Assembly (NCBI RefSeq): GCF_041248615.1
Contig: NZ_CP158426.1
Reading direction: 5' to 3' (one strand)
DNA length: 64,000 bases
From: Escherichia coli
Lineage (GTDB): Bacteria; Pseudomonadota; Gammaproteobacteria; Enterobacterales; Enterobacteriaceae
Shown here: one piece after another, positions 1 through 64,000 of the stretch
Layout of the letters: every line of letters starts with the position of its first letter
Position numbering within the stretch: position 1 is the stretch's first letter
Notes under the pieces: generated by a model
Told to the model about the DNA's origin: nothing
What the model saw: only the letters and a program-made list of their open reading frames with translations
Database searches by the model: none
Position numbers and translations under genes: made by a program

Positions 1-1453
1 CGGTCGTACCTCCACCTTCCTGGATGTGTACATCGAACGTGACCTGAAAGCTGGCAAGATCACCGAACAAGAAGCGCAGGAAATGGTTGACCACCTGGTC
101 ATGAAACTGCGTATGGTTCGCTTCCTGCGTACTCCGGAATACGATGAACTGTTCTCTGGCGACCCGATCTGGGCAACCGAATCTATCGGTGGTATGGGCC
201 TCGACGGTCGTACCCTGGTTACCAAAAACAGCTTCCGTTTCCTGAACACCCTGTACACCATGGGTCCGTCTCCGGAACCGAACATGACCATTCTGTGGTC
301 TGAAAAACTGCCGCTGAACTTCAAGAAATTCGCCGCTAAAGTGTCCATCGACACCTCTTCTCTGCAGTATGAGAACGATGACCTGATGCGTCCGGACTTC
401 AACAACGATGACTACGCTATCGCTTGCTGCGTAAGCCCGATGATCGTTGGTAAACAAATGCAGTTCTTCGGTGCGCGTGCAAACCTGGCGAAAACCATGC
501 TGTACGCAATCAACGGCGGCGTTGACGAAAAACTGAAAATGCAGGTTGGTCCGAAGTCTGAACCGATCAAAGGCGATCTCCTGAACTACGATGAAGTGAT
601 GGAGCGCATGGATCACTTCATGGACTGGCTGGCTAAACAGTACATCACTGCACTGAACATCATCCACTACATGCACGACAAGTACAGCTACGAAGCCTCT
701 CTGATGGCGCTGCACGACCGTGACGTTATCCGCACCATGGCGTGTGGTATCGCTGGTCTGTCCGTTGCTGCTGACTCCCTGTCTGCAATCAAATATGCGA
801 AAGTTAAACCGATTCGTGACGAAGACGGTCTGGCTATCGACTTCGAAATCGAAGGCGAATACCCGCAGTTTGGTAACAACGATCCGCGTGTAGATGACCT
901 GGCTGTTGACCTGGTAGAACGTTTCATGAAGAAAATTCAGAAACTGCACACCTACCGTGACGCTATCCCGACTCAGTCTGTTCTGACCATCACTTCTAAC
1001 GTTGTGTATGGTAAGAAAACTGGTAACACCCCAGACGGTCGTCGTGCTGGCGCGCCGTTCGGACCGGGTGCTAACCCGATGCACGGTCGTGACCAGAAAG
1101 GTGCAGTAGCCTCTCTGACTTCCGTTGCTAAACTGCCGTTTGCTTACGCTAAAGATGGTATCTCCTACACCTTCTCTATCGTTCCGAACGCACTGGGTAA
1201 AGACGACGAAGTTCGTAAGACCAACCTGGCTGGTCTGATGGATGGTTACTTCCACCACGAAGCGTCCATCGAAGGTGGTCAGCACCTGAACGTTAACGTG
1301 ATGAACCGTGAAATGCTGCTCGACGCGATGGAAAACCCGGAAAAATATCCGCAGCTGACCATCCGTGTATCTGGCTACGCAGTACGTTTCAACTCGCTGA
1401 CTAAAGAACAGCAGCAGGACGTTATTACTCGTACCTTCACTCAATCTATGTAA
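1..1453 (+). CDS. pflB: pyruvate formate-lyase, 3' portion (CDS begins upstream of window)
   Basis: ORF open from window edge to stop at 1453; C-terminal glycyl-radical region (RVSGYAVRF); followed by pflA as in E. coli. Confidence 0.95.
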
Positions 1454-1495
1454 TTAGATTTGACTGAAATCGTACAGTAAAAAGCGTACAATAAA

Positions 1496-1522
1496 GGCTC
1501 CACGAAAGTGGGGCCTTTTTTA
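1496..1522 (+). terminator. intrinsic terminator after pflB
   Basis: GC stem AGGCTCCAC/GTGGGGCCT followed by T-run, just after pflB stop. Confidence 0.5.
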
Positions 1523-1644
1523 GCACGAGAGCCTTTTTTGTCAGCTATCTATACTTTAAGGTGACTGCCAAAACAGACTCGACGTAGCCTTCGAGCTGCG
1601 CACCAACACGGCCTCAGATGGGCCACATCTGGAGAAACACCGCA

Positions 1645-2385
1645 ATGTCAGTTATTGGTCGCATTCACTCCTTTGAATCCTGTGGAACCGTAGACGGCCC
1701 GGGTATTCGCTTTATCACCTTTTTCCAGGGCTGCCTGATGCGCTGCCTGTATTGTCATAACCGCGACACCTGGGACACGCATGGCGGTAAAGAAGTTACC
1801 GTTGAAGATTTGATGAAGGAAGTGGTGACCTATCGCCACTTTATGAACGCTTCCGGCGGCGGCGTTACCGCATCCGGCGGTGAAGCAATCCTGCAAGCTG
1901 AGTTTGTTCGTGACTGGTTCCGCGCCTGCAAAAAAGAAGGCATTCATACCTGTCTGGATACCAACGGTTTTGTTCGTCGTTACGATCCGGTGATTGATGA
2001 ACTGCTGGAAGTAACCGACCTGGTAATGCTCGATCTCAAACAGATGAACGACGAGATCCACCAAAATCTGGTTGGAGTTTCCAACCACCGCACGCTGGAG
2101 TTCGCCAAATATCTGGCGAACAAAAATGTGAAGGTGTGGATCCGCTACGTTGTTGTCCCAGGCTGGTCTGACGATGACGATTCAGCGCATCGCCTCGGTG
2201 AATTTACCCGTGATATGGGCAACGTTGAGAAAATCGAGCTTCTCCCCTACCACGAACTGGGCAAACACAAATGGGTGGCGATGGGTGAAGAATACAAACT
2301 TGATGGTGTTAAACCACCGAAGAAAGAGACCATGGAACGCGTGAAAGGCATTCTTGAGCAGTACGGTCATAAGGTAATGTTCTAA
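1645..2385 (+). CDS. pflA: pyruvate formate-lyase activating enzyme (radical SAM)
   Basis: 246-aa product from ATG 1645 ([23 protein letters not shown]); CxxxCxxC motif CLMRCLYC; in frame with track ORF 1618. Confidence 0.95.
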
Positions 2386-2395
2386 TTTCCCCGTA

Positions 2396-2428
2396 AAGCG
2401 GCAACTTTTTTGAGTTGCCGCTTTTTTA
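2396..2428 (+). terminator. intrinsic terminator after pflA
   Basis: stem AGCGGCAACT/AGTTGCCGCT with flanking T-runs. Confidence 0.55.
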
Positions 2429-2594
2429 TTCCGCGCTGCATAAATAATTCAGAGCTCTATTTCTAACGCCCTTACAGCACAGCTTCCAAATGTATTACCC
2501 AAACCGCCAGTATATGTCCTGCGGCTTGCGCGCATTTCTCGATTATGTAAAAACGGGTCAGATCTGCCAGAGTCAGCGTCACCGGCCACAATAA

Positions 2595-4025
2595 TTATTT
2601 GCTATTCGCTTTACGCGCCAGCAGCGGGAATATCAGCCCTAATCCTACCAGCACAAACGGCGTTGCAACATTCAGCGCCAACTGGAATGTCCACTCTGCG
2701 GTGAAGGCTTCCATTTTCGGGAAAATACCAGTCAGGCAGGCAAAAGCGGTAAAGGCAAAACACCAAATTCCGACGGTCATTGCCAGCGGCTTATTACGAA
2801 TAAAGACATATTCTGGTTTATATTTCTGCGCCAGGCGAACAACTGCAATAAATGCAACAAATACCCATAAATAACGCAGCGGCATCACTACCGAGTTAAG
2901 ATTCAACAGCCATTTATAGAGATTGTTCATATCACCAATGCCGAGAGTCGGTAGCATTATCAGGATCGCCACCAGCACCAGGGTCAGAAAATAGCCATTA
3001 ACGGGCGTACCAGAAGCGTTGGTACGACATAAACTGGCTGGAATATATTTGCTGTCAGCATCGCCTAATAACACTTTAAGCGGCGCATCAATCGAGAATA
3101 CCAGCGCAGCTACTTGTCCCAGGGTATTCGCAATGGCATAAATCACCATTAAAGTATTACCCATGTTGTAATACTCGCCCAGCTTCTGAAAGGCGTAATA
3201 CTGACCGTTAGTCATTAAGTCATCCGGGATATTACGCGAGTCAAACATCATCCCCATCGCCAGTGAGCCCAGAATGGCACAAACCGCAACCATCACCGCC
3301 AGGCATAACATCCCTTTTGGAAATTCTTTTCCTGGGTTGCGCGTTTGATTAACGTAAGGAGAAATCTTCTCTGCTCCGCCAACCGCGAAAACCAGCATTG
3401 AAATAGTGGTAATGTAGGTAAAGTCGATATGAGGAATGAACGTTTCCCAGGTAATGTTTGTGGTCGCAATATGCACTTCAGTAATTGCAGGCGCGGTTAC
3501 CGCCATCGCCACATACAGGAGCGACATAACAAACATCGCAATCCCTGCCACAGAACCGACGATTTTCAGCGATTTCATACCGCGTGAAGCAACCCACATA
3601 AAGAAGATAAACAGCACCAGCGTTAACCCCTGTAACGCTACGACTGAATATTCTTTGATTAACGAACCGTCGCCTTTCATCGCCCAACCGAGCGCAATCA
3701 GTATTGCCTGGGGTTTTTGTGCCAGATAGGGAATATGCACTACCCAGTAGGTCCACGCGGCGAGGTAAGCCAGTCCGGGTCCCATCGTGTGTTTAATCCA
3801 GGTACTGACCCCGCCCTTCCCATCTTTGAAGGTCGAGCCTAACTGACCAACAATTAGCGCATAAGGTGTGAAATAGAGCGCAAAGATAAACACCCATGAA
3901 AAAACAACCACCAGCCCCTGGTTGGCGTAGTTATTAACAACGTTGCCAAAACCCCAGACAGTGATAAAAGACATCAGCGCAATGTTGTACCATCGCAGCT
4001 GTTTTTCCTGAACATTCCCAGCCAT
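2595..4025 (-). CDS. ycaM: APC-family inner-membrane transporter
   Basis: 476 aa from MAGNVQEKQLRWYN; about 12 hydrophobic segments; the longer track ORF (to 4217) has an unsupported N-terminal extension. Confidence 0.85.
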   Translation of the reverse strand: MAGNVQEKQLRWYNIALMSFITVWGFGNVVNNYANQGLVVVFSWVFIFALYFTPYALIVGQLGSTFKDGKGGVSTWIKHTMGPGLAYLAAWTYWVVHIPYLAQKPQAILIALGWAMKGDGSLIKEYSVVALQGLTLVLFIFFMWVASRGMKSLKIVGSVAGIAMFVMSLLYVAMAVTAPAITEVHIATTNITWETFIPHIDFTYITTISMLVFAVGGAEKISPYVNQTRNPGKEFPKGMLCLAVMVAVCAILGSLAMGMMFDSRNIPDDLMTNGQYYAFQKLGEYYNMGNTLMVIYAIANTLGQVAALVFSIDAPLKVLLGDADSKYIPASLCRTNASGTPVNGYFLTLVLVAILIMLPTLGIGDMNNLYKWLLNLNSVVMPLRYLWVFVAFIAVVRLAQKYKPEYVFIRNKPLAMTVGIWCFAFTAFACLTGIFPKMEAFTAEWTFQLALNVATPFVLVGLGLIFPLLARKANSK

Positions 4026-4234
4026 AGACAAATCCTTCGCCAAAATTAAAGGGGCATCTGTAAAACGAGGGATTATGCGCGGCAAATAAGAAGTGCGGAA
4101 ATAGCGAAATGCAAAATTATAACCTGCTGCACATTTTATTTTTAAACGAATAAAATTTGGAATAAAGCAAGTCAGATAGAAGAAACAAAAAAGCAGAGTG
4201 TGAAACAGTAAGTTCACACTCTGCTTGAATTCAT

Positions 4235-5383
4235 TTACACGTGAGCAACGGGTTTCGGCGTATGACCGGCGTTGCGAAGCAGCATCAGCAAATAGATAAA
4301 CGATACGCTGGCGATCATGATAAACAATAAATTATCGGAGAAATTCTGCATTAGCATGGCAGTAAATGACGGGCCAAGCAGACTTCCCACGGTATAGCTC
4401 AACAGTAAGGCCTGGTTCATCGCCACCAGTTGATGATGTTCAACTTTCTCGCAAGCCCATGCCATCGCCACCGGATATAGCGTAAAGCCAGCGGCACCGA
4501 GGATGAATAACGCTGGGGCCATCGCCGCCTGGCTAAGCATCGCGATACTGCCGAGAATGACGACAAAGACCTGAACACGCAACACCAGCAGTCGACCAAA
4601 CTTATCCGCCAGACGTCCAATCGGCCATTGTCCAAGGATACCCGCACTGACCAGTACCGCCATCCAGAAACCAATGCTGGCATTGCTCACCCCTTTGTGA
4701 TTGAGGTACAGCGGCATCAGGCCATATAGAGATCCCAGAACGATTCCTGAGATAATGCAGCCATTCACGCCAAGCCGCGCCTGACGGAGTTTTAGCATTG
4801 ACGTAATTGACGTCGAATCATGGTTTTCAGCCTGCTGATTCAGCACACGCGTAAACAACAGCGGTAAGATCCCTGCCAACGTCAAACCTGTAACCCACGG
4901 CAATACGGACATCAGCTCGGTTGAAACTTTGCTGACCAGTAACTGGCCTAAAAACGTTCCCACGTAATAAACCATCATATACGCAGCAAGCAAACGCCCA
5001 CGGTTACGTGACGTCCCACTGCACATCAGCGCGCTCTCAACAACCACCCAAATCATGGCACAGCCGACGCCGGCGACAAAACGCCAAGCCAACCAGCTCC
5101 AGAATCCAATCATCAGGCCAAGGCCGGCACAGCCAGCGGCAAAAATGAAGGAGGCCAGATAATAGCTGCGGTTAAAGCCAATGCGCTTAATGACATACCC
5201 TGTCAGCAATGTACCGACCAGGTTGCCGGTAAAATAGGATGAGCTGACAACACCTACCTGCCATGTGGACATGTGTTCCTGGGCGAGCCAAAGCGGCACG
5301 AGTGTATTTAACACTGCGATCGCCAGAGTCAACAAAAGCAGGCCAGACAGCAAAAGCATGACAGGCCGGGTATACGTGGACAT
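4235..5383 (-). CDS. ycaD: MFS transporter
   Basis: 382-aa multi-TM protein; position between ycaM and ycaC. Confidence 0.85.
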
Positions 5384-5697
5384 GAATTAAAACCGTGAGG
5401 AAGTTCAAATTTCATGCGCATCATGCCACCGCCAAAAACATTGTCAATGGGTGAAAATACGCGCATATCGCAGCTGAGGTATTATCGATTTATATTACTC
5501 ATTCATAACGCTAATGCTGGAGAGACGATTAATCTCATCTGATTGTTTTTAATGATCTAACACAAATTTCATACGCTTCGTTCAGTCGAAAAATTTCATG
5601 GTCACAGCAAACTCATATTTCCCGTCTATGCTTTCAGGGCAATGCATCGCGTCTGACCGATTTCAGACGTACCACTGACTCTCGAAAGGAGAAGAGG

Positions 5698-6324
5698 ATG
5701 ACCAAACCGTATGTTCGTCTTGATAAAAATGATGCTGCCGTTTTGCTTGTTGATCACCAGGCTGGTTTACTTTCCCTTGTACGGGATATCGAACCCGATA
5801 AGTTTAAAAATAACGTGCTGGCGCTGGGCGACCTGGCTAAGTATTTCAACTTACCTACTATTCTTACCACCAGTTTTGAAACCGGTCCTAACGGCCCATT
5901 AGTTCCAGAACTGAAAGCACAGTTTCCCGATGCACCTTACATTGCTCGCCCGGGAAATATTAACGCCTGGGATAACGAAGATTTTGTAAAAGCTGTCAAA
6001 GCGACAGGTAAAAAACAGTTAATTATTGCCGGTGTGGTAACCGAAGTTTGCGTGGCATTCCCGGCGCTTTCAGCCATTGAAGAAGGGTTTGACGTCTTTG
6101 TCGTGACTGACGCGTCAGGGACCTTTAATGAAATTACCCGGCATTCGGCGTGGGATCGCATGTCGCAAGCTGGTGCGCAATTGATGACATGGTTCGGCGT
6201 GGCTTGCGAGCTGCATCGCGACTGGCGTAATGATATTGAAGGACTGGCGACGTTGTTCTCTAACCATATTCCTGATTATCGTAATTTGATGACCAGTTAT
6301 GACACGTTAACGAAGCAGAAATAA
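5698..6324 (+). CDS. ycaC: isochorismatase-family hydrolase
   Basis: 208-aa ORF with RBS GGAGAAGAGG; conserved neighbour of dmsC. Confidence 0.85.
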   Translation: MTKPYVRLDKNDAAVLLVDHQAGLLSLVRDIEPDKFKNNVLALGDLAKYFNLPTILTTSFETGPNGPLVPELKAQFPDAPYIARPGNINAWDNEDFVKAVKATGKKQLIIAGVVTEVCVAFPALSAIEEGFDVFVVTDASGTFNEITRHSAWDRMSQAGAQLMTWFGVACELHRDWRNDIEGLATLFSNHIPDYRNLMTSYDTLTKQK

Positions 6325-6358
6325 AAGAGAACCGGGGCCGAAACCCCGGTTGTTATGA

Positions 6359-7222
6359 TTAGCTTGCGACGGCCATCCCCACGGTCATATGCAAACCATA
6401 GAATACGCCACGACCGATTAATTCCCCTGCCAGAAGCAGAATGAATGATACGGAAAGTAGCGGAACCGCAGGCTGATAACCTTTTAGCTGTGGTGCAATC
6501 CACAAGCACAGGGCAACAGCCAAAAGCACGATCCGCCAGGACATCAGCGCACCATAGTCCGGCACCAGCGCTGCGGCCTGCTGCACAGAACTATGAATAG
6601 TCGCCAGCTCTGCGCCCTGCATCACTGACATCACGCCACTCACTACCAGTGCCAGTACAGAAATGGCTGGCAGCAGACGCATCGCCCAGCCATCGACGCC
6701 AGCCAGACTCAGCAACAGGTAACCCAGTAACGGGCCGCCCATAAACATCGTCAGGAAGAAGCCCATCGGCGTCCAGATGCTGTACCAGGTCGGAACGGTA
6801 TCAATGCTGTTATACACACGCACCATCATCCAGACAAAGATGACGCCAAGAACCATCGTCACTATCAGCCACAGCGTACGCAATGCCGGTGACAGCTTTT
6901 TCAGCATTGCCAGCAACCAGCCGATGCCACCAACAGCAAAAAAGATCGAACCGCTGGCGATTTCGTTACTGAGTGCTGAAGCCCCTACCCGGTTGAGCGA
7001 GTTAAAGGCGCGCATCGGTGAACCAAGATGAAGCATAGAGGCGATAAAGCCAATGCCCATCAGCACCCATAAACCAAACATGCAGGCAATAACACGCTGC
7101 TGGGCTTCTGCTCGCAGGTCGCCTTTGAGCAGCGCCAAAGCCAGAACGATAAAACCACCCGCTACACATTGCCCGAAGACCGTGAAGATCATCAGCGGCC
7201 ATTCATGCCATCCACTTCCCAT
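6359..7222 (-). CDS. dmsC: DMSO reductase membrane anchor subunit
   Basis: 287 aa from MGSGWHEWPLMIF; polytopic; immediately downstream of dmsB. Confidence 0.9.
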   Translation of the reverse strand: MGSGWHEWPLMIFTVFGQCVAGGFIVLALALLKGDLRAEAQQRVIACMFGLWVLMGIGFIASMLHLGSPMRAFNSLNRVGASALSNEIASGSIFFAVGGIGWLLAMLKKLSPALRTLWLIVTMVLGVIFVWMMVRVYNSIDTVPTWYSIWTPMGFFLTMFMGGPLLGYLLLSLAGVDGWAMRLLPAISVLALVVSGVMSVMQGAELATIHSSVQQAAALVPDYGALMSWRIVLLAVALCLWIAPQLKGYQPAVPLLSVSFILLLAGELIGRGVFYGLHMTVGMAVAS

Positions 7223-7223
7223 C

Positions 7224-7841
7224 TCACACCTCCTTCGGGTTTGCCAGATAGCCAGTGGTATCCCCGGTCGGGCGGCTGTTGGCATTGGGTTTGATCACAA
7301 TATTCGGTTTGGTAAAGTGAGCTCGCGGCAACGGCGCAACGGCCGCCAGATCGCCATGTTTTTTACGCAGCTCGTCGATAGGGCCGAAATCCAGCGCCCG
7401 CAGCGGGCAAGATTCAACACAGATCGGCTTTTTCCCCTCCGCAACACGGTCATAACAACCATCGCATTTGGTCATATGGCCTTTCGTTTCGTTATATTGC
7501 GGTGCGCCATACGGGCAAGCCATATGGCAGTAGCGGCAGCCAATGCACACATCTTCATCGACTACAACAAAACCATCTTCACGTTTATGCATCGCACCAC
7601 TCGGGCAGACTTTAGTACAAGCCGGATCTTCGCAGTGGTTACATGAAATCGACAGATAGTAGGCAAACACGTTCTGATGCCAGACACCGTTATCTTCCTG
7701 CCAGTCACCGCCAGCATATTCATAAATGCGGCGGAAGCTGACTTCCGGCGTCAGATCTTTATAGTCTTTACAGGCCAGCTCGCAGGTTTTGCAACCGGTG
7801 CAACGGCTGGAATCAATAAAAAATCCATACTGGGTTGTCAT
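7224..7841 (-). CDS. dmsB: DMSO reductase iron-sulfur subunit
   Basis: 205 aa with four ferredoxin-type Cys clusters (CxxCxxCxxxCP). Confidence 0.95.
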   Translation of the reverse strand: MTTQYGFFIDSSRCTGCKTCELACKDYKDLTPEVSFRRIYEYAGGDWQEDNGVWHQNVFAYYLSISCNHCEDPACTKVCPSGAMHKREDGFVVVDEDVCIGCRYCHMACPYGAPQYNETKGHMTKCDGCYDRVAEGKKPICVESCPLRALDFGPIDELRKKHGDLAAVAPLPRAHFTKPNIVIKPNANSRPTGDTTGYLANPKEV

Positions 7842-7851
7842 CGGTTACTCC

Positions 7852-10296
7852 TTACACCTTTTCAACCTGAACAAGGTTTGTATGTGACGGATTCCCCTTA
7901 GCGAGAGGAGACGGACGTTGAGTGGTCAGTACGTTGATACAACCGCCCTTATCGACACGTTTTGCATCCGGGTCATACCAGGCACCTTCACCCAGTGCGA
8001 CCACACCCGGCATCATTCGTGGCGTCACTTTCGCCTCAATATGAACCTCACCACGATCGTTAAAGATCCTGACTTTATCGCCGTTGTTGATACCGCGTTT
8101 TTGTGCATCAAGCGGGTTGATCCACATTTCCTGACGGCAAGCTGCTTTCAGCACATCAACGTTGCCGTAAGTTGAGTGAACGCGAGATTTGTAGTGGAAG
8201 CCAGTAAGCTGCAGCGGATATTGTTTGTTCAGCGGATCCTGATAACTTTCAAAGCCCGGCGTATAGATCGGCAGTGGATCGATCACATCGCCTTCTGGCA
8301 ATTCCCAGGTCGCGGCAATGTCAGCCAGCGCCTGCGAATAAATCTCAATTTTACCCGATGGCGTGGTCAGTGGATTTGCCTGAGGATCTTCACGGAAAGC
8401 TTTATAAGCAACGTGGTGCCCTTGTGGGTCGCGCTTTTTAAAGATCCCCTGCTTGCGGAACTCTTCAAACGTTGGCAGTTCAGGAATCGCTTCCCGCGAC
8501 TGGGCATACAGATGCCGCATCCACTCTTCCTGTGTACGGCCTTCAGTAAACTGTTGCTCAACGCCAAGACGTTTTGCCAGTTCGCTGGTCATTTCATAGA
8601 TGGTCTTACATTCAAAGCGCGGTTTAATCACCTGATCGTTGAAAATCACGTAAGACATATTCCCGCAGGATGCATCCAGTGCAAAGTCCATCTGTTCGGA
8701 AGCGGTGCAGTCAGGCAGCAGGATGTCAGCATATTTCGCTGATGAGGTCATGTGGCAGTCGATAACCACAATCAGCTCGCACTTCTTATCATCCTGAAGG
8801 ATTTCATGGGTACGGTTGATTTCAGAATGCTGGTTAATCAGGCAGTTACCGGCATAGTTCCAGATCATTTTGATCGGCACATCCAGCTTATCTTTCCCGC
8901 GCACACCATCACGCAGCGCTGTCATTTCCGGGCCACGTTCAATGGCATCGGTCCACATAAACATCGAAATGCTGGTCTGGATCGGGTTTTCGAGGGTCGG
9001 CATACGGACAAACGGTAAGCTGTATGAACCTTCACGCGCGCCGCTGTTCCCCCCGTTAATACCAACGTTACCGGTCAGAATCGCCAGCATCGAGATAGCA
9101 CGGGTTGCGATTTCACCGTTAGCGTGACGCTGCGGGCCCCATCCCTGGCTGATAAACGCCGGTTTGGTACTGCCGATTTCACGAGCCAGTTTGATGATTT
9201 TGTCTGCCGGAACACCGGTGATTTGCGAGGCCCATTCCGGCGTTTTAGCCACGCCATCTGGCCCTTCACCCAGAATATAAGCTTTATAGTGACCATTTTT
9301 CGGCGCACTGGCTGGCAGTGTTTTCTCGTCGTAGCCAACGCAATATTTATCGAGGAATGCCTGATCCACCAGGTTTTCGGTGATCATGACATACGCCAGA
9401 CCGTTAACCAGTGCGGCATCTGTTCCCGGACGAATGGGGATCCACTCATCTTCGCGCCCGGCTCCGGTGTCGGTATAGCGCGGATCGATGATGATCATGC
9501 GAGCATTAGATTTCTGACGCGCCTGTTCAAGATAGTAAGTCACCCCACCGCCACTCATTCGCGTTTCGCCAGGGTTATTACCAAACAGCACTACCAGTTT
9601 ACTGTTTTCGATATCCGACGGGCTGTTACCATCTGCCCAGCCGCCGTAGGTATAGTTCAAACCTTCCGCAATTTGCGCGGAAGAGTAGTCACCGTAATGG
9701 TTCAGATAACCGCCGCAGCAGTTCATCAGGCGAGCGACCAGGGTATTTCCCGGCGGCCAGGAGCGGGTCATGGTGCCGCCCAGCGTACCGGTGCCATAGT
9801 TCAGATAGATAGACTCGTTGCCGTACTCTTTGATCAGGCGCTGCATATTGGTCGCGATGATGTCGTAGGCTTCTTCCCAGCTAATGCGCTCGAATTTGCC
9901 TTCACCGCGCGCCCCGACTCGTTTCATCGGATATTTCAGGCGGTCCGGATTGTAGACACGGCGACGCATGGAACGCCCACGCAGACAGGCGCGCACCTGG
10001 TGCAGGCCGTCATAGTTGTCATCGCCGGTATTATCCGTTTCAACATATTTAATTTCACCGTCCACAACGTGCATACGTAGCGGGCAGCGACTACCACAGT
10101 TAACTGTACAGGCGCTCCAGATAACCTTTTCGTCTGATTTTGTTGGAATGGCGCTATCGACAGCGTGCGCAATCCGACTAAAAGGTAATGTTAATGCGCT
10201 GCTGGCCATTGCCAGGCCGCCGATCGCTGTCGTTTTTACCAAACCACGGCGACTCACCTCAGCAGCCAATACCGCATCAGGGATTTTCGTTTTCAT
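7852..10296 (-). CDS. dmsA: DMSO reductase catalytic molybdopterin subunit
   Basis: 814 aa; N-terminal Tat signal (SRRGLVKTTAIGGLAMA); molybdopterin oxidoreductase architecture. Confidence 0.95.
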   Translation of the reverse strand: MKTKIPDAVLAAEVSRRGLVKTTAIGGLAMASSALTLPFSRIAHAVDSAIPTKSDEKVIWSACTVNCGSRCPLRMHVVDGEIKYVETDNTGDDNYDGLHQVRACLRGRSMRRRVYNPDRLKYPMKRVGARGEGKFERISWEEAYDIIATNMQRLIKEYGNESIYLNYGTGTLGGTMTRSWPPGNTLVARLMNCCGGYLNHYGDYSSAQIAEGLNYTYGGWADGNSPSDIENSKLVVLFGNNPGETRMSGGGVTYYLEQARQKSNARMIIIDPRYTDTGAGREDEWIPIRPGTDAALVNGLAYVMITENLVDQAFLDKYCVGYDEKTLPASAPKNGHYKAYILGEGPDGVAKTPEWASQITGVPADKIIKLAREIGSTKPAFISQGWGPQRHANGEIATRAISMLAILTGNVGINGGNSGAREGSYSLPFVRMPTLENPIQTSISMFMWTDAIERGPEMTALRDGVRGKDKLDVPIKMIWNYAGNCLINQHSEINRTHEILQDDKKCELIVVIDCHMTSSAKYADILLPDCTASEQMDFALDASCGNMSYVIFNDQVIKPRFECKTIYEMTSELAKRLGVEQQFTEGRTQEEWMRHLYAQSREAIPELPTFEEFRKQGIFKKRDPQGHHVAYKAFREDPQANPLTTPSGKIEIYSQALADIAATWELPEGDVIDPLPIYTPGFESYQDPLNKQYPLQLTGFHYKSRVHSTYGNVDVLKAACRQEMWINPLDAQKRGINNGDKVRIFNDRGEVHIEAKVTPRMMPGVVALGEGAWYDPDAKRVDKGGCINVLTTQRPSPLAKGNPSHTNLVQVEKV

Positions 10297-10466
10297 AATG
10301 GCTCACTCAAGCTTGCTCACGATTGATTCCAGTAACAAACCGTATTGTGTAATTATTTCTATAGCAGTTCGCTATATAGGCTTGTATACATCGAATAATT
10401 TGAAAATCAAAGAGATAGGTAGATTTTCACTCGAAAGTAGTATTACGTGTAAGTGAGGAGTAATTA

Positions 10467-10480
10467 TTGTTCGGTATCAA
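10467..10480 (-). promoter_or_regulatory. FNR-type site (TTGAT-N4-ATCAA class) in dmsA promoter region
   Basis: reverse complement reads TTGATACCGAACAA, about 170 bp upstream of dmsA ATG. Confidence 0.45.
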
Positions 10481-10491
10481 AGGGAGACAAA

Positions 10492-10506
10492 AAAAGCGCC
10501 CGCAGG
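10492..10506. repeat. attL core (direct repeat AAAAGCGCCCGCAGG)
   Basis: identical 15-mer at 50468-50482; GGTACTTA at 10516-10523 mirrors TAAGTACC at 50456-50463. Confidence 0.55.
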
Positions 10507-10592
10507 AGATTTAACGGTACTTACTCCTCTTGCTGATTTCCTTATTTTTCAATAAGTAAACAAAAACAAGGGGAGCAAATTATCACAAATAA

Positions 10593-11588
10593 TTACTGGT
10601 CGATGGACAGTTTATGGACACTTTCAGCCAGCGGATTAAAGCTGATCGCATCCTGTAAAAAGTCCGGTGAAAAATGCGCATACGTCATCGTTTGCTGAAT
10701 CGTGGCGTGACCCAGGATCCTCTGCAACGTGACGATGTTCCCGCCGTTCATCATGAAATGCGTGGCGAACGTGTGCCGCATGACATGCGTGGCCTGCCCT
10801 TTGGGTAAGTCGGGCTTCACCTCCTGAAGGATCTCCCTGAAACTGAGATAATCAACCTGATATAACAGGCCGGTCCGGCGGGTTTTAATTAACGGCACAA
10901 CGGAATCAGCTACAGGAACCGAGCGCGATTTCCCGTTCTTTGTGTTAAAGAACGTCACCCTGTTACCCACGATGTGTTCCCCGCGAAGCGTTGACGCCTC
11001 TTTCCATCTGGCCCCGGTCGAAAGGCACAGAATGGCAATGCGTCGTGCATCACCCTCAAGCCGTTTCAGAAGGCGATCAATCTCGTCATCTGAAAGAAAG
11101 GCCATTTCTGTATTCTGAACCTTGAGTTTACGTATTCCGCGCACAGGGTTTTCGTTATGATAAACCTCCGCGTCAATTAACAACGAAAACATCGCAGATA
11201 AGGCGCACAGGTCGCGATTGATACTGGACGGCATCAGTCCCGCCTGCAACTTATCCGAGCGATACTCAATCACGAATTTTCGTGTCATCTGGCTGGCGCG
11301 CGGGTCCCCCATTTCACGTATCACCTTCTCCAGTCTGGTTCTGTAGGTATCACCATATGCCTGATTACGACCATCAAGCATCCACCACACCTCAATCAGT
11401 TCTGATAACCGCCGTTGATCGGCGGGCCTTGCCTGCCACGGGTTATTGTGGAAATTCTGAAGAACGTATCTTTCGAATTCCTGCGCCTTTGATTTCAGGG
11501 TGAAAATCTTACGAATCCGCCTTCCTCCCGCCCCCTGAGGCCTTACATCAACCTGATAACGTCCGTCTTTGAGTTGCTTAATCGACAT
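10593..11588 (-). CDS. int: P2-type tyrosine integrase
   Basis: 331 aa from ATG with SD GGAGGTG; N-terminus MSIKQLKDGRYQVDVRP and C-terminal HxLRHxFAT...Y catalytic region; resemblance to P2 Int is from memory. Confidence 0.9.
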   Translation of the reverse strand: MSIKQLKDGRYQVDVRPQGAGGRRIRKIFTLKSKAQEFERYVLQNFHNNPWQARPADQRRLSELIEVWWMLDGRNQAYGDTYRTRLEKVIREMGDPRASQMTRKFVIEYRSDKLQAGLMPSSINRDLCALSAMFSLLIDAEVYHNENPVRGIRKLKVQNTEMAFLSDDEIDRLLKRLEGDARRIAILCLSTGARWKEASTLRGEHIVGNRVTFFNTKNGKSRSVPVADSVVPLIKTRRTGLLYQVDYLSFREILQEVKPDLPKGQATHVMRHTFATHFMMNGGNIVTLQRILGHATIQQTMTYAHFSPDFLQDAISFNPLAESVHKLSIDQ

Positions 11589-11657
11589 GATCAGCACCTC
11601 CGACGGATAAACCTGTTAACCCCTGCTTACTGAACGCCGCCCGTTCAATATACAGCG

Positions 11658-11999
11658 TCAGCCAGCATTGCGGCCTGATTGGGGTGATTTTTGGGTATTG
11701 CGGGTTGAAACCTGATCGTCCTCCGACTGCGTGGAGCCATCAAGAGAGAGAGCCGGGGCGATCTGACCGGCAACAGGTAGCGTCTTATCTTTGATTAGCC
11801 AGAACATATATTTTTCAAACCGATCCACTTGAAGGACGGCCTCAACAATCTTTGCTCTGGCGATCTTTTGCCCTGACTCATAATTCCTGACAGTTGCCAG
11901 AGATAACCCTGTAATATCAGCAAATTGCTTTTGAGTTAGCCCTTCCGTCTTGCGTATCAAACGCAACTTTTTCGCATAGTCTATTGACAAGATACTCAT
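11658..11999 (-). CDS. P2 C-type immunity repressor (HTH)
   Basis: 113 aa; HTH near N-terminus; C-terminal GQIAPAL motif recalled from P2 C; divergent from cox-like gene. Confidence 0.8.
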   Translation of the reverse strand: MSILSIDYAKKLRLIRKTEGLTQKQFADITGLSLATVRNYESGQKIARAKIVEAVLQVDRFEKYMFWLIKDKTLPVAGQIAPALSLDGSTQSEDDQVSTRNTQKSPQSGRNAG

Positions 12000-12048
12000 T
12001 TGGGGATTAATCTCCTACAAAAGATAACCGTACGATTATCTTTACAAG

Positions 12049-12068
12049 TCATCAAAAATCATCAAAAG
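12049..12068. promoter_or_regulatory. candidate repressor operator, two adjacent 10-bp direct repeats TCATCAAAA(A/G)
   Basis: direct repeats in the C/cox-like divergent promoter region. Confidence 0.4.
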
Positions 12069-12102
12069 GCGCAACAAGCGCACCAATGCAAGAGGATAAC
12101 AA

Positions 12103-12624
12103 ATGCGGGAGATTATTGCCGACAAAGAGTTATCTGGCGCTCAACCGGTTCAGGATGATGGCGCGGACAATGAATTCATTGAAGCTGCCAACGACAACGA
12201 ACACCTGGAAACCAAAACCAGACCGTCCTACAAAAAGGGCGCAACCCTACGACTGGACGGCCCAGTCGCAGGACTTGTGTCACTGGAAAAAGGGGCTGCC
12301 TATCTGGGGGTAACAAAATCTGCGCTACGCGCCGCCATTCAGCGCGGGCAGATGCCGGGTCACAAAACGCGCTCAAATCCCGAAGATGAAAAGTCAGACG
12401 GTACATGGTGGTTTAACGCCAAAGCCTGGGACGAACTAGCCGACGAACTACTGGAGTGCGAACCGCCAGAGTGGCACAACTGGAAAAGCTACTGGACGTA
12501 CGACCGCAAGAAAAGAAAGTTTTCACCGGCAAACAAGGAGGACTGCCAGACCGTTAAAGGTAAGCAGGTTTACTCCCCCAGAGTTTCAAAACTGGAGCAA
12601 CTCAAAAACAACCAGCCCGGCTAA
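12103..12624 (+). CDS. Cox/excisionase-like DNA-binding protein (early operon first gene)
   Basis: 173-aa ORF with SD GAGGAT; divergent from repressor. Confidence 0.55.
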   Translation: MREIIADKELSGAQPVQDDGADNEFIEAANDNEHLETKTRPSYKKGATLRLDGPVAGLVSLEKGAAYLGVTKSALRAAIQRGQMPGHKTRSNPEDEKSDGTWWFNAKAWDELADELLECEPPEWHNWKSYWTYDRKKRKFSPANKEDCQTVKGKQVYSPRVSKLEQLKNNQPG

Positions 12625-12632
12625 ACACGAAA

Positions 12633-12839
12633 ATGACCAGCAATATCATCAATGCCGTTTTGAACATTATATTCCTGGAATTAGGCGTAGTAGTGATTTA
12701 TCTGCTTGGCAAGCTAACAGGACAAAAAGAACGTTTTATTGTCCTCAACGTTCATTACGTCGCAGCTTATTCTAAAGGGCTTTTTCCAATAGTTGTTGGC
12801 GCGGGACTTACAGCGTTTGTCATCTGGCTCATCAGGTAG
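12633..12839 (+). CDS. small 2-TM membrane protein (hypothetical)
   Basis: 68 aa, two hydrophobic helices; AT-rich with rare codons; weak RBS. Confidence 0.35.
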   Translation: MTSNIINAVLNIIFLELGVVVIYLLGKLTGQKERFIVLNVHYVAAYSKGLFPIVVGAGLTAFVIWLIR

Positions 12840-13121
12840 AGGCACACAACGTAATCATTCGTAGCTATATTTCCGCAATAGTATTCAAGTAAAGGAAGAC
12901 AACAACATGAAACCAAGACAAAGATTAACCTCCAGAAGTAGTGACGCATTGCACTTTAAAGCAAAAGACATAATAGCCACAACAAAGGTAGGAGCATAAG
13001 TCTATATACACTTTCAGAATTTCTATCTGGAGAGAACATTAAAAACGGAAGAGGAAGCCAATGAGTATTTGTTATTCATGAAAGATTGCATAGAAGGAAA
13101 AATAAGCGCAGGAGATAAATA

Positions 13122-13430
13122 ATGCGAAAACATTATTCACAGCCACATTTCCGCAACAGTGCACCACGCAGCAATAACCGCTGGAGCCTGCGCGAAACAC
13201 ACGCAACGCCGGGCGGTCATGCTGTAAAACAGACTGGTCAACACACCTGGCTGATTGAGCAGGCCGGACTCGTGATCCACAGATGCCACCGCAATCCGTT
13301 TACCGGAAACCGCATTTTTGCACTGAGCAGCGGCGACAATCAGTTCGGACAGGATTTCACACTGCACGAAGCCTTGCGAACTGCCGACCGCTTAATCGAG
13401 GGGCGCAGCTTTCAGCATACCGACTACTAA
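13122..13430 (+). CDS. hypothetical early protein
   Basis: 102-aa ORF with SD AGGAG upstream. Confidence 0.45.
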   Translation: MRKHYSQPHFRNSAPRSNNRWSLRETHATPGGHAVKQTGQHTWLIEQAGLVIHRCHRNPFTGNRIFALSSGDNQFGQDFTLHEALRTADRLIEGRSFQHTDY

Positions 13431-13468
13431 GGCAAAAGGAGTCTTAATAAGACAGAAGAGGCAGCAAG

Positions 13469-13711
13469 ATGAAAAGAGCCTATAAAGAACTCATTAACGA
13501 CGCGCTTCAGAATTACCATTACGGACTTACAAGCCGTGGCACTAACGGTGACGCTGTTTCACTTGCAGCACTGACTACAGCAATCAAGGGCCTGACCTGT
13601 TGCGCCTTTGGTTCCGGAGATAATGAAGCTCTGACGGAATTACAGGCCATTAATAAAGACCTGTCTGAAGGAAACGTAATAACCCCCTTTGTAATTCAGG
13701 AGGAAGCATGA
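13469..13711 (+). CDS. hypothetical early protein
   Basis: 80-aa ORF with SD; translationally coupled (ATGA) to next small ORF. Confidence 0.5.
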   Translation: MKRAYKELINDALQNYHYGLTSRGTNGDAVSLAALTTAIKGLTCCAFGSGDNEALTELQAINKDLSEGNVITPFVIQEEA

Positions 13712-13833
13712 GCGTATTTATGTCATGGTTAATTCTTATCCTTGCCATTATTTGCGCTGTGGGGATTATGCGGGTAATTAACAGCATTAACACCATTGAA
13801 TCGTTATTTACTGGCGATAAGCGCCGTAAATAA
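13708..13833 (+). CDS. 41-aa hydrophobic peptide (single TM)
   Basis: strong SD AGGAGG 6 nt upstream of ATG; MSVFMSWLILILAIICAVGIMRVINSINTIESLFTGDKRRK; below track length cutoff. Confidence 0.45.
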   Translation: MSVFMSWLILILAIICAVGIMRVINSINTIESLFTGDKRRK

Positions 13834-13913
13834 ACAGGCGTTTAACACCAGAAACAACCAGAAACATCCGCTCACGCGGAGGGGTTGACCCGCTCAAAAA
13901 GGAGAAATCAGGA

Positions 13914-14207
13914 ATGCTTAATAATAAAAAAAACCGAATCATTGATAACAGTGAACAGGTCAACAAAATAATCGAAGGCACAAACAAATTAATTAAGAAA
14001 AAAAACAAACTAAGCCGTGAATTAATGGAACATCCGGAAGAAATATTATTAGCCATGATGCACCAGACAGAAGCGATAGCCATCGCCCTTGCCGTGCAGG
14101 CGCTTTCTGAGTTCCGGGAAGAAAACATCAGGCTGGCTCAGGAGCTGAAAAACCTCAGACGTCAGCTTCAGAGCACTGAGGCTGGCACGTCATCACGAAT
14201 ACACTGA
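13914..14207 (+). CDS. hypothetical coiled-coil protein (AT-rich)
   Basis: 97 aa; SD AAGGAG; markedly AT-rich 5' half. Confidence 0.5.
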   Translation: MLNNKKNRIIDNSEQVNKIIEGTNKLIKKKNKLSRELMEHPEEILLAMMHQTEAIAIALAVQALSEFREENIRLAQELKNLRRQLQSTEAGTSSRIH

Positions 14208-14217
14208 GGGCCACACC

Positions 14218-14427
14218 ATGACTGCAATTCTGAGAAGACGCAATAAAACGCTTTTTACCGATACATCCGGGATGGAATACGAAGTGGAAAGCAGTGTCAT
14301 CGCCACCACCACCCGATGCCCGGCAGGTGACGAACTGATTTACGTCCACCTGACGGACGGGTCACAGATAACCGTCCTGACAGAGTCATGGCGCGAACTC
14401 GAGATAATAAGCGAGGTAAGAACATGA
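14218..14427 (+). CDS. hypothetical early protein
   Basis: 69-aa ORF with SD GAGGG. Confidence 0.45.
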   Translation: MTAILRRRNKTLFTDTSGMEYEVESSVIATTTRCPAGDELIYVHLTDGSQITVLTESWRELEIISEVRT

Positions 14428-14636
14428 GCAGCAAACACGATACCAACGCACGCAGACCAGGCAAAGAGGCGCGTCACCATATCGCCGTAATGCGCAACCT
14501 GCTTATGAGTGAAATCGACGATTTTGTGGCAGGCCTGGGGCAACCGGGCGAACCAGCAACACCAGGCCAGATACACAGGGAATTACGCCGCCGCGTGGAA
14601 AACGTCGTGGATTACGTCATAAACCCGAACGACTGA
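14424..14636 (+). CDS. hypothetical early protein
   Basis: 70 aa from ATG overlapping previous stop (ATGA); SD GAGGT. Confidence 0.45.
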   Translation: MSSKHDTNARRPGKEARHHIAVMRNLLMSEIDDFVAGLGQPGEPATPGQIHRELRRRVENVVDYVINPND

Positions 14637-14675
14637 CGGGAACATGGCGAGCGTCAGATGACACACGCAGGGCAC

Positions 14676-15158
14676 TTATCGGGAAAAACCGATCGTAATG
14701 GCAGCCATCATCTTTTCAGCGAAAGAGAGAGATTCACGATGACTGATATTCAGAGACATACAGGCTTTGTTGTACGCCACATTTTCCATGCATTCCAGGA
14801 CAGGAGAGTCATGCATCTCAAGCTCTGGAAGGCGTGCCAGCAGAGCTTCCGTACTGAGGAGGGCGCTTTTGGTAATCAACTCATTGTAGCGATGGGCATG
14901 CTCACTCGCCGCCTGCGCACGTTGCCCGAAACGACATATGAAATTACAGGCTCCGAGAACCACCACCACTGCCCCAAGCACCCAGCCGAAATGCCAGCCG
15001 GCTACGATGAACGCACCCGCCGCAAGGATCAAAATGTTGATGATCGCATCAAGGCGACGATTGAATACCGCCGCGATGCGCTCCAGCCAGTAGCTGTACC
15101 AGAGACGGAACATGACCTCATCCCGTTCTCTCGATTTTTTACGTTGGTTGTTTTGCAT
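14676..15158 (-). CDS. 2-TM membrane protein, opposite strand to early operon (candidate exclusion/abortive-infection protein)
   Basis: 160 aa; SD GAGGGA; two TM helices then soluble domain; host-like codon usage, unlike the overlapping plus-strand ORF. Confidence 0.6.
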   Translation of the reverse strand: MQNNQRKKSRERDEVMFRLWYSYWLERIAAVFNRRLDAIINILILAAGAFIVAGWHFGWVLGAVVVVLGACNFICRFGQRAQAASEHAHRYNELITKSALLSTEALLARLPELEMHDSPVLECMENVAYNKACMSLNISHRESLSFAEKMMAAITIGFSR

Positions 15159-15392
15159 GGTGTTTTATCCCTCATCGTCATCGCTCTGCCCCTAATCAGC
15201 GCAGAGTGCAGGGTAACCTGGCTCGTGGAATTTTTGCAGCCAGACATCTTTACCCCCGGGCGTGTTGAACAAAGTGTCCGCCAGATCCACTGAACGGCGG
15301 ATTCATCAATGCTAACACGCCCTTCTTTTCCGGTTGAAGGCGAAAAAACCGGACCATTACCCCGACACAAAACAGAACAACGGAGAACAACT

Positions 15393-15947
15393 ATGCCCGC
15401 ACTTAAACCTATGGGTGTATCAGGTGTACCACCGAAGCATGTCAGAGCCTGGACACAACAGGAAGATGCTCTACTGGTCGGTTTATACCCCTCCCACACC
15501 GTACCAGAACTGACAAAACACTTTCAGAGAACCGGGCCAGCAATACGAAGCCGCATCCGTCTTTTGCTCTCTCAGGGGGTTATCCACACCAAACAACCCC
15601 CCCTGAATACAAAAGAACTCAACACGCTCATCAGGAATCGCCACACAAAAACCATCCGGGAACTCGCGAATGAACTGGGGCGCTCGACATCCACGGTGGG
15701 ACTGAACCTGAGAAAAAGAGGGTACCGGTTCAGGAAATACGGGGAACTCCACCACAGAGCCAGATACAGCGATCACCTGGTGGAGTTGGTAACTGAACTG
15801 CGCGATGAACAGGGGATGACATTCAGCGAAATCAGAAAGTACATCCGGGACATGGCCGGGATATCCCTTAAAAGATGGGTCCTCGCCCGGCTTTACGCAC
15901 GATATACCGCCGCTGACACCGTGCTTTGCGAACTGCTACCGGACTGA
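15393..15947 (+). CDS. HTH/Myb-like DNA-binding protein
   Basis: 184 aa from ATG with SD GGAG; W-x2-EDALLVGLY Myb/SANT-like segment; divergent from the membrane-protein gene. Confidence 0.55.
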   Translation: MPALKPMGVSGVPPKHVRAWTQQEDALLVGLYPSHTVPELTKHFQRTGPAIRSRIRLLLSQGVIHTKQPPLNTKELNTLIRNRHTKTIRELANELGRSTSTVGLNLRKRGYRFRKYGELHHRARYSDHLVELVTELRDEQGMTFSEIRKYIRDMAGISLKRWVLARLYARYTAADTVLCELLPD

Positions 15948-16174
15948 GTAACCACTATGCACACACAAAAAAACCGCTTGCCATGCCGCAATCAGTCAGG
16001 TTACATTTCCGCTGCACCTCATAAAACGGGTGCCGGGATTGCAACCCCCGCTGACAACTACAGCGCACAACCGCGCCAGCGGTTTTTTTGTGCGTACCGT
16101 ATCGCCACGTCTTTTTCGCGCCAGAATTATGGCGGGGCGTATGGGGCCGACTTCGGTCGGGCCGGTTTCTGTAG

Positions 16175-16242
16175 TTGCCGGTGGTTGCAACCCTGTACGT
16201 CTCGCCACCCAGAATTGCAACCTCTGGATGGTGAGTTTTCAA
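16175..16242. promoter_or_regulatory. three phased TTGCAAC(C) boxes; a fourth copy at 16029-16036
   Basis: TTGCAA palindromic cores at 16175, 16205, 16236 (30-31 bp apart), upstream of ORF 16268. Confidence 0.35.
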
Positions 16243-16267
16243 AACTTGCAACTACAGAGGCCACACC

Positions 16268-16492
16268 ATGGCAAACCGCAAACAACAGCGCGCATACGCT
16301 GCGCGTCGTCACATCCAGACTGAAATCAACCGCAGACTTTTCCGCGCATTCCGCGTCGCGCATATCATGCACATCAATATGCTGCATGAGCGCAGCCACG
16401 CACTGTCAAACATGTATTCCGCCGCTGTATTCAGCTACCTGGCGGATGACCTGCGCGAGCTGCAGGACCTCATTAACCAGCACCACCACTAA
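16268..16492 (+). CDS. small basic protein (hypothetical)
   Basis: 74 aa; SD AGAGG; basic N-terminus. Confidence 0.45.
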   Translation: MANRKQQRAYAARRHIQTEINRRLFRAFRVAHIMHINMLHERSHALSNMYSAAVFSYLADDLRELQDLINQHHH

Positions 16493-16560
16493 TCAACATC
16501 CCGGAGCCATCCCGCCCCCGTACGCGGGAGGCTTCCGCACGTCCGTTTCCGGAGGTTCTC

Positions 16561-16974
16561 ATGAAGAGCGTTAAGGGACTTTCAGATATTCAGGATTTTT
16601 TTAACTGGATGTGGGCGGTGGATCCACGCCTCGCTTCCCGTCTCAATGACCTGCACGACTATTACCGCCGCGCCTGTAAACAGGCAGCCCGCAGCGCTGC
16701 CACATACGGGGATTTTTCCTTCACCGTTGACGACCGTTACCGCGTGGATGTCAGAGACCAGAACCACAGCCTGGAGCTGGGCCTGTTCCACATCAACGGG
16801 TGCGACAGCAGCGTTATCAGCTGGTCATCGTCAGAAATGGTGCTCGTTCTGGAAATGACCACCCACAGCGTGGTCGTGAAAGGGATTAAAACAGCAGAAG
16901 ACTTTATCGCTGAATACCAGCGCCTTCTTGTGCTGTACCGGGCTGCATTTCAGAAGGCAACAGCAGGGGAGTAA
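16561..16974 (+). CDS. hypothetical protein upstream of gpA
   Basis: 137 aa; SD GGAGG; 5 bp before gpA. Confidence 0.6.
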   Translation: MKSVKGLSDIQDFFNWMWAVDPRLASRLNDLHDYYRRACKQAARSAATYGDFSFTVDDRYRVDVRDQNHSLELGLFHINGCDSSVISWSSSEMVLVLEMTTHSVVVKGIKTAEDFIAEYQRLLVLYRAAFQKATAGE

Positions 16975-16979
16975 GCGGA

Positions 16980-19490
16980 ATGAGCCATCACCACACGCAC
17001 CTGGCGTACCCGTGGAACGCCCCGCTGCCGGTTATTGATCCTGAGACATTCGGCAGAGCATTACCGCAGAAGCCAACCGCATTACAACGGGCAATCCGTG
17101 ACTACCTCACCGAAGACATTCGCACTGAGGCCCGGCTGGATGAAGAAACCGTGGCCTTCCTGACAACCACGGACAAAGGTAAGCAAATTAATTCACACCT
17201 TCACCGGGACGAAGAGCGGCAGATAAGGCTGGATAAGCTGGCACGACACAGACGCGAAAATCCGCCAACGGCGGTATCGGAGGCGATAGCCGAACTTCGC
17301 ACCCTGCCCTCGTTTCTTGCCAGTGTGTTGATCCGTGATCTGGCACGACTGAACCGGAAACAGCAAAGTGCCCGCAGTGAAGGTGTAAAAAACAACAGCG
17401 CATACGTGGCCGATAATTTCGTTCGCCGTGGACTGCGTGCGCGCCTGAAACGTATTGAAAGGGTTAACGACCGCTTTGCAACGCCGGCATTCAAAACCAC
17501 CGTCGTGCGCCATCGCCTTGAAGAACTGCTCACACTGCCGCAACTCACCCGTGACGAAATCCAGCGCATCGCCACACTGACAGCCCAGGCATTCGCCGCA
17601 GAATTTGAACGCATATGTGATGAAGTTCTTGAACGGACAGGCAAGGATAATGACAGCCCGGTTATCTGGCTGCTGGCCTACCAGAAGGTGGCACGCACAG
17701 CCTTAATTCTGGGCATGGTCCCGCCATACTGGCCGGAACTCGAAATCAGGCACAACCGACGCACACCGCCGGACCCTGAACGGGTTCCGGGTGCGGTACT
17801 GCGCATCACCTGCGCGACCTGGTGGAACAACCAGTTACGCCACGTCGCCGATCTCTGGCGGGAGGAGTTACTGCGCGCCGCCGGCAGAGTGTCACGTAAA
17901 CAATCCCCCTATATCAGCCATGAGTCACTACTGGAGTTCCGCGAGAAGCGCCAGCGCACCTGTGACTTTCTCAAAAGCTGGGATATTGAAAACGAAGACG
18001 GCGAGCGCCTGAGTCTGGAGGACGTGTACTGGGCTGGCCTGGGTAATCCACGCAACCGCCGCAATGAAATGATGGTCTGCGTCAGAGGGATGGAGATGGT
18101 GGCCGAATTACGGGCTGACGTCGCATTCTTCATCACAGTAACCACCCCTTCCCGCTTTCACAGCGTGAACGAGAACGGCAGCCTGAACCCGAAATACAAC
18201 GGTGCCACAGTACGAGATGCCAGTGATTATCTGGTTTACGACTTCTTCGCAGCCGTAAGAAAAAAAATAAAAAAAGAGGGGCTGGGCTGGTACGGCGTGC
18301 GAACCGCTGAGCCACACCATGACGGCACGCCACACTGGCATATGCTGGTATTCACTTCCCCGGAGAACGCAGAGCGCATCATCGAAATTATGCGCGAAGC
18401 AGCAATTAAATCAGATCGCCACGAACTGGGGGACGATATTTCACCGCGCTTTAAATGCGAGAAGATAGACCCGGAAAAAGGCACACCGGCAAGCTATATC
18501 GCAACCTATATCGGTAAGAACCTGGACGCCAGCGCTTTCCACAACAATGATCCGAAAACCGGAAAACCTTACGTTGATGAGGAATCCGGGAAAACCATGG
18601 CGGAAACCGTGGAGAACGCCATTGCCTGGGCAAGCCTTCACCGCATCCGTCAGTTCCAGTTTTTCGGCATTCCGCCCCGCCAGGTATGGCGTGAACTCCG
18701 CCGCCTTGCAAGCCAGATGGAGCGCAACCCGGCATCACCGAAGCACCTCGATCATGACGATATTGACGCCATTATGGCTGCCGCAGATGTGGGATGTTTT
18801 GCCACCTACATCATGAAACAGGGTGGTGTGCTCATTCCGCGCAACCAGTATCTGGTCCGCACCGCATACGAAACCGCAGACGAAGCCAACGACTACGGTG
18901 AATTCCCTCAACGTATCTACGGAATCTGCGCCCCGTCGCTCGGAGAGCGGTACACCATATGCACCCATCCGGACGAGTGGAAACTGGTTAAAAAAGAAAC
19001 AACACCAGACAACCGCACGGGCGAGGGTTTTGACCTTCATGGCGACCCCGTCGCCCCTTGGACTCGTGGCAATAACTGTCCCCGGGATGAAAAAACAGAC
19101 AATCACGGACCAGAAAACAGGCAGGACCCCGGACGACTGACGCTTCCCGAAGAGAACCTGGAAAGCTGGCTGAATACGTTAAGCAGGGGCGATCGGAGAA
19201 AACTGCGTAATCAGATTAAAAATCAGCCGTCGGGCGCAAAAACCGGACAAAACGACACCACACCGGCATCTGACACCCCTGTAAGGGTGGGGATTGTCGT
19301 GCCTGCGGATACCGCGACGGACACGCAAATCGCCCGCGAACTTGATGCGCTGGGTGTGCAGTTGCCTGACGCGGCCATCATCTCCGTGCGTAACGGTGCC
19401 CGTGTGCGTCTGGATAACGGGGGAACAGCGTACTGGGATGAGTCAGCCCGTCACATCATCACAGAGCAGCCAGTGGAGGCGGGAGCATGA
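16980..19490 (+). CDS. rolling-circle replication initiator (P2 gpA-like)
   Basis: 836 aa; HUH-type motif HHDGTPHWHMLVF; size and position match P2 gene A. Confidence 0.9.
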   Translation: MSHHHTHLAYPWNAPLPVIDPETFGRALPQKPTALQRAIRDYLTEDIRTEARLDEETVAFLTTTDKGKQINSHLHRDEERQIRLDKLARHRRENPPTAVSEAIAELRTLPSFLASVLIRDLARLNRKQQSARSEGVKNNSAYVADNFVRRGLRARLKRIERVNDRFATPAFKTTVVRHRLEELLTLPQLTRDEIQRIATLTAQAFAAEFERICDEVLERTGKDNDSPVIWLLAYQKVARTALILGMVPPYWPELEIRHNRRTPPDPERVPGAVLRITCATWWNNQLRHVADLWREELLRAAGRVSRKQSPYISHESLLEFREKRQRTCDFLKSWDIENEDGERLSLEDVYWAGLGNPRNRRNEMMVCVRGMEMVAELRADVAFFITVTTPSRFHSVNENGSLNPKYNGATVRDASDYLVYDFFAAVRKKIKKEGLGWYGVRTAEPHHDGTPHWHMLVFTSPENAERIIEIMREAAIKSDRHELGDDISPRFKCEKIDPEKGTPASYIATYIGKNLDASAFHNNDPKTGKPYVDEESGKTMAETVENAIAWASLHRIRQFQFFGIPPRQVWRELRRLASQMERNPASPKHLDHDDIDAIMAAADVGCFATYIMKQGGVLIPRNQYLVRTAYETADEANDYGEFPQRIYGICAPSLGERYTICTHPDEWKLVKKETTPDNRTGEGFDLHGDPVAPWTRGNNCPRDEKTDNHGPENRQDPGRLTLPEENLESWLNTLSRGDRRKLRNQIKNQPSGAKTGQNDTTPASDTPVRVGIVVPADTATDTQIARELDALGVQLPDAAIISVRNGARVRLDNGGTAYWDESARHIITEQPVEAGA

Positions 19491-19918
19491 CGCGATTTTG
19501 CTGCACCATGCAGCGCCCACAGTTTGAGGCCATCATGCGCCAGCGTATGCCGGTGCTGACACTGTTCAGGCCTGCCACAAGGCCACAACCGGGCGACGAG
19601 CTGGAAATCACGATAGTCAGCCCCGATCGCACCACGGAGACCACCATCGCCGACATACTCAACAGGCGGCCGGGCAGCGAGAGCCATAGCTGGACTGTCG
19701 TCATTCGTCCGCGCCGTTCGCCGGAGGAACCGGAGCCGTGCACGCCTGCCGGGAAAATCATGCAGAGATATCACGAAGAGCGGACACGCAGGCACAACGG
19801 CGGACTGGCCAGAACACTGAACACAGTCAATCACAAGGCCGCGCTGGCGCGAATGGTCTTTTCACCACAACGCAATTCATTCGCCAGACCAGCACAGAAC
19901 GGGAGGAAACAACAGTGA
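19487..19918 (+). CDS. hypothetical protein (P2 orf91 position)
   Basis: 143 aa; ATG overlaps gpA stop (ATGA); SD GGAGG. Confidence 0.5.
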   Translation: MTRFCCTMQRPQFEAIMRQRMPVLTLFRPATRPQPGDELEITIVSPDRTTETTIADILNRRPGSESHSWTVVIRPRRSPEEPEPCTPAGKIMQRYHEERTRRHNGGLARTLNTVNHKAALARMVFSPQRNSFARPAQNGRKQQ

Positions 19919-20109
19919 GCAGAATATTACTTTTTCTGCTGTTTTTCGCGCCATTCGCACAATCAGCCACGCCGAACTGCGTAGCGAAAAAGAGCAACAC
20001 CGTTGTCATTGTCCAGTGTGATGACGGCACGGTAACAATCACCGACTCGAGCAAAGGAAGCGTCATTGTCTGCCGTAAAGAGAAACCCTGTCAGCGAACC
20101 GAACTTTGA
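19915..20109 (+). CDS. small secreted Cys-containing protein (signal peptide)
   Basis: GTG start overlapping upstream stop (GTGA), SD GGAGG; 64 aa, MSRILLFLLFFAPFAQS signal then 4 Cys. Confidence 0.5.
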   Translation: MSRILLFLLFFAPFAQSATPNCVAKKSNTVVIVQCDDGTVTITDSSKGSVIVCRKEKPCQRTEL

Positions 20110-20120
20110 AGGAAAAATAT

Positions 20121-20435
20121 ATGAACAGGAAACAGAAGCAGGAACTGAAAGGCTTCTTACGTAAAGAAATTGCCAGGCTGGAAGATGTGGAATCTCAGTC
20201 ATCAGATATTCCATTCGGAATGGATATCAACGACGCCTGTATGCTCCAGGTATACCGCATAGCTCAGGCTGCACTACAGGCAAAACCGTCAGATGGACTG
20301 GTTAGAGCAGTACGTTTCTATGAACTGGTAAAGCGTGAGAATCCGCCAGTCGAAACCGGAGCATGGCAAGACGCTGTTGACTGGGTGCTCAAAGAGGCTT
20401 GTCAGGTTGTAAACACTGGCATCAAAGGAGACTGA
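20121..20435 (+). CDS. hypothetical protein, cargo operon gene 1
   Basis: 104 aa from ATG with SD AAGGA (track uses upstream TTG at 20106). Confidence 0.55.
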   Translation: MNRKQKQELKGFLRKEIARLEDVESQSSDIPFGMDINDACMLQVYRIAQAALQAKPSDGLVRAVRFYELVKRENPPVETGAWQDAVDWVLKEACQVVNTGIKGD

Positions 20436-20436
20436 T

Positions 20437-20646
20437 ATGGCTATTGCCGCAAGTTACACCATGCATCTCTATTGTGATTGTCGCCAGTGTACAAATGGTA
20501 AATATCAAACGCCAGACTTCGGTGAATATATCGGTACGTCATGGACTGGCTGTGCAAAAGAGGCGCGTAAGGATGGCTGGCGAATAAGCAAAGACAAAAC
20601 TCGTGCTTTTGCGCCCGGGCATAAAGTTTTGAGGATTAACAAATGA
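20437..20646 (+). CDS. small Cys-rich protein, cargo operon gene 2
   Basis: 69 aa; SD AAGGAG; CDCRQC plus later Cys; 1-nt gap to gene 1. Confidence 0.55.
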   Translation: MAIAASYTMHLYCDCRQCTNGKYQTPDFGEYIGTSWTGCAKEARKDGWRISKDKTRAFAPGHKVLRINK

Positions 20647-21044
20647 CCACTATAACCAAAGAGCGACTACTGACAATCAGGCAGTGGCGCGAAACATACG
20701 GACCTGGTAGCAACGTTGTACTGCCAGCCGAAGAAGCGGAAAAACTGGCACGGATTGCTTTGGCATCGCTGGAAGCAAAACCAATAGGTGCTTTCCACAT
20801 TGCAGAACAGCAGGTCGATGGCACAAGTGACTACATCAAGGATGGGGAGTACCGCTTGCTGACATCTGAAGAACAAAAGATAGCCCAACTTTTAGGCGAT
20901 GCATGGAACCTGTATTTTACATTGCCAGTTGAGCATCCAATGGGTAGAGATGAATTTTGCCGGGCAATTCATCATTGCCAAAATATGGTGTTGGCACGCC
21001 CTGCCATCAGGGCGCTGGCCAGTAAGGGGCAAGGCTATAAATAG
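20643..21044 (+). CDS. hypothetical protein, cargo operon gene 3
   Basis: 133 aa; ATGA overlap with gene 2; followed by intrinsic terminator. Confidence 0.6.
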   Translation: MTTITKERLLTIRQWRETYGPGSNVVLPAEEAEKLARIALASLEAKPIGAFHIAEQQVDGTSDYIKDGEYRLLTSEEQKIAQLLGDAWNLYFTLPVEHPMGRDEFCRAIHHCQNMVLARPAIRALASKGQGYK

Positions 21045-21050
21045 ATGAGC

Positions 21051-21078
21051 AAAACGCCCTCCTCCAGGGCGTTTATTT
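21051..21078 (+). terminator. intrinsic terminator ending the 3-gene cargo operon
   Basis: stem AACGCCCT/AGGGCGTT, loop CCTCC, then T-rich tract. Confidence 0.5.
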
Positions 21079-21081
21079 CAA

Positions 21082-21108
21082 TGCACAATAGTGCACAAAT
21101 TTGCACAA
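21082..21108. promoter_or_regulatory. three TGCACAA direct repeats at 10-bp phase
   Basis: TGCACAA at 21082, 21092, 21102, one helical turn apart. Confidence 0.4.
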
Positions 21109-21534
21109 TTTTTTTGAACGACTTTTTGCCCTTCCGGCCCGTGTGGCGTCTGGATCCGTCGGGGATCCGTGCGTGCACGAAAAAAGGCCTTTTTCTGCGC
21201 GCAGGTGACGGGGGAACAGCCCGCGTTTCAGGGGGTAAATAGCATTCCCTGAACGATGTTGCAGCGACACAACAGAATGGCTGTATTTCTCACGCTGAGC
21301 GTAAAAAAGACGTAAAAGCTTGATTTGATGGGGGTGAAAGATAAGGCCGTCAAAATCGCACTGAGGCAGCGAGAATATGTCGTCAGAGTTGCGGGGTTGC
21401 GTAAGCATCCGCCCGGCGATGATGGCTACAAGGTTGGAGATGTTGTGAAATTATCTGAAGGAATAACCAGCTTGCAGGAGAACCCGGGCAAAGTCAGAAT
21501 AGCGGCAGGCATCAACTCAAAAGAGGATAATGTC

Positions 21535-21636
21535 ATGAGCCACTTTAATGATTTATGCCAGATCAATCGTGAAGCTGAAGAAAAACGCGCTGAGGCAGCT
21601 CAAATTTTGCGGGATGAAGCGGCAAGGCTGATTGAT
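21535..21636 (+). pseudogene. 5' part of cargo ORF interrupted by the IS21-family element
   Basis: ORF with SD AGAGGA runs into the IS left end; reading frame resumes in-frame at 24224; alternative start 21325. Confidence 0.6.
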
Positions 21637-21829
21637 TGCGTATTTTCATGAAAGGAGATCACTCAATAACTTCCATCGAGATCGGGTAATAACATTTGAA
21701 CAGATCGCTGAATAACATCGATGGAGATCACTTTTGACTCATTTTGTTATTCAGTGATCTCCATCAATGTTATTGGAACTTCACAGGTGTGTTGATCTGT
21801 ATCTTTTGCCATTCCGGTAAAGGATACCT

Positions 21830-23371
21830 ATGCCAACAGTTCCAATTTCTATGAGAAAACTTAAAGAAATTCTTAGGCTTAAATACGGTGTTGGACTCAG
21901 CCATCGACAAATTGGTCGTAGTCTTGCAATCTCCCCTTCCGTTGTATCCAGATATGCTAATCGGGCGGCTCAACTTGGCATAAAGCAGTGGCCCTTACCT
22001 ACAGGATGGGATGATACAAAACTAAAACATGCGTTCCTTCAGACCCAGGTTAAGATGAAGAAGCACTCTCTGCCTGACTGGGCTACAGTACACCGGGAAC
22101 TGCGTAATAAATGCGTGACGCTGCAGCTACTCTGGGAAGAATACTGTGAGCGTAATCCAGGCGGTTTTTACAGCTATAACCATTACTGCCGGATGTACCG
22201 TGAATGGCTCAAAACCACTTCACCATCAATGCGTCAGGTACATAAAGCTGGCGAAAAACTTTTCGTTGATTACTGTGGACCTACCGTTGGCGTTACCGAC
22301 CCTGAGACCGGAGAAATAAGAACTGCTCAGGTCATCGTAGCTGTTCTCGGGGCATCAAGTTACACATGGGCAGAGGCCACCTGGTCTCAGCAGCTTGAAG
22401 ACTGGGTGATGAGTCATGTTCGCTGCTTCCAGTGGTTGGGTGGCGTTCCTGAACTTGTTGTTCCGGACAATCTGAAAAGCGCCACATCCAGGGCATGTAA
22501 GTATGATCCTGACGTTAACCCTACCTACCAGCAGATGCTTGAGCATTATAATGTCGCAGTTTTGCCTGCGCGGCCACGTAAACCGAAAGATAAAGCCAAA
22601 GCTGAAGTTGGCGTTCAGGTTGTTGAACGCTGGATCATGGCCCGAATCAGGCATGAGATCTTCTACAGCCTTGCATCGCTTAATCAGCGCATTCGGGAGT
22701 TGCTGGAAAGACTGAATAACAAAATAATGCAGAAGTTGGGTTATTCACGTGCAGAACTCTTCATCCAGCTTGATAAACCCGCACTGAAGCCTCTTCCTGA
22801 AGCCAGTTACAGTTACACCCTGGTGAAGAAAGTCAGAGTTCATGCCGATTACCACGTGGAAATCGACAAACATTACTACTCGGTTCCATGTTCGCTGTTA
22901 GGCCAGCAACTGGAAGCATGGATCTCCGGAGAACTGGTAAGACTCTTCAATCAGGGGCAGGAGGTTGCTGTGCACCCGCGCAAGCGTACTTATGGCTACA
23001 GTACCCGCAACGAGCACATGCCTGAAGCTCATCGACAGCATGCCACCTGGACGCCAGAGCGTCTTCTGGAATGGGCGGGGCACATAGGCAGTGAAACTCA
23101 TAGTTATGTGCTTCATATACTGAACTCTCGTCCACATCCGGAACAAAGCTATCGCTTCTGCCTTGGACTCCTGAACCTTCATAAAAAATACAGTAAAGCC
23201 AGACTTAATGCAGCATGTGCAAGAGCTCTGAAAACAAAGGTATGGCGTCTGTCAGGTATTAAATCGATCCTGGAAAAAGGTCTGGATAAACAACCTGTTC
23301 AGGATCCAAAACCAGATCTGTTATCCACGATGGAACACGAAAACGTACGCGGCAGTGAGTATTACCACTGA
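21830..23371 (+). CDS. istA: IS21-family transposase IstA
   Basis: 513 aa; N-terminal HTH; DDE-type integrase core; followed by istB. Confidence 0.9.
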   Translation: MPTVPISMRKLKEILRLKYGVGLSHRQIGRSLAISPSVVSRYANRAAQLGIKQWPLPTGWDDTKLKHAFLQTQVKMKKHSLPDWATVHRELRNKCVTLQLLWEEYCERNPGGFYSYNHYCRMYREWLKTTSPSMRQVHKAGEKLFVDYCGPTVGVTDPETGEIRTAQVIVAVLGASSYTWAEATWSQQLEDWVMSHVRCFQWLGGVPELVVPDNLKSATSRACKYDPDVNPTYQQMLEHYNVAVLPARPRKPKDKAKAEVGVQVVERWIMARIRHEIFYSLASLNQRIRELLERLNNKIMQKLGYSRAELFIQLDKPALKPLPEASYSYTLVKKVRVHADYHVEIDKHYYSVPCSLLGQQLEAWISGELVRLFNQGQEVAVHPRKRTYGYSTRNEHMPEAHRQHATWTPERLLEWAGHIGSETHSYVLHILNSRPHPEQSYRFCLGLLNLHKKYSKARLNAACARALKTKVWRLSGIKSILEKGLDKQPVQDPKPDLLSTMEHENVRGSEYYH

Positions 23372-23382
23372 TACGGGATCCA

Positions 23383-24132
23383 ATGATGAATCATCTTTAC
23401 GAACAACTGACCGCACTTAAACTCACCGGCTTCCGTGATGCGCTTAAAAAGCAACTTGCTCAGCCGGGCACATACCAGGAGCTGGGCTTCGAAGAACGCC
23501 TGTCATTACTGACAGCAGAAGAACTAACCTGCCGTGAAAACAGGAAGGCAGAGCGTCTGATCAAACATGCACGGTTCAGACTTAATGCTGAGTTATCAAA
23601 GCTGGATTATCGTAACAATAGAGGGCTGGACAGGGCCCTCATCCGTTCACTCAGTCAGGGAAACTGGTTAACCCTGAAACAAAATATTTTACTGACCGGG
23701 GCCACCGGCAGCGGTAAAACGTTCCTGGCATGTGCACTTGGTCATAATGCCTGCCGACAGGGATACAAGGTCTACTATTATCGCCTTAAAGCGCTGATGG
23801 AACAGTGCTATCAGGGGCATGCTGATGGAAGATACAGCAAACTTTTGACCAGGCTGAATAATAGCGATCTGCTGCTTCTGGATGACTGGGGGCTGGAACC
23901 TCTCTCATCAGAACAGCGTAGCGACCTGCTGGAAATAGTGGATCTGATGTACCAACGAGGCTCAATCATCGTAGTGAGCCAGTTGCCGGTGGAAAACTGG
24001 TACAAAATGATCGGAGACTCCACACATGCGGATGCCATCCTAGATCGACTGGTTCATGGCAGTATCAAGATCGAACTTAAAGGAGAATCAATGCGGAAAA
24101 TACAATCTCCGTTGACCGAAGGAGATCAGTGA
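23383..24132 (+). CDS. istB: IS21-family ATP-binding helper IstB
   Basis: 249 aa; Walker A GATGSGKT. Confidence 0.9.
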   Translation: MMNHLYEQLTALKLTGFRDALKKQLAQPGTYQELGFEERLSLLTAEELTCRENRKAERLIKHARFRLNAELSKLDYRNNRGLDRALIRSLSQGNWLTLKQNILLTGATGSGKTFLACALGHNACRQGYKVYYYRLKALMEQCYQGHADGRYSKLLTRLNNSDLLLLDDWGLEPLSSEQRSDLLEIVDLMYQRGSIIVVSQLPVENWYKMIGDSTHADAILDRLVHGSIKIELKGESMRKIQSPLTEGDQ

Positions 24133-24223
24133 AGGTAATTTAAAAACGGTTCTGTGAAAGTGACACGAACCGATCTCCATCGATGTTACTCACCGATCTC
24201 CTTCACGGTAATACGCAATTGAT

Positions 24224-24625
24224 TTCTATGAAGAATGGCTGGGGCTTCCATCCATGTACTGGGAAGACGATGATGGCGACCTGCACCGCTACGTGGAGAC
24301 AGGCTTGCCATGTAAGACAGCGGCGGATTTTAGTCCTCTTTCAGTCCACAATATCGCATCTGCACCAGACAATATTTTCCGCATGGCCGTGCGAACCTGG
24401 GTTAAGTCATCTGACAGCAGCTACCCGGTAAGCGTGGTTATTGCACTTGAATTATATTCAGTAGATGCGGAACGGGTGTCTCTGAGAGTCCGGGTGGAAG
24501 ACGATATTTCTGTTCGCGTATTTATCAATAAACCCAGCGAAGAAGCCTGGGGCGATGTTGTTATGCACATGAAAAAGCACATCGCTAATCACCTGAAAAA
24601 GCGAGCGCCATCAGCACTTCGTTAA
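24224..24625 (+). pseudogene. 3' part of cargo ORF interrupted by the IS21-family element
   Basis: in-frame continuation of 21535-21636 once IS and one ATTGAT copy are removed; ends 66 bp before gpQ stop. Confidence 0.6.
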
Positions 24626-24691
24626 GCAGAGCTGGAGAGTCGGGGCATAAATTTTTTATGCCCCGGCGAAGCAGCAGACAAGCGAAGCGCG

Positions 24692-25747
24692 TCAGGATAT
24701 GGGCTGGGTGTCTAACAGTGCGTAAGGGTTAAAACGGATCACCTCTTCGCCCAGCCAGTCGTTGACGTGTTTCATTGCTTCCATGACGGGCATCAGTTCG
24801 TTAATGGCAAACACACGGGCTGCCTTCTCCACATCCCCGAATGACCCCTTCTCACCCGGCATGGCCCCCATCAGCTGCGGCGGTACACGGTGCACGGACA
24901 GCACATCATCACGCGATGCAGCCTTGACGTTCATGAACTCATCCTTTGCGGTGATTTGCTGAAACGGCAAAATCTGTACGCCATCCTTACCACCTCCCGC
25001 CGCGTGGATGAGCAGATTTTTAAACGCCCCGCCACCACGCGCGCTTTGCAGTGTTTCCCGCAGTTTTTCCATGCTTTCACGGTCAACCTGCGCCGCACCG
25101 ATGTAGACAATACAGCCCGCGTGTGAGCCGTTATCGTAGTAGAGCTTGCGGAAGATATCGGCGGAATGTGACAGGCTGGCAGACAGCAGGCCGCCCAGGT
25201 AATCCGGCATCCCGTAAATCTCCTGGTTGATATCAGGATTCATCAGGTGGCATATCGTCCCCTCACGAAAGCGGTACTCTTCCTGTCCTTCCTGTATATA
25301 CCACCATGATTTCATATCGCTGCCACGTCGCATGTATTTCGCCAGCGCCCGGCGCAGGGCCAGCGGTTCGCCAAGCATGTTGCGCCGCAGCTCAAGACAG
25401 GCATTACCGAACACAAACCAGTCCATCGCCACCCCGGCGAACTCCTGGCGGGACAGCAGAGGATGTGGAATATAGCAGCCCAGCAGCACATTACGTTTGA
25501 AGCTGAGCGCCGACTGGTGCCAGGACGTCTGGCGGGCAGCCCGTGCCAGTCCGTACCAGTCAACGGGCGTTTCAAACCACCGCCCGTTGTCGGCGCAGTA
25601 CATGCTGTCCAGCAGGTCGGCCCCTGACAGCCGGTAAGGTCCTTCAAACGTGAAGGCACTCAGTGTCGGGTCGCTTCGCAGGGAATCCGCAAGGCTGCCC
25701 TGCGCTGCGCGGGCGTTCGTACGTCGTTGTTTATTTTTTCTGCTCAT
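24692..25747 (-). CDS. portal protein (P2 gpQ-like)
   Basis: 351 aa; start overlaps terminase stop; position next to gpP. Confidence 0.85.
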   Translation of the reverse strand: MSRKNKQRRTNARAAQGSLADSLRSDPTLSAFTFEGPYRLSGADLLDSMYCADNGRWFETPVDWYGLARAARQTSWHQSALSFKRNVLLGCYIPHPLLSRQEFAGVAMDWFVFGNACLELRRNMLGEPLALRRALAKYMRRGSDMKSWWYIQEGQEEYRFREGTICHLMNPDINQEIYGMPDYLGGLLSASLSHSADIFRKLYYDNGSHAGCIVYIGAAQVDRESMEKLRETLQSARGGGAFKNLLIHAAGGGKDGVQILPFQQITAKDEFMNVKAASRDDVLSVHRVPPQLMGAMPGEKGSFGDVEKAARVFAINELMPVMEAMKHVNDWLGEEVIRFNPYALLDTQPIS

Positions 25748-27498
25748 CAGAACTCCGTAACACTGAAGGGGGCGGCATCATGTTCACCGCCGACAGGTTC
25801 GTTGATAACGGCCAGCATGGTGGCCCATGCAAGATCGCCATGGCTTACGCCTCTTGCGCGATCTGTTTCGTAGGTGATAAATCCGGCCTGCGTTTTTGTT
25901 TTGCGTACCGCGTTAAAGGCGCTCACCAGTTCGCGCTCGCTGCGGTCGTACTCCCACCGCCCGGCGCGCATGAGCTGCAGCATCTTCAGAACCAGCGTGC
26001 GCTTTGATGACAGGGTGAAGGTGTAGGGAATGGCTGCCGGAAAAAAGCGCTTCACAATCTGATACACCGCATCCCCGTGACCGCCGGTTACGTCAATACC
26101 GATATGCTCAACGTTATAGCGAAAGGTGAACTCTTCAATCACCTTCGCCTGCGCCTCAAACTCCAGCCCCTGCACCCGCCGCGTCTCCACGGTGCGAAAA
26201 CGCCCGCCCGGTACGGCTGGCGGCACCACCACGACAACCGCCCCGCTGTCACCGTTCCCGCTACTGCCGTTGGCGTCGTACCCAATCCACACAGGGCGGT
26301 TCCCCATCGGACGCGGTGCAAACGGCTTCCAGTCCGGCCACTCGTCGTATCCGTCAACACCGCAGCCAATCAGGATATTCAGGTTAAATGCCGATTCCCC
26401 TTCGCGAGCAAATTCACACATGTAGAGATTGCGGAACTCGTCTTCAGTGTTATTGCGCCGGATTTTGTCAATGTTGGTTAACGTCCATCCCTGACTGACC
26501 ACATCTTCCAGCGTCACAATTTGCCGCCAGATATAGTCAGGACAGATAAGGCCGTTATGAAGCGCATTCCAGCTCACATCAAAATGCTGACGTTTATGAG
26601 TACGAAGCCCTTCATTCCAGTGATCGCCGTTCCAGTATGCATACGCCTCATGTGTTTCACTTGATGGCGTGGAAAAATAGGTACACCGCAAACCATCCAG
26701 CGTTGCCATAGCAGCAGCCACCTTGCGCAGCTCTGCGAAACGCCCCGTCCAGAAAAACTCATCAAAATACAGATTCCCTGTGTACGCTTGCGCGGTGGCC
26801 GCAGAAGTGCCGAGAAAATGCAGCTCTGCACCGTTGGAGAGGATGACTTTATCGCCCCCTTTCAGTTCCACATCAACTTCAGATGCAGCCTTCTGAATAA
26901 TGCTTTTAAACTGGAGCGCCTGACGACGAGACGCAGACAAAAAAATCTGGTTACGCTGGTAAGGTTGTGCCACATCGTCACGCAGCGCCATCAGCAGCGC
27001 TTCCTGCGCAAAATACCAGGTCGCCCCAATCTGGCGGGATTTCAGGATCATCCTGTCAGTAATTCCGGCACGCTCACAGGCACCGATAGCATCAAGCCAT
27101 TTGCGCTGGTGTCCGGCCAGCCTGTCGGTAATTTTTTCCCGCAGCGCCGCGATCTGTTCCGGCGTGAAATGATTTTTGTGTTTTTTCGCCCGGCCTTTCT
27201 TTCCTGTTGCCGTCTCATCCGGCAGACCGTCATGCAGCTTTTTAAGCTGACGGGTCAGCAAATCAATTTCCTTAAAGTCCCCGCCTGTTTTATTCTGTTT
27301 TTCCGTGAGCTGAATGAGTCGCGCATCCATGGACTGCGTGACACGCTGAACCGGGGGCGTCTCATCCCACTGGTCGCGTTTTTTCCACGAATGGATCGTG
27401 TTCTGGTTGATACCCATAAGGCGGGAAATTTCCGCAACAGGGTAACCCTGCCAGTACAGCTGGCGTGCCCGCTGGCGAACAAATGTATCCTGAATCAT
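25747..27498 (-). CDS. terminase large (ATPase) subunit (P2 gpP-like)
   Basis: 583 aa; divergent from gpO across a late promoter region. Confidence 0.85.
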   Translation of the reverse strand: MIQDTFVRQRARQLYWQGYPVAEISRLMGINQNTIHSWKKRDQWDETPPVQRVTQSMDARLIQLTEKQNKTGGDFKEIDLLTRQLKKLHDGLPDETATGKKGRAKKHKNHFTPEQIAALREKITDRLAGHQRKWLDAIGACERAGITDRMILKSRQIGATWYFAQEALLMALRDDVAQPYQRNQIFLSASRRQALQFKSIIQKAASEVDVELKGGDKVILSNGAELHFLGTSAATAQAYTGNLYFDEFFWTGRFAELRKVAAAMATLDGLRCTYFSTPSSETHEAYAYWNGDHWNEGLRTHKRQHFDVSWNALHNGLICPDYIWRQIVTLEDVVSQGWTLTNIDKIRRNNTEDEFRNLYMCEFAREGESAFNLNILIGCGVDGYDEWPDWKPFAPRPMGNRPVWIGYDANGSSGNGDSGAVVVVVPPAVPGGRFRTVETRRVQGLEFEAQAKVIEEFTFRYNVEHIGIDVTGGHGDAVYQIVKRFFPAAIPYTFTLSSKRTLVLKMLQLMRAGRWEYDRSERELVSAFNAVRKTKTQAGFITYETDRARGVSHGDLAWATMLAVINEPVGGEHDAAPFSVTEF

Positions 27499-27560
27499 TT
27501 CTCCCCCTCATGTGATTCAGGCAGTTTACTCACCCCTTACAGGCCTCCTGCCATGCCCGG

Positions 27561-27585
27561 TGTTGTCGGCATTCGCTTACAACAA
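27561..27585. promoter_or_regulatory. Ogr-type late-promoter dyad (TGT-N12-ACA) between divergent gpP and gpO
   Basis: TGTTGTCGGCATTCGCTTACAACAA; centre about 76 and 80 bp from the two start codons. Confidence 0.5.
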
Positions 27586-27652
27586 ACGCACTTTGTCTGT
27601 CCCTGCCCCGTTTTGCCATCATGAGACAAACGATCATCACGAGGGCCCGACA

Positions 27653-28489
27653 ATGCCTGAACAGAAAAAAACATCCCGTAAAACATTCCGCGTGGCCGTT
27701 TCCGGTCCCACCGCAGACGGTCGCGAAATCAGTGCCGCAGATTTGCGCGCGGCGGCCAGTAACTTCAACCCTGAGATTTACGGCGCACGCGTGAACGTGG
27801 AGCACTGGCTTTCACCGGTTCCGTCCAGTGAATTTTCCGCCATGGGTGATGTGACGGCACTGAGCACAGAAGAAATCACCGAAGGTCCGCTGGTCGGTCG
27901 TACTGCGCTGTATGCGGAAATCGAACCCACCGACCGCATGAAAAATCTGGTCTCCCGGGGTAAGAAAATTTACTCCAGTATTGAGCTGGCACGAAATTTC
28001 ACCCCTACGGGCACCCCGTATCTTATTGGCCTTGCCATGACAGACACCCCGGCAAGCATCGGCACGGAGCGTCTTCAGTTCGCCCTGCAGCAGCGCCGTT
28101 CGGTCATGACCTTCAATAATCAGCAGACGGAAGCACCGATGTTCTCTGACGCCATTGAGGCTGAAGTGATCGAACTGACGGAGCGCCGCAGCGAGGAAGG
28201 TGCGCAGTGGCTTAACCGCGTGATGAACATGATTGGGCGAGGACGCAGGGCTGACGACACCCGGTTCTCCCGCATTCATGACGCCGTTGAGGGGATAGCC
28301 TCATCGCATGCCGACCTTCTCGACCGCTTCAGTGCACTGGAATCGCGCCATCAGGCAGACAGACAGAAAATCGCCACCCTGTCCACTGAGCTGGCAGAGC
28401 TGAAAAACAGACTGCGCGGACTGGACGCTGATCAGGAAAGTCGTTTTACGGCAACCGGCGGGCAGTCCAGACAACTGGCTGACTACTGA
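27653..28489 (+). CDS. capsid scaffold protein (P2 gpO-like)
   Basis: 278 aa from ATG 27653; precedes major capsid gene. Confidence 0.85.
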   Translation: MPEQKKTSRKTFRVAVSGPTADGREISAADLRAAASNFNPEIYGARVNVEHWLSPVPSSEFSAMGDVTALSTEEITEGPLVGRTALYAEIEPTDRMKNLVSRGKKIYSSIELARNFTPTGTPYLIGLAMTDTPASIGTERLQFALQQRRSVMTFNNQQTEAPMFSDAIEAEVIELTERRSEEGAQWLNRVMNMIGRGRRADDTRFSRIHDAVEGIASSHADLLDRFSALESRHQADRQKIATLSTELAELKNRLRGLDADQESRFTATGGQSRQLADY

Positions 28490-28517
28490 CAGAAATAACC
28501 ACAAGAGGTGATAACCG

Positions 28518-29657
28518 ATGAATCTGATCATGAGCGATGCCGCGCGGGCCGAGCTTTTTGCTTACCAGGCACAACAGGCGGAGATGAATAACATCACGAT
28601 ATCTGCGCTCTCCTCCCGCTTTTCGGTACAGCCGGCAGTGCAGCAGAGATTTGAAAACGCATCAAAGGAAAGCCATGATTTTCTTCAGAAAGCCAACAGC
28701 ATTGGTGTGACAGAGCAGAAAGGTGAAAAGGTACTCCTGGACACCACCGGGCCGGTTGCGCGCACGAACAGCAGTTATGACGGTACAAATCGTCGTAACC
28801 CGCTGAATGTGGTGGACATGAAAGCGCGACGCTATGAGTGCGAGCAGGTGAACTACGACACCTTCATCTCCTACCCTCAGCTTGACATGTGGGCCGGACA
28901 CCCTGACTTCCAGCTGCGTGTGAGTCGCCAGATTGCCAGACAGGTGGCACTTGATCGCATCATGACAGGTTTTAACGGTACGCACCATGCGGAAGTCTCG
29001 GATATAAAAAAACACCCGCGACTTGAGGACGTCAATAAGGGGTGGCTGCAGGATATCAGGGACCAGGCCCCGCAACGCGTCATGAAAGACGTGATGCTGA
29101 CTGCGCGCAATATGGACAATTCGGTGGCATACACAGGCAGATACGCCAATCCCGATGCACTGGTCCAGGATGCACGCTCATCCCTGCTTGACGAATGGCA
29201 CAAGGACGCAGACGACCTCGTTGTCATCATGGGGCGAAACCTCTTTAACTCCCTGCGCCTGCCGGTCCTGAACAGTATCAGCATGCAGAATGCGAATGCC
29301 GAACTGCTTGCCGGACAGCTCATTGTGTCAACGCGGACCATTGGCGGCCTTGATGTGTACCTTGCGCCATTTTTCCCGGCTCAGTCAATGCTCATCACCT
29401 CATTCAGCAACCTGTCGGTTTACTGGCAGAAGGGGTCCATGCGTCGTCTCATGAAGGATGAGCCCGAATACAACCGTATCGCCATCTATCAGTCCGTTAA
29501 CGACTGCTATGTGGTTGAGGACCATGGTAAGTGCGCACTGATTGAGAATATCAGCTTTGCCACATATGACCATGACGCGCCGGACTGGTACCGGGAGGGC
29601 ATAAAAGCACTGTCAGCGCAGGCTGAAGACAAGGATGCAGGGGAAGAGGAGGATTAA
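28518..29657 (+). CDS. major capsid protein (P2 gpN-like)
   Basis: 379 aa; SD AGAGGTG. Confidence 0.85.
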   Translation: MNLIMSDAARAELFAYQAQQAEMNNITISALSSRFSVQPAVQQRFENASKESHDFLQKANSIGVTEQKGEKVLLDTTGPVARTNSSYDGTNRRNPLNVVDMKARRYECEQVNYDTFISYPQLDMWAGHPDFQLRVSRQIARQVALDRIMTGFNGTHHAEVSDIKKHPRLEDVNKGWLQDIRDQAPQRVMKDVMLTARNMDNSVAYTGRYANPDALVQDARSSLLDEWHKDADDLVVIMGRNLFNSLRLPVLNSISMQNANAELLAGQLIVSTRTIGGLDVYLAPFFPAQSMLITSFSNLSVYWQKGSMRRLMKDEPEYNRIAIYQSVNDCYVVEDHGKCALIENISFATYDHDAPDWYREGIKALSAQAEDKDAGEEED

Positions 29658-29659
29658 CC

Positions 29660-30436
29660 ATGCTGACACCGGCACAGGCTCATTTCCAGCACGTGATGGC
29701 TTTACGGGCAGGAACGGCAGCAGAAAACGAGGATATCGTGGCCCGCACGGCTCATGAGCAGGTCCTTCACCGTCTGCGCCTGGCACAGCAACGCATAAAG
29801 GGCGTCCAGGCAAAAGCGGCAAAGGCCGCGCTCAAGCGTGAAATGCTGCCGGGTTTTGCAGGCTGGATAGACGGCACGCTGGAAGCCGACGGCGGACAGC
29901 AGGATGAGGTGATAGCCACACTCATGGTGTGGGCCGTGGACTGTGGCGACCTGGCGCTTGCACTGCGCATCGGGGATTATGTGGTTCGCCACAACCTCAC
30001 GATGCCTGACAACTTCGGGCGTACGGCAGCCACGGTACTGACCGAGGAAATCTGCAACCCTGTTCTGACACAGGCCGGAACGGATGCACACGCCGATTTG
30101 TCCGGCTACATCGAACCGCTGGACACCCTCTGGCAAATTGTCGCGAACCGGGACATGCCCGATGAGGTCCGCGCCAAGCTGTGCAAGGCATGCGCCTTTG
30201 CCCGTCGTGGCCTGACCGATGCCGACAGCATGGCGGTGAGTCTGAAGCTGTTCCGTGAGGCAATGCACCTTAACCCGAATGCGGGGGTAAAACGTGAGAT
30301 TGCCACGCTTTCACGGGCCCTGAAAAAGGCCGGACAGGATGAAGCCGCTGCCGCACAGGAGCCTGCGGCACAGAAAGATACAACCAGAGAACAGACCACG
30401 ACGCCGAAGGCGAAAGCGAAGGCGAAACGTGGTTAA
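29660..30436 (+). CDS. terminase small/endonuclease subunit (P2 gpM-like)
   Basis: 258 aa; conserved DMPDEVRAKL region recalled from P2 M. Confidence 0.85.
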   Translation: MLTPAQAHFQHVMALRAGTAAENEDIVARTAHEQVLHRLRLAQQRIKGVQAKAAKAALKREMLPGFAGWIDGTLEADGGQQDEVIATLMVWAVDCGDLALALRIGDYVVRHNLTMPDNFGRTAATVLTEEICNPVLTQAGTDAHADLSGYIEPLDTLWQIVANRDMPDEVRAKLCKACAFARRGLTDADSMAVSLKLFREAMHLNPNAGVKREIATLSRALKKAGQDEAAAAQEPAAQKDTTREQTTTPKAKAKAKRG

Positions 30437-30538
30437 CGGCTGACCCCGTCAGAAGGCGGCGTGCCGGGCGTTCCGGTTACGGTTTTCCGTTCCCCTTACA
30501 CCCGGCACCCACCGCCTTTTTTTCTGAAGGAGCGATTT

Positions 30539-31033
30539 ATGAGCATGGTCGCAAGACCGGAAGCCGCCCCTGCACGGGACGATATCCCCGACACCGACGA
30601 CGGCGACGCCACCATCACCGCCGGGGCATTCTGGCCGGAGATTGTGCTGCGGGAGCTGCGCCTTGCAGTACGCCTGCCGGGCCGCATCACCTCCACACGT
30701 CTGGCGCACGTTGCCACGGGAGCCGTGGCTCACGTCACGCGGGAGCTGGAAGAGTGGCAGAAGGCGCAGTCTGCCGCAGGGTTCAGCATCCTCGCAGAAG
30801 TGCCTGCCGCCACCATCAACGGTGAGAGCGTCAACGTATGGCATTACCGCAACGCCGTCTACAGCGCCACCCGCGCCCTGATTCTGGAACGCTGGCGGGA
30901 TGTGGACACCACTGATAAAGGGGACCGCCGGGCTGACGCACTGGATGAGCAGATGGAAGACTTATGGCGCGATGTGCGCTGGTCCGTGGCAGATATTCTG
31001 GGTCGCCCCCGTCTTTTTGCGGAGCTGGTGTGA
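30539..31033 (+). CDS. head completion protein (P2 gpL-like)
   Basis: 164 aa from ATG 30539 with SD GAAGGAG. Confidence 0.8.
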   Translation: MSMVARPEAAPARDDIPDTDDGDATITAGAFWPEIVLRELRLAVRLPGRITSTRLAHVATGAVAHVTRELEEWQKAQSAAGFSILAEVPAATINGESVNVWHYRNAVYSATRALILERWRDVDTTDKGDRRADALDEQMEDLWRDVRWSVADILGRPRLFAELV

Positions 31034-31230
31034 TGAAAGTGAGGGCACTCCAGGGGGATACCGTCGATTTACTCTGTTTCCGGCACTACGGCACCACGCA
31101 GGGGGTGACCGCACAGGTACTTGATGCCAATCCAGGGCTCTGCCGCCAGGTAATTCTGGAAGCGGGACAGGAGGTGGAAATGCCGGAGCCGGAAAGGAAA
31201 CAGCAACGCGAAAAGGTAAAGCTATGGTGA
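31033..31230 (+). CDS. tail protein X (LysM-like, P2 gpX-like)
   Basis: 65 aa MKVRALQGDTVDLLCFRHYG; ATG overlaps gpL stop. Confidence 0.85.
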   Translation: MKVRALQGDTVDLLCFRHYGTTQGVTAQVLDANPGLCRQVILEAGQEVEMPEPERKQQREKVKLW

Positions 31231-31514
31231 CGGGATTTTTTCAGCGCGTCAGTGACTGGATCACCTTCTGGGCGTCAGTGACGGCAACAACCATTGGTGT
31301 TATGACCATCAGCGAAAAAATTGCGCTGGCCGGGCTGCTTCTGGGGTCACTTTCCGCCATCCATGCCTGGTGCCACCGCAGGCGTACGGAGCAGGCAATG
31401 AAGCGCCGCAATGACCTTATCGCCCGCATCCTGGCACGTTCAGAAAACCGCGAGCTTCACGACGGTGAGAGACGGGCACTGGACAGCGTGAGACAGGACG
31501 GAGAAGAGCGGTGA
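31224..31514 (+). CDS. holin (pinholin-like, 2 TM)
   Basis: 96 aa; two TM segments then charged C-terminus; immediately upstream of endolysin. Confidence 0.7.
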   Translation: MVTGFFQRVSDWITFWASVTATTIGVMTISEKIALAGLLLGSLSAIHAWCHRRRTEQAMKRRNDLIARILARSENRELHDGERRALDSVRQDGEER

Positions 31515-32056
31515 AACTGCCGGTAAAACGTTATGCGGTGGCGGCCATTGTGGCGCTGGGCGTCTCCATGGCACCCGGTGAACTGAGAACCTCACGGGAA
31601 GCACAGATAAAAATCGCCACCCGGGAAGAGTGCCGGGCGACACCGTACCGTGATATTGCAGGAGTAATGACCGTGGGATGTGGTTCAACAGGGGGCGTGG
31701 AGAACCGGGTTTACGGAGAAAAGGAGGTGGCCCGCCGCTGGGTGAATGACCTGCGGCACGCGGAAAACTGTATCAACCAGAACTTCAGCGGTGCCGCCAT
31801 GCCCCAGTCCGCCTTTGAGGCGATGACCGACGCGGCGTTCAACGTCGGCTGTACCGGCCTGATGTGGTACCGGGACAGGAGCGGCAACCGGCAGCGCACC
31901 ACCATCTGGAAGCACGCACAGGCGCACCGCTGGGTGGCGATGTGCGGGAGACTGACCGATTTTGTCAACAGTGGCGGACGCCGCTCACAGGGGCTGGTTA
32001 ACCGCCGGGAGGAGTTCAGACAGTGGTGTCTTCGCGACACGGGAGGCAGCACATGA
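31511..32056 (+). CDS. SAR endolysin (T4/P21-type lysozyme, GH24-like)
   Basis: 181 aa; N-terminal signal-anchor; motifs YRDIAGVMTVGCG and NVGCTG; REEFRQWC tail as in phage-21 lysozyme. Confidence 0.8.
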   Translation: MKLPVKRYAVAAIVALGVSMAPGELRTSREAQIKIATREECRATPYRDIAGVMTVGCGSTGGVENRVYGEKEVARRWVNDLRHAENCINQNFSGAAMPQSAFEAMTDAAFNVGCTGLMWYRDRSGNRQRTTIWKHAQAHRWVAMCGRLTDFVNSGGRRSQGLVNRREEFRQWCLRDTGGST

Positions 32057-32460
32057 GACCGGTTTACGCCGTGATTGTTGCCCTCATGGTGACCACCCTG
32101 ACGGCGGCGGCCATGTGGCAGTCATACCGGCTGGGGCGTGCCGGTGAGGCACGTGACGCCGCAGAGCAGCAGCTGGGCGAATACAGCCGGGCGCTGCGTG
32201 AGTCCTCCGCCGTTATCAGCGATGCCTCCGCCGTACTGCATGAGGTGATGACGCAGCGACAGAAAAGGGCACAGGAAGGAGAAGTCAGACGTGAACAGCT
32301 TCGCGAAATTGCTGCGACGGATGAGTGCGCCGGCACTCTTCCTGACCACCGTTTTACTGACCGGCTGCGCGAACACACGGAACGCGCCACTGCCCGCGCC
32401 CTCCTTCCGGTTCATTCCGGCGGGACTGACGACGGGAACACGGCCCCCGCCCTTCCCTGA
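32053..32460 (+). CDS. i-spanin (Rz / P2 LysB-like)
   Basis: 135 aa; ATGA overlap with endolysin; N-terminal TM then coiled coil. Confidence 0.7.
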   Translation: MRPVYAVIVALMVTTLTAAAMWQSYRLGRAGEARDAAEQQLGEYSRALRESSAVISDASAVLHEVMTQRQKRAQEGEVRREQLREIAATDECAGTLPDHRFTDRLREHTERATARALLPVHSGGTDDGNTAPALP

Positions 32461-32605
32461 ACACCCCACCTGGGGAAATATCGGGATATGGAGCGACAGC
32501 CTCCTGGATGCACTGGAAACCTGCAACGCAGACAAACGGGCCATTGAGGCGATGGAGCGCCGGAGACTCAACCGACAGAACGGAGAGGCGCATGCTGAAA
32601 AGTAA
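32291..32605 (+). CDS. o-spanin lipoprotein (Rz1 / P2 LysC-like), out of frame within and beyond the i-spanin gene
   Basis: GTG start with SD AGGAAGGAG; signal peptide with lipobox LLTGC; Pro-rich. Confidence 0.65.
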   Translation: MNSFAKLLRRMSAPALFLTTVLLTGCANTRNAPLPAPSFRFIPAGLTTGTRPPPFPEHPTWGNIGIWSDSLLDALETCNADKRAIEAMERRRLNRQNGEAHAEK

Positions 32606-33056
32606 ATCCCTGAGCACACACATGAGTACAGCGTGCCGGTGGTGCAGGGCCAACCCGGAAAAGTTCACCGTGTTCATTGAACGTGGCGGGATAGAGACCA
32701 CCGGCGAGACGCCGACGTTCGTGTACAACTACCGGCTGGTGATGTTCGTGATGGACTACACGGGCGATCTGGACAACCTGACGCTTCCACTGATTGTCTG
32801 GCTGGCAGAGAACCAGCCGCAGTTGCTGCTTAATCCTGAGCGCAACAACGATATTCAGTTCACGGCGGCCATTAACGACGACGACAGCGCGGACGTGCTG
32901 TTTGAGCTGCCGTTACGTGAACGCGTGCGCGTCACCCGCAGGGATGACGGCACCCTCATGACAGAACATCTACCGGAGCCGAAATCACGCATCCCGCAGG
33001 ACGGCGACTGGTCACACATTCTGGAGGATGTGACGTGGAACATTGTCACCGGATAA
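32592..33056 (+). CDS. tail completion protein (P2 gpR-like)
   Basis: 154 aa from ATG 32592 with SD GGAGAGG. Confidence 0.8.
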   Translation: MLKSKSLSTHMSTACRWCRANPEKFTVFIERGGIETTGETPTFVYNYRLVMFVMDYTGDLDNLTLPLIVWLAENQPQLLLNPERNNDIQFTAAINDDDSADVLFELPLRERVRVTRRDDGTLMTEHLPEPKSRIPQDGDWSHILEDVTWNIVTG

Positions 33057-33071
33057 CACGCGGAGAATGTT

Positions 33072-33728
33072 ATGGGGAAACTGAGATACCGTAACCTCGT
33101 TCCCGCTGAAGGAATGAGTAACATGTTTGTCAATATCCGGCTGGCAACCAGCCCGCAGGCAGTGAAGCGCATTGCCGCGCATGTGGGTAAGGAGCTGCGG
33201 CGCGTGAACCAGAGCCGGATGCGCGCCCAGAAAGCGCCGGACGGTTCGGTGTGGACACGCCGTAAACGCCGTATATCACGCCTTCAGGAGCGCATCAGCT
33301 TTATCTGGCAAAACCAGAACCGCACCCTGAAAAACTGGCATCACGGTTCAGGAAAATACGGCCAGACCATCACCGGCTGGGATGAAGACCGGAGCGGCAT
33401 ACGTACCTTTTACCGGAGTGATATCCTCCGTTTCCTTGAAATCAGGACACGCCGCATCAACCGTGACACCACAAAAACGGTGCCGATGTTTGCGAAGCTG
33501 CGCACGGCCCGTTATCTGAAAGTGAAGGCGGACGCATCAGGCGTGACGGTGGGCTACAGCGGCGTGGCGGCACGCATTGCCCGCGTTCACCAGTTCGGGG
33601 AGCGCGACCGGGTGGCCGCAGGGATGTATACGGATTATCCGGCCCGTGAACTTCTTGGAATAACACCGGCAGATGAACGACTTATTCAGCGTATCATTAT
33701 GGACAATATCGCGAGGGCTGTGGCATGA
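33072..33728 (+). CDS. virion morphogenesis / tail completion protein (P2 gpS-like)
   Basis: ORF open from 33072 (SD GGAG); true start may be internal (33114) giving a shorter product. Confidence 0.7.
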   Translation: MGKLRYRNLVPAEGMSNMFVNIRLATSPQAVKRIAAHVGKELRRVNQSRMRAQKAPDGSVWTRRKRRISRLQERISFIWQNQNRTLKNWHHGSGKYGQTITGWDEDRSGIRTFYRSDILRFLEIRTRRINRDTTKTVPMFAKLRTARYLKVKADASGVTVGYSGVAARIARVHQFGERDRVAAGMYTDYPARELLGITPADERLIQRIIMDNIARAVA

Positions 33729-34306
33729 ACGCGGAATTAATGCGCCTTATCAGCAACATCATCAGAACCGGCGTGATTTTCGACGTGAACCCGCAGACCT
33801 GGGAGGTCCGGGTGCGCAGTGGCGGACTGGAGACAGGCTGGCTTCGCTGGAGCACCGCGCGGGCGGGCGCGTTCAGTGTCTGGGTGCCGCCAGCCACCGG
33901 TGAACAGGTGGCGTTCGTCTGTATCGGTGGTAATCCCGAAACCGCGATAATCATCGGCAGCCTCTGGAGCGATGATATCCCGGCACCGGGCAGCACACTG
34001 AAGGAAATCATCATGACAGCACCGGACGGTGCGGTATTCCGCTACGATGCAGACGCCGGTGCACTGGAGGTTAAGGGGATTAAAACAGCCAGCATTCAGG
34101 CCGACACGCGCATCACCCTGGACACGTCGGAGGTGGTGTGTACCCGCAAACTTATCACCGCCACCCTGGAGGTGCAGAACGGCGGCGAGATGCGCGGCAG
34201 CATATCCCACAGCGGCGGCAGCCTGACATCCAACGGTATCACCGTTCATACGCACACCCACGGTGGCGTCAGGACGGGCCCGGGCACCACGGGAGGCCCG
34301 CAATGA
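33725..34306 (+). CDS. baseplate spike protein (P2 gpV-like)
   Basis: 193 aa; ATGA-coupled to gpS. Confidence 0.85.
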   Translation: MNAELMRLISNIIRTGVIFDVNPQTWEVRVRSGGLETGWLRWSTARAGAFSVWVPPATGEQVAFVCIGGNPETAIIIGSLWSDDIPAPGSTLKEIIMTAPDGAVFRYDADAGALEVKGIKTASIQADTRITLDTSEVVCTRKLITATLEVQNGGEMRGSISHSGGSLTSNGITVHTHTHGGVRTGPGTTGGPQ

Positions 34307-34653
34307 CCGCTGTTTACAGGGGGATGAACCCGCAGGGAACCGGCACGCTGAGCGACAGCGAACACCTGAAAAACAGCGTGCGGGATATCCTGACCACACC
34401 GCCAGGCAGCCGGGTGATGCGCCGCGAATACGGCAGCCTGTTACCGGACCTCATCGACGAGCCCATGAACGACACCACGCGTTTACAGTGCATGAGCGCC
34501 ACGGTGACTGCGCTGGCGCGCCATGAACCCCGTATAGCACTGCAGAACGTCGATGTGAACTGGCGGGCTGGCGGACGCGCCGTGGTGACGTTATCCGGCA
34601 TCATCACCGAAACCATGCAGAACATCACATTCAGTATCACCCTGAGGGAGTAA
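34303..34653 (+). CDS. baseplate wedge protein (P2 gpW-like)
   Basis: 116 aa from ATG 34303 overlapping gpV stop. Confidence 0.85.
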   Translation: MTAVYRGMNPQGTGTLSDSEHLKNSVRDILTTPPGSRVMRREYGSLLPDLIDEPMNDTTRLQCMSATVTALARHEPRIALQNVDVNWRAGGRAVVTLSGIITETMQNITFSITLRE

Positions 34654-34656
34654 ATC

Positions 34657-35553
34657 ATGCCTTCCGTTGACCTGTCACAGTTACCGGAACCGGCCATCAT
34701 CGCGCAGCCGGATTTTGAGTCCATCCTGGCAGACATTAAAACCATGATGGTGAGCTCCTTCCCGGAAGAATACCGCGCCGCCGTCACCCGTGCCCTTACT
34801 CTGGAATCCGAGCCATTGAACATCATTTCCCAGGCCATGGCCTTTCGTGAAATGCTGCTTCGCCAGCGCATCAATGAAGCCGCCCGCGCCTGCATGCTCA
34901 GCCACAGCCGGGGCAGTGACCTGGACAATCTGGCCGCCAACAACAACACCCGCCGCCTGGTCATTCATCCGGCCACTGATACCACGGAAGCAGTGATGGA
35001 AAGCGACACATCGCTGCGTCTGCGTGCCCAGTCAGCCTGGGACGGCCTGAGTGTGGCCGGACCGTCCGGCGCGTATGAGTATTTTGCCCGGAGCGCAAGC
35101 GGTCTTGTCCGTGATGCGCGCGCCATCAGCCCGTCACCGGCCACAGTCACCGTCTCCATCCTGTCAGCAGACGGTGACGGCACCGCCGGTGAGGCGTTAC
35201 TGAACACGGTGCGCACCGCCCTGAATGCCGAGAACGTGCGCCCGGTTGCCGACCGCCTGACTGTGCAGAGTGCTACCATCGTGAACTGGGTAATGGAAGC
35301 GAAGCTGTATTTTTATCCAGGGCCGGAGTCTGAACCCATGCTTGCGGCCGCTGACGCCGCTTTCCGTGCATGGCTGGCAGACCAGGGCCGTATCGGTCAG
35401 GACGTGGCCCTGTCAGCCATCACTGCAGCGCTGCATGTTCACGGTGTCCAGCGCGTTGAGGTCATAAAACCCACGCAGAACATCACCATCAGTGACACTC
35501 AGGCAGCCAGATGTACCACATTCAGCATCAGCGAAGGAGGACGCAATGAGTGA
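34657..35553 (+). CDS. baseplate protein (P2 gpJ-like)
   Basis: 298 aa. Confidence 0.85.
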   Translation: MPSVDLSQLPEPAIIAQPDFESILADIKTMMVSSFPEEYRAAVTRALTLESEPLNIISQAMAFREMLLRQRINEAARACMLSHSRGSDLDNLAANNNTRRLVIHPATDTTEAVMESDTSLRLRAQSAWDGLSVAGPSGAYEYFARSASGLVRDARAISPSPATVTVSILSADGDGTAGEALLNTVRTALNAENVRPVADRLTVQSATIVNWVMEAKLYFYPGPESEPMLAAADAAFRAWLADQGRIGQDVALSAITAALHVHGVQRVEVIKPTQNITISDTQAARCTTFSISEGGRNE

Positions 35554-36109
35554 CAGGAAAAAAACAGACAGCGCACAGCACAGTACATCACTGCTTCCAC
35601 CGTCCGCAGGGCCATTCATGCGCGCCACAGAGGCGACAGGAGTACGCATCAGTACCATACCGGTGGACGCCGACACCCTGTGGTCGCCGGACCGCTGCCC
35701 TGCTCACCTCCTGCCCTACCTTGCATGGGCATGTTCCGTTGACAGCTGGGACCGCAACTGGCCGGAAGAGACCAGGCGACAGGTGATTCGGGACGCATGG
35801 ATGATACATCGCCACAAAGGGACCATCAGTGCACTCCGCCGCATCGTTGAACCACTGGGCTACCTCATCCGTGTATCAGAATGGTGGGAGTTTGACGGCT
35901 CGCCCGGGACCTTCACCATTGAGATTGGCACACTTGAAACCGGAGTAAGTGAAGAGCTGCATGAAGAAATGGAGCGTCTGATTGCCGATGCGCGCCCCGT
36001 CAGCCGCCACCTCGTGGGGCTTAGTATCATCCAGGAAATACACGGTGCCATTTACGCCGCTGCCGCAGGTTACGACGGCGACATCATCACCATTTACCCG
36101 GAAGACTGA
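35546..36109 (+). CDS. baseplate protein (P2 gpI-like)
   Basis: 187 aa from ATG 35546 overlapping gpJ stop. Confidence 0.8.
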   Translation: MSDRKKTDSAQHSTSLLPPSAGPFMRATEATGVRISTIPVDADTLWSPDRCPAHLLPYLAWACSVDSWDRNWPEETRRQVIRDAWMIHRHKGTISALRRIVEPLGYLIRVSEWWEFDGSPGTFTIEIGTLETGVSEELHEEMERLIADARPVSRHLVGLSIIQEIHGAIYAAAAGYDGDIITIYPED

Positions 36110-36112
36110 ACC

Positions 36113-38347
36113 ATGAGCACGAGAAAATTCAGAACCCTTATCACCGACATCGGGCTGGCAAAGCTGGCCGCAACAACGGCGCCTGGCGGTAGACCTGTAC
36201 GCCTTACGCACATGGCTGTAGGGGACGGCAATGGAGAGCTTCGTCAGCCGCAGAAAAACCAGACATCGCTTTACAATGAGGTTTGGCGCCAGTCTGTCAA
36301 CCGCGTCTTCACCGACCCGGAGAACCCGAACCGCCTCATCGCCGAACTGGTCATTCCTCCTGAAACCGGCGGATTCTGGGTGCGTGAAATTGGTGTGTTT
36401 GATGATACAGGTACAATGATTGCAGTAGGAAATACCGCTGAAAGTTACAAGCCCACCAGAGAGGAAGGTTCAGGGCGGGCGCAGATATTCCGTGCAGTAA
36501 TCACCGTCACCTCCGACGCCGTGGTGGAACTGGTCATGGACACAACAACAATTCTGCCGACCACGGACTACATTGATGAGAAAATGGCGGAACACGCACG
36601 TTCCCGTAACCACCCTGACGCGACACTGACAGAAAAAGGATTCACCCAACTGAGCAGCGCCACAAACAGCACCTCTGAAACACTGGCCGCCACACCGAAG
36701 GCCGTCAAGGCTGCATATGACCTTGCAGCCGGTAAAGCACCCGCCAGCCACACCCACCCGTGGAATCAGATAACTGGTGTGCCATCAGCCTCGCTGACGG
36801 CAAAAGGCACCGTACAGCTGAGCAGTGCCACAAACAGTGAGTCAGAGACTGAGGCGGCCACCCCCAAAGCGGTTAAAGCCTTACACGATATGGTGACGAG
36901 CAAGTATACAGGACAGGATGCAACCACCGGACGCAAAGGCATCGTACAGCTGAGCAGCGCCACAAACAGCAATTCCGAAACACTGGCGGCCACACCGAAG
37001 GCAGTAAGTGATGCACTGAGCATGGCGTTCGTGAAGCCAACAACATCCCTGGGGGAAACAGACCTGAACACTCTGGGGCGTAAGGAAGACGCGGGAGATT
37101 ATTACCAGCAGAGTGACTCAGGTGCGAGAACAGACAGAAACTATCCTGTAGAGAAGGCAGGAGAGTTACGCATCCGTGTTGGTGCATGGGGATTCTGCCA
37201 GCATGAATACACGAGCTGGGATCCGCCACGAAAATTTATCAGGACAGTTACCGGAAACTTTAACGGTAACGGCCCATGGTCAGAGTGGGTGGAGGTGACA
37301 AACACAGATGCAACAACTGGACGCAAAGGCATCGTACAGCTGAGCAGCGATACAAACAGCAATTCCGAAACGCTGGCGGCCACACCAAGAGCCGTCAAGG
37401 CTGCATATGACCTTGCAGCCGGTAAAGCACCCGCCAGCCACACCCACCCGTGGAATCAGATAACAGGTGTGCCATCAGCCTCGCTGACGGCAAAAGGCAC
37501 CGTACAGCTGAGCAGTGCCACAAACAGTGAGTCAGAGACTGAGGCCGCCACCCCCAAAGCGGTTAAAGCCTTACACGATATGCTGACGAGCAAGTATACA
37601 GGACAGGATGCAACCACCGGACGCAAAGGCATCGTACAGCTAAGCAGCGCCACAAACAGCAATTCCGAAACGCTGGCGGCCACACCAAAAGCTGTTAAAG
37701 CTGCGTATGACCTTGCCAACAGCAAAGCCTCGGCAGCCCACACTCATCGCTGGGCTCAGATCACAGACGCCCCTGTTTTTTCGTCTGTTGCCCGCGTCAT
37801 CATGGGTAAACAAAGCATAAAAGATATTCTTGATTACTTTGGTTTAGGAGAAGGCTCGACGCTGCCAGTTGGCGTACCCGTTCCGTGGCCTTCGTCAAGA
37901 CCACCTGAGGGGTGGTTACAGTGCAACGGTGCCGCATTCACGCGTACAAAATACCCAAAACTGGCGGTGGCCTACCCTGACCTCAGGCTACCAGATTTGC
38001 GCGGGGAATTTATTCGTGGATGGGATGACCTGCGAATGATTGACAGGGGACGCTTATTGTTATCCACACAGGAAGCAACATATATTTGTACCGCCATACA
38101 GGCGTACCACGGCGTAGCGGGAGGTGCAGATATTCAGGCAGGGATTTCATTTGCATCACATGATAACGACATCATAAACATAACCCCTGATCAACCCAGA
38201 ACCGGTAACGGCATCCTGTACGGCACAAAACCAGTTGACAGATGGGCAATAGCCAGAGCCGGTAAGCTGGTGAGTAATGAAAAAGACAGATGGATAGCGA
38301 TCAGACCGCGCAATATCGCTTTTAATTATATTGTGAGGGCAGTTTAA
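36113..38347 (+). CDS. tail fibre protein (P2 gpH-like) with internal repeats
   Basis: 744 aa; repeated 35-aa units (GRKGIVQLSSATNSxSETLAATPKAVKA); divergent lower-GC C-terminal tip. Confidence 0.85.
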   Translation: MSTRKFRTLITDIGLAKLAATTAPGGRPVRLTHMAVGDGNGELRQPQKNQTSLYNEVWRQSVNRVFTDPENPNRLIAELVIPPETGGFWVREIGVFDDTGTMIAVGNTAESYKPTREEGSGRAQIFRAVITVTSDAVVELVMDTTTILPTTDYIDEKMAEHARSRNHPDATLTEKGFTQLSSATNSTSETLAATPKAVKAAYDLAAGKAPASHTHPWNQITGVPSASLTAKGTVQLSSATNSESETEAATPKAVKALHDMVTSKYTGQDATTGRKGIVQLSSATNSNSETLAATPKAVSDALSMAFVKPTTSLGETDLNTLGRKEDAGDYYQQSDSGARTDRNYPVEKAGELRIRVGAWGFCQHEYTSWDPPRKFIRTVTGNFNGNGPWSEWVEVTNTDATTGRKGIVQLSSDTNSNSETLAATPRAVKAAYDLAAGKAPASHTHPWNQITGVPSASLTAKGTVQLSSATNSESETEAATPKAVKALHDMLTSKYTGQDATTGRKGIVQLSSATNSNSETLAATPKAVKAAYDLANSKASAAHTHRWAQITDAPVFSSVARVIMGKQSIKDILDYFGLGEGSTLPVGVPVPWPSSRPPEGWLQCNGAAFTRTKYPKLAVAYPDLRLPDLRGEFIRGWDDLRMIDRGRLLLSTQEATYICTAIQAYHGVAGGADIQAGISFASHDNDIINITPDQPRTGNGILYGTKPVDRWAIARAGKLVSNEKDRWIAIRPRNIAFNYIVRAV
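36640..37700 (+). repeat. near-identical ~330-bp duplication inside the tail fibre gene
   Basis: segments around 36640-36990 and 37300-37690 almost identical at DNA level. Confidence 0.7.
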
Positions 38348-38958
38348 TGAGTAACACTGCAGTTCTGGATGAAAACGGTATCGCCACTTTCGCAGGCGAT
38401 ATCACTGTATATCACTATGATGAGGAAACCCGGGAATACACCTCATCCTCTGTGGAGTATCTCGCCCTGGGGGTGGGTACCCCGGCACATTCATGCGCCG
38501 ATGCCCCGCCAGAGGCAATGCCGGGTTACGTGATTTGCCGGACGTCCACGCTGGACGGGTGGGAGTATGTCCCCGATCATCGTGGAGAGACGGTATACAG
38601 CACAGAGAACGGTAATCCGGTCCAGATTACCCAACCAGGTGACTACCCGGAAGGGACAACGACAAAACAGCCTGCCACACCATGGGATACCTGGAACGGT
38701 GAGGCGTGGGTAACCGATACAGAACGGCAGCAAGCCGAAGAGCTGGAGGTTGCCAGACAGCAACGCAAGGAACGGGTGGATCAGGCGATGAAGTCCATCG
38801 ACCTCATCAACCTTAAGTTGCGGGCAGGTCGCAGTCTGACACCAGAAGAAACGGCAAAACTGAATGCCGTGCTGGATTATATCGACGAGCTGAACGCACT
38901 GGATATCAGCACGGAGCCTGAAATAAGCTGGCCGGAAACACCACCAGAAATGGAATGA
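38347..38958 (+). CDS. tail fibre assembly chaperone (P2 gpG-like)
   Basis: 203 aa; ATG overlaps gpH stop. Confidence 0.8.
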   Translation: MSNTAVLDENGIATFAGDITVYHYDEETREYTSSSVEYLALGVGTPAHSCADAPPEAMPGYVICRTSTLDGWEYVPDHRGETVYSTENGNPVQITQPGDYPEGTTTKQPATPWDTWNGEAWVTDTERQQAEELEVARQQRKERVDQAMKSIDLINLKLRAGRSLTPEETAKLNAVLDYIDELNALDISTEPEISWPETPPEME

Positions 38959-39028
38959 GCGGGGAAAAGGAACGGGCATTCATAAATAATTCATCATGCA
39001 GGTGCCGCAAGAATGCGGCACATTACCT

Positions 39029-39517
39029 TCACATCAGATCATTTACGCCGCTTACTGTGGTATTCCAGACCGAACTTAACTTCCCTTTCATTCCCGAAAG
39101 CATATCAGACACCGGCGACGAGGCCATACTCTCCCGCAAATCCTCATCACAGCGTTCCAGACTGACAGTGAACTCAATTTTTTTGGCCTTACCGTGGCGG
39201 TCAAGTTCGCTTCGCGTTGTGCGGACAGCCGTTATCACATACATGCCGTATATCTGCCCCACACCGTCAATCAGCGGCCATGGGCGACCAGTGTAAGCCT
39301 GCGTCGTTAAAAGGCTGAGGGAAACCTCACCGCCGGTAATTTCGGGATAAAGCACACCGGACAACGTGATCTGGTCGTCACCCGCCCCGATATACTGCCA
39401 GCTGGCCGAACGATTGATGCGTTCATTTTTAACGTGGCGCCAGGTTTTATTATGTTGCAGTTGTTGATGAGGCAGCGTACGCAACTCAAAAACAAACATG
39501 CCGTAAATCATCATCAT
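39029..39517 (-). CDS. tail protein (P2 gpU-like)
   Basis: 162 aa; last gene of the reverse-oriented tail block. Confidence 0.8.
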   Translation of the reverse strand: MMMIYGMFVFELRTLPHQQLQHNKTWRHVKNERINRSASWQYIGAGDDQITLSGVLYPEITGGEVSLSLLTTQAYTGRPWPLIDGVGQIYGMYVITAVRTTRSELDRHGKAKKIEFTVSLERCDEDLRESMASSPVSDMLSGMKGKLSSVWNTTVSGVNDLM

Positions 39518-39528
39518 GCGAGGTACTC

Positions 39529-42500
39529 CTAATCTCTGTCACGGAAACTACCGACTGTCTGGCGGATACGGCGTTCCATTTCCGCACGGACGGCATCACC
39601 CACCATTTTTGCCAGTTCGCGCGGGTTTTGCGTGTGAACATCATGCAGGTGAATATGCAGTTCGCCAGTTAATCCCCATGGTGCCGGCTCACTCTGGCGC
39701 GGTCGGGGCGATGCGGGGGATATGGGCTGGCGCACAGCCTCAACCACCGGACGGGATGTTGCCGCCATCACTGGTGTCATTAGCGGGGAGAACGTCGGCA
39801 TGACATCGTGAGTCATAACCGGTTTGATCACCGGCGGAACCACTGGCGTAATATTACCGGACAGTACCGGACGGACGACCGGAGGAATAACCGGCACATT
39901 ATTCACGGACACCACCGGCTTCACGACCGGCGACACGTTCGCCGTGGTGGATATCAGCGGCGAAACACTGACAGGCGGTGGCGCTGGCAGCGGTGGCAAC
40001 GAAGGCACACTGACCGACGGCACCTGCGGCAGTCTGACAGGTGGCTCACTGACACTACCCGGTAACAGGGAAGCTGCTCGGTTAAAGCGTTCCTCCTTCC
40101 ACTCACCACGAACGGCCAGCGCTTCCGGCAGGTTTTTAAAGATAATATCGCCGGGACCAGCGCGTTTTTTCGCCTGTTTCGCCTCATCCAGCAGACCACC
40201 GGTGTTATCGACGATTTTGTTCAGGCGGCGCATAGTGCCGGTATTCTCCCCCGTCAGGGGTGGTTGCCCCCCTTTGGGTTTTTCGCCGTCTTTTTTATCC
40301 TCGTCCTTTTTCGGCGGATTAATGACGTTAACATCCGCCAGAAGCATGGCAGCTTTCTCGTTCAGCAACTCCTTCTGTTTTAGTTCTTCCGCCTTTTTCC
40401 GGGCGCGCTCAACCGCCGACGGAATCAGCCCGAGTTTTTCCAGCACCCGGGTTAATGAGTCAATCAGCAGCGTAACCGGACCGGTCACCAGATTGCTGAT
40501 AAACTCCCCTACCTTCTGCCCGAACGTACGCCCGGCTTCCGTGCACTTGTCCAGCTCATCCTTTGTTGTGCTTACCGGCGCGAACAAATCCACGAACCAC
40601 TGCCACACACGCCCGATTGTCTGCCCGACATACTCAAACAGCGGTCCCAGTGGTGCCACAGCCTCGCGCAGTGGCGTAAGCCCCTGCCACAGGCCGGACA
40701 AGAACCCGCCCACGACAGCCTTCAGCTGGTCCCAGTGCCGCCAGATAAGCACTGCCGCACCGACCAGTGTCGCCACCACAAGGCCCACCGGACTTAACAG
40801 AAAACCCAGCGCCCCGCCAAGTGCGCCCACCGCACCACTCACCATCCCCCACAGTGCGGGCAGACCTGACAGTCTGAGCGCCAGTATTCCGATACCGCGC
40901 CCCAGTGAAATCAGTGCGCCGCCAGGTGAAGTGAACGCAGCCAGCAGACCACCACGCAGCGCGCCAAGTCCCGCCTGCACACCACGAAGCCGCCCCGCAA
41001 CTACGCCCAGCAGTGCAGCAAACCGTCCGGCACCGGAGGTGATACCGACAAACAGCACGCGCCAGCCACCGATACCGCCCAGCGGACCACCGAGTACGCC
41101 GCGCAGCTGCGTCAGTAACGGCAGCGCACGACCGAGGCCGGATGTGCCGGTCAGCAGGGCAAACCCAAGACGCAGTTTTGCCAGCGGCCCCATCAACACA
41201 CCAGTGGCAAGTGACAGCGCCCCCATGGCCGCAACCGCAGCCAGCAGTACACCACCGGCAATCAGCAGTTGTTTTGTCAGTTCAGGGTGCGCCTGAGCCA
41301 GCGCGGTGACTTTCGCAATAACCCGGGTGAACGACTGCGTGACAGAACGCAGCGGCCCGTCAACGAGGTCAGCGACACGGATACGCAGTCCTTCCCATGC
41401 GCTGTTCAGTGATTTCAGGTCACCGTCCAGGTTATCAGCCATAACACGGGCAGTGTGATTAAGTTCCCCGGTGGCCAGTTCAATCTCCTGCGTAAGACGG
41501 GGAAGATTATTTTCCCCCGCCGCAGTGACAAGATTCATCAGGGAAACATAGGACTCCTGCCCGGCAATAGCCCTGAAAAAGGAGACCTGCGCGGCATTAC
41601 CGTATTTTCGGGTGGCCTGGTACAGCTCATTCAGGATATTTTCCATCCGGCGCATGTTCCCGTAAGCATCCTGCGTCTCCACGCCAAGCTCTTTCAGTGC
41701 CATTGCAGCGGCCTTCGGCGGATCAACCAGACGTGACAGACTGGCACGCAGCGCCGTACCTGCATCACTTCCACGGATCCCCACACTGCCAAGGACACCC
41801 GTCATGGCTGCCGCCTGTTCAAGGGACAGGCCAAGTGAAGCTGCAACCGGACCCGTGTACTTCATGGTTTCACCCAGTGAACGGAGATCCGTATTGGTTC
41901 GTGTGAAGGTGGCGGCCAGCGTGTCACCCACGCGATCCATCTGGTCAGCGGACAGACCAAACTGTGTGAGGATATTCGAACTGATATCGGCAGTCTGTCC
42001 CAGGTCCATCCCTGCAGCCATTGCCAGATCAAGCACGCCGGGTAGCGCCGCCTGTATGGCCTGTGGTGTGAAGCCGGCCATGGCAAGGAACGCCTGACCG
42101 CTGGCAGCATCACCGGCGGTAAACTGCGTTTCAGAGCCCAGCTTAATGGCCTGTTCGCGCAGCGCCTTAAACTGCGGACTGTTTTTGTCAATACGGGTCA
42201 GCGCCTGGACGCGTGACATCTCCTTACCAAAACTGACCGCCGGTTGCAGGAAACGTCCGGCCGCATAGCCGCCTGCCGCCGCCGTACCAACCGCCGTAAG
42301 TCCGACCGTTTTAAGTTTTCCCGCCGTCTCCTGAGCACGGGAATATTGCTGGCGTGCCTGCGTGACACGTGCCAGCGCCTGCCGTTCGCGTTCCAGCTGG
42401 TCGTTGTATTGCTGTGTTCGCCGTATGGCCTGTTGAATGGTGTTGTCACTGCCGGAAAGCGCAATACCGTGGCGCCGCAGCTCACCACCCAGTTCGCGCA

Positions 42501-42840
42501 TTCGCTGAACTTCACGCGCACGGACCTCATTGAGACGCTCAAGTTTGAGGCTCAAATCGTTCATCAGCTTTTTCTGTTTGTCAGACAGCACGGTTCCGGC
42601 GCGCTGAATTTGCTGAAGTGCGCTTAACTGGCGTTGCGCCCTGACAATGCCGTTTCCGGCCTTGTTTGCAGCCTCGCGGGCGCGATCAAATGAACGGGCG
42701 TAGCGTTCCAGGTTTTTGATCGCACCCTGCGTTCTCTGTATGGAGTCGCCAAGCTGGCCCATCATGCGACGGGCGTTTTCGGTGGGACGGGTCAGCCTGT
42801 CAACAGCGCTGAAGGCGACCCGTATATCAAGCGTTTTCAT
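39529..42840 (-). CDS. tail tape measure protein (P2 gpT-like)
   Basis: 1103 aa from ATG 42838-42840; coiled-coil/Ala-Gly-rich core; Pro/Val-rich C-terminus. Confidence 0.85.
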   Translation of the reverse strand: MKTLDIRVAFSAVDRLTRPTENARRMMGQLGDSIQRTQGAIKNLERYARSFDRAREAANKAGNGIVRAQRQLSALQQIQRAGTVLSDKQKKLMNDLSLKLERLNEVRAREVQRMRELGGELRRHGIALSGSDNTIQQAIRRTQQYNDQLERERQALARVTQARQQYSRAQETAGKLKTVGLTAVGTAAAGGYAAGRFLQPAVSFGKEMSRVQALTRIDKNSPQFKALREQAIKLGSETQFTAGDAASGQAFLAMAGFTPQAIQAALPGVLDLAMAAGMDLGQTADISSNILTQFGLSADQMDRVGDTLAATFTRTNTDLRSLGETMKYTGPVAASLGLSLEQAAAMTGVLGSVGIRGSDAGTALRASLSRLVDPPKAAAMALKELGVETQDAYGNMRRMENILNELYQATRKYGNAAQVSFFRAIAGQESYVSLMNLVTAAGENNLPRLTQEIELATGELNHTARVMADNLDGDLKSLNSAWEGLRIRVADLVDGPLRSVTQSFTRVIAKVTALAQAHPELTKQLLIAGGVLLAAVAAMGALSLATGVLMGPLAKLRLGFALLTGTSGLGRALPLLTQLRGVLGGPLGGIGGWRVLFVGITSGAGRFAALLGVVAGRLRGVQAGLGALRGGLLAAFTSPGGALISLGRGIGILALRLSGLPALWGMVSGAVGALGGALGFLLSPVGLVVATLVGAAVLIWRHWDQLKAVVGGFLSGLWQGLTPLREAVAPLGPLFEYVGQTIGRVWQWFVDLFAPVSTTKDELDKCTEAGRTFGQKVGEFISNLVTGPVTLLIDSLTRVLEKLGLIPSAVERARKKAEELKQKELLNEKAAMLLADVNVINPPKKDEDKKDGEKPKGGQPPLTGENTGTMRRLNKIVDNTGGLLDEAKQAKKRAGPGDIIFKNLPEALAVRGEWKEERFNRAASLLPGSVSEPPVRLPQVPSVSVPSLPPLPAPPPVSVSPLISTTANVSPVVKPVVSVNNVPVIPPVVRPVLSGNITPVVPPVIKPVMTHDVMPTFSPLMTPVMAATSRPVVEAVRQPISPASPRPRQSEPAPWGLTGELHIHLHDVHTQNPRELAKMVGDAVRAEMERRIRQTVGSFRDRD

Positions 42841-43045
42841 GCTCTGCGTTCCCGCTGCGAAGGGCCGCCCGCTCACGCCAGGCGACCACCTCGCCGGGAT
42901 CCATCAGGAAGATTTCAGCGGGAGACCAGTTGAAAATAACGGCGATATCCGCCACAAAGTCTTCAATGTGCTCAAAGGGCACGACGGTTATCAGCCTGCC
43001 GTCGCCGCCCCGCTCTTCCCGCCAGAGTCCTGACCGGCCAAAAAA
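42827..43045 (-). CDS. gpE' extension reached by programmed -1 frameshift
   Basis: slippery TTTTTTG (plus-strand 43039-43045); -1 frame open until a stop overlapping the gpT start. Confidence 0.5.
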   Translation of the reverse strand, partial: FFGRSGLWREERGGDGRLITVVPFEHIEDFVADIAVIFNWSPAEIFLMDPGEVVAWRERAALRSGNAEHENA

Positions 43046-43353
43046 TTAACCGCCACCCCGCACAGCTGAATAAAATCAGCGGACCCCATGCGCTTAAGCA
43101 GAACCTCGTCCAGTCGCGGCGAAGTGACGCGCGGGAGTAACTCAAACATCGCGTCCGTTTTCATGTTCAGCACGTCAAGCAGTGACAGCCCGCGCAGTGA
43201 ACCGGCCTGCTGTACAGCAGGCGTGATTTCCACATACGTGATTTTTTTGTTACCGAGCACAAGGGGCGTTTTCAGCGTCACGCCGCGCTCACTGGTCACG
43301 TCCGCCGCATCAGCACCGTCAGTAACAGGGGCAACAACCGGATTTTCTTTCAT
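42991..43353 (-). CDS. tail assembly chaperone (P2 gpE-like)
   Basis: 120 aa; slippery heptamer TTTTTTG near 3' end. Confidence 0.75.
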   Translation of the reverse strand: MKENPVVAPVTDGADAADVTSERGVTLKTPLVLGNKKITYVEITPAVQQAGSLRGLSLLDVLNMKTDAMFELLPRVTSPRLDEVLLKRMGSADFIQLCGVAVNFLAGQDSGGKSGAATAG

Positions 43354-43403
43354 GCATAAAACCTCAAATCAGGGGGCGACGCCGCGCGCCGCCGTGGGAA
43401 ACA

Positions 43404-43922
43404 TTAACCACCAAGACCAATCGCCGAGCGCACGCGGTCCGGGAAGACGTTTTTGCCGTCCTTGCGTTCGATGTGGTTCAGTAAATCAATCTCCAGCACC
43501 GGACGGTCGTTAATGCTGAGTTTGTAGTAGGTACTCCTGACCGCATAGGTGTGAGACGTGACCTCACCCTGTTTTGCCTCCCCCGTATCAATTTCCGTCA
43601 CGCGGCCGCGAAGCTCAATTTCATACAGGTCGCTCTGCTCTTCATCGTTGTAGTACTCACCGACAAAGCGCAGCAGCGTACCGTCGATCGTGCCGCCGTA
43701 CTTAAGGAACAGTTCGCGGGTCGGCCCGCCCATGGTGAAACTCGCATCCAGCGCGCCGTCATCCAGACCAAGGTCGATATTCACCGCGCCGGCCATACCA
43801 CCACCGCGATAGGCTTCCGTTTTACGGGTCAGTTTGGGGGGCGTGAAGCCGGTCACCCTGCCAATCTGGTTCACCCCGTCAGTAAACAGCGTGAACACCC
43901 TGAGATTTTTTGGTACGGCCAT
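43404..43922 (-). CDS. tail tube protein (P2 gpFII-like)
   Basis: 172 aa; conserved KLTRK and EIDTGE regions. Confidence 0.85.
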   Translation of the reverse strand: MAVPKNLRVFTLFTDGVNQIGRVTGFTPPKLTRKTEAYRGGGMAGAVNIDLGLDDGALDASFTMGGPTRELFLKYGGTIDGTLLRFVGEYYNDEEQSDLYEIELRGRVTEIDTGEAKQGEVTSHTYAVRSTYYKLSINDRPVLEIDLLNHIERKDGKNVFPDRVRSAIGLGG

Positions 43923-45205
43923 TAAGCACCTCCAAGCGTCGCAAATGCAGGACCAAAGAATTCATCAGTAAACGCCTGGTAAAGTTCCATATCCTCAAGC
44001 GGCGGAACGGGCGTGTACTTGTAGCGGATACGCACGCGTCCCTGACGAAGTTCCGTGGTGCTGTTATCCACCACGTCATACCAGCACTCCGCACCAATGA
44101 GACGTCCTGACGTAACCAGCGCATCCAGTTTTGCGCGAATTGCGCTTAACACGTCTTTCACATTAGCAGGGGTCAGCGGGGCATCAATCGTTTCAAACTG
44201 CGCTTCCGCAATGGAATCAGCCAGCACCTGAGCGGTTCGCGTGTACACCTCAAAGATATACGCCTTCGTTTCCGGCGTACGGTTGCCCCAGAAGCGGAAA
44301 CCGTTACGGCAAATGATGGTAGTGATTTCCTTGTTGTTGAGATTGTTGGCATCGCTGTCTTCGGACTGAAGGGACCAGAACACCGGGCTGGAAATACCCA
44401 GCACATTTCTTACCGGCACGTTGGACAGCGATTTATGCCAGCCCTGTTCGTGGTCAATACGTGCACGTAAACCGCAGGCGTACGCCGCAGCCGGGAAGAC
44501 CTCATTAGCGCCGGATTTCGGGTTATGGGCGATGAAGTCCGGCCAGACCAGCATAAGTTCGCGCTCGTTAAATCTGGCGCGGTAGCTGATTGCATCGGCG
44601 GGCTTCTTGCAGTTGTGACAGCCCGCGTAGACAAATGCGCGAAGTTTTTCTGCAATTACACACAGGGATTTTGTGACAGCTTCAGTATCCAGTCCGGGAG
44701 CTGCGATGATGCGCGGACGGTAACCGATGGCATCATCCTGTTCAGCTATCAGAAGTGCATACATACCGGTATAATTACCGTCGCCATCCGTGCCACCAAT
44801 GACATACTGGTCCTGCGTTTTGTGTGGGTATACAGGATGTGCATCTTCAGACTCATCAATACCAAAAAATGCCCTGTCTTCAGGATCCAGATGACCGAAT
44901 GATGTAACTCCTGTATCCGGGGCGCCCTGAGAACTGGCATCAGGAACGCGCACCACAATCACCTTCGTGCTCACCTGGTCGGCGACAGCCTTAAGCGATT
45001 TGTAAAGCGTCCCCTTTGTGCCGGCCTTACCCAGCACATCACTGACGCGGGTCAGCAGTGTGGGTTTGTTCAGCGGGAACAGAGTTTCATCCGCGTCATC
45101 TGCCGTAGCCACAATACCAATAACACTGGAATCCACATCATTAATGGCGGTGGCAAGGCCGGTACTTTCCCTTACGCGCGCACCATGAAAGCGTGTTTCA
45201 CTCAT
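43922..45205 (-). CDS. tail sheath protein (P2 gpFI-like)
   Basis: 427 aa from ATG 45203-45205 (MSETRFHGARV); track ORF start at 45352 is an unsupported extension. Confidence 0.85.
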   Translation of the reverse strand: MSETRFHGARVRESTGLATAINDVDSSVIGIVATADDADETLFPLNKPTLLTRVSDVLGKAGTKGTLYKSLKAVADQVSTKVIVVRVPDASSQGAPDTGVTSFGHLDPEDRAFFGIDESEDAHPVYPHKTQDQYVIGGTDGDGNYTGMYALLIAEQDDAIGYRPRIIAAPGLDTEAVTKSLCVIAEKLRAFVYAGCHNCKKPADAISYRARFNERELMLVWPDFIAHNPKSGANEVFPAAAYACGLRARIDHEQGWHKSLSNVPVRNVLGISSPVFWSLQSEDSDANNLNNKEITTIICRNGFRFWGNRTPETKAYIFEVYTRTAQVLADSIAEAQFETIDAPLTPANVKDVLSAIRAKLDALVTSGRLIGAECWYDVVDNSTTELRQGRVRIRYKYTPVPPLEDMELYQAFTDEFFGPAFATLGGA

Positions 45206-45278
45206 ATGTTTCACCCTTGTCTGGCTGGTTGATTTTGCGTAATCATTACCCACACACGCGGTAATCTCACCCCTTTGA

Positions 45279-45302
45279 TGTTGTCTCCTGACAGCGACAA
45301 CA
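45279..45302. promoter_or_regulatory. Ogr-type late-promoter dyad between divergent gpFI and gpD
   Basis: TGTTGTCTCCTGACAGCGACAACA; centre about 85 and 76 bp from the two start codons. Confidence 0.5.
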
Positions 45303-45366
45303 AAACAGCCATTCAACGCCGCTGCGGTGCATGAAACCATTACAGAACGCACCAGGAGAGAACACC

Positions 45367-46458
45367 ATGAAAGAGCTGTCAGTTACCGTTCCGTCACCGG
45401 ATATCGACATCACCATCAACAACAACACACTGGCAAACCTCACAGAGCGACTCATGACGCTGACCCTGACGGATAACCGGGCCTTTGAGGCAGACCGCGT
45501 CACCCTCACCCTTGACGATACGGACGGGCAGTTACAGTTGCCACCACGTGGCGCACGCCTGAGAGTGATGATTGGCTGGCGAGGAGAATCACTGGTTAAC
45601 AAGGGCACCTACGTCGTTGATGAGGTTGCGTGGGAAGGACCTCCAGATAAACTGATCATCACCGCCAGCAGCGCAGATTTTCGGGAAGAGTTCAACGTGA
45701 GGCGGGAGGTATCCTGGCACGACGTGACCGTAAAACAGGTTGTGTCAGCCATCGCTCACCGCTACGGCCTGAAGACACAGATAAGCGAAATCCTCATGGA
45801 TATCGAAATTGACCACGCTGACCAGACCGAAGAGAGCGATATATCCTTCCTGACCCGCATGGCTGAAATGCTGGGTGCGATTGCCACCGTAAAAAACGGC
45901 AGCCTGTTATTCATTCTGCCGGGTGGCGGAACCGGGCCGGACGGAAGAGCCCTGCCTTCGTTCGCCATTACCCGCAGCAGCGGCGACAGTCACCGCTTTC
46001 GCATTGCTGACCGTGATGCGTATACGGGGGTCCGGGCGCACTGGCTCGATCTGAAGTTCGGGCACAAGAAAAAAGTGAACGTGAAGCGACGCAGGGAAGC
46101 CGGGAAACAGAAACAGGAGAAGAGCAGCAGCCGGGAGGGTGATTACATGGAAGGCGCGGAAGGGAACGTCTACGTTCTGCGCAGGACTTACCAGAATGAA
46201 GAAACCGCACGACGTGCAGCTGCGGCAAAGTGGCAGGAGTTACAGCGGGGAGCAGCGGCATTCTCCATCACTCTGGCACGGGGTCGTGCCGACCTGTATC
46301 CCGAAATGCACGGCAGGGTAACAGGTTTTAAAAGCGAGGTGGACAATCAGGACTGGATTATTGCCAGGGTGGAGCACATCATAGATGAAAGCGGCTTCAC
46401 CACACAACTGGAGCTGGAAGCGAAAATCCCCGAATGGATAGCAGATTCAGGCGGATAA
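45367..46458 (+). CDS. tail protein D (P2 gpD-like)
   Basis: 363 aa from ATG 45367 with SD AGGAGAG; N-terminus MKELSVTVPSPD. Confidence 0.8.
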   Translation: MKELSVTVPSPDIDITINNNTLANLTERLMTLTLTDNRAFEADRVTLTLDDTDGQLQLPPRGARLRVMIGWRGESLVNKGTYVVDEVAWEGPPDKLIITASSADFREEFNVRREVSWHDVTVKQVVSAIAHRYGLKTQISEILMDIEIDHADQTEESDISFLTRMAEMLGAIATVKNGSLLFILPGGGTGPDGRALPSFAITRSSGDSHRFRIADRDAYTGVRAHWLDLKFGHKKKVNVKRRREAGKQKQEKSSSREGDYMEGAEGNVYVLRRTYQNEETARRAAAAKWQELQRGAAAFSITLARGRADLYPEMHGRVTGFKSEVDNQDWIIARVEHIIDESGFTTQLELEAKIPEWIADSGG

Positions 46459-46501
46459 AATTAAAATGAGCCATCTCCACTCAGCCAGATAAGGAGAAGC
46501 C

Positions 46502-46753
46502 ATGTTCCGTTGTCCCCTATGCGGTGCATCCGCACGTATCCGCACCAGTCGCAATGAAAATGATTCAGGCACAGTTCGCCTGAAGTACTACCAGTGCAAT
46601 AACCTCGAATGCGGGATCGGCTTTACCACACTGGAGGGTTTTAACAAATTCACATCAAAACGCGCCCCGTCGCCGCAGGGTACAGAGCGGATACCGTGGG
46701 AAGATTTTCCGGGATCTCACAGGGGGAATACTCAGATTAATCTTGATATTTAA
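46502..46753 (+). CDS. ogr: Ogr/Delta-family zinc-finger late activator
   Basis: 83 aa; MFRCPLCG...YYQCNNLEC four-Cys finger; SD AAGGAG. Confidence 0.85.
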   Translation: MFRCPLCGASARIRTSRNENDSGTVRLKYYQCNNLECGIGFTTLEGFNKFTSKRAPSPQGTERIPWEDFPGSHRGNTQINLDI

Positions 46754-46759
46754 GAACAA

Positions 46760-46897
46760 TAATCAGGTTGAGAGGACATCATAAGGCAAGTAGATTAACG
46801 GCAGATACTTTCCCGCAACCACGGGCAAGTATTTAATTATCCATGATGAAATATGACCTAAATTGTTTTTTGCCCGCCGGAAAGCGGGCATTTTTTT
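46760..46897 (+). repeat. repeat unit 1 (partial) ending in bidirectional intrinsic terminator
   Basis: shares GTTGAG...AGTAGATTA...CCATGAT...TTTTGCCCGCCGGAAAGCGGGCATTTTTTT with four downstream units. Confidence 0.55.
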
Positions 46898-47111
46898 ATT
46901 CTTTTGTGGTTATGGGGTCATCAGGAACCACGTGCAGATTATATTTTTGTTTTTTTGGCGTTCCTCCGGCAGCAACGAGTTCATCAATAAGACACTGACA
47001 CGCCTGAACATCCCGGGCATGTCTTAGTTTCACCTTTATTGATTTAACCTTATCCTCACCGGAGGAGAAATGCAGTTCAATCTCAATATCGTTTCTTCGG
47101 AACAATCTCAT
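46896..47111 (-). CDS. small protein of unknown function
   Basis: 71 aa (MRLFRRNDIEIELHF...); two decayed copies downstream; palindrome upstream. Confidence 0.5.
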   Translation of the reverse strand: MRLFRRNDIEIELHFSSGEDKVKSIKVKLRHARDVQACQCLIDELVAAGGTPKKQKYNLHVVPDDPITTKE

Positions 47112-47206
47112 ACGCCCCCTGAATATATCAGAAATACTAGTATCGAAAAATGAGAAAACAGTTAGACAGGAGAAACATATTAACACAAATCATTTATACC
47201 TATAGA

Positions 47207-47222
47207 TGAAATTATAATTTCA
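47207..47222. promoter_or_regulatory. perfect 16-bp palindrome TGAAATTATAATTTCA upstream of the small gene
   Basis: palindromic; related inverted repeats upstream of the two decayed copies. Confidence 0.35.
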
Positions 47223-47331
47223 TTCATGAATATGATAGATAACTATATTGTGAACAAAATGAAAAATGGCTAAATTAAAAATGGGCATGGAGGAATGCCC
47301 GGTTATCAATATAATGTGACGTAGATCATTG

Positions 47332-47562
47332 TTTTGCCCGCCGGAGAGCGGGCATTTTTTTTGCGCCTGCCATCGAGGCGCCTTCCCTGGCGCACACAAA
47401 GCAGCCCTGATTTTCCATGAAAACTTCAGGGTTGAGCTGCGGGCACAAAGTGAGTAGATTAGCTACGGGTACCTCCCCCTGACAACAGGAAGGGTGTCCA
47501 TTATCCATGATATACAAACGAAAAGTCTTGTTTTTTGCCCGCCGAAGCGCGGGCATTTTTTT
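47332..47562 (+). repeat. repeat unit 2, terminator-to-terminator (candidate structured sRNA)
   Basis: bounded by GCCCGCCGGAGAGCGGGC and GCCCGCCGAAGCGCGGGC hairpins with T-runs; internal conserved hairpin CCCTGATTTTCCATGAAAACTTCAGGG. Confidence 0.5.
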
Positions 47563-47688
47563 ATGCATCAGACAAGATACAGCCCACCCCAACTGACACC
47601 TGAAATATTGCCGCAACAAAAAGAAACAGTTAAATTACGCGCGGGTGCCTTTCGGCTGATGGCCGGAGGGAAAACCTGAAGGCCGGAT

Positions 47689-47922
47689 GTGGAAAGGCCC
47701 CGGAAAACATTTCTGTTTAACCGAGGCCCTAACCGCATTACCTTGACAAGTGAAAGGTTAGCGCCTCTCCGGAAAAGGAGCAAGTGCTATGTCGCAAAAA
47801 TCGCTTACGGCCATCACGTTCTGCGTGACGGCAATCCTCATCATCTGGATATTGCACGGTTCGCTGTGCGAAATACGGATGAGCTTCTGGGGAGCGGAGT
47901 TTGCGGCGTTCTTACAATGTAA
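47689..47922 (+). CDS. mok-like overlapping reading frame of hok locus 1
   Basis: 77-codon frame starting upstream of and overlapping hok, as in hok/mok/sok loci. Confidence 0.35.
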   Translation: MERPRKTFLFNRGPNRITLTSERLAPLRKRSKCYVAKIAYGHHVLRDGNPHHLDIARFAVRNTDELLGSGVCGVLTM

Positions 47923-47929
47923 GAAGTAA
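47789..47929 (+). CDS. hok: Hok/Gef-family type I toxin
   Basis: 46 aa MSQKSLTAITFCVTAILIIWILHGSLCEIRMSFWGAEFAAFLQCKK; SD AAGGAG; single TM plus conserved LCE and AAF motifs. Confidence 0.7.
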   Translation: MSQKSLTAITFCVTAILIIWILHGSLCEIRMSFWGAEFAAFLQCKK

Positions 47930-48015
47930 GGAAACCGCGACGGGGGAGCAATCCCCCGTCAATCGGTTGCCAGGGTAAGGTCGATAAGGCACCCTATCTC
48001 ACAGACATGAACAAC

Positions 48016-48050
48016 AAACCCGCAGCATAAAAACTGCGGGTTTTCTTTTT
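48016..48050 (+). terminator. intrinsic terminator of hok locus 1
   Basis: stem CCCGCAG/CTGCGGG followed by TTTTCTTTTT. Confidence 0.5.
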
Positions 48051-48181
48051 GGTGTCCTCACCGACTTGAAACAGTGATCAGACTATAAGACAAAGCCCGC
48101 AATGTTGCGGGCTTACTCTACCTCTCGAAAATGTGGTCACTGCGTGGACATACGCTGATACAAATCCTTTATATCAATAAA

Positions 48182-48280
48182 TTAAATCTTTGTTTTTTTC
48201 ATCAACAATGATTTAACCTTATCCTCACCGGAGGAGAAATGCAGTTCAATCTCAATATCGTTTCTGTGGAACAGCCTCAT
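48182..48280 (-). pseudogene. truncated copy of the 71-aa small gene
   Basis: first 24 codons near-identical to 46896-47111 copy, then diverges to early stop. Confidence 0.45.
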
Positions 48281-48501
48281 AAGACAACCTCCTGAATTCA
48301 TCAGAAACACAGTCAACTGAAAACCAGAAAGCAGACAAACAGTGGACACACATTAATACAAATCATTTATACCTATAGATGAAATTGCAGTTTCATCTAT
48401 AACATGACAGGTAACAATATTGTGAAAAAACTCAAAACTCGTTAGATTAAAGACGGACAGAGCAATGCTACTTTATCAATAACATGTAACCTGTACTTCC
48501 T

Positions 48502-48732
48502 TATTTTGCCCGCCGAAGCACGGGCATTTTTTTTGCGCCTGCCATCGAGGCGCCTTCCCTGGCGCACACAAAGCAGCCCTGATTTTCCATGAAAACTTCA
48601 GGGTTGAGCCAAAAGCACAAAGACAGTAGATTAACCACGGGTGCCTTCCACCTGACAACAGGAAGGGTGTCCAGTATCAATGACAGACAACTCACATTGC
48701 TGTTTTGCCCGCCGGAAAGCGGGCATTTTTTT
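48502..48732 (+). repeat. repeat unit 4, terminator-to-terminator
   Basis: same architecture and sequence family as unit 2. Confidence 0.5.
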
Positions 48733-48734
48733 AT

Positions 48735-48936
48735 TCTTTTGTGGTTATTGGGTCATCAGGAACAACATGCAGATTATGCTTTGATTTTTTTGGTGTTATT
48801 ACAGCAGCAACGAGTTTATTAATAAGACACTGACATGCCTGAACATCCCTGACATATCATAATTTCACTTTATTTTTTTAGCTTGTCCTTTCTGGAGCAG
48901 AAATATCTCAACATCGTTTCTGTGGAACAACCTCAT
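48735..48936 (-). pseudogene. degenerate copy of the 71-aa small gene
   Basis: nucleotide homology to 46896-47111 across its length but reading frame disrupted. Confidence 0.35.
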
Positions 48937-49151
48937 TTGCCCCTGAATGTATCATAAATATCAGCATCGGAAAACCAACAGCAATACAGAAGAAACATGT
49001 TAATGCAAATCACTTATACCTATAGATGAAATTACAGTTTTGTTCATAAATATGATAAGTAACTATATTGTGAATAAAATGAAAACTAGCTAAATTAAAC
49101 GTGGGCATGGTGGAATGCCTCGTAATCAATAATACATGATCCGTACTTCCT

Positions 49152-49380
49152 TGTTTTGCCCGCCGGAAAGCGGGCATTTTTTTGGCGGTTACCATCGCCT
49201 CACCTTCCTGGTTCACATGAAGCAACCCTGATTTTCCATGAAAACTTCAGGGTTGAGACAAAAGCACAAAGACAGTAGATTAACCACGGGTACCTTCCAC
49301 CTGACAACAGGAAGGCTGTCCAGTATCAATGACAGACAACTCACATTGCTGTTTTGCCCGCCGGAAAGCGGGCTTTTTTT
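49152..49380 (+). repeat. repeat unit 6, terminator-to-terminator
   Basis: same family; 5' hairpin region diverged, 3' region conserved. Confidence 0.5.
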
Positions 49381-49582
49381 GGCAGTTATCATAGCCGCAC
49401 CTTCCTGGCACATATGAAGCAACCCTGATTTTCCATGAAAACTTCAGGGTTGAGACAAAAGCACAAAAACAGTAGATTAACCACGGGTGCCTGCCACCTG
49501 ACAACAGGAAGGGGTGTCCATTATCCATGATATACAAACGAAAAGTCTTGTCTTTTGCCCGCCAAAGCGCGGGCATTTTTTT
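49351..49582 (+). repeat. repeat unit 7, terminator-to-terminator (shares a terminator with unit 6)
   Basis: same family; directly upstream of hok locus 2. Confidence 0.5.
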
Positions 49583-49793
49583 ATGCATCAGACAAGATAC
49601 AGCCCACCCCAACTGACACCTGAAATATTGCCGCAACAAAAAGAAACGGATGCCTTTCGGCTGATGGCCGGAGGGAAAACCTGAAGGCCGGATGTGGAAA
49701 GGCCCCGGAAAACATCTGTGTTTAACCGAGGCCTGACCCTTCCTACCGTGACAAGTGGAAGGTTAGCGCCTCTTTGTAAAAGGAGCAAGCGCT

Positions 49794-49934
49794 ATACCGC
49801 AAAAAACGATTATTGTTGGCATTTTATGCCTGACAATAACCCTGGTCATCTGGATGGTCCACGATTCGTTATGTGAATTCAGCTTTGATATCTGGGGAGC
49901 GCGTTTTGCGGCGTTCTTGCAGTGTAAACCGTAA
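49794..49934 (+). pseudogene. hok-like toxin gene copy 2 with ATA in place of ATG
   Basis: encodes IPQKTIIVGILCLTITLVIWMVHDSLCEFSFDIWGARFAAFLQCKP; no canonical in-frame start; mok-like frame 49694-49876 overlaps. Confidence 0.45.
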
Positions 49935-50084
49935 GAAACCGCAGCGGGGGAGAAATTCCCCGCTATCCGGTTGTTGGGGTGGGCCGATATGGCGCCCTTT
50001 CCCTGTAGAGACAAAACAAAAAACCAGATTTGCCCGCCATTGAGAGGGCTTTTTTGTCACCCTCACCAGTGAGGGCATCATCAT

Positions 50085-50312
50085 TCAGAGGCGCGTAAGC
50101 CACCCGGCGTTAACATCCTGCCTGTCAACCCTGGCCGCAGAGTCTGAACGGCAGGTACCGGAAGGAGTACCAAAAACATCCCTGACAAGTTCCGCCACCT
50201 TCCCGATATCATCAGGTGTCACATTCCTCACCTCGGCCGTGATCCGTGGCGTACCATCATCGTTAACAAGAGTGGCTTTAAAGCTGGTGCGAAGGGAAAA
50301 CAACATCAACAT
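50085..50312 (-). CDS. hypothetical 75-aa protein at prophage right end
   Basis: strong SD GGGAGGGG before ATG; no recognisable motif. Confidence 0.5.
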   Translation of the reverse strand: MLMLFSLRTSFKATLVNDDGTPRITAEVRNVTPDDIGKVAELVRDVFGTPSGTCRSDSAARVDRQDVNAGWLTRL

Positions 50313-50423
50313 CCCCTCCCTTTGGTTCGTTGCACTGACGGCACGACACCATCAGGAAAAAGAAAAGCCCACAACGTCAGTATTGTGGACTTTTTTCTTC
50401 AAAGATGGACATTATCTGGACAC

Positions 50424-50450
50424 ATGAAAATAAAATCCATTTATTTTCAT
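50424..50450. promoter_or_regulatory. perfect 11-bp-arm inverted repeat ATGAAAATAAA/TTTATTTTCAT next to attR
   Basis: perfect palindrome, 5-bp spacer, 17 bp from the att core. Confidence 0.35.
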
Positions 50451-50467
50451 ATAGTTAAGTACCATGC

Positions 50468-50482
50468 AAAAGCGCCCGCAGG
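50468..50482. repeat. attR core, overlapping the serS intrinsic terminator
   Basis: identical to 10492-10506; continues into GCGCTTTTT terminator 3' of serS. Confidence 0.55.
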
Positions 50483-50510
50483 CGCTTTTTAGATTCAGAA
50501 AAATTGGGTA

Positions 50511-51824
<1,314 letters not shown>

Positions 51825-51893
51825 TTAAATGGGAGATGTGGCCACAGCCTGCGACCACAGGGATACAGTAACAACATTACCGCAACGATAACA

Positions 51894-53237
51894 TTAACGG
51901 TAGCGTTTTATGGGGCTATTTTGATCCTGTTCAGCCAGCCAGGCGAGCTTTTCGCCAATCTTGCCTTCAAGGCCCCTGTTTGTCGGGAAATAATAGCGTG
52001 TTTGTGCTATTTCCGGCGGGAAGTAAACCTCACCGGCAGCATAAGCGTTTGCTTCATCATGAGCGTAACGATATTCCTGCCCGTAGCCCATTTCCTTCAT
52101 TAATTTCGTCGGCGCATTACGCAAATGAACCGGCACGTCATAATCCGGACGTTCGCGAGCATCCGCCAGCGCGGCTTTAAACGCAGTGTAGACAGCGTTG
52201 CTTTTTGGCGCGCAGGCCAGGTAAACAATCGCCTGAGCAATGGCGCGTTCTCCTTCCGCCGGGCCAACTCGGGTAAAGCAATCCCAGGCCGCAATTGCCA
52301 CCTGCATCGCTCGTGGATCAGCATTACCCACATCTTCCGACGCTATCGCCAGACAGCGACGCGCGACATATAACGGATCGCCACCGGCAGTAATAATTCG
52401 CGCATACCAGTACAGCGCCGCATCGGGTGCGCTACCACGTACCGACTTATGCAGTGCGGAAATGAGATCGTAAAAGCGATCGCCTTTGTTATCAAAGCGG
52501 GCGCTACGTTCACCGGCGATTTCGGTCAGTAATTCAGGCTTCAGGACCCGCTTACCGCTATCATCGACTTCGGCCATATCCGCCATCATTTCCAGCGTAT
52601 TTAACGCCCGGCGCGCGTCGCCATTCACCAGTTCAGCAATGGCGCGTCGCGTTTCATCTGGCAGAACTATATCCTGACCACCATAGCCACGGGTTTTGTC
52701 TTCCATCGCCTGAGTAAGCACCTGCTCAATATCCTCTGTACTCAGGGATTTCAGCAGATAGACACGGGCACGGGAAAGCAGTGCCGAGTTAAGTTCAAAC
52801 GACGGGTTTTCAGTGGTTGCGCCAATAAAAGTGATGGTGCCGTCTTCAATATGTGGCAGAAATGCATCCTGCTGGCTTTTGTTGAATCGGTGAACTTCGT
52901 CAACAAAAAGAATAGTGCGGCGACCAGCATTGCGGTTTTGCCGAGCGCGCTCGATCGCCTCGCGAATCTCTTTCACGCCAGAAGTAACGGCAGAAATACG
53001 TTCCACATCAGCGTTCGCATAGCGGGCAATCACTTCAGCGAGGGTTGTTTTGCCGGTACCCGGTGGCCCCCAGAGGATCATAGAATGCAAATGCCCGGCT
53101 TCGATAGCACGCGGCAACGGCTTCCCCGCAGCCAACAAATGTTGCTGGCCGATATACTGTGCTAAATTTTCTGGCCGCATACGCGCGGCCAGAGGTTGAA
53201 AAGTATTATCCGAAAAATCGAGCGACAGATTGCTCAC
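51894..53237 (-). CDS. rarA: replication-associated recombination protein A (AAA+ ATPase)
   Basis: 447 aa; Walker [10 protein letters not shown]. Confidence 0.9.
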
Positions 53238-53247
53238 TCAGGTGCCT

Positions 53248-53859
53248 CTACTTACGTTGATCATCTACCGTTACGCCTTGCGGCGGGGTGAAGGTAAATT
53301 TCGCTGCATCCACAGTCCCATTTTGCTGGGATTTCAGCTGATAACTGCTGCGCTGATCGTCCTGCTCCACCGCGCTAAACTGATGGATTGTGCCATCACG
53401 TCCCACGTTAATGGTGAACTGCTTCAGATTGCCATTGCTGGCTTTCGGCGTCAGGACAAAGTCATCGCCATTCTGTTTGATATTGTACTGCTGCCAGTCG
53501 CTGGACTGGTTGCGGGCAATCAGCATAAACGGCGTATTACCGGTGGCATCTTTCAGCCAGGTTGCCGTAGCTTGCTCAACGAACGGGTTATAGAACCACA
53601 GTGTTTTACCGTCAGAAACCAGAATGCTTTCATCAGGTTGAGTCATATGCCAGTTGAATAAGTTTGGACGTTTCACCCACAGATCGCCCTGGCCTTCCTG
53701 CACCGCCGCGCCGCTACCGTCAGTCACTTTTTGTGTGAAGCTGGCGTGGAAGCTGCTGACTTTATCCAGGCGGCTTTTAAGATCGCTTGCGGCATCAGCC
53801 CAAACGCTGCTTGCTACTAAGCTTGAGAGTAATGCACAGGTGATGGCAATTTTTTTCAT
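53248..53859 (-). CDS. lolA: outer-membrane lipoprotein carrier protein
   Basis: 203 aa with signal peptide [21 protein letters not shown]. Confidence 0.9.
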
Positions 53860-54017
53860 CATTATTCCTCAAATTACGTCACTCCCGATCGGGAGTTCCC
53901 TCTACTCTCTATTCCAGGCTAATAATCAGCTTGAGGAAAGAAGAAAATACTGAATTTTCAGTTGTTAGAGTGCCGGATGCGACGCTACCGAGCCTTATCC
54001 GGCCTACGATGCATTAA

Positions 54018-57000
54018 TTAGTCAAACGGCGGTGGGGCCAGCACTTCACGATTACCGTTGTGCCCCTGTTCGCTGACAATCCCCTGCGCTTCCATCTGTT
54101 CGATAATACGCGCTGCACGGTTATAACCAATGCGGAACTGACGCTGTACGCCAGAAATTGATGCTTTGCGTTTTTCAGTGACAAACTGCACCGCCTGATC
54201 GAACAACGGATCCAGCTCTTCAGCGCCATCGAAACCGCCCGCGCCACCTTCGCTTTCGCTGTCGGAGGTGATGCCATCAACATACTGTGGGCGACCACGC
54301 GCTTTCCAGTCCTGCACCACGGCATGAACTTCCTGATCGCGAACAAAAGCACCATGGACACGTACCGGCAACGTGGAGTTCGGCCCAGAGTAGAGCATAT
54401 CCCCCATACCCAGCAGTGATTCCGCACCAGCCTGATCAAGAATGGTACGTGAGTCAATCTTACTGGATACGGTAAAGGCGATACGGGTCGGAATATTCGC
54501 TTTAATCAGACCAGTAATAACATCAACCGATGGACGCTGCGTTGCCAGTACGAGGTGGATACCCGCGGCACGGGCTTTTTGCGCCAGACGTGCTATAAGC
54601 TCTTCCACTTTTTTACCTACCGTCATCATCAGGTCGGCAAATTCGTCCACCAACACCACAATGTACGGTTCTTTTTTCAGCACCGGATGCTGGGCATCCA
54701 TACTGTCACCCGGCTTCCAGTACGGGTCTGGAATCGGACGCATCATGCGATCGGCTTCAGCAATTTTTTCGTTATAACCCGCCAGATTACGCACACCTAG
54801 GGCGGACATCAGCTTATAACGACGTTCCATTTCATTTACGCACCAGCGCAAAGCGTTGGCAGCATCTTTCATGTCGGTAACGACTTCCGTTAACAGATGC
54901 GGAATGCCTTCATAAACCGAAAGCTCCAGCATTTTCGGGTCGATCATGATGAAACGCACATCTTCTGGCTGTGCTTTATAAAGCATGCTCAGGATCATCG
55001 CGTTCACCCCGACAGACTTACCGGAACCGGTAGTCCCCGCAACCAACAAGTGCGGCATTTTCGCCAGATCGGCAACCACCGGCTCACCGGCGATATCTTT
55101 ACCCAGCACCACGGTTAATGGCGACGGATTATCGCGGAATTTGGCGTTATCCAATACTTCGCGCAGATAAACGGTTTGTCGTTTTTTATTCGGTAACTCC
55201 AGACCTACATAGGGTTTGCCAGGAATAACTTCAACGACACGCACCGCCACCGTCGAAAGTGAACGGGCAAGGTCCCGTGACAAGTTAGAAATGCGCGCCG
55301 CTTTTACGCCCGGTGCCAGGTTAAGTTCAAAGCGAGTGATAACCGGCCCCGGAGAGTAATTGACGACATCGGCTTTAATACGGAAATCAGCCAGACGCGC
55401 TTCCACCAGACGCGCCATTTGTTCAAGCGCAAAGGTATCTACCGGCTCCACTTCGCTCGGCGGCGGTGTCAGCAAATCCAGAGAAGGCAGCGGCGTCGTC
55501 GGTTTATGCAACGGACGGCTGTCACCATTGCGCATCAACAGCGGATGAAGCAGGGTATCATGCGGCTGCGGCGCAACTGGCTGTTGCGGCTGCTGATATT
55601 GCGGCTGCTGTGCAACCGGCTGTTGCGGCTGCTGATATTGCTGCTGCGGCGCAACCGGTTGTTGTGGCTGCTGATATTGCTGCTGCGGTGCAACCGGCTG
55701 TTGCGGCTGCTGATACTGCGGCTGCGGCGCAACTGGTTGCTGCGGCTGCTGATACTGTTGCTGCGGTGCAATCGGTTGTTGCGGCTGCTGTACAGGTTCA
55801 ACAATTGGCGTAAACAGCGGTTCGTGTGGACCATCATCCAGCAACGCTTTCATTGGCGAAAATTCAAAATCATCCAGCGTGAACGGATTCGCCCCAGCCG
55901 GTTGTTCGCCGGAATAACGTTGTTGTTGAGTTTGAGCAAACTGACGAGCCAGTTCAGCCTCTGCCGCAGCATCTGCATCTTCTGCGTTCGCGGGCACATC
56001 ATGTTGATACTGTTCGCCATAGCGTTGCTGCTGTGTCTGGGCGAACTGACGTGCCAGTTCATCCTGCTGCATCGCATCGATTTCATCATCGTTATAATGA
56101 TCGCCGGAATCGTACTGATTGCGCTGGGCTTCACGGGCTTTTTCTTCTGCCGCACGCTGTGAGGGCAGCTTAATACCGTAAGACGCCAGTTCACGACGAG
56201 TTGGCACGCGGATACGTTGCGGTCGTGGCAACTGCGGGCCAATCCCCTCTTTGACCTGCGGACGCGGTCCAGCGCTATTTGCCAGACTGAAGACTGGCGC
56301 GGCAACGGTTGCGGCAGCCCCCGTCGCCAGTGTCGCTTTTTTCACGCCAGATGCCAGAGGGGAAACAGCGGCAGCGGCTTCCACTGGAGGTACTGCTGCA
56401 ACAGAAGGTGCTTTCAGCGAAGATTTGATCGGTTCTGGTTCTTTAACCGGTTCAGGAATCGGTTGATACCAGGCCGCAAGTTGTTCACGTTCACGGGCAC
56501 GCTTCTCTTCCACTTCTTCAAAATAGTAAAGCGGCGGACGCGCGGGTTTTGTTTCTTCTACAACGGGTTCAGGCTCCACAACAGGCTGCTGTTCAACGGG
56601 TTGCGGCTGTTGGTACAACGGCTCCTGAACGGCTGGCTGCTGATAAGTTTGCTCAGTCTGGTATGTAGACTGTGGAGCAAAAGTGGATTGCTGCTCTTCG
56701 GCTTGCCAGGCGTTACCTGCCGCCGATTGTTCTGGCGCAGGGGCGTAATACGGCTGTTGCGCAGACTGTTCCGCCGCAGTTGCGTAATACGGCTGCTGAA
56801 CAGGTTGTTCCGCCGCAGGAGCGTAGTAAGGTTGTTGCACAGGTTGTTCCGCTGCTGGCGCATAATACGGCTGCTGTGGCTGTACAGGTTGTTGCAGCGG
56901 CTCATTATATTGCACTGCAGGCTGCGCATATTGTAGCTGCTGTGGATAACCTTCCGGTGCAGGAGCAATAACCGGCTCTCCCGTTTGTGGCCCCGGTACA

Positions 57001-58085
57001 GGCTGCCAGGCTACTGTAGGTTGTGCAGGTGGAACATCAACAGAGGCAACAGGCGGCGTCTGAGTCACAGGTTCAACCGGCGCAGCCCAGCTTTGTGTCG
57101 CAGTGGTAGCAGCAGCTGCTACAGCAACAGGTTCGGTAATTGGCGCACCGTTTAATAATGGATCGTATTCGTCATATTCTGGCTGCGTTGCACGATTGCC
57201 CGAAAAGAGGACGTCGTCAGGGTCGGCAGCCACACCGCGTGCAGTGTAGGTAATCTCTTCTTCATCATCCATCCGCTTACCGGAGAACAACGCAGCATCT
57301 GTTTGCCGCCCCATCGGATTAATGAATTTTTCCGCCAACCGTTTACGACGCGCTAGCGCGCCGCGAAGAATACGGGCACGGCGTGATTCATGCTGTTTGC
57401 CGTGATTTTCATCTTCATACTCTTCGTCGTCTTCATACTCATCTTCATCGACCCAGGTATCATCGCGACGGGTACGATTACTGGCGAAGGTGAGAATATT
57501 TAAAATCCAGCCGCCGAGTTTTTCAGCAATGGTCACCCATGACCAACCGGTGAACAGCGTCAGACCCGCAGCCCAAACGCAGAGCAGCGCAATAGTTCCC
57601 CCGCTACTGTGTAGCAGTGGTTGTAGCGTAGTGCTTAGTAAGCTGCCAATGACGCCACCGGAGGCAAAATACCAGATATCGTCAGCGTTGATTGCCGCCA
57701 GACCACAGGAGGTAAGGATGAGCGCCAAAACGCCAATGATGCGTAGCGAAACGGCAAAATAATCAATGTATTCGTCGCTGGACTGATGACGCCAGGCAAA
57801 CCAACAACCGCCGACAATAATGACGGGAATGGTGTAAGCCATCACGCCAAAAATAAAGAACAGCGTATCTGCCAGCCATGCACCGGGCATCCCACCTAAA
57901 TTATGGATAGGTTCATGCCAGGCCGTTTGCGACCAGCTGGGGTCCGAAGGGTTAAAGCTTAGTAAGGCAGCCATCAACCAGACGGCAAACAGGACAATAA
58001 GGATCAGCAACGCCTCCAGAAGGCGGCGGCCGCTACTTAACTTTGTCAATGTGACTTCTTTGTCTTCAGTGTATTCCTGGCTCAA
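54018..58085 (-). CDS. ftsK: DNA translocase FtsK
   Basis: 1355 aa; N-terminal TM domain, Pro/Gln-rich linker, C-terminal motor with Walker A GTTGSGKS. Confidence 0.95.
55560..55800. repeat. tandem ~48-bp repeats encoding the Gln/Pro-rich FtsK linker
   Basis: repeated [14 protein letters not shown] units; antisense long ORFs here are artefacts. Confidence 0.6.
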
Positions 58086-58219
58086 GAAAGGCTCTCCAGG
58101 TTACAGGCTTTTCCTGCCCGATGCTAAAACGGACAACAGTACCAGGTTACCCCAGTACTGTTGCTGTATGGATTAACAGGAGTGTAATCAAAATACGCCG
58201 ATTTTGCACCTGTTCCGTG

Positions 58220-58714
58220 TTAGCGCGTCTTAATAACCAGACGATTACTCTGCTTGACTTCTTCCATAACAACGTATGTCCGTGTGTCATTGACGCCAGG
58301 CAGACGCAGCAGGGTTTCCCCCAGCAACTTACGGTAAGCTGACATATCCGGCACGCGTGTTTTCAACAGGTAGTCGAAATCACCGGATACTAAATGACAC
58401 TCCTGAATTTCTTCAAGTTTTTGTACAGCGGTATTGAATTGTTCAAACACATCCGGTGCGCCACGATTCAGAGTAATCTCAACGAATACCAGAAGTGATG
58501 CATCCAGATAATGGGGGTTCAGCAGCGCCGTATAGCCCTGAATAAACCCTTGTCTTTCCAGCCGACGCACACGCTCAAGGCACGGCGTTGGGGAAAGTCC
58601 CACACGTTTAGAAAGCTCGACGTTAGAAATACGCCCATCCTTTTGCAACTCATTAAGAATGTTACGATCGATACGGTCGAGATCTTTGCCAGGGCGCTTC
58701 TTGCTATCTACCAT
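58220..58714 (-). CDS. lrp: leucine-responsive regulatory protein
   Basis: 164 aa from MVDSKKRPGKDLDRIDRNIL; track ORF has an 18-codon upstream extension. Confidence 0.95.
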   Translation of the reverse strand: MVDSKKRPGKDLDRIDRNILNELQKDGRISNVELSKRVGLSPTPCLERVRRLERQGFIQGYTALLNPHYLDASLLVFVEITLNRGAPDVFEQFNTAVQKLEEIQECHLVSGDFDYLLKTRVPDMSAYRKLLGETLLRLPGVNDTRTYVVMEEVKQSNRLVIKTR

Positions 58715-59140
58715 TATTATTGTCTCTCTGTATTCCTTCCCTACTCCTGTCTGACCCTGAAACATCACTGTTCAGAGTCGCTACCCGTCACGATAGACCG
58801 AAATCATGAAGATTCACGGCGCGCAATGCCTGGGTCTACGGTGAGAAGACCGTTGCCTTGTGGCAGCTATCGACATCACGAATGGCGTCTGTCCACGCCA
58901 TACGTAGATTTCACTAGCACGGTAAACATGGTATTTACATGCATGGTTATGCGCATATAAGAATACTGTTTTTTTCTTCCTCGAATGTTTTCGCAAAACA
59001 CCAGGGGATTGTCAAAGCAAAACATCGATTTTTAGTACAACATGCCAGATATTCATTAACAGGAGCGTTTATTCATCATTTAATCGGCTTATAAAGCGGG
59101 AAATTTAAGTAGCAGAGGTGATAATGACGGGAGAATTTGA

Positions 59141-60223
<1,083 letters not shown>

Positions 60224-60345
60224 TTTTACAAATCAGTAACAAAAGTAAAGAAGGCGACACCATGCGACTATGGGTCGCCTTTATTTTTTCCTCGTTGTAA
60301 CATTGCTCTGCAAATAATTCTGATAACTCACCTGCTAAGCGTGCA

Positions 60346-62112
60346 ATGAATAAATCCCGTCAAAAAGAGTTAACCCGCTGGTTAAGACAGCAAAGCGTCA
60401 TCTCCCAACGTTGGCTGAATATTTCTCGTCTGCTGGGCTTTGTGAGCGGCATATTGATCATTGCCCAGGCCTGGTTCATGGCGCGAATTCTGCAACATAT
60501 GATTATGGAGAATATTCCCCGTGAAGCCCTGCTGCTTCCCTTTACGTTACTGGTTCTGACCTTTGTACTGCGCGCATGGGTGGTCTGGTTACGCGAACGG
60601 GTGGGTTATCACGCCGGGCAGCATATCCGCTTTGCCATCCGCCGTCAGGTTCTCGACCGTCTGCAACAAGCAGGGCCAGCGTGGATTCAGGGTAAACCGG
60701 CGGGGAGCTGGGCGACGCTGGTACTCGAGCAAATTGACGATATGCATGATTACTATGCACGCTACCTGCCGCAAATGGCGCTGGCAGTGTCGGTGCCGTT
60801 GCTGATTGTGGTGGCTATCTTCCCCTCTAACTGGGCTGCGGCGCTGATTCTGCTGGGCACTGCTCCGTTAATTCCGTTGTTTATGGCGCTGGTTGGAATG
60901 GGGGCTGCCGATGCTAACCGACGTAACTTTCTCGCTCTTGCTCGCTTAAGTGGGCATTTTCTCGATCGCCTGCGCGGCATGGAAACATTGCGTATTTTTG
61001 GTCGTGGTGAAGCTGAAATTGAAAGTATTCGTTCTGCTTCGGAAGATTTCCGCCAACGGACAATGGAAGTGCTACGGCTGGCGTTTTTATCCTCCGGCAT
61101 TCTCGAATTTTTTACCTCGCTGTCAATTGCTCTGGTGGCGGTCTACTTTGGTTTTTCCTATCTCGGCGAGCTGGATTTTGGTCACTACGATACTGGCGTG
61201 ACGCTGGCTGCGGGTTTTCTGGCCCTGATCCTTGCGCCGGAGTTTTTCCAGCCATTACGCGATCTCGGTACGTTTTATCATGCTAAAGCCCAGGCTATTG
61301 GTGCAGCTGACAGTTTGAAAACGTTTATGGAAACCCCGCTTGCCCATCCGCAGCGTGGTGAGGCGGAATTAGCATCGACCGATCCGGTGACCATTGAAGC
61401 CGAGGAGCTGTTTATTACATCACCAGAAGGTAAAACGCTGGCCGGACCGCTGAACTTTACTTTGCCAGCAGGCCAACGTGCCGTGTTGGTTGGTCGCAGC
61501 GGTTCAGGTAAAAGCTCACTGCTGAACGCGCTTTCTGGTTTTCTCTCATATCAGGGATCGCTACGAATCAACGGGATAGAATTACGCGATTTATCACCGG
61601 AATCATGGCGTAAACATCTCTCCTGGGTTGGGCAAAACCCACAATTACCAGCAGCAACACTACGGGATAACGTACTACTGGCACGACCTGATGCCAGCGA
61701 ACACGAGTTACAAACAGCGCTGGATAACGCCTGGGTCAGTGAGTTTCTACCGCTCCTGCCACAAGGCGTTGATACGCCTGTTGGCGACCAGGCTGCCCGC
61801 CTTTCCGTGGGGCAGGCACAGCGCGTGGCGGTGGCCCGAGCATTACTAAATCCCTGTTCGCTATTACTGTTGGATGAACCCGCTGCCAGCCTTGATGCTC
61901 ACAGTGAACAGCGCGTAATGGAGGCGCTTAATGCCGCCTCTCTGCGCCAGACAACGTTAATGGTCACCCACCAGTTAGAAGATCTTGCTGACTGGGATGT
62001 CATTTGGGTTATGCAGGATGGCCGGATTATTGAGCAAGGACGTTACGCGGAATTAAGTGTGGCTGGTGGCCCATTCGCCACATTACTGGCCCATCGTCAG
62101 GAGGAGATTTAA
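60346..62112 (+). CDS. cydD: ABC transporter CydD (cysteine/glutathione export)
   Basis: 588 aa; six TM then ABC ATPase (GRSGSGKSS). Confidence 0.9.
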   Translation: MNKSRQKELTRWLRQQSVISQRWLNISRLLGFVSGILIIAQAWFMARILQHMIMENIPREALLLPFTLLVLTFVLRAWVVWLRERVGYHAGQHIRFAIRRQVLDRLQQAGPAWIQGKPAGSWATLVLEQIDDMHDYYARYLPQMALAVSVPLLIVVAIFPSNWAAALILLGTAPLIPLFMALVGMGAADANRRNFLALARLSGHFLDRLRGMETLRIFGRGEAEIESIRSASEDFRQRTMEVLRLAFLSSGILEFFTSLSIALVAVYFGFSYLGELDFGHYDTGVTLAAGFLALILAPEFFQPLRDLGTFYHAKAQAIGAADSLKTFMETPLAHPQRGEAELASTDPVTIEAEELFITSPEGKTLAGPLNFTLPAGQRAVLVGRSGSGKSSLLNALSGFLSYQGSLRINGIELRDLSPESWRKHLSWVGQNPQLPAATLRDNVLLARPDASEHELQTALDNAWVSEFLPLLPQGVDTPVGDQAARLSVGQAQRVAVARALLNPCSLLLLDEPAASLDAHSEQRVMEALNAASLRQTTLMVTHQLEDLADWDVIWVMQDGRIIEQGRYAELSVAGGPFATLLAHRQEEI

Positions 62113-63834
62113 ATGCGCGCTTTGCTACCCTATCTGGCACTGTATAAACGTCATAAATGGATGTTAAGTCTTGGTATTGTGCTGGCAATTGTCACGCTGC
62201 TCGCCAGTATCGGTCTGTTGACACTTTCCGGCTGGTTCCTCTCCGCCTCAGCGGTAGCGGGGGTTGCCGGACTGTATAGCTTCAACTATATGCTACCCGC
62301 TGCGGGCGTGCGTGGCGCAGCAATCACCCGAACTGCCGGGCGCTATTTTGAACGTCTGGTAAGTCACGACGCGACTTTCCGCGTGTTGCAGCATCTGCGC
62401 ATTTACACCTTCAGCAAATTGCTGCCCCTATCCCCTGCCGGACTGGCGCGCTATCGTCAGGGCGAATTGCTCAACCGCGTGGTGGCGGATGTTGATACGC
62501 TCGATCATCTTTACCTGCGCGTTATCTCGCCGCTGGTGGGCGCTTTTGTGGTGATTATGGTGGTGACAATCGGGTTAAGTTTCCTTGATTTCACCCTCGC
62601 CTTTACGCTGGGCGGCATTATGTTACTGACGCTTTTCCTGATGCCACCACTGTTTTATCGTGCGGGGAAAAGCACCGGGCAAAATCTGACTCATCTTCGC
62701 GGGCAGTATCGCCAACAACTGACGGCCTGGCTGCAAGGGCAAGCTGAGCTGACCATTTTTGGTGCCAGCGATCGTTATCGCACGCAGTTAGAGAATACCG
62801 AAATTCAGTGGCTGGAAGCGCAACGTCGTCAATCTGAACTCACCGCATTATCGCAAGCGATAATGCTGCTCATTGGCGCGTTAGCGGTGATCCTGATGCT
62901 GTGGATGGCGTCTGGCGGCGTTGGCGGCAATGCTCAACCCGGCGCGTTAATTGCCCTGTTTGTCTTCTGCGCGTTAGCCGCGTTTGAAGCACTGGCACCA
63001 GTAACGGGTGCATTTCAGCATCTGGGGCAAGTCATTGCCTCTGCCGTACGGATCACTGACTTAACGGATCAAAAACCGGAGGTCACCTTCCCTGATACCC
63101 AAACTCGTGTTGCCGATCGCGTTTCGCTGACGTTACGGGATGTTCAGTTCACTTATCCGGAGCAATCCCAACAGGCACTTAAAGGGATTTCTCTTCAGGT
63201 AAACGCCGGGGAACATATAGCGATTCTCGGGCGAACCGGATGCGGCAAATCAACACTGTTACAACTGCTGACCCGCGCATGGGACCCGCAACAGGGCGAG
63301 ATTTTGCTTAACGGTAGCCCCATAGCCAGCCTGAATGAAGCGACTCTACGACAGACCATCAGCGTTGTTCCTCAGCGAGTGCATCTGTTTAGCGCCACGC
63401 TGCGTGATAATCTGTTACTCGCCTCGCCTGGCAGTAGTGATGAGGCTCTGGCGGAGATCTTACGTCGCGTTGGTCTGGAGAAGCTGCTCGAGGATGCAGG
63501 TCTCAACAGTTGGTTAGGTGAAGGCGGACGCCAGCTCTCCGGTGGTGAACTGCGCCGTCTGGCTATCGCCCGTGCGCTGTTACATGATGCGCCGCTGGTA
63601 TTGCTGGATGAACCTACAGAAGGCTTAGATGCCACAACCGAAAGTCAGATCCTTGAATTGCTTGCAGAAATGATGCATGAGAAAACGGTGTTAATGGTCA
63701 CCCATCGACTTCGCGGACTCTCTCGTTTCCAACAAATAATAGTGATGGACAACGGGCAAATTATTGAGCAAGGTACTCACGCAGAACTGCTTGCCAGACA
63801 GGGGCGTTATTACCAGTTTAAGCAGGGTTTGTAA
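62113..63834 (+). CDS. cydC: ABC transporter CydC
   Basis: 573 aa; TMD plus ABC ATPase (GRTGCGKST); start abuts cydD stop. Confidence 0.9.
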   Translation: MRALLPYLALYKRHKWMLSLGIVLAIVTLLASIGLLTLSGWFLSASAVAGVAGLYSFNYMLPAAGVRGAAITRTAGRYFERLVSHDATFRVLQHLRIYTFSKLLPLSPAGLARYRQGELLNRVVADVDTLDHLYLRVISPLVGAFVVIMVVTIGLSFLDFTLAFTLGGIMLLTLFLMPPLFYRAGKSTGQNLTHLRGQYRQQLTAWLQGQAELTIFGASDRYRTQLENTEIQWLEAQRRQSELTALSQAIMLLIGALAVILMLWMASGGVGGNAQPGALIALFVFCALAAFEALAPVTGAFQHLGQVIASAVRITDLTDQKPEVTFPDTQTRVADRVSLTLRDVQFTYPEQSQQALKGISLQVNAGEHIAILGRTGCGKSTLLQLLTRAWDPQQGEILLNGSPIASLNEATLRQTISVVPQRVHLFSATLRDNLLLASPGSSDEALAEILRRVGLEKLLEDAGLNSWLGEGGRQLSGGELRRLAIARALLHDAPLVLLDEPTEGLDATTESQILELLAEMMHEKTVLMVTHRLRGLSRFQQIIVMDNGQIIEQGTHAELLARQGRYYQFKQGL

Positions 63835-63875
63835 GCTATTATTGAACGATCCGACTTGCGTGGAGTTTTGCGGTC

Positions 63876-64000
63876 ATGCGCCTGGTTCAGCTTTCTCGCC
63901 ATTCAATAGCCTTCCCTTCCCCGGAAGGCGCATTACGTGAGCCTAACGGCCTGCTGGCACTTGGGGGCGATCTTAGCCCTGCACGCCTGTTAATGGCTTA
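63876..64000 (+). CDS. aat: leucyl/phenylalanyl-tRNA--protein transferase, 5' portion (continues past window)
   Basis: ATG 63876; N-terminus [38 protein letters not shown]. Confidence 0.8.

Follow-up and report, generated by a model that had tools for sequence, protein, structure and literature searches.

Two paralogous hok/sok loci very probably lie in tandem in a prophage of Escherichia coli, the first (copy 1, hok1) complete and the second (copy 2, hok2) a decaying toxin pseudogene whose sok promoter and Sok hairpin are still intact. Both are right-arm cargo, in the ogr-attR interval, of a P2-like (Peduoviridae) prophage of about 40 kb that adjoins serS in the window, by which we mean the whole 64,000-nucleotide stretch of DNA analyzed. 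The positions of gpD, ogr, serS and the att core put both loci within the prophage, the 15-bp core being the longest exact repeat common to both prophage ends (Table 1). Phage P88 has a hok gene at the same position, after gpD and ogr, and relatives with one cassette only also exist. A conserved 20-mer from the C-terminal coding region has two exact occurrences in the window, against 0.03 expected. The hok/sok module itself is already known, and copy 1 is already annotated by RefSeq. An earlier note on this DNA had reported two hok loci in prophage cargo and had read both as hok/mok-like type I toxin loci; the Pfam, PHROG and leader RNA matches and the gpD/ogr/serS/att context bear out the first statement, and the peptide matches together with the Rfam sok leader matches support the second.

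Table 1. Features of the two hok/sok loci and the prophage end, in window coordinates
Feature	Position	Strand	Details
Predicted hok1 promoter	47608..47636	+	-35 TTGCCG (47608-13), 17-nt spacer, -10 TAAATT (47631-36)
Predicted full-length hok1 mRNA	47643..48052	+	~410 nt; 5' end GGGUGCC to intrinsic terminator
tac-like 5' element	47643..47651	+	GGGTGCCTT; pairs with 47986-47994
mok-like overlapping ORF	47689..47922	+	77 codons from GTG 47689
Predicted Sok1 antisense RNA	47690..47748	-	~59 nt; 5' single-stranded tail plus stem-loop ending GGGGCCUUUCC; inferred ends
sok1 promoter	47755..47783	-	-35 TTGCTC (47783-78), 17-nt spacer, -10 TAACCT (47760-55)
hok1 CDS	47789..47929	+	ATG 47789 to TAA 47929; 46 aa, intact
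fbi-like 3' element	47986..47994	+	AAGGCACCC; complementary to tac
hok1 intrinsic terminator	48016..48052	+	stem-loop 48016-48043, 10-bp stem, then TCTTTTT
hok2 promoter remnant	49628..49647	+	-35 TTGCCG (49628-33) kept
tac2	49648..49656	+	GGATGCCTT; window-specific G>A at 49650
Predicted Sok2 antisense RNA	49695..49753	-	fold energy -26.2 kcal/mol, z -4.2
sok2 promoter	49760..49788	-	intact; TTGCTC-17-TAACCT
hok2 pseudo-CDS	49794..49934	+	ATA CCG CAA ... TAA; ATA at start, then 45 open codons
fbi2	49991..49997	+	GGCGCCC
hok2 terminator	50029..50055	+	degenerate; GCCCGCCATTGAGAGGGC-T6
attR core	50468..50482		AAAAGCGCCCGCAGG; 15 bp; second instance is attL, 10492-10506

Copy 1 encodes an intact Hok/Gef peptide

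The hok1 ORF is preceded by an SD sequence, AGGAG (47776-47780), lying 8 nt before the ATG. Its peptide, MSQKSLTAITFCVTAILIIWILHGSLCEIRMSFWGAEFAAFLQCKK, matches Pfam HOK_GEF (PF01848) with an E value of 9.8e-7 over model positions 5-42 of 42 and PHROG 251 with an E value of 8.5e-22, in agreement with the earlier description of a 46-aa Hok/Gef peptide with a good SD; the RefSeq entry reads "Hok/Gef family protein" (WP_000078913.1). Measured against the curated NCBIfam cut-offs, Hok1 scored below those of both the HokA model (NF007290; 30.7 bits, 89 needed) and the Hok family model (NF007279; 21.3 bits, 73 needed), as did the product of copy 2 (39.5 and 21.1 bits, respectively). Judged by their sequences, the 46-aa peptides are a distinct clade and not HokA. 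Matches to the copy-1 locus were present in 1671 of 5426 complete E. coli genomes (~31%).

The positions given for promoters, transcription starts and RNA ends rest on homology and consensus. A generic promoter scan with a 9-of-12 cut-off picked up neither the hok nor the sok promoter, and both were therefore assigned by homology. The predicted hok1 promoter is a poor match to the sigma-70 consensus (8/12); its -10 box aligns with TAGAAT of 933W hokW, and 42 of 45 relatives have a -10 hexamer (TAGATT, TAGAAT, TAAATT or TACATT) at the aligned site. The match of copy 1 to the Rfam sok model begins at 47643. The two ends of the predicted mRNA can form a closing helix in which GGGUGCCUU and AAGGCACCC pair perfectly over 9 bp, and a hairpin sequesters the hok SD. 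Neighboring X-type sRNA-like units have a promoter and a 5' end (GGGUGCCUU) similar to the hok tac element.

These structural elements recur among the relatives, which were collected by an exact 25-mer DNA scan and so form a biased, closely related sample; promoter boxes and start codons were counted over 45 sequences and the consensus fold was made from 43 distinct ones. RNAalifold analysis of the 43 recovered the 5'-3' closing helix, the SD hairpin and a 3' hairpin. It also recovered a long-range helix between columns 111-120 and 340-348, in which 15 double-sided changes were seen. The tac/fbi helix (columns 2-7 with 369-375) was kept in 99.2% of cells and showed one double compensatory change. 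Counted on the same alignment from which the consensus structure was derived, consensus pairing held in 98.7% of cells, compared with 38-47% when partners were slid, and 13 pairs had double-sided changes, compared with 1-4. On the hok-sense strand, Rfam sok (RF01794) matched the leader of copy 1 with 46.2 bits (E 2.9e-8) and that of copy 2 with 40.7 bits (E 8.3e-7); both matches cover the full-length model yet fall under its 59-bit gathering threshold. Intact loci of the 46-aa clade scored 36-48 bits, and the positive control, 933W hokW, scored 113.5 bits.

Copy 2 is probably a decayed toxin gene

With methionine substituted at position 1, the hok2 product matches HOK_GEF (E 1e-4) and PHROG 251 (E 2.1e-17), and the two copies share 52% protein identity and ~81% DNA identity over the leader. 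The previous stop in this frame lies 30 nt before the ATA, and the interval contains no in-frame ATG, GTG or TTG. The first in-frame ATG (49854, codon 21) would yield a product of just 26 aa that lacks the membrane helix. Copy 2 had been described earlier as homologous to copy 1, with ATA at the start position and lacking a canonical in-frame start, and the identity, the HOK_GEF match and the frame scan agree with that description. Among the 45 relatives, 42 have ATG as the start codon and ATA occurs only in the copy-2 lineage (3/45), the three sequences of which constitute the whole decay signal.

The same lineage alone (3/45) carries a 15-bp deletion between 49646 and 49647, by which CAGTTAAATTACGCG was lost, the -10 box included. 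In the set of 43 sequences, only the G>A change in tac2 introduces an A:C break into the closing helix, and the relatives L002 and L003 have G at this position. A sister lineage (L004) has a perfect terminator stem, GCCCGC..GCGGGC. The earlier suggestion that copy 2 might be inactive is strengthened by the -10 deletion and by the tac mutation that breaks the closing helix, and copy 2 is, on these predicted features, dead as a toxin gene.

A hok2 that still works as a toxin, through low-level AUA translation of a transcript reading through from the upstream X4 sRNA-like promoter, is highly improbable. The 45 codons after the ATA are open in the window, the SLCE and FAAFLQC motifs are kept, and AUA can initiate translation in E. 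coli, at roughly 0.02-3% of the AUG level (bioRxiv 10.1101/063800). These points are opposed by the loss of the -10 box, a strong terminator just upstream (49556-49575 followed by T7), the broken tac/fbi pairing in the window strain and a nonsense TGA tolerated at hok2 codon 11 in sister genome L002. Annotation is divided as well: one public TPA record (P0001) takes the ATA as the start, and RefSeq leaves the locus unannotated. The identification of copy 2 as a probable pseudogene with a surviving antitoxin promoter is therefore useful for annotation.

Both copies have a predicted sok promoter and antisense RNA

A search for a sok-like antisense promoter opposite the leader, as the earlier note had proposed, located a candidate in both copies at the level of sequence. 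Its -10 box, TAACCT, is invariant (45/45 relatives) and the -35 box TTGCTC is present in 36/45, although the promoter matches the sigma-70 consensus poorly (6/12). Sok1 was placed by analogy with the annotated 933W sokW, whose promoter, TTGCCT-17-TAACCT, has the same layout and whose transcription starts 7 nt after TAACCT; the sokW -10 box has been mutated functionally (PMC8621323). The predicted Sok1 RNA has a fold energy of -27.5 kcal/mol (z -4.5). Sok2 differs from it at 10 of 59 nt, 8 of these in the 5' tail, and for the tail the Sok1/Sok2 cross-duplex energy is about half of the cognate value. The 5' tails of Sok are hypervariable among relatives.

Preservation of the sok side raises the alternative that copy 2 persists as an orphan antitoxin, with Sok2 still expressed and neutralizing the hok alleles that incoming phages or plasmids bring, or as a regulatory RNA. 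In all three lineage sequences the sok2 promoter and Sok hairpin are without lesion, set against four independent lesions on the hok side, and hypervariable 5' tails are what would be expected of specificity determinants. However, three sequences are too few to demonstrate selection, the sok promoter and the hok SD hairpin overlap and the promoter may merely have escaped mutation so far, and in the P0002 lineage, whose toxin allele is the nearest intact one, the Sok target (sokT) has another sequence. We consider this alternative unlikely. Were it to hold, orphan Sok2 may confer immunity against, or cross-regulate, the hok alleles that rival P2-like phages carry.

The X and Y sRNA-like units gave only weak matches to RyhB and AgvB in Rfam (24 and 23 bits), and a comparison with the anti-sRNA class of PMC4104026 gave no evidence of membership. 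By base pairing with fbi of the hok mRNA, X-type RNAs might tune toxin activation. A view in which copy 2 has been retained for its orphan Sok, or in which the ogr-attR cargo is an interacting RNA network and not a set of stacked relics, is very unlikely.

The mok-like frame is not conserved

The mok-like frame that the earlier note had seen overlapping hok1 is a real ORF and occupies the position homologous to mokW: TTG 47743 corresponds to mokW codon 2, and both window copies have the frame (TTG 47743 in copy 1, GTG 49748 in copy 2). It is not conserved: in only 13 of 43 relatives does an ORF with a canonical start extend across the start of hok. For this reason mok-coupled translation should not be assumed, a mok function is doubtful, and we rejected a conserved mok as the coupling device. 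A conserved upstream leader ORF beginning at the invariant ATG 47687 was also considered and rejected; it spans 6-29 codons in a variable frame. The lack of a conserved mok frame in this widespread clade of 46-aa prophage Hok peptides implies that Sok-mediated control may differ from the R1 textbook model.

Proposed mechanism and role of copy 1

In the mechanism that we propose for copy 1, a weak promoter would produce the ~410-nt hok1 mRNA, which would be held inert by tac/fbi pairing of its ends and by the hairpin that buries the SD. The leader-internal antisense promoter would produce the ~59-nt Sok, antisense to the leader segment that lies 41-99 nt before the hok AUG, and by analogy with R1 hok/sok and the hokW-sokW of 933W and Sp5, this unstable RNA would silence the stable hok mRNA. 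Once sok transcription is off, whether because the element is lost, by host shut-off or on prophage induction, Hok would be made and inserted into the inner membrane, and the cell would be killed or lysed. Toxicity of Hok, its neutralization by Sok and postsegregational killing are known from R1 hok/sok and hokW-sokW only (PMC8621323).

Addiction, lysis help or phage exclusion might each be the function of copy 1. Prophage cargo regions often carry defense genes, a general consideration in favor of exclusion, which the earlier note had attributed to hok/sok. As cited in PMC8621323, the only documented case of exclusion is R1 hok/sok on a high-copy plasmid, with reductions of 42% in T4 plating and ~85% in plaque size. 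In contrast, hokW-sokW, the nearest tested prophage case, aided the release of the phage that carries it upon induction (PMC8621323). PADLOC returned no match at E <= 0.1 for either Hok peptide or two flanking small proteins, and the sequence does not discriminate among exclusion, stabilization and lysis help. That the role of copy 1 is phage exclusion by abortive infection, and not prophage stabilization or lysis help, is on balance doubtful.

Comparison with known hok/sok systems

The hok/sok locus of plasmid R1, described by Gerdes and co-workers, is the paradigm of type I toxin-antitoxin systems. Copy 1 resembles it in encoding a small Hok/Gef membrane peptide with an LCE motif, in its weak hok promoter, tac/fbi closure of the full-length mRNA and sequestered hok SD, in a cis-antisense Sok of ~60 nt with a leader-internal promoter and a terminal stem-loop, and in having a terminator after fbi. 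It differs in that its peptide has 46 rather than 52 residues and scores under the NCBIfam Hok cut-offs, its leader scores under the Rfam gathering threshold, it is borne by a prophage and not a plasmid, and its clade lacks the conserved mok frame on which R1 hok translation depends.

The hokW-mokW-sokW loci of the Stx2 phages 933W and Sp5 (PMC8621323) are likewise prophage borne. Shared features are the homologous position of the mok frame, a sok promoter of the form TTGCnn-17-TAACCT, the homologous hok -10 box, the 5' end GGGUGC, the GAGGC box and a AGGUUAGC box. Unlike mokW, which has an ATG and a well-spaced SD, the mok-like frames start with TTG or GTG, 16 nt after GAGG, and the Rfam sok scores of the window copies are far below that of 933W. 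The hokW of Takada et al. was rejected as a direct homologue, HokW being a different, 51-aa Hok (MKQQKAM...) located elsewhere in Sp5.

Copy 1 belongs with the 46-aa genes annotated as "MokW-like host killing" or Hok/Gef in Peduoviridae such as P88 and, near lom, in lambdoid phages (PHROG 251). Hok1 is 70% identical in amino acid sequence to the VT2-Sakai copy, and the copy-1 locus has 91-95% DNA identity to those of P88, PhiR44_2 and P884B11. We found no differences between copy 1 and this clade, whereas copy 2 differs by its inactivating lesions and tandem placement. A search of the literature for hok in P2-like prophages turned up nothing specific. Copy 2 very probably originated as an allelic cassette that recombination between related phages added in tandem and that then decayed. 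In P2-like phages, hok cassettes with hypervariable Sok-target tails are stacked and exchanged.

Chromosomal hok loci of E. coli K-12 (hokA, hokC, hokE and others) were reportedly found by Pedersen and Gerdes in 1999 to be inactivated. Copy 2 resembles them in having decayed after acquisition, but in K-12 the disruption is mostly due to IS elements or rearrangements, whereas the lesions of copy 2 are a promoter microdeletion and a point mutation of the start codon.

Two hok/sok loci in the cargo of a P2-like prophage

The earlier note had placed two hok/mok-like loci in prophage cargo, and both were indeed found, each with family matches, between ogr and position 50468. A 15-bp exact direct repeat, AAAAGCGCCCGCAGG, the longest sequence common to both ends, lies just past dmsA, adjoining an integrase ORF (10593-11597, minus strand), and again about 30 nt past the serS stop. 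On the phage side, the RefSeq gene order is tail sheath, tail tube, gpE, tape measure, gpD (VgrG/Pvc8 family) and ogr/Delta zinc finger, followed by a 71-aa hypothetical protein, one "Hok/Gef family protein," serS, rarA, lolA, ftsK, and lrp. The terminal repeats, the phage genes, and the integrase ORF identify the element as a P2-like (Peduoviridae-type) prophage of about 40 kb, whose right-arm cargo is everything from ogr to 50468. In the sequenced Peduoviridae phage P88, the gpD homologue is likewise followed by a hok/gef gene in this position. The window is chromosomal E. coli DNA, and NZ_LT599825 and about 25 further complete genomes match it at 100% identity over the 2.9 kb surrounding both hok loci. 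Rfam-type RNAs were also seen elsewhere: isrK (60 bits) and C4 antisense RNA (80 bits) in tandem in the early region (16014-16212), and STnc130 (126 bits) between dmsA and the attL core (10387-10521).

Features of the prophage and its hok loci, with predicted elements marked
Feature	Position	Strand	Details
Prophage ends	10492-10506 and 50468-50482		AAAAGCGCCCGCAGG
ogr	46502-46753
71-aa hypothetical gene WP_001236182 and two truncated, diverged downstream repeats	46896-47111, 48182-48349, 48865-48936	-
X units	46766, 47430, 48602, 49251, 49448	+	TTGAGn-17-TAGATT promoter; predicted RNA ~95 nt
Y units	47247, 48419, 49067	+	TTGTGA-17-TAAATT promoter; predicted RNA ~79 nt
hok1 promoter (predicted)	TTGCCG 47608-47613; TAAATT 47631-47636	+
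sok1 promoter (predicted)	TTGCTC 47783-47778; TAACCT 47760-47755	-
mok-like ORF	47689-47922		77 codons
hok1 CDS	47789-47929	+	ATG start, 46 codons
5'-3' closing helix, copy 1	47643-47651 with 47986-47994		GGGUGCCUU with AAGGCACCC; alignment columns 2-7 with 369-375
Long-range helix			columns 111-120 with 340-348; 15 double-sided compensatory changes

Copy 1 and its antisense RNA

The reading of copy 1 (hok1) as a 46-aa Hok/Gef peptide with a Shine-Dalgarno (SD) sequence held up: AGGAG lies 8 nt 5' of the ATG, and the peptide matched Pfam HOK_GEF (E 9.8e-7, nearly the entire model covered), PHROG 251 "MokW-like host killing" (E 8.5e-22), and, exactly, RefSeq WP_000078913.1. Such systems are already known, and the copy 1 gene has an existing annotation.

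Relatives were drawn from 65 viral contigs sharing an invariant 25-mer of the leader. A hok -10 hexamer (TAGATT, TAGAAT, TAAATT, or TACATT) stood 6 to 7 nt before GGGTGCC in 42 of 45 relatives, with TTGnnn 17 nt upstream. On the opposite strand, TAACCT was present in all 45, with TTGCTC 17 nt upstream in 36. In the record of phage 933W, sokW starts 7 nt after an identical TAACCT, with TTGCCT 17 nt before it, and mutation of the sokW -10 element abolished sokW function (Takada et al., PMC8621323). By analogy, the antisense RNA of copy 1, Sok1, would start at about 47748 and end at about 47690, with an unpaired 5' tail leading into a predicted stem-loop that ends in GGGGCCUUUCC (fold energy, -27.5 kcal/mol; z, -4.5). 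The stretch from GAGGCC to CAAGT is the most variable of the hok locus across all relatives.

Conservation of the predicted hok mRNA fold without a conserved mok frame

The Rfam sok model RF01794 aligned end to end with the plus strand of the copy 1 leader (47643-47802; 46.2 bits, E 2.9e-8) and the copy 2 leader (49648-49805; 40.7 bits, E 8.3e-7), both under its gathering score of 59. As a control, the annotated hokW/mokW/sokW locus of 933W scored 113.5 bits in the hok-sense orientation. Because intact loci of the 46-aa clade were also below threshold (P88, 47.9 bits; the related locus L004, 42.9 bits; VT2-Sakai, 35.6 bits), the low score reflects this clade and is no sign of decay.

Analysis with RNAalifold of 43 distinct sequences (alignment A3), spanning the mRNA 5' end to past fbi, the 3' element that pairs with the 5' element tac, recovered the classic hok mRNA design. 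Besides the closing and long-range helices, it comprised a 5' stem-loop, a hairpin across the Sok-target region, a hairpin burying the hok SD as far as the A of AUG, and a 3' hairpin with compensatory changes. In counts made on A3 itself, from which the structure derived and whose sequences are close relatives picked by exact word, 98.7% of cells formed a standard pair, compared with 38 to 47% when partners were slid 1 to 3 columns; the corresponding values were 13 versus 1 to 4 pairs with double-sided changes and 0.179 versus ≤0.049 for the covariation score.

A mok-like frame overlapping hok, as proposed in the earlier note, exists in copy 1; from TTG 47743 it is homologous to mokW in frame and position, and copy 2 has GTG in place of this TTG. 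However, the frame is not conserved. Most relatives have a stop codon or no start at the mok-homologous start position, and the ORF that begins at an invariant upstream ATG (window position 47687) has just 6 to 29 codons and a variable frame. Translation coupled to mok is a defining step of the R1 mechanism; since a canonical-start ORF beginning upstream and crossing the hok start was found in only 13 of 43 relatives, such coupling is not established for the 46-aa clade. That so widespread a clade should lack a conserved mok frame is mildly unexpected. The predicted Sok target lies 41 to 99 nt upstream of the hok AUG, and Sok may block Hok synthesis there by inducing cleavage by RNase III or by obstructing a standby or leader-translation site.

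Decay of copy 2

Copy 2 (hok2, 49794-49934) aligned codon for codon with copy 1 (52% protein identity; about 81% DNA identity over the leader), with ATA at 49794 in place of ATG, and no canonical in-frame start was found from the upstream stop to codon 21. With M put at position 1, the peptide matched HOK_GEF (E 1e-4) and PHROG 251 (E 2.1e-17), and a 20-mer conserved in the C-terminal coding part occurred exactly twice in the window versus 0.03 times expected. The alignment, profile matches, and frame scan agree with the earlier account of a homologous copy lacking a canonical start.

Lesions were located by aligning copy 2 to copy 1 and to a sister lineage, P0002 (119 contigs, 91% amino-acid identity), found in P2-like prophages adjoining copA. 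Between 49646 and 49647, copy 2 lacks the 15 bp CAGTTAAATTACGCG, the -10 hexamer among them; this deletion and the ATG-to-ATA change are common to the window and the related loci L002 and L003 and, among 45 distinct relatives, are confined to them. G>A at 49650, private to the window, produces the sole A:C break of the closing helix among 43 sequences. L002 has T>G at the equivalent of 49825, giving TGA at codon 11; L003 has a private Val>Leu change; and the terminator stem of copy 2 is degenerate relative to L004. The window and L002 differed by 0 substitutions in the hok1 transcription unit and 2 in the hok2 unit, too few for a test. In complete E. coli genomes, the copy 2 lineage was limited to 26 records (≥99% identity), all with this prophage variant, and all other matches were ≤83% identical. 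The locus is unannotated in RefSeq; of the TPA annotations, P0001 takes ATA as start and P0003 covers just a 26-aa tail.

Initiation at AUA in E. coli is roughly 0.02 to 3% of that at AUG (bioRxiv 10.1101/063800). Beside this weak initiation, the promoter loss and a strong terminator directly 5' of copy 2 (49556-49575) make meaningful Hok2 synthesis unlikely, in keeping with the suggestion that copy 2 may be inactive. The sok2 promoter and hairpin carry no lesion, and copy 2 is a toxin pseudogene whose antisense promoter survives. The predicted Sok1 and Sok2 RNAs diverge at 10 of 59 positions, of which 8 fall in the 5' tail. As the predicted non-cognate tail duplex (-23 kcal/mol) is about half as stable as cognate ones (-48 to -53 kcal/mol), cross-neutralisation between Sok1 and Sok2 appears doubtful.

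Stacked cassettes and an sRNA-like array

Three diverged cassettes (77 to 89% identical) are stacked in the cargo, marked by the truncated repeats of WP_001236182 and each ordered as a 71-aa minus-strand gene fragment, Y unit, X unit(s), and hok. The 136 bp upstream of both hok leaders are 99% identical, whereas the hok bodies are about 75 to 81% identical, and single-cassette relatives carry either the hok1 allele (L022) or, with the same upstream sequence, a hok2-type allele (L004 to L007). The difference in identity between upstream sequence and hok bodies suggests that the tandem arose when related phages recombined unequally at repeats they share. Two tandem hok leaders were also seen in each of the viral contigs L056 (4318-5409) and L067 (about 230-764): the L056 copies are both intact, specifying one toxin but differing in their hypervariable Sok-target tails, and in L067 one is intact and the other is too close to the contig end for reading. 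A small plus-strand ORF with a strong SD (MQFNLNIVS..., 47070 and 48240), of nonconserved length, overlaps the WP_001236182 repeats.

Eight unannotated sRNA-like units, X and Y, occupy the plus strand from 46760 to 49585, and it is mildly unexpected that the hok cassettes are embedded in such an array. All share a near-identical terminator, UGCCCGCCGGAAAGCGGGCA-U7; they matched no Rfam family and occur in only 30 of 5,426 complete E. coli genomes. In the predicted fold of the X RNA, an A/U-rich single strand separates a 5' hairpin from the terminator. The promoter and 5' end of the X unit, TAGATTAACCACGGGTGCCTTCC (48626-48660), are similar to those of hok with its tac element, TAAATTACGCGCGGGTGCCTTTCGG (47631-47665), and a hok leader may have given rise to the X units; the 5' GGGUGCCUU that they carry is complementary to fbi of hok mRNA. 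In X2 (48678-48732) and X3 (49327-49380), CUCACAUUGCU directly precedes the terminator and agrees with the RyhB consensus of the Rfam alignment, with weak, far sub-threshold scores (RyhB, 24.4 bits; AgvB, 23.2 bits).

Candidate functions

By analogy, the locus may serve to addict the host to the prophage, to aid lysis at induction, or to exclude lytic phages, and the sequence favors none of the three. PADLOC had no matching model for the hok peptides. Aid to lysis at induction has been shown for hokW-sokW, whose deletion halved Sp5 release (PMC8621323), and exclusion of T4 by R1 hok/sok on a high-copy plasmid is reported, as cited in the same paper. Besides the characterised hokW, Sp5 (VT2-Sakai; L075, 768-908, near lom) carries another hok locus, which encodes a 46-aa peptide, shares 70% identity with copy 1, and is unannotated in AP000363, so the published hokW-sokW deletion left one hok locus in place.

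Follow-up and report, generated by a model that had tools for sequence, protein, structure and literature searches.

The 64,000-nucleotide stretch of Escherichia coli DNA analyzed here (the window) carries a P2-like (Peduoviridae) prophage between dmsA and serS. Its genes follow the P2-type order int-C-cox...D-ogr-cargo-attR, and RefSeq, in its annotation of E. coli ECCNB12-2, which contains an identical stretch, names int, C, cox, replication genes, capsid and tail genes, D, ogr, cargo, and serS. The first of these, labeled 'phage integrase' by RefSeq in the identical prophage and followed by C and cox, encodes a member of the P2 Int family that aligns with P2 Int at 50.6% identity over 99% of its length and with the integrase of phage vB_EcoM-569R5 at 90% identity (both by tblastn). 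Toward the other end of the prophage, ogr is followed by ~3.6 kb of cargo and then by the P arm and serS. The region between ogr and attR holds hok/sok or YafO modules in relatives; in the cargo region of the window, Rfam gave only two sub-threshold sok-like matches, with none in positions 50067-50365. Judged from its sequence, including a 15-bp core at both ends and a serS terminator hairpin remade at attR (Table 1), the prophage is integrated into the serS terminator, and the region described below is the P arm of attR.

Read outward, from phage to host, the P arm consists of a terminator-like hairpin, two TGGACA repeats, a palindrome that overlaps a TCA-N5-TTR IHF-like motif, and the core. 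Each arm of the window carries two TGTGGACA-like direct repeats set one helical turn apart, and the TGGACA repeats of the P arm are conserved in the UTI89 and C311 prophages and in locus L007. An earlier note on this DNA had described a perfect palindrome with 11-bp arms and an N5 loop, 17 bp from the att core and about 120 bp upstream of a 75-aa open reading frame (ORF75). Both the palindrome and the frame, which is on the minus strand, are present (Table 1); the distance from the palindrome end to the core is 17 bp, and the palindrome begins 112 bp upstream of the ORF75 start. The gap between the IHF-like motif and the core is 10 bases. Since the window contains five distinct perfect inverted repeats with arms of 11 bp or more and loops no longer than 10 bp, compared to 0.15 expected from 60 first-order Markov simulations, the palindrome is not a chance feature.

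RNA folding of the terminator-like hairpin gave -19.7 kcal/mol (z -5.6) for the minus strand and -12.4 kcal/mol (z -1.75) for the plus strand, and terminators are annotated at the equivalent place in the P2 and 186 records. One stem position in the window and a different one in L007 pair as G.U in the minus-strand RNA but set A against C in the plus-strand RNA, which suggests that the minus strand is the one on which the hairpin operates.

Table 1 Coordinates of attachment-site, integrase, and ORF75 features within the window.
Feature	Position	Strand	Remarks
attL core copy, 15-bp AAAAGCGCCCGCAGG	10492..10506	.	Longest exact repeat common to both prophage ends
int, P2 Int family	10593..11597	-	3' end faces attL; at the prophage end opposite attR
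P' arm integrase arm-type repeats, TGGACA at 10604 and 10615, 11-bp period	10603..10621	+	Overlap the int 3' end
ORF75, orphan frame of doubtful coding status, 75 aa	50085..50312	-	Better-spaced start ATG at 50306
Shine-Dalgarno-like GGGAGGGG (CCCCTCCC on plus)	50313..50320	-	2 nt from first ATG, 8 nt from second
Rho-independent terminator-like hairpin	50353..50394	-	Stem-loop 50363-50394, U-rich tail to ~50353; pattern scan and RNA folding
P arm integrase arm-type repeats, TGGACA at 50406 and 50417, 11-bp period	50405..50423	+	Match the P2 'Int, P arm' annotation
Perfect palindrome ATGAAAATAAA-ATCCA-TTTATTTTCAT, 11-bp arms	50424..50450	.	Neither arm recurs elsewhere in the window
IHF-consensus-like element TTTCATATAGTTA	50445..50457	+	2 mismatches to WATCARNNNNTTR; overlaps the right palindrome arm
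attR core copy, 15-bp AAAAGCGCCCGCAGG	50468..50482	.	Longest exact repeat common to both prophage ends
serS terminator hairpin, remade at attR from core and host DNA	50468..50490	-	Folds at -15.6 kcal/mol

Correspondence with the annotated P2 attachment site

The GenBank record of P2 (AF063097) lists, in order, ogr, a terminator (24265-24288), the Int P arm (24293-24320), IHF (24324-24357), the core (24356-24383), Cox, the Int P' arm, and int. The sequence labeled 'IHF' in P2, AATAAATCCTTTTATTTCAATTTATTGTACGTAA, belongs to an inverted repeat, GAAATAAA-TCCT-TTTATTTC, which is followed by AATTTATTG, and this whole stretch aligns with ATGAAAATAAA-ATCCA-TTTATTTTCAT-ATAGTTA of the window. The midpoint of the annotated P2 site falls on the right palindrome arm and not on the dyad center, a position that fits a register like that of the lambda H' site.

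The distances between elements also agree. The C|A step of TCA lies 31.5 bp from the second arm repeat in the window, in P2, and in the WPhi class, and the first P' arm repeat lies 131.5 bp beyond that step both in the reconstructed attP of the window and in P2 (153.5 bp in WPhi, a difference of +22 bp). Because the spacing is exact despite ~50% Int identity and unrelated cores, these sites appear to share the same protein-DNA architecture.

Across the window, matches to the IHF consensus WATCARNNNNTTR with at most two mismatches number 787 compared to 728 expected, so a single match is not significant. Relatives have 0-1 mismatches to WATCARNNNNTTR at the same position and the window has two, with the A-tract present in the window. 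Since such matches occur at chance level in the window, the IHF assignment rests on homology to the annotated P2 site and not on the motif.

Distribution of the palindrome module

With no constraint placed on the search, the module turned up in WPhi, P24B2, 12474III, and R18C (all TGATATAAA-TCCA-TTTATATCA), as well as in pro147, Klebsiella phage Kp4861-1, the UTI89 and C311 prophages (at serS), and L007 (a prophage end at copA). A further ~25 P arms from IMG/VR carry it, drawn from a DNA pattern scan that returned 74 loci, about half of which are clear P arms. The IMG/VR P arms are complementary at 8-11 of 12 positions, compared to 4-7 for unrelated chance matches, which served as a built-in negative control. 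An integrase-based search of IMG/VR led to attL junctions and no P arms for most prophage contigs, which end at int.

Among 5426 complete E. coli genomes, the P arm (~100 bp at 80-86% identity) occurs in 356, and the ORF75 segment in only 28. ORF75 is absent beside the P arms of P2, WPhi, pro147, Kp4861-1, and the UTI89 and C311 prophages, and a BLAST search with the ORF and P arm gave no match in the phage or plasmid collection. Locus L007 is the one diverged relative that bears the ORF: its ORF, terminator hairpin, and arm repeats are ~92% identical to those of the window, but the similarity stops just past the arm repeats, and the palindrome, IHF motif, and core have been replaced together. 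Because L007 keeps the ORF while its palindrome and core have been swapped as a unit, we conclude that the palindrome travels with the att specificity module and not with ORF75. Co-occurrence or co-evolution of the dyad with ORF75 was also considered and was set aside on these genome counts and the L007 swap.

Coding status of ORF75

The strong Shine-Dalgarno sequence attributed to ORF75 is present, but its spacing favors a start other than the one assumed for the 75-aa frame: only 2 nt separate the end of GGAGG from the first ATG, whereas a second in-frame ATG (50306-50304) is 8 nt away. If real, ORF75 most likely starts at this second ATG and encodes 73 aa, as gene callers and the database entry P0001 have it. 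The frame alone is not above chance, because the six frames of the window contain 219 ORFs of at least 73 aa, 19 of them with a strong Shine-Dalgarno sequence near the start.

The earlier note had seen no recognizable motif in the frame. Searches of Pfam, PHROGs, and NCBIfam placed ORF75 in no family and returned nothing usable; the nearest matches were DUF6346 (E 0.097) and a PHROG with no assigned function (E 0.16). The homology search that had been proposed for its product, carried out as a word-indexed search of 5.8 billion proteins, found four near-identical clusters, all from E. coli. Two of these (P0003 and P0004) are frameshifted versions; we do not take the frameshifts as evidence of decay, since the source assemblies have fragmented serS genes too and the frameshifts are probably sequencing errors. 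An exhaustive HMMER search added only P0005 and P0006, giant proteins with very low E-values in which, by pairwise comparison, a 20-27-residue motif, LLNPDGTPKRTTEINSLTPN, is matched 21 times; these were rejected as a repeat-summing artefact.

ORF75 and its L007 variant differ at 16 nucleotides, distributed 6/4/6 by codon position (dN/dS ~0.55); at the low power of this comparison, coding constraint is not evident. GC content is flat across the codon positions of ORF75 (GC1/GC2/GC3 of 0.57/0.51/0.55), compared to GC2 values of 0.38-0.43 for int, gpD, and serS. AlphaFold2 run on the single sequence gave a mean pLDDT of 54 and no confident fold, and RefSeq annotates ORF75 in one of the 25 genomes listed.

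Complementarity of the palindrome arms

The sequence of the palindrome arms differs between classes of P arm, and the two arms of each class are complementary variants of one another: GAAATAAA/TTTATTTC, GATATAAA/TTTATATC, GAAACAAA/TTTGTTTC, GAAGAAAA/TTTTCTTC, and, in L007, CTGATTAA..../....TTAATCAG. Among 30 distinct P arms, 79% of cells were paired, compared to 36-50% when partners were slid by 1-3 columns; for this comparison a 1-nt register was set by hand in three classes, and L007 was left out of the pair count, MAFFT having misplaced it by one column. The covariation score for the same 30 P arms was 0.249, compared to 0.05-0.115 for the slid controls and with 0 of 500 shuffles as high, though the rows are related by descent and only ~4-5 independent compensatory events stand behind the counts. 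The inner eight pairs were Watson-Crick in 229 of 240 cells, the two innermost of these pairs being imposed by the search pattern.

Discussion

We consider it likely that the palindrome is an IHF bend site in the attR P arm of this P2-like prophage and that ORF75 is not under its control. The earlier note had offered two readings of the palindrome, an operator for ORF75 or an arm site for integrase or an accessory factor; our data favor the latter, given homology in both sequence and position to the annotated IHF region of P2, and speak against the former. The corresponding P2 site is assigned a role in integration and excision through DNA bending by IHF. In the window, IHF bound at the palindrome and TCA-N5-TTA would introduce a sharp bend, allowing Int bound to the arm repeats to reach the core in integration and excision. 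The left palindrome arm would serve as the A-tract and the right arm as a T-rich segment between the two IHF kinks: the TCC(A) center would supply the 3-4 bp ahead of the first kink, and the right arm the 9-bp inter-kink segment that ends in the C|A kink, with TTR following four bases on. The terminator hairpin most likely stops minus-strand transcription of the C-int operon through attP in the circular phage, and in the prophage it would stop read-through from serS. For ORF75, the most likely reading is a frame that arose by chance or lacks a function, probably unexpressed, within a cargo segment of ~250-300 bp.

It is extremely improbable that the palindrome is instead an operator for a dimeric regulator of an ORF75 promoter. 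A perfect dyad upstream of ORF75 and on the same side is consistent with such an operator, but the minus-strand terminator (50363-50394) and the integrase arm repeats intervene, and a promoter scan covering sigma-70-type consensus sites found no sigma-70-like promoter in the intervening minus-strand DNA. Moreover, the module occurs in many phages that lack ORF75, as the gap between the two genome counts shows, and L007 keeps the ORF with a different palindrome and core. We also think it unlikely that this prophage lineage carries, in ORF75, a true orphan cargo gene of small size (a moron). A strong Shine-Dalgarno sequence 8 nt from an ATG, prediction by some pipelines, a location in the same ogr-attR cargo region that carries hok/sok or YafO modules in relatives, and the intact frame, Shine-Dalgarno sequence, and well-spaced ATG in L007 (92% identical, with 7% DNA divergence) all speak for a gene. 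Against it stand the lack of a family, a confident fold, or homologues past near-identical copies, substitutions without codon-position bias, flat GC by codon position, a terminator immediately upstream with no promoter detected, and the absence of annotation in 24 of the 25 RefSeq genomes listed. The gene status implied by the earlier note is not supported.

The putative IHF site leaves one feature of the palindrome to be accounted for: IHF recognition is asymmetric, and compensatory complementarity of the arms across the family is not explained by IHF binding alone. One tentative possibility is that the symmetry is a mutational by-product, in which template switching, an established E. coli mutational mechanism at quasi-palindromes, copies changes between the arms and generates covariation without selection. 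The covariation data fit this account, as do intermediates changed in a single arm (L112, L116, L134, and Kp4861-1), but it does not explain why the palindrome persists at an exact position across integrases that are ~50% identical. The dyad symmetry might itself be functional at the DNA level, through a second symmetric protein, IHF able to bind both ways round, or a small cruciform that forms in supercoiled attP and helps the intasome assemble, and pairing and covariation above the slid controls, with arms that are class-specific yet complementary, point in this direction. We nevertheless judge this improbable, given the few independent events, the hand-set register, and the pattern-imposed inner pairs, the mismatches tolerated by Kp4861-1 and L113, and the centering of the annotated P2 IHF site on the right arm and not on the dyad. 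Very unlikely, in our assessment, is an RNA hairpin in the 3' untranslated tail of the C-int transcript that would be made in the unintegrated phage only and would modulate int by analogy with lambda sib (summarized in PMC2951348). In the reconstructed attP the palindrome lies distal to int, beyond the core, so that integration would uncouple it from int, and the predicted hairpin folds at -11.7 kcal/mol on the minus strand (z -4.95) compared to -7.4 kcal/mol on the plus strand. Where the inner stem has a single mismatch, it reads as G.U on the minus strand in four lineages and on the plus strand in one, but this 4:1 split is not significant (binomial P ~0.19), and the stem of 8-14 mostly A-U pairs is short for an RNase III target and falls short of a long sib-type duplex. 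A broader proposal, that all P2-type att sites conserve the TCC-centered dyad as a co-varying module whose symmetry is required (for a cruciform, a second symmetric factor, or a pre-integration int mRNA hairpin), seems to us doubtful. No earlier description of a required dyad symmetry was found in a check of literature other than the primary P2 att-site papers.

A putative IHF bend site of this kind is a known element (the P2-type IHF arm site), and only the compensatory upkeep of the dyad is mildly new, raising a small question on how these intasomes are built. Our analysis provides a base-level attachment-site map for a common class of E. coli prophage, found at serS in ~6.5% of complete genomes. 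Its value is mainly for annotation: a tempting pair of small gene and operator is better described as a recombination arm beside an unsupported reading frame. The spacing, identical to that of P2 despite 50% integrase divergence and an unrelated core, is also a useful constraint for engineering P2-type integrases.

Comparison with known attachment systems

The left arm of the phage 186 attP (NC_001317) resembles the window in placing a lysogenic-operon terminator and an IHF footprint between its arm-type sites and core, and the equivalent arm in the 186 record is labeled 'predicted terminator of lysogenic operon'. It differs in its arm-type consensus (YAYCGCCAYTY), its tRNA-gene target, and a GC-rich hairpin in place of the A/T palindrome. 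The TCC-centered palindrome is absent from the 186-type attPs of 186, EtG, and MHG54, and their arm repeats differ too.

The palindrome region has the layout of the lambda H' site, whose crystal structure in complex with IHF was reportedly determined by Rice et al. in 1996. Like the palindrome region, H' comprises an A-tract, 3-4 bp, a kink, 9 bp, a C|A kink in WATCAA, NNNN, and TTR, and the P2 motif TTTCAATTTATTG agrees with TATCAATTTGTTG of H' at 10 of 13 positions. Lambda differs from the window in having another integrase family with other arm sites and in carrying H' in its P' arm, and the A-tract and inter-kink segment of H' are not complementary to each other.

Among prophages at the same target, the one at serS in UTI89 is PhiECO5, located at 911187-948481 (Nilsson et al. 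2011, PMC3448106). It shares with the window integration beside serS, a P arm of ~84% identity, and the palindrome core AAAATAAAATCCATTTATTTT. Its palindrome has T..A as the outermost pair (A..T in the window) and a mismatch at the third position, and PhiECO5, unlike the window, lacks the ORF75 segment and has just one hok locus in its ogr-attR interval.

For P2 itself, an IHF site in the P arm of attP is attributed to Yu & Haggard-Ljungquist (1993), as cited in PMC4111918. The two systems differ in their targets (locI for P2, the serS terminator for the window) and cores, in the length of the palindrome arms (8 bp in P2, 11 bp in the window) and the loop between them (TCCT in P2, ATCCA in the window), and in the IHF motif, which is TTTCAATTTATTG in P2 and the weaker TTTCATATAGTTA in the window. 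Whereas ogr abuts the P arm in P2, ~3.6 kb of cargo lies in between in the window. P2 nevertheless has, like the window, a terminator, two TGGAC-type repeats with an 11-bp period, a TCC-centered A/T palindrome, TCA-N5-TTR, and the core, and its P' arm Int site carries TGGACA twice, as does that of the window.

Terminators as probable integrase targets

The hairpin beside the P arm (the right prophage end, attR) scored -19.7 kcal/mol on the minus strand versus -12.4 kcal/mol on the plus strand, the minus strand being by far the better terminator. In both the window and L007, the ORF75-bearing relative at copA, the stem has a position that reads G.U on the minus strand but A.C on the plus strand, and its place differs between the two. 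On the circular phage, this predicted terminator probably marks the end of the C-int operon; in the lysogen, it probably stops read-through from serS.

Rho-independent terminators seem to be the target of this integrase clade. Prophages with related integrases (54-62% identical; attL junctions L056, L061, L066, L073 and L084-L093) all lie at a GC-rich hairpin followed by a T run at host-gene 3' ends, and the core-type sites could come from the symmetry of the terminators themselves. In the reconstructed attP, the core is flanked by an 8-bp inverted repeat (TAAGTACC...GGTACTTA, 28-bp gap) centred roughly on the serS terminator loop; this repeat could be part of integrase core-type recognition.

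E. coli SCU-115 (L171; NZ_CP054368.1, 2855168-2855759) has a 99.3% identical copy of this right prophage end, with both ORF75 and the palindrome intact, and there the host DNA at the junction (AAAAGCGCCCGCAGG|TGCCTTTTTT) lies beside zapB rather than serS. The zapB junction is a secondary attachment site, and it too has a terminator-like appearance.

The ORF75 segment and neighboring cargo

Compared with the prophages at serS in UTI89 (L003) and C311 (L004), the window contains ~250 extra bases that correspond exactly to ORF75, the 75-aa orphan reading frame, plus its Shine-Dalgarno sequence, immediately past which similarity resumes at TTTGGTTC. In this comparison, the segment behaves as a discrete insertion. 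A weak promoter-like site (TTGTCA-16-CATCAT) points into it, with a terminator-like hairpin ~300 nt beyond; a non-coding RNA antisense to ORF75, arising from these plus-strand elements, is conceivable. The ogr-attR cargo is built as a mosaic of repeats (70-230 bp, 2-4 copies each) and includes two sok/hok-like loci and several repeated terminator-like units.

Features at the prophage ends
Feature	Position	Strand	Remark
ogr-attR cargo	46800-50066		
sok/hok-like locus 1	47643-47956		Hok intact, 46 aa
sok/hok-like locus 2	49648-49961		degenerate
Promoter-like site	50054-50081	+	weak
ORF75 segment	50067-50320		
Predicted terminator hairpin	50363-50394		
Terminator-like hairpin	50369-50388	+	
Inverted repeat around core	50456-50463 and 10516-10523		

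P-arm-like modules and arm-type sites in other phages

One viral contig (L114, IMGVR_UViG_3300036791_001914) carries two unlike P-arm-like modules, one of WPhi type and one of P2 type, which could derive from tandem or chimeric P2-like elements. In 186-type attPs (phage 186 itself, L096, 1890-1935; L173; L175), two inverted arm-type sites surround AAAAAATCC, in the arrangement GTGGCGGT-AAAAAATCC-ACCGCCAT. The central AAAAAATCC resembles AAATCC, which forms the middle of the P2-type palindrome (the A/T dyad at the inferred IHF site), a likeness that may be coincidence.

Follow-up and report, generated by a model that had tools for sequence, protein, structure and literature searches.

Copy-number variation of two 39-nt repeat arrays in the linker of Escherichia coli FtsK

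Background

The gene ftsK lies on the minus strand of the stretch of Escherichia coli DNA analysed in this study (the window, 64,000 nt), and its product exceeds FtsK of strain K-12 by 26 residues. Which part of the protein carries the additional residues, and is the longer form the expanded one? The initial annotation had reported an expanded Gln/Pro-rich repeat within positions 55500-56950, consisting of about six tandem units of 16 aa, and had considered this low-complexity region as known length-variable sequence and as the cause of spurious antisense open reading frames (ORFs). The Pro/Gln-rich FtsK linker of E. coli K-12 has reportedly been described by Bigot et al. 2004 and Dubarry et al. 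2010. The linker of E. coli FtsK is known as a long unstructured, Pro/Gln-rich segment of about 650 aa (PMC2673442; PMC5345879).

Results and discussion

The ftsK gene of the window

The gene is an ordinary E. coli ftsK, coding for a DNA translocase of the gamma-proteobacterial FtsK/SpoIIIE family. The identification in the initial annotation was supported in agreement by the Pfam architecture, the gene order and a 100 % match to an annotated ftsK, that of E. coli NRZ14408 (NZ_LT599825.1), over all 4068 nt. The gene is preceded by lrp and followed by lolA and rarA; the order lrp-ftsK-lolA-rarA is that of K-12 and NRZ14408, and the spacer between lrp and ftsK has 134 nt in the window as in the annotations of both references. 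The two protein lengths stated initially, 1355 aa for the window and 1329 aa for K-12, were both correct according to the ORF list and the K-12 annotation. ftsK of K-12 MG1655 comprises 3990 nt and has the same TTG start as the window gene. The two proteins share 1312 identical residues, and outside a single indel 98.7 % of the K-12 residues were identical.

In K-12 FtsK, a linker of about 650 aa joins an N-terminal four-transmembrane (4TM) domain to an alpha-beta-gamma motor, and this three-part layout is shared by FtsK of the window (Table 1). Within the motor, Pfam separated FtsK_alpha (PF17854, aa 866-966, E = 1e-29) from FtsK_SpoIIIE (PF01580, aa 974-1187, E = 9e-88), both well beyond the cut-off, and the Walker A motif was found in the translation. 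ATP-dependent directional DNA translocation and the activation of XerCD are predicted for the protein from its identity of about 99 % to K-12 FtsK outside the indel. The linker was confirmed as rich in glutamine and proline, with 19 % Q, 16 % P, 14 % A and 8 % E in residues 331-850.

Two observations concern the upstream region. The lrp-ftsK spacer contains a perfect palindrome of the LexA-box type, CTGTATGGATTAACAG, at 58164-58179, 79-94 nt before the TTG start codon of ftsK; CTGT-N8-ACAG had only two perfect matches in the window, this palindrome among them. It would fit the SOS-inducible promoter dinH that ftsK is known to have. The cattle isolate E. coli RM8082 (L008, NZ_CP043825.1) has lrp, the gene directly before ftsK, as an annotated pseudogene with a frameshift.

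Table 1 Features of the ftsK locus in the window
Feature	Position	Strand	Residues of FtsK	Evidence and remarks
ftsK CDS	54018..58085	(-)	1-1355	4068 nt, 1355 aa, TTG start; ORF list and translation
FtsK_gamma, KOPS/XerD-interacting winged helix	54036..54218	(-)	1290-1350	Pfam PF09397, E = 2.5e-28
Alpha and beta motor domains, RecA-like	54525..55490	(-)	866-1187	Pfam; Walker A GTTGSGKS
Antisense ORF, 247 codons	55419..56162	(+)		Codon-aligned antisense frame; judged spurious
CVN001 reverse primer, GGCGGCGGTGTCAGCAAATC	55459..55478	(+)		0 mismatches, 0 matches in shuffles; primer from PMC8143711
Linker, low-complexity	55491..57512	(-)	192-865	No Pfam domain
Array A, six 39-nt units QQPQQP(V/I)APQ(Q/P)QY	55557..55790	(-)	766-843	Units in register
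CVN001 forward primer, AACCGGCTGGGGCGAATCC	55885..55903	(-)		0 mismatches; primer from PMC8143711
Antisense ORF, 239 codons	56217..56936	(+)		Codon-aligned antisense frame; judged spurious
Array B, four 39-nt (13-aa) units	56721..56876	(-)	404-455	Units in register
Array-B units 2 and 3, 78 nt (26 aa) without K-12 counterpart	56760..56837	(-)		Unit matching
FtsK_4TM, N-terminal four-transmembrane septum-targeting domain	57513..58028	(-)	20-191	Pfam PF13491, E = 5e-42

Two repeat arrays and the source of the additional residues

The linker contains two separate arrays of 39-nt units, of which array B is situated about 1 kb nearer to the 5' end of ftsK than array A. TRF identified array A at 55561-55790 (period 39, 5.9 copies, 87 % matches, score 334-376), far above chance, and array B at 56725-56876 (period 39, 3.8 copies, 78 % matches, score 172-202). 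Array-A units are 85-95 % identical in DNA; array-B units share among themselves 29-32 of 39 nt, a DNA identity of 74-82 %. The repeat unit measured by TRF has 13 aa (39 nt) and not 16 aa, thus the initial description of about six tandem repeats was right for the number of units in array A, but not for their length.

The protein alignment of the window with K-12 had one gap only, of 26 aa, within array B. Array B comprises four units in the window versus two in K-12 (TRF, 3.8 vs 1.9 copies), and the linker of the window is longer than that of K-12 by these two additional units. Hence FtsK has 1355 instead of 1329 aa because of array B alone. The initial proposal, that a Gln/Pro-rich tandem repeat between 55500 and 56950 differs from K-12 in copy number and in frame, was borne out by alignment and TRF; the array to which the difference had been ascribed was the wrong one. 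Six units starting with QQPQQP were present in array A of the window as well as of K-12 (NC_000913.3; TRF, 5.9 vs 5.7 copies), and the alignment was gap-free there. A repeat number equal to the reference had been named beforehand as the observation that would contradict an expansion, and array A presents this equality; the attribution to array A fails for this reason. Array A is the more conspicuous of the two by its TRF score and, at 5 to 9 units, the more polymorphic within the species, but with six units on both sides of the comparison a gain of length in array A, close to the motor domain, is hardly conceivable as the origin of the extra residues.

Within array B, the exact position of the 26-aa gap is ambiguous: MAFFT puts it at aa 416-441, corresponding to 56763-56840, and unit matching assigns it to units 2 and 3 (Table 1). 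Units 1 and 4 of the window were the best matches to units 1 and 2 of K-12, with 35/39 and 36/39, respectively. Unit 2 of the window was identical in 39/39 to the middle unit of a three-unit allele.

Alleles in E. coli

Full-length ftsK was present in 5,423 of 5,426 E. coli records, and 233 records were at least 99 % identical to the window gene over the whole gene. Each array was searched with its unique flanks, and spans were taken from 60 records at even steps down the ranking of the 5,426 records (Table 2). Array B had 2, 3 or 4 units at about 30, 32 and 35 %, frequencies of a 60-row systematic sample, each accurate to about +/-6 percentage points. The assignment of spans to unit numbers was checked on 11 fetched genes, all of which were in frame and coded for 1329 to 1381 aa, and the copy-number variation of array A was confirmed on the sequences L008, L009 and L012. 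The window allele is one of several common alleles.

Table 2 Array spans in the systematic samples of 60 E. coli records (error about +/-6 percentage points)
Array	Span	Units	Rows
B	601 nt	4	21/60
B	562 nt	3	19/60
B	523 nt	2	18/60
B	Odd lengths		2/60
A	712 nt	5	3/60
A	751 nt	6	22/60
A	790 nt	7	26/60
A	829 nt	8	3/60
A	868 nt	9	2/60
A	766 nt (+15 nt variant)	6 plus 5 aa	3/60
A	Partial match		1/60

The total length of FtsK is homoplastic. A length of 1355 aa was reached by six units in array A and four in array B (A6+B4) in the window, by A7+B3 in L006 and by A8+B2 in L012; 1329 aa were reached by A6+B2 in K-12 and by A5+B3 in L009. With several A/B combinations per length, an allele cannot be safely named from the length of FtsK alone, and the length does not reveal which of the arrays has changed.

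Some records deviated from the general pattern. The annotation of E. coli CRE10 (L133, NZ_CP034404.1) gives ftsK an odd length of 4250 nt and marks both this gene and the adjoining trxB as frameshifted; both frameshifts are most likely assembly indel errors rather than biology. Records labelled as plasmids accounted for eight ftsK matches. A single genome among the 5,426 was without any ftsK match.

Tandem repeats are error-prone in assemblies, and the CRE10 record is a case of frameshifted genes side by side. That a mis-resolved repeat in the assembly caused the length difference of the window is nevertheless extremely improbable, considering the four-unit span of array B in 21 of the 60 sampled complete genomes and the 233 records with at least 99 % identity across the whole ftsK. 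Array B as a whole measures 156 nt, and a short array of units with only 74-82 % DNA identity is trivially resolved by reads.

Direction of the change

ftsK was obtained from at least 120 other genomes with a degenerate DNA pattern for a conserved N-terminal motif. Four array-B units were present in E. albertii. L041, a divergent Escherichia genome that bears the label E. coli, had four as well; its nucleotide identity in the N-terminal domain was 89 %. In Citrobacter, Enterobacter and more distant genera, array B was not recognisable among the matches listed, and no ftsK of E. fergusonii was among them. A unit-by-unit DNA comparison of array B between the window and E. albertii or L041 gave no diagonal signal, with 26-34 of 39 nt shared everywhere. 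As the units have no positional correspondence with the outgroups, the polarity is read from copy number and unit age only, and the outgroups may have gained units independently. The array-B units absent from K-12 share only 29-32/39 nt with the others and hence are old units, not recent duplicates. The copy number of the two outgroups and the age of the units together suggest that the ancestor in Escherichia probably had a four-unit array B and that the two-unit state of K-12 is a contraction.

The reverse has to be considered, a true expansion from an ancestral two-unit array B by a gain of two units in the window lineage within E. coli. It agrees with the nearly equal frequencies of the two-, three- and four-unit alleles, with the homoplastic evolution of the arrays, by which three A/B combinations arrive at 1355 aa, and with the missing correspondence of single units between the window and the outgroup arrays. 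The four units in both E. albertii and L041 speak against it, as do the two units missing from K-12, each with 7-10 mismatches in 39 positions to the other array-B units of the window; we regard this direction as unlikely, though still worth consideration. With a four-unit array B as the probable ancestral state, the term "expanded" of the initial annotation probably described the wrong direction. The two-unit array B of K-12 is a minority state (about 30 % in the sample) and probably derived, so K-12 is no neutral yardstick for an "expansion".

Mechanism and constraint on the units

All array differences seen were whole 39-nt units in frame, save two minor variants (+15 nt, -12 nt). This whole-unit, in-frame pattern suggests that array copy number shifts by gain and loss of entire units, which may occur by replication slippage or by unequal recombination between the direct repeats. 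Array A, with the more similar units (85-95 % identical), was more polymorphic than array B (74-82 %, three states), which is consistent with a homology-dependent rate. The Pro/Gln-rich linker of about 670 residues acts as an unstructured tether from the septum-anchored membrane domain to the DNA-pumping motor. Several alleles of either array coexist in the species, as would follow from the kept reading frame and from a tether that tolerates such changes.

The linker appears to tolerate changes in length. Among the matches listed, 57 complete FtsK ORFs of other Enterobacterales had 1013 to 1418 aa, and a proxy of their linker length ranged from 315 to 719 aa. An indel of 28 aa in the ftsK linker repeat was exchanged between two strains of S. 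Enteritidis and had no phenotype in one assay (PMC6137255).

The repeats that have arisen in this linker differ from genus to genus. At the place of Escherichia array B, FtsK of Shimwellia pseudoproteus (L059) has a tandem array of about eight QPEPQYQQPVQQYQ units. At the site of E. coli array A, the sequence of E. albertii L016 has a run of 11 alanines and no more than 2-3 degenerate units. In a complete-genome record of Kluyvera genomosp. 3 YDC799 (L092), the ftsK frame stops after 310 codons from the conserved start; the gene may be truly truncated, or the stop may reflect a frameshift or a sequencing error.

The codon differences between units were mostly synonymous: 32 of 46 in array B (14 nonsynonymous) and 44 of 73 in array A (29 nonsynonymous). 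Random single-base changes would be expected to give a synonymous share of 20-23 %, compared with the 60-70 % in the arrays. In array B, units 1 and 2 code for 13 identical amino acids, yet 9/39 nt differ. This preponderance of synonymous differences indicates that the peptide motif is constrained and that the linker is more than a passive spacer. From the codon comparison, the 13-aa motif appears to be under purifying selection, while the copy number is free to vary. A tuning of FtsK function by array copy number, through the reach of the tether over the septum as it closes, multivalent contacts with partners in the divisome or self-association, seems doubtful. If it were true, K-12 with its contracted array B would be unrepresentative of about two thirds of E. 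coli.

Alternative reading frames across the linker

Two long ORFs of the plus strand run codon-aligned and antisense to the linker (Table 1). In this frame a stop requires TTA, CTA or TCA as sense codon, and only two of these codons occur between aa 384 and 936 of FtsK. The longest stop-free antisense run had 257 codons versus 239 +/- 64 in 1000 permutations of the linker codons, and 33 % of the permutations reached 257. Three of the other four frames were unremarkable; one antisense run of 94 codons was reached by 3.5 % of the permutations, a marginal value across five frames. The long alternative-frame ORFs arise because the codon composition almost never makes stops on the opposite strand. 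Pfam had no match in the four alternative-frame ORFs tested, an Rfam scan of 53000-59500 found nothing, and the RefSeq annotation of NZ_LT599825.1 has no gene at these ORFs. The initial explanation of the antisense ORFs by composition was upheld by the fit of the codon permutation and the absence of Pfam matches. Real overlapping genes would account for the considerable length of the two plus-strand ORFs, but one third of the permuted linkers give runs at least as long, and with neither Pfam, Rfam nor RefSeq in favour, such genes are very improbable. Gene callers should disregard long alternative-frame ORFs across the FtsK linker.

Array A as typing marker

The generic E. coli MLVA scheme (Lindstedt et al. 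2007, applied in PMC8143711) includes CVN001, a VNTR with a unit of 39 bp and an offset of 250 bp. Its primers are convergent around array A (Table 1), with a predicted amplicon of 445 bp at 55459-55903, and the published formula, (445-250)/39 = 5.0 (PMC8143711), gives the integer allele 5 for the window. Array A and the CVN001 VNTR are the same without difference. Five CVN001 alleles have been reported (PMC8143711), as many as the whole-unit classes of array A in our genome sample, 5 to 9 units. The CVN001 amplicon excludes array B, and no typing scheme using array B was found.

In Salmonella enterica, the ftsK VNTR SENTR2/STTR7 has a unit of 39 bp and 9.3 copies (PMC2430564). It resembles array A of E. 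coli in the gene, the 39-bp unit and the use as typing marker; it differs in species and copy number, and the source gives gene and unit size only (PMC2430564). The sole Salmonella ftsK among the matches listed, from Salmonella arizonae, ended after 230 codons. CVN001 and SENTR2/STTR7, together with the allele survey, substantiate the initial statement that the linker is a known length-variable sequence. The tolA VNTR SENTR1 with a unit of 45 bp (PMC2430564) is likewise an in-frame whole-unit variation in the low-complexity spacer of a membrane-anchored protein; gene and unit differ from those of the ftsK arrays, and the likeness is one of general class only.

Conclusions

We are highly confident in the following reading: the window carries an ordinary ftsK, the four instead of two units of array B alone lead to the 1355 aa of its product, the alleles coexist in a linker that would serve as a tolerant tether, and the alternative-frame ORFs are by-products of composition. 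The length variation of the ftsK linker is real, ordinary, common and already known. Biologically it carries little weight, being allelic variation of a normal kind in a low-complexity linker that is well known, and array A is already a routine typing marker.
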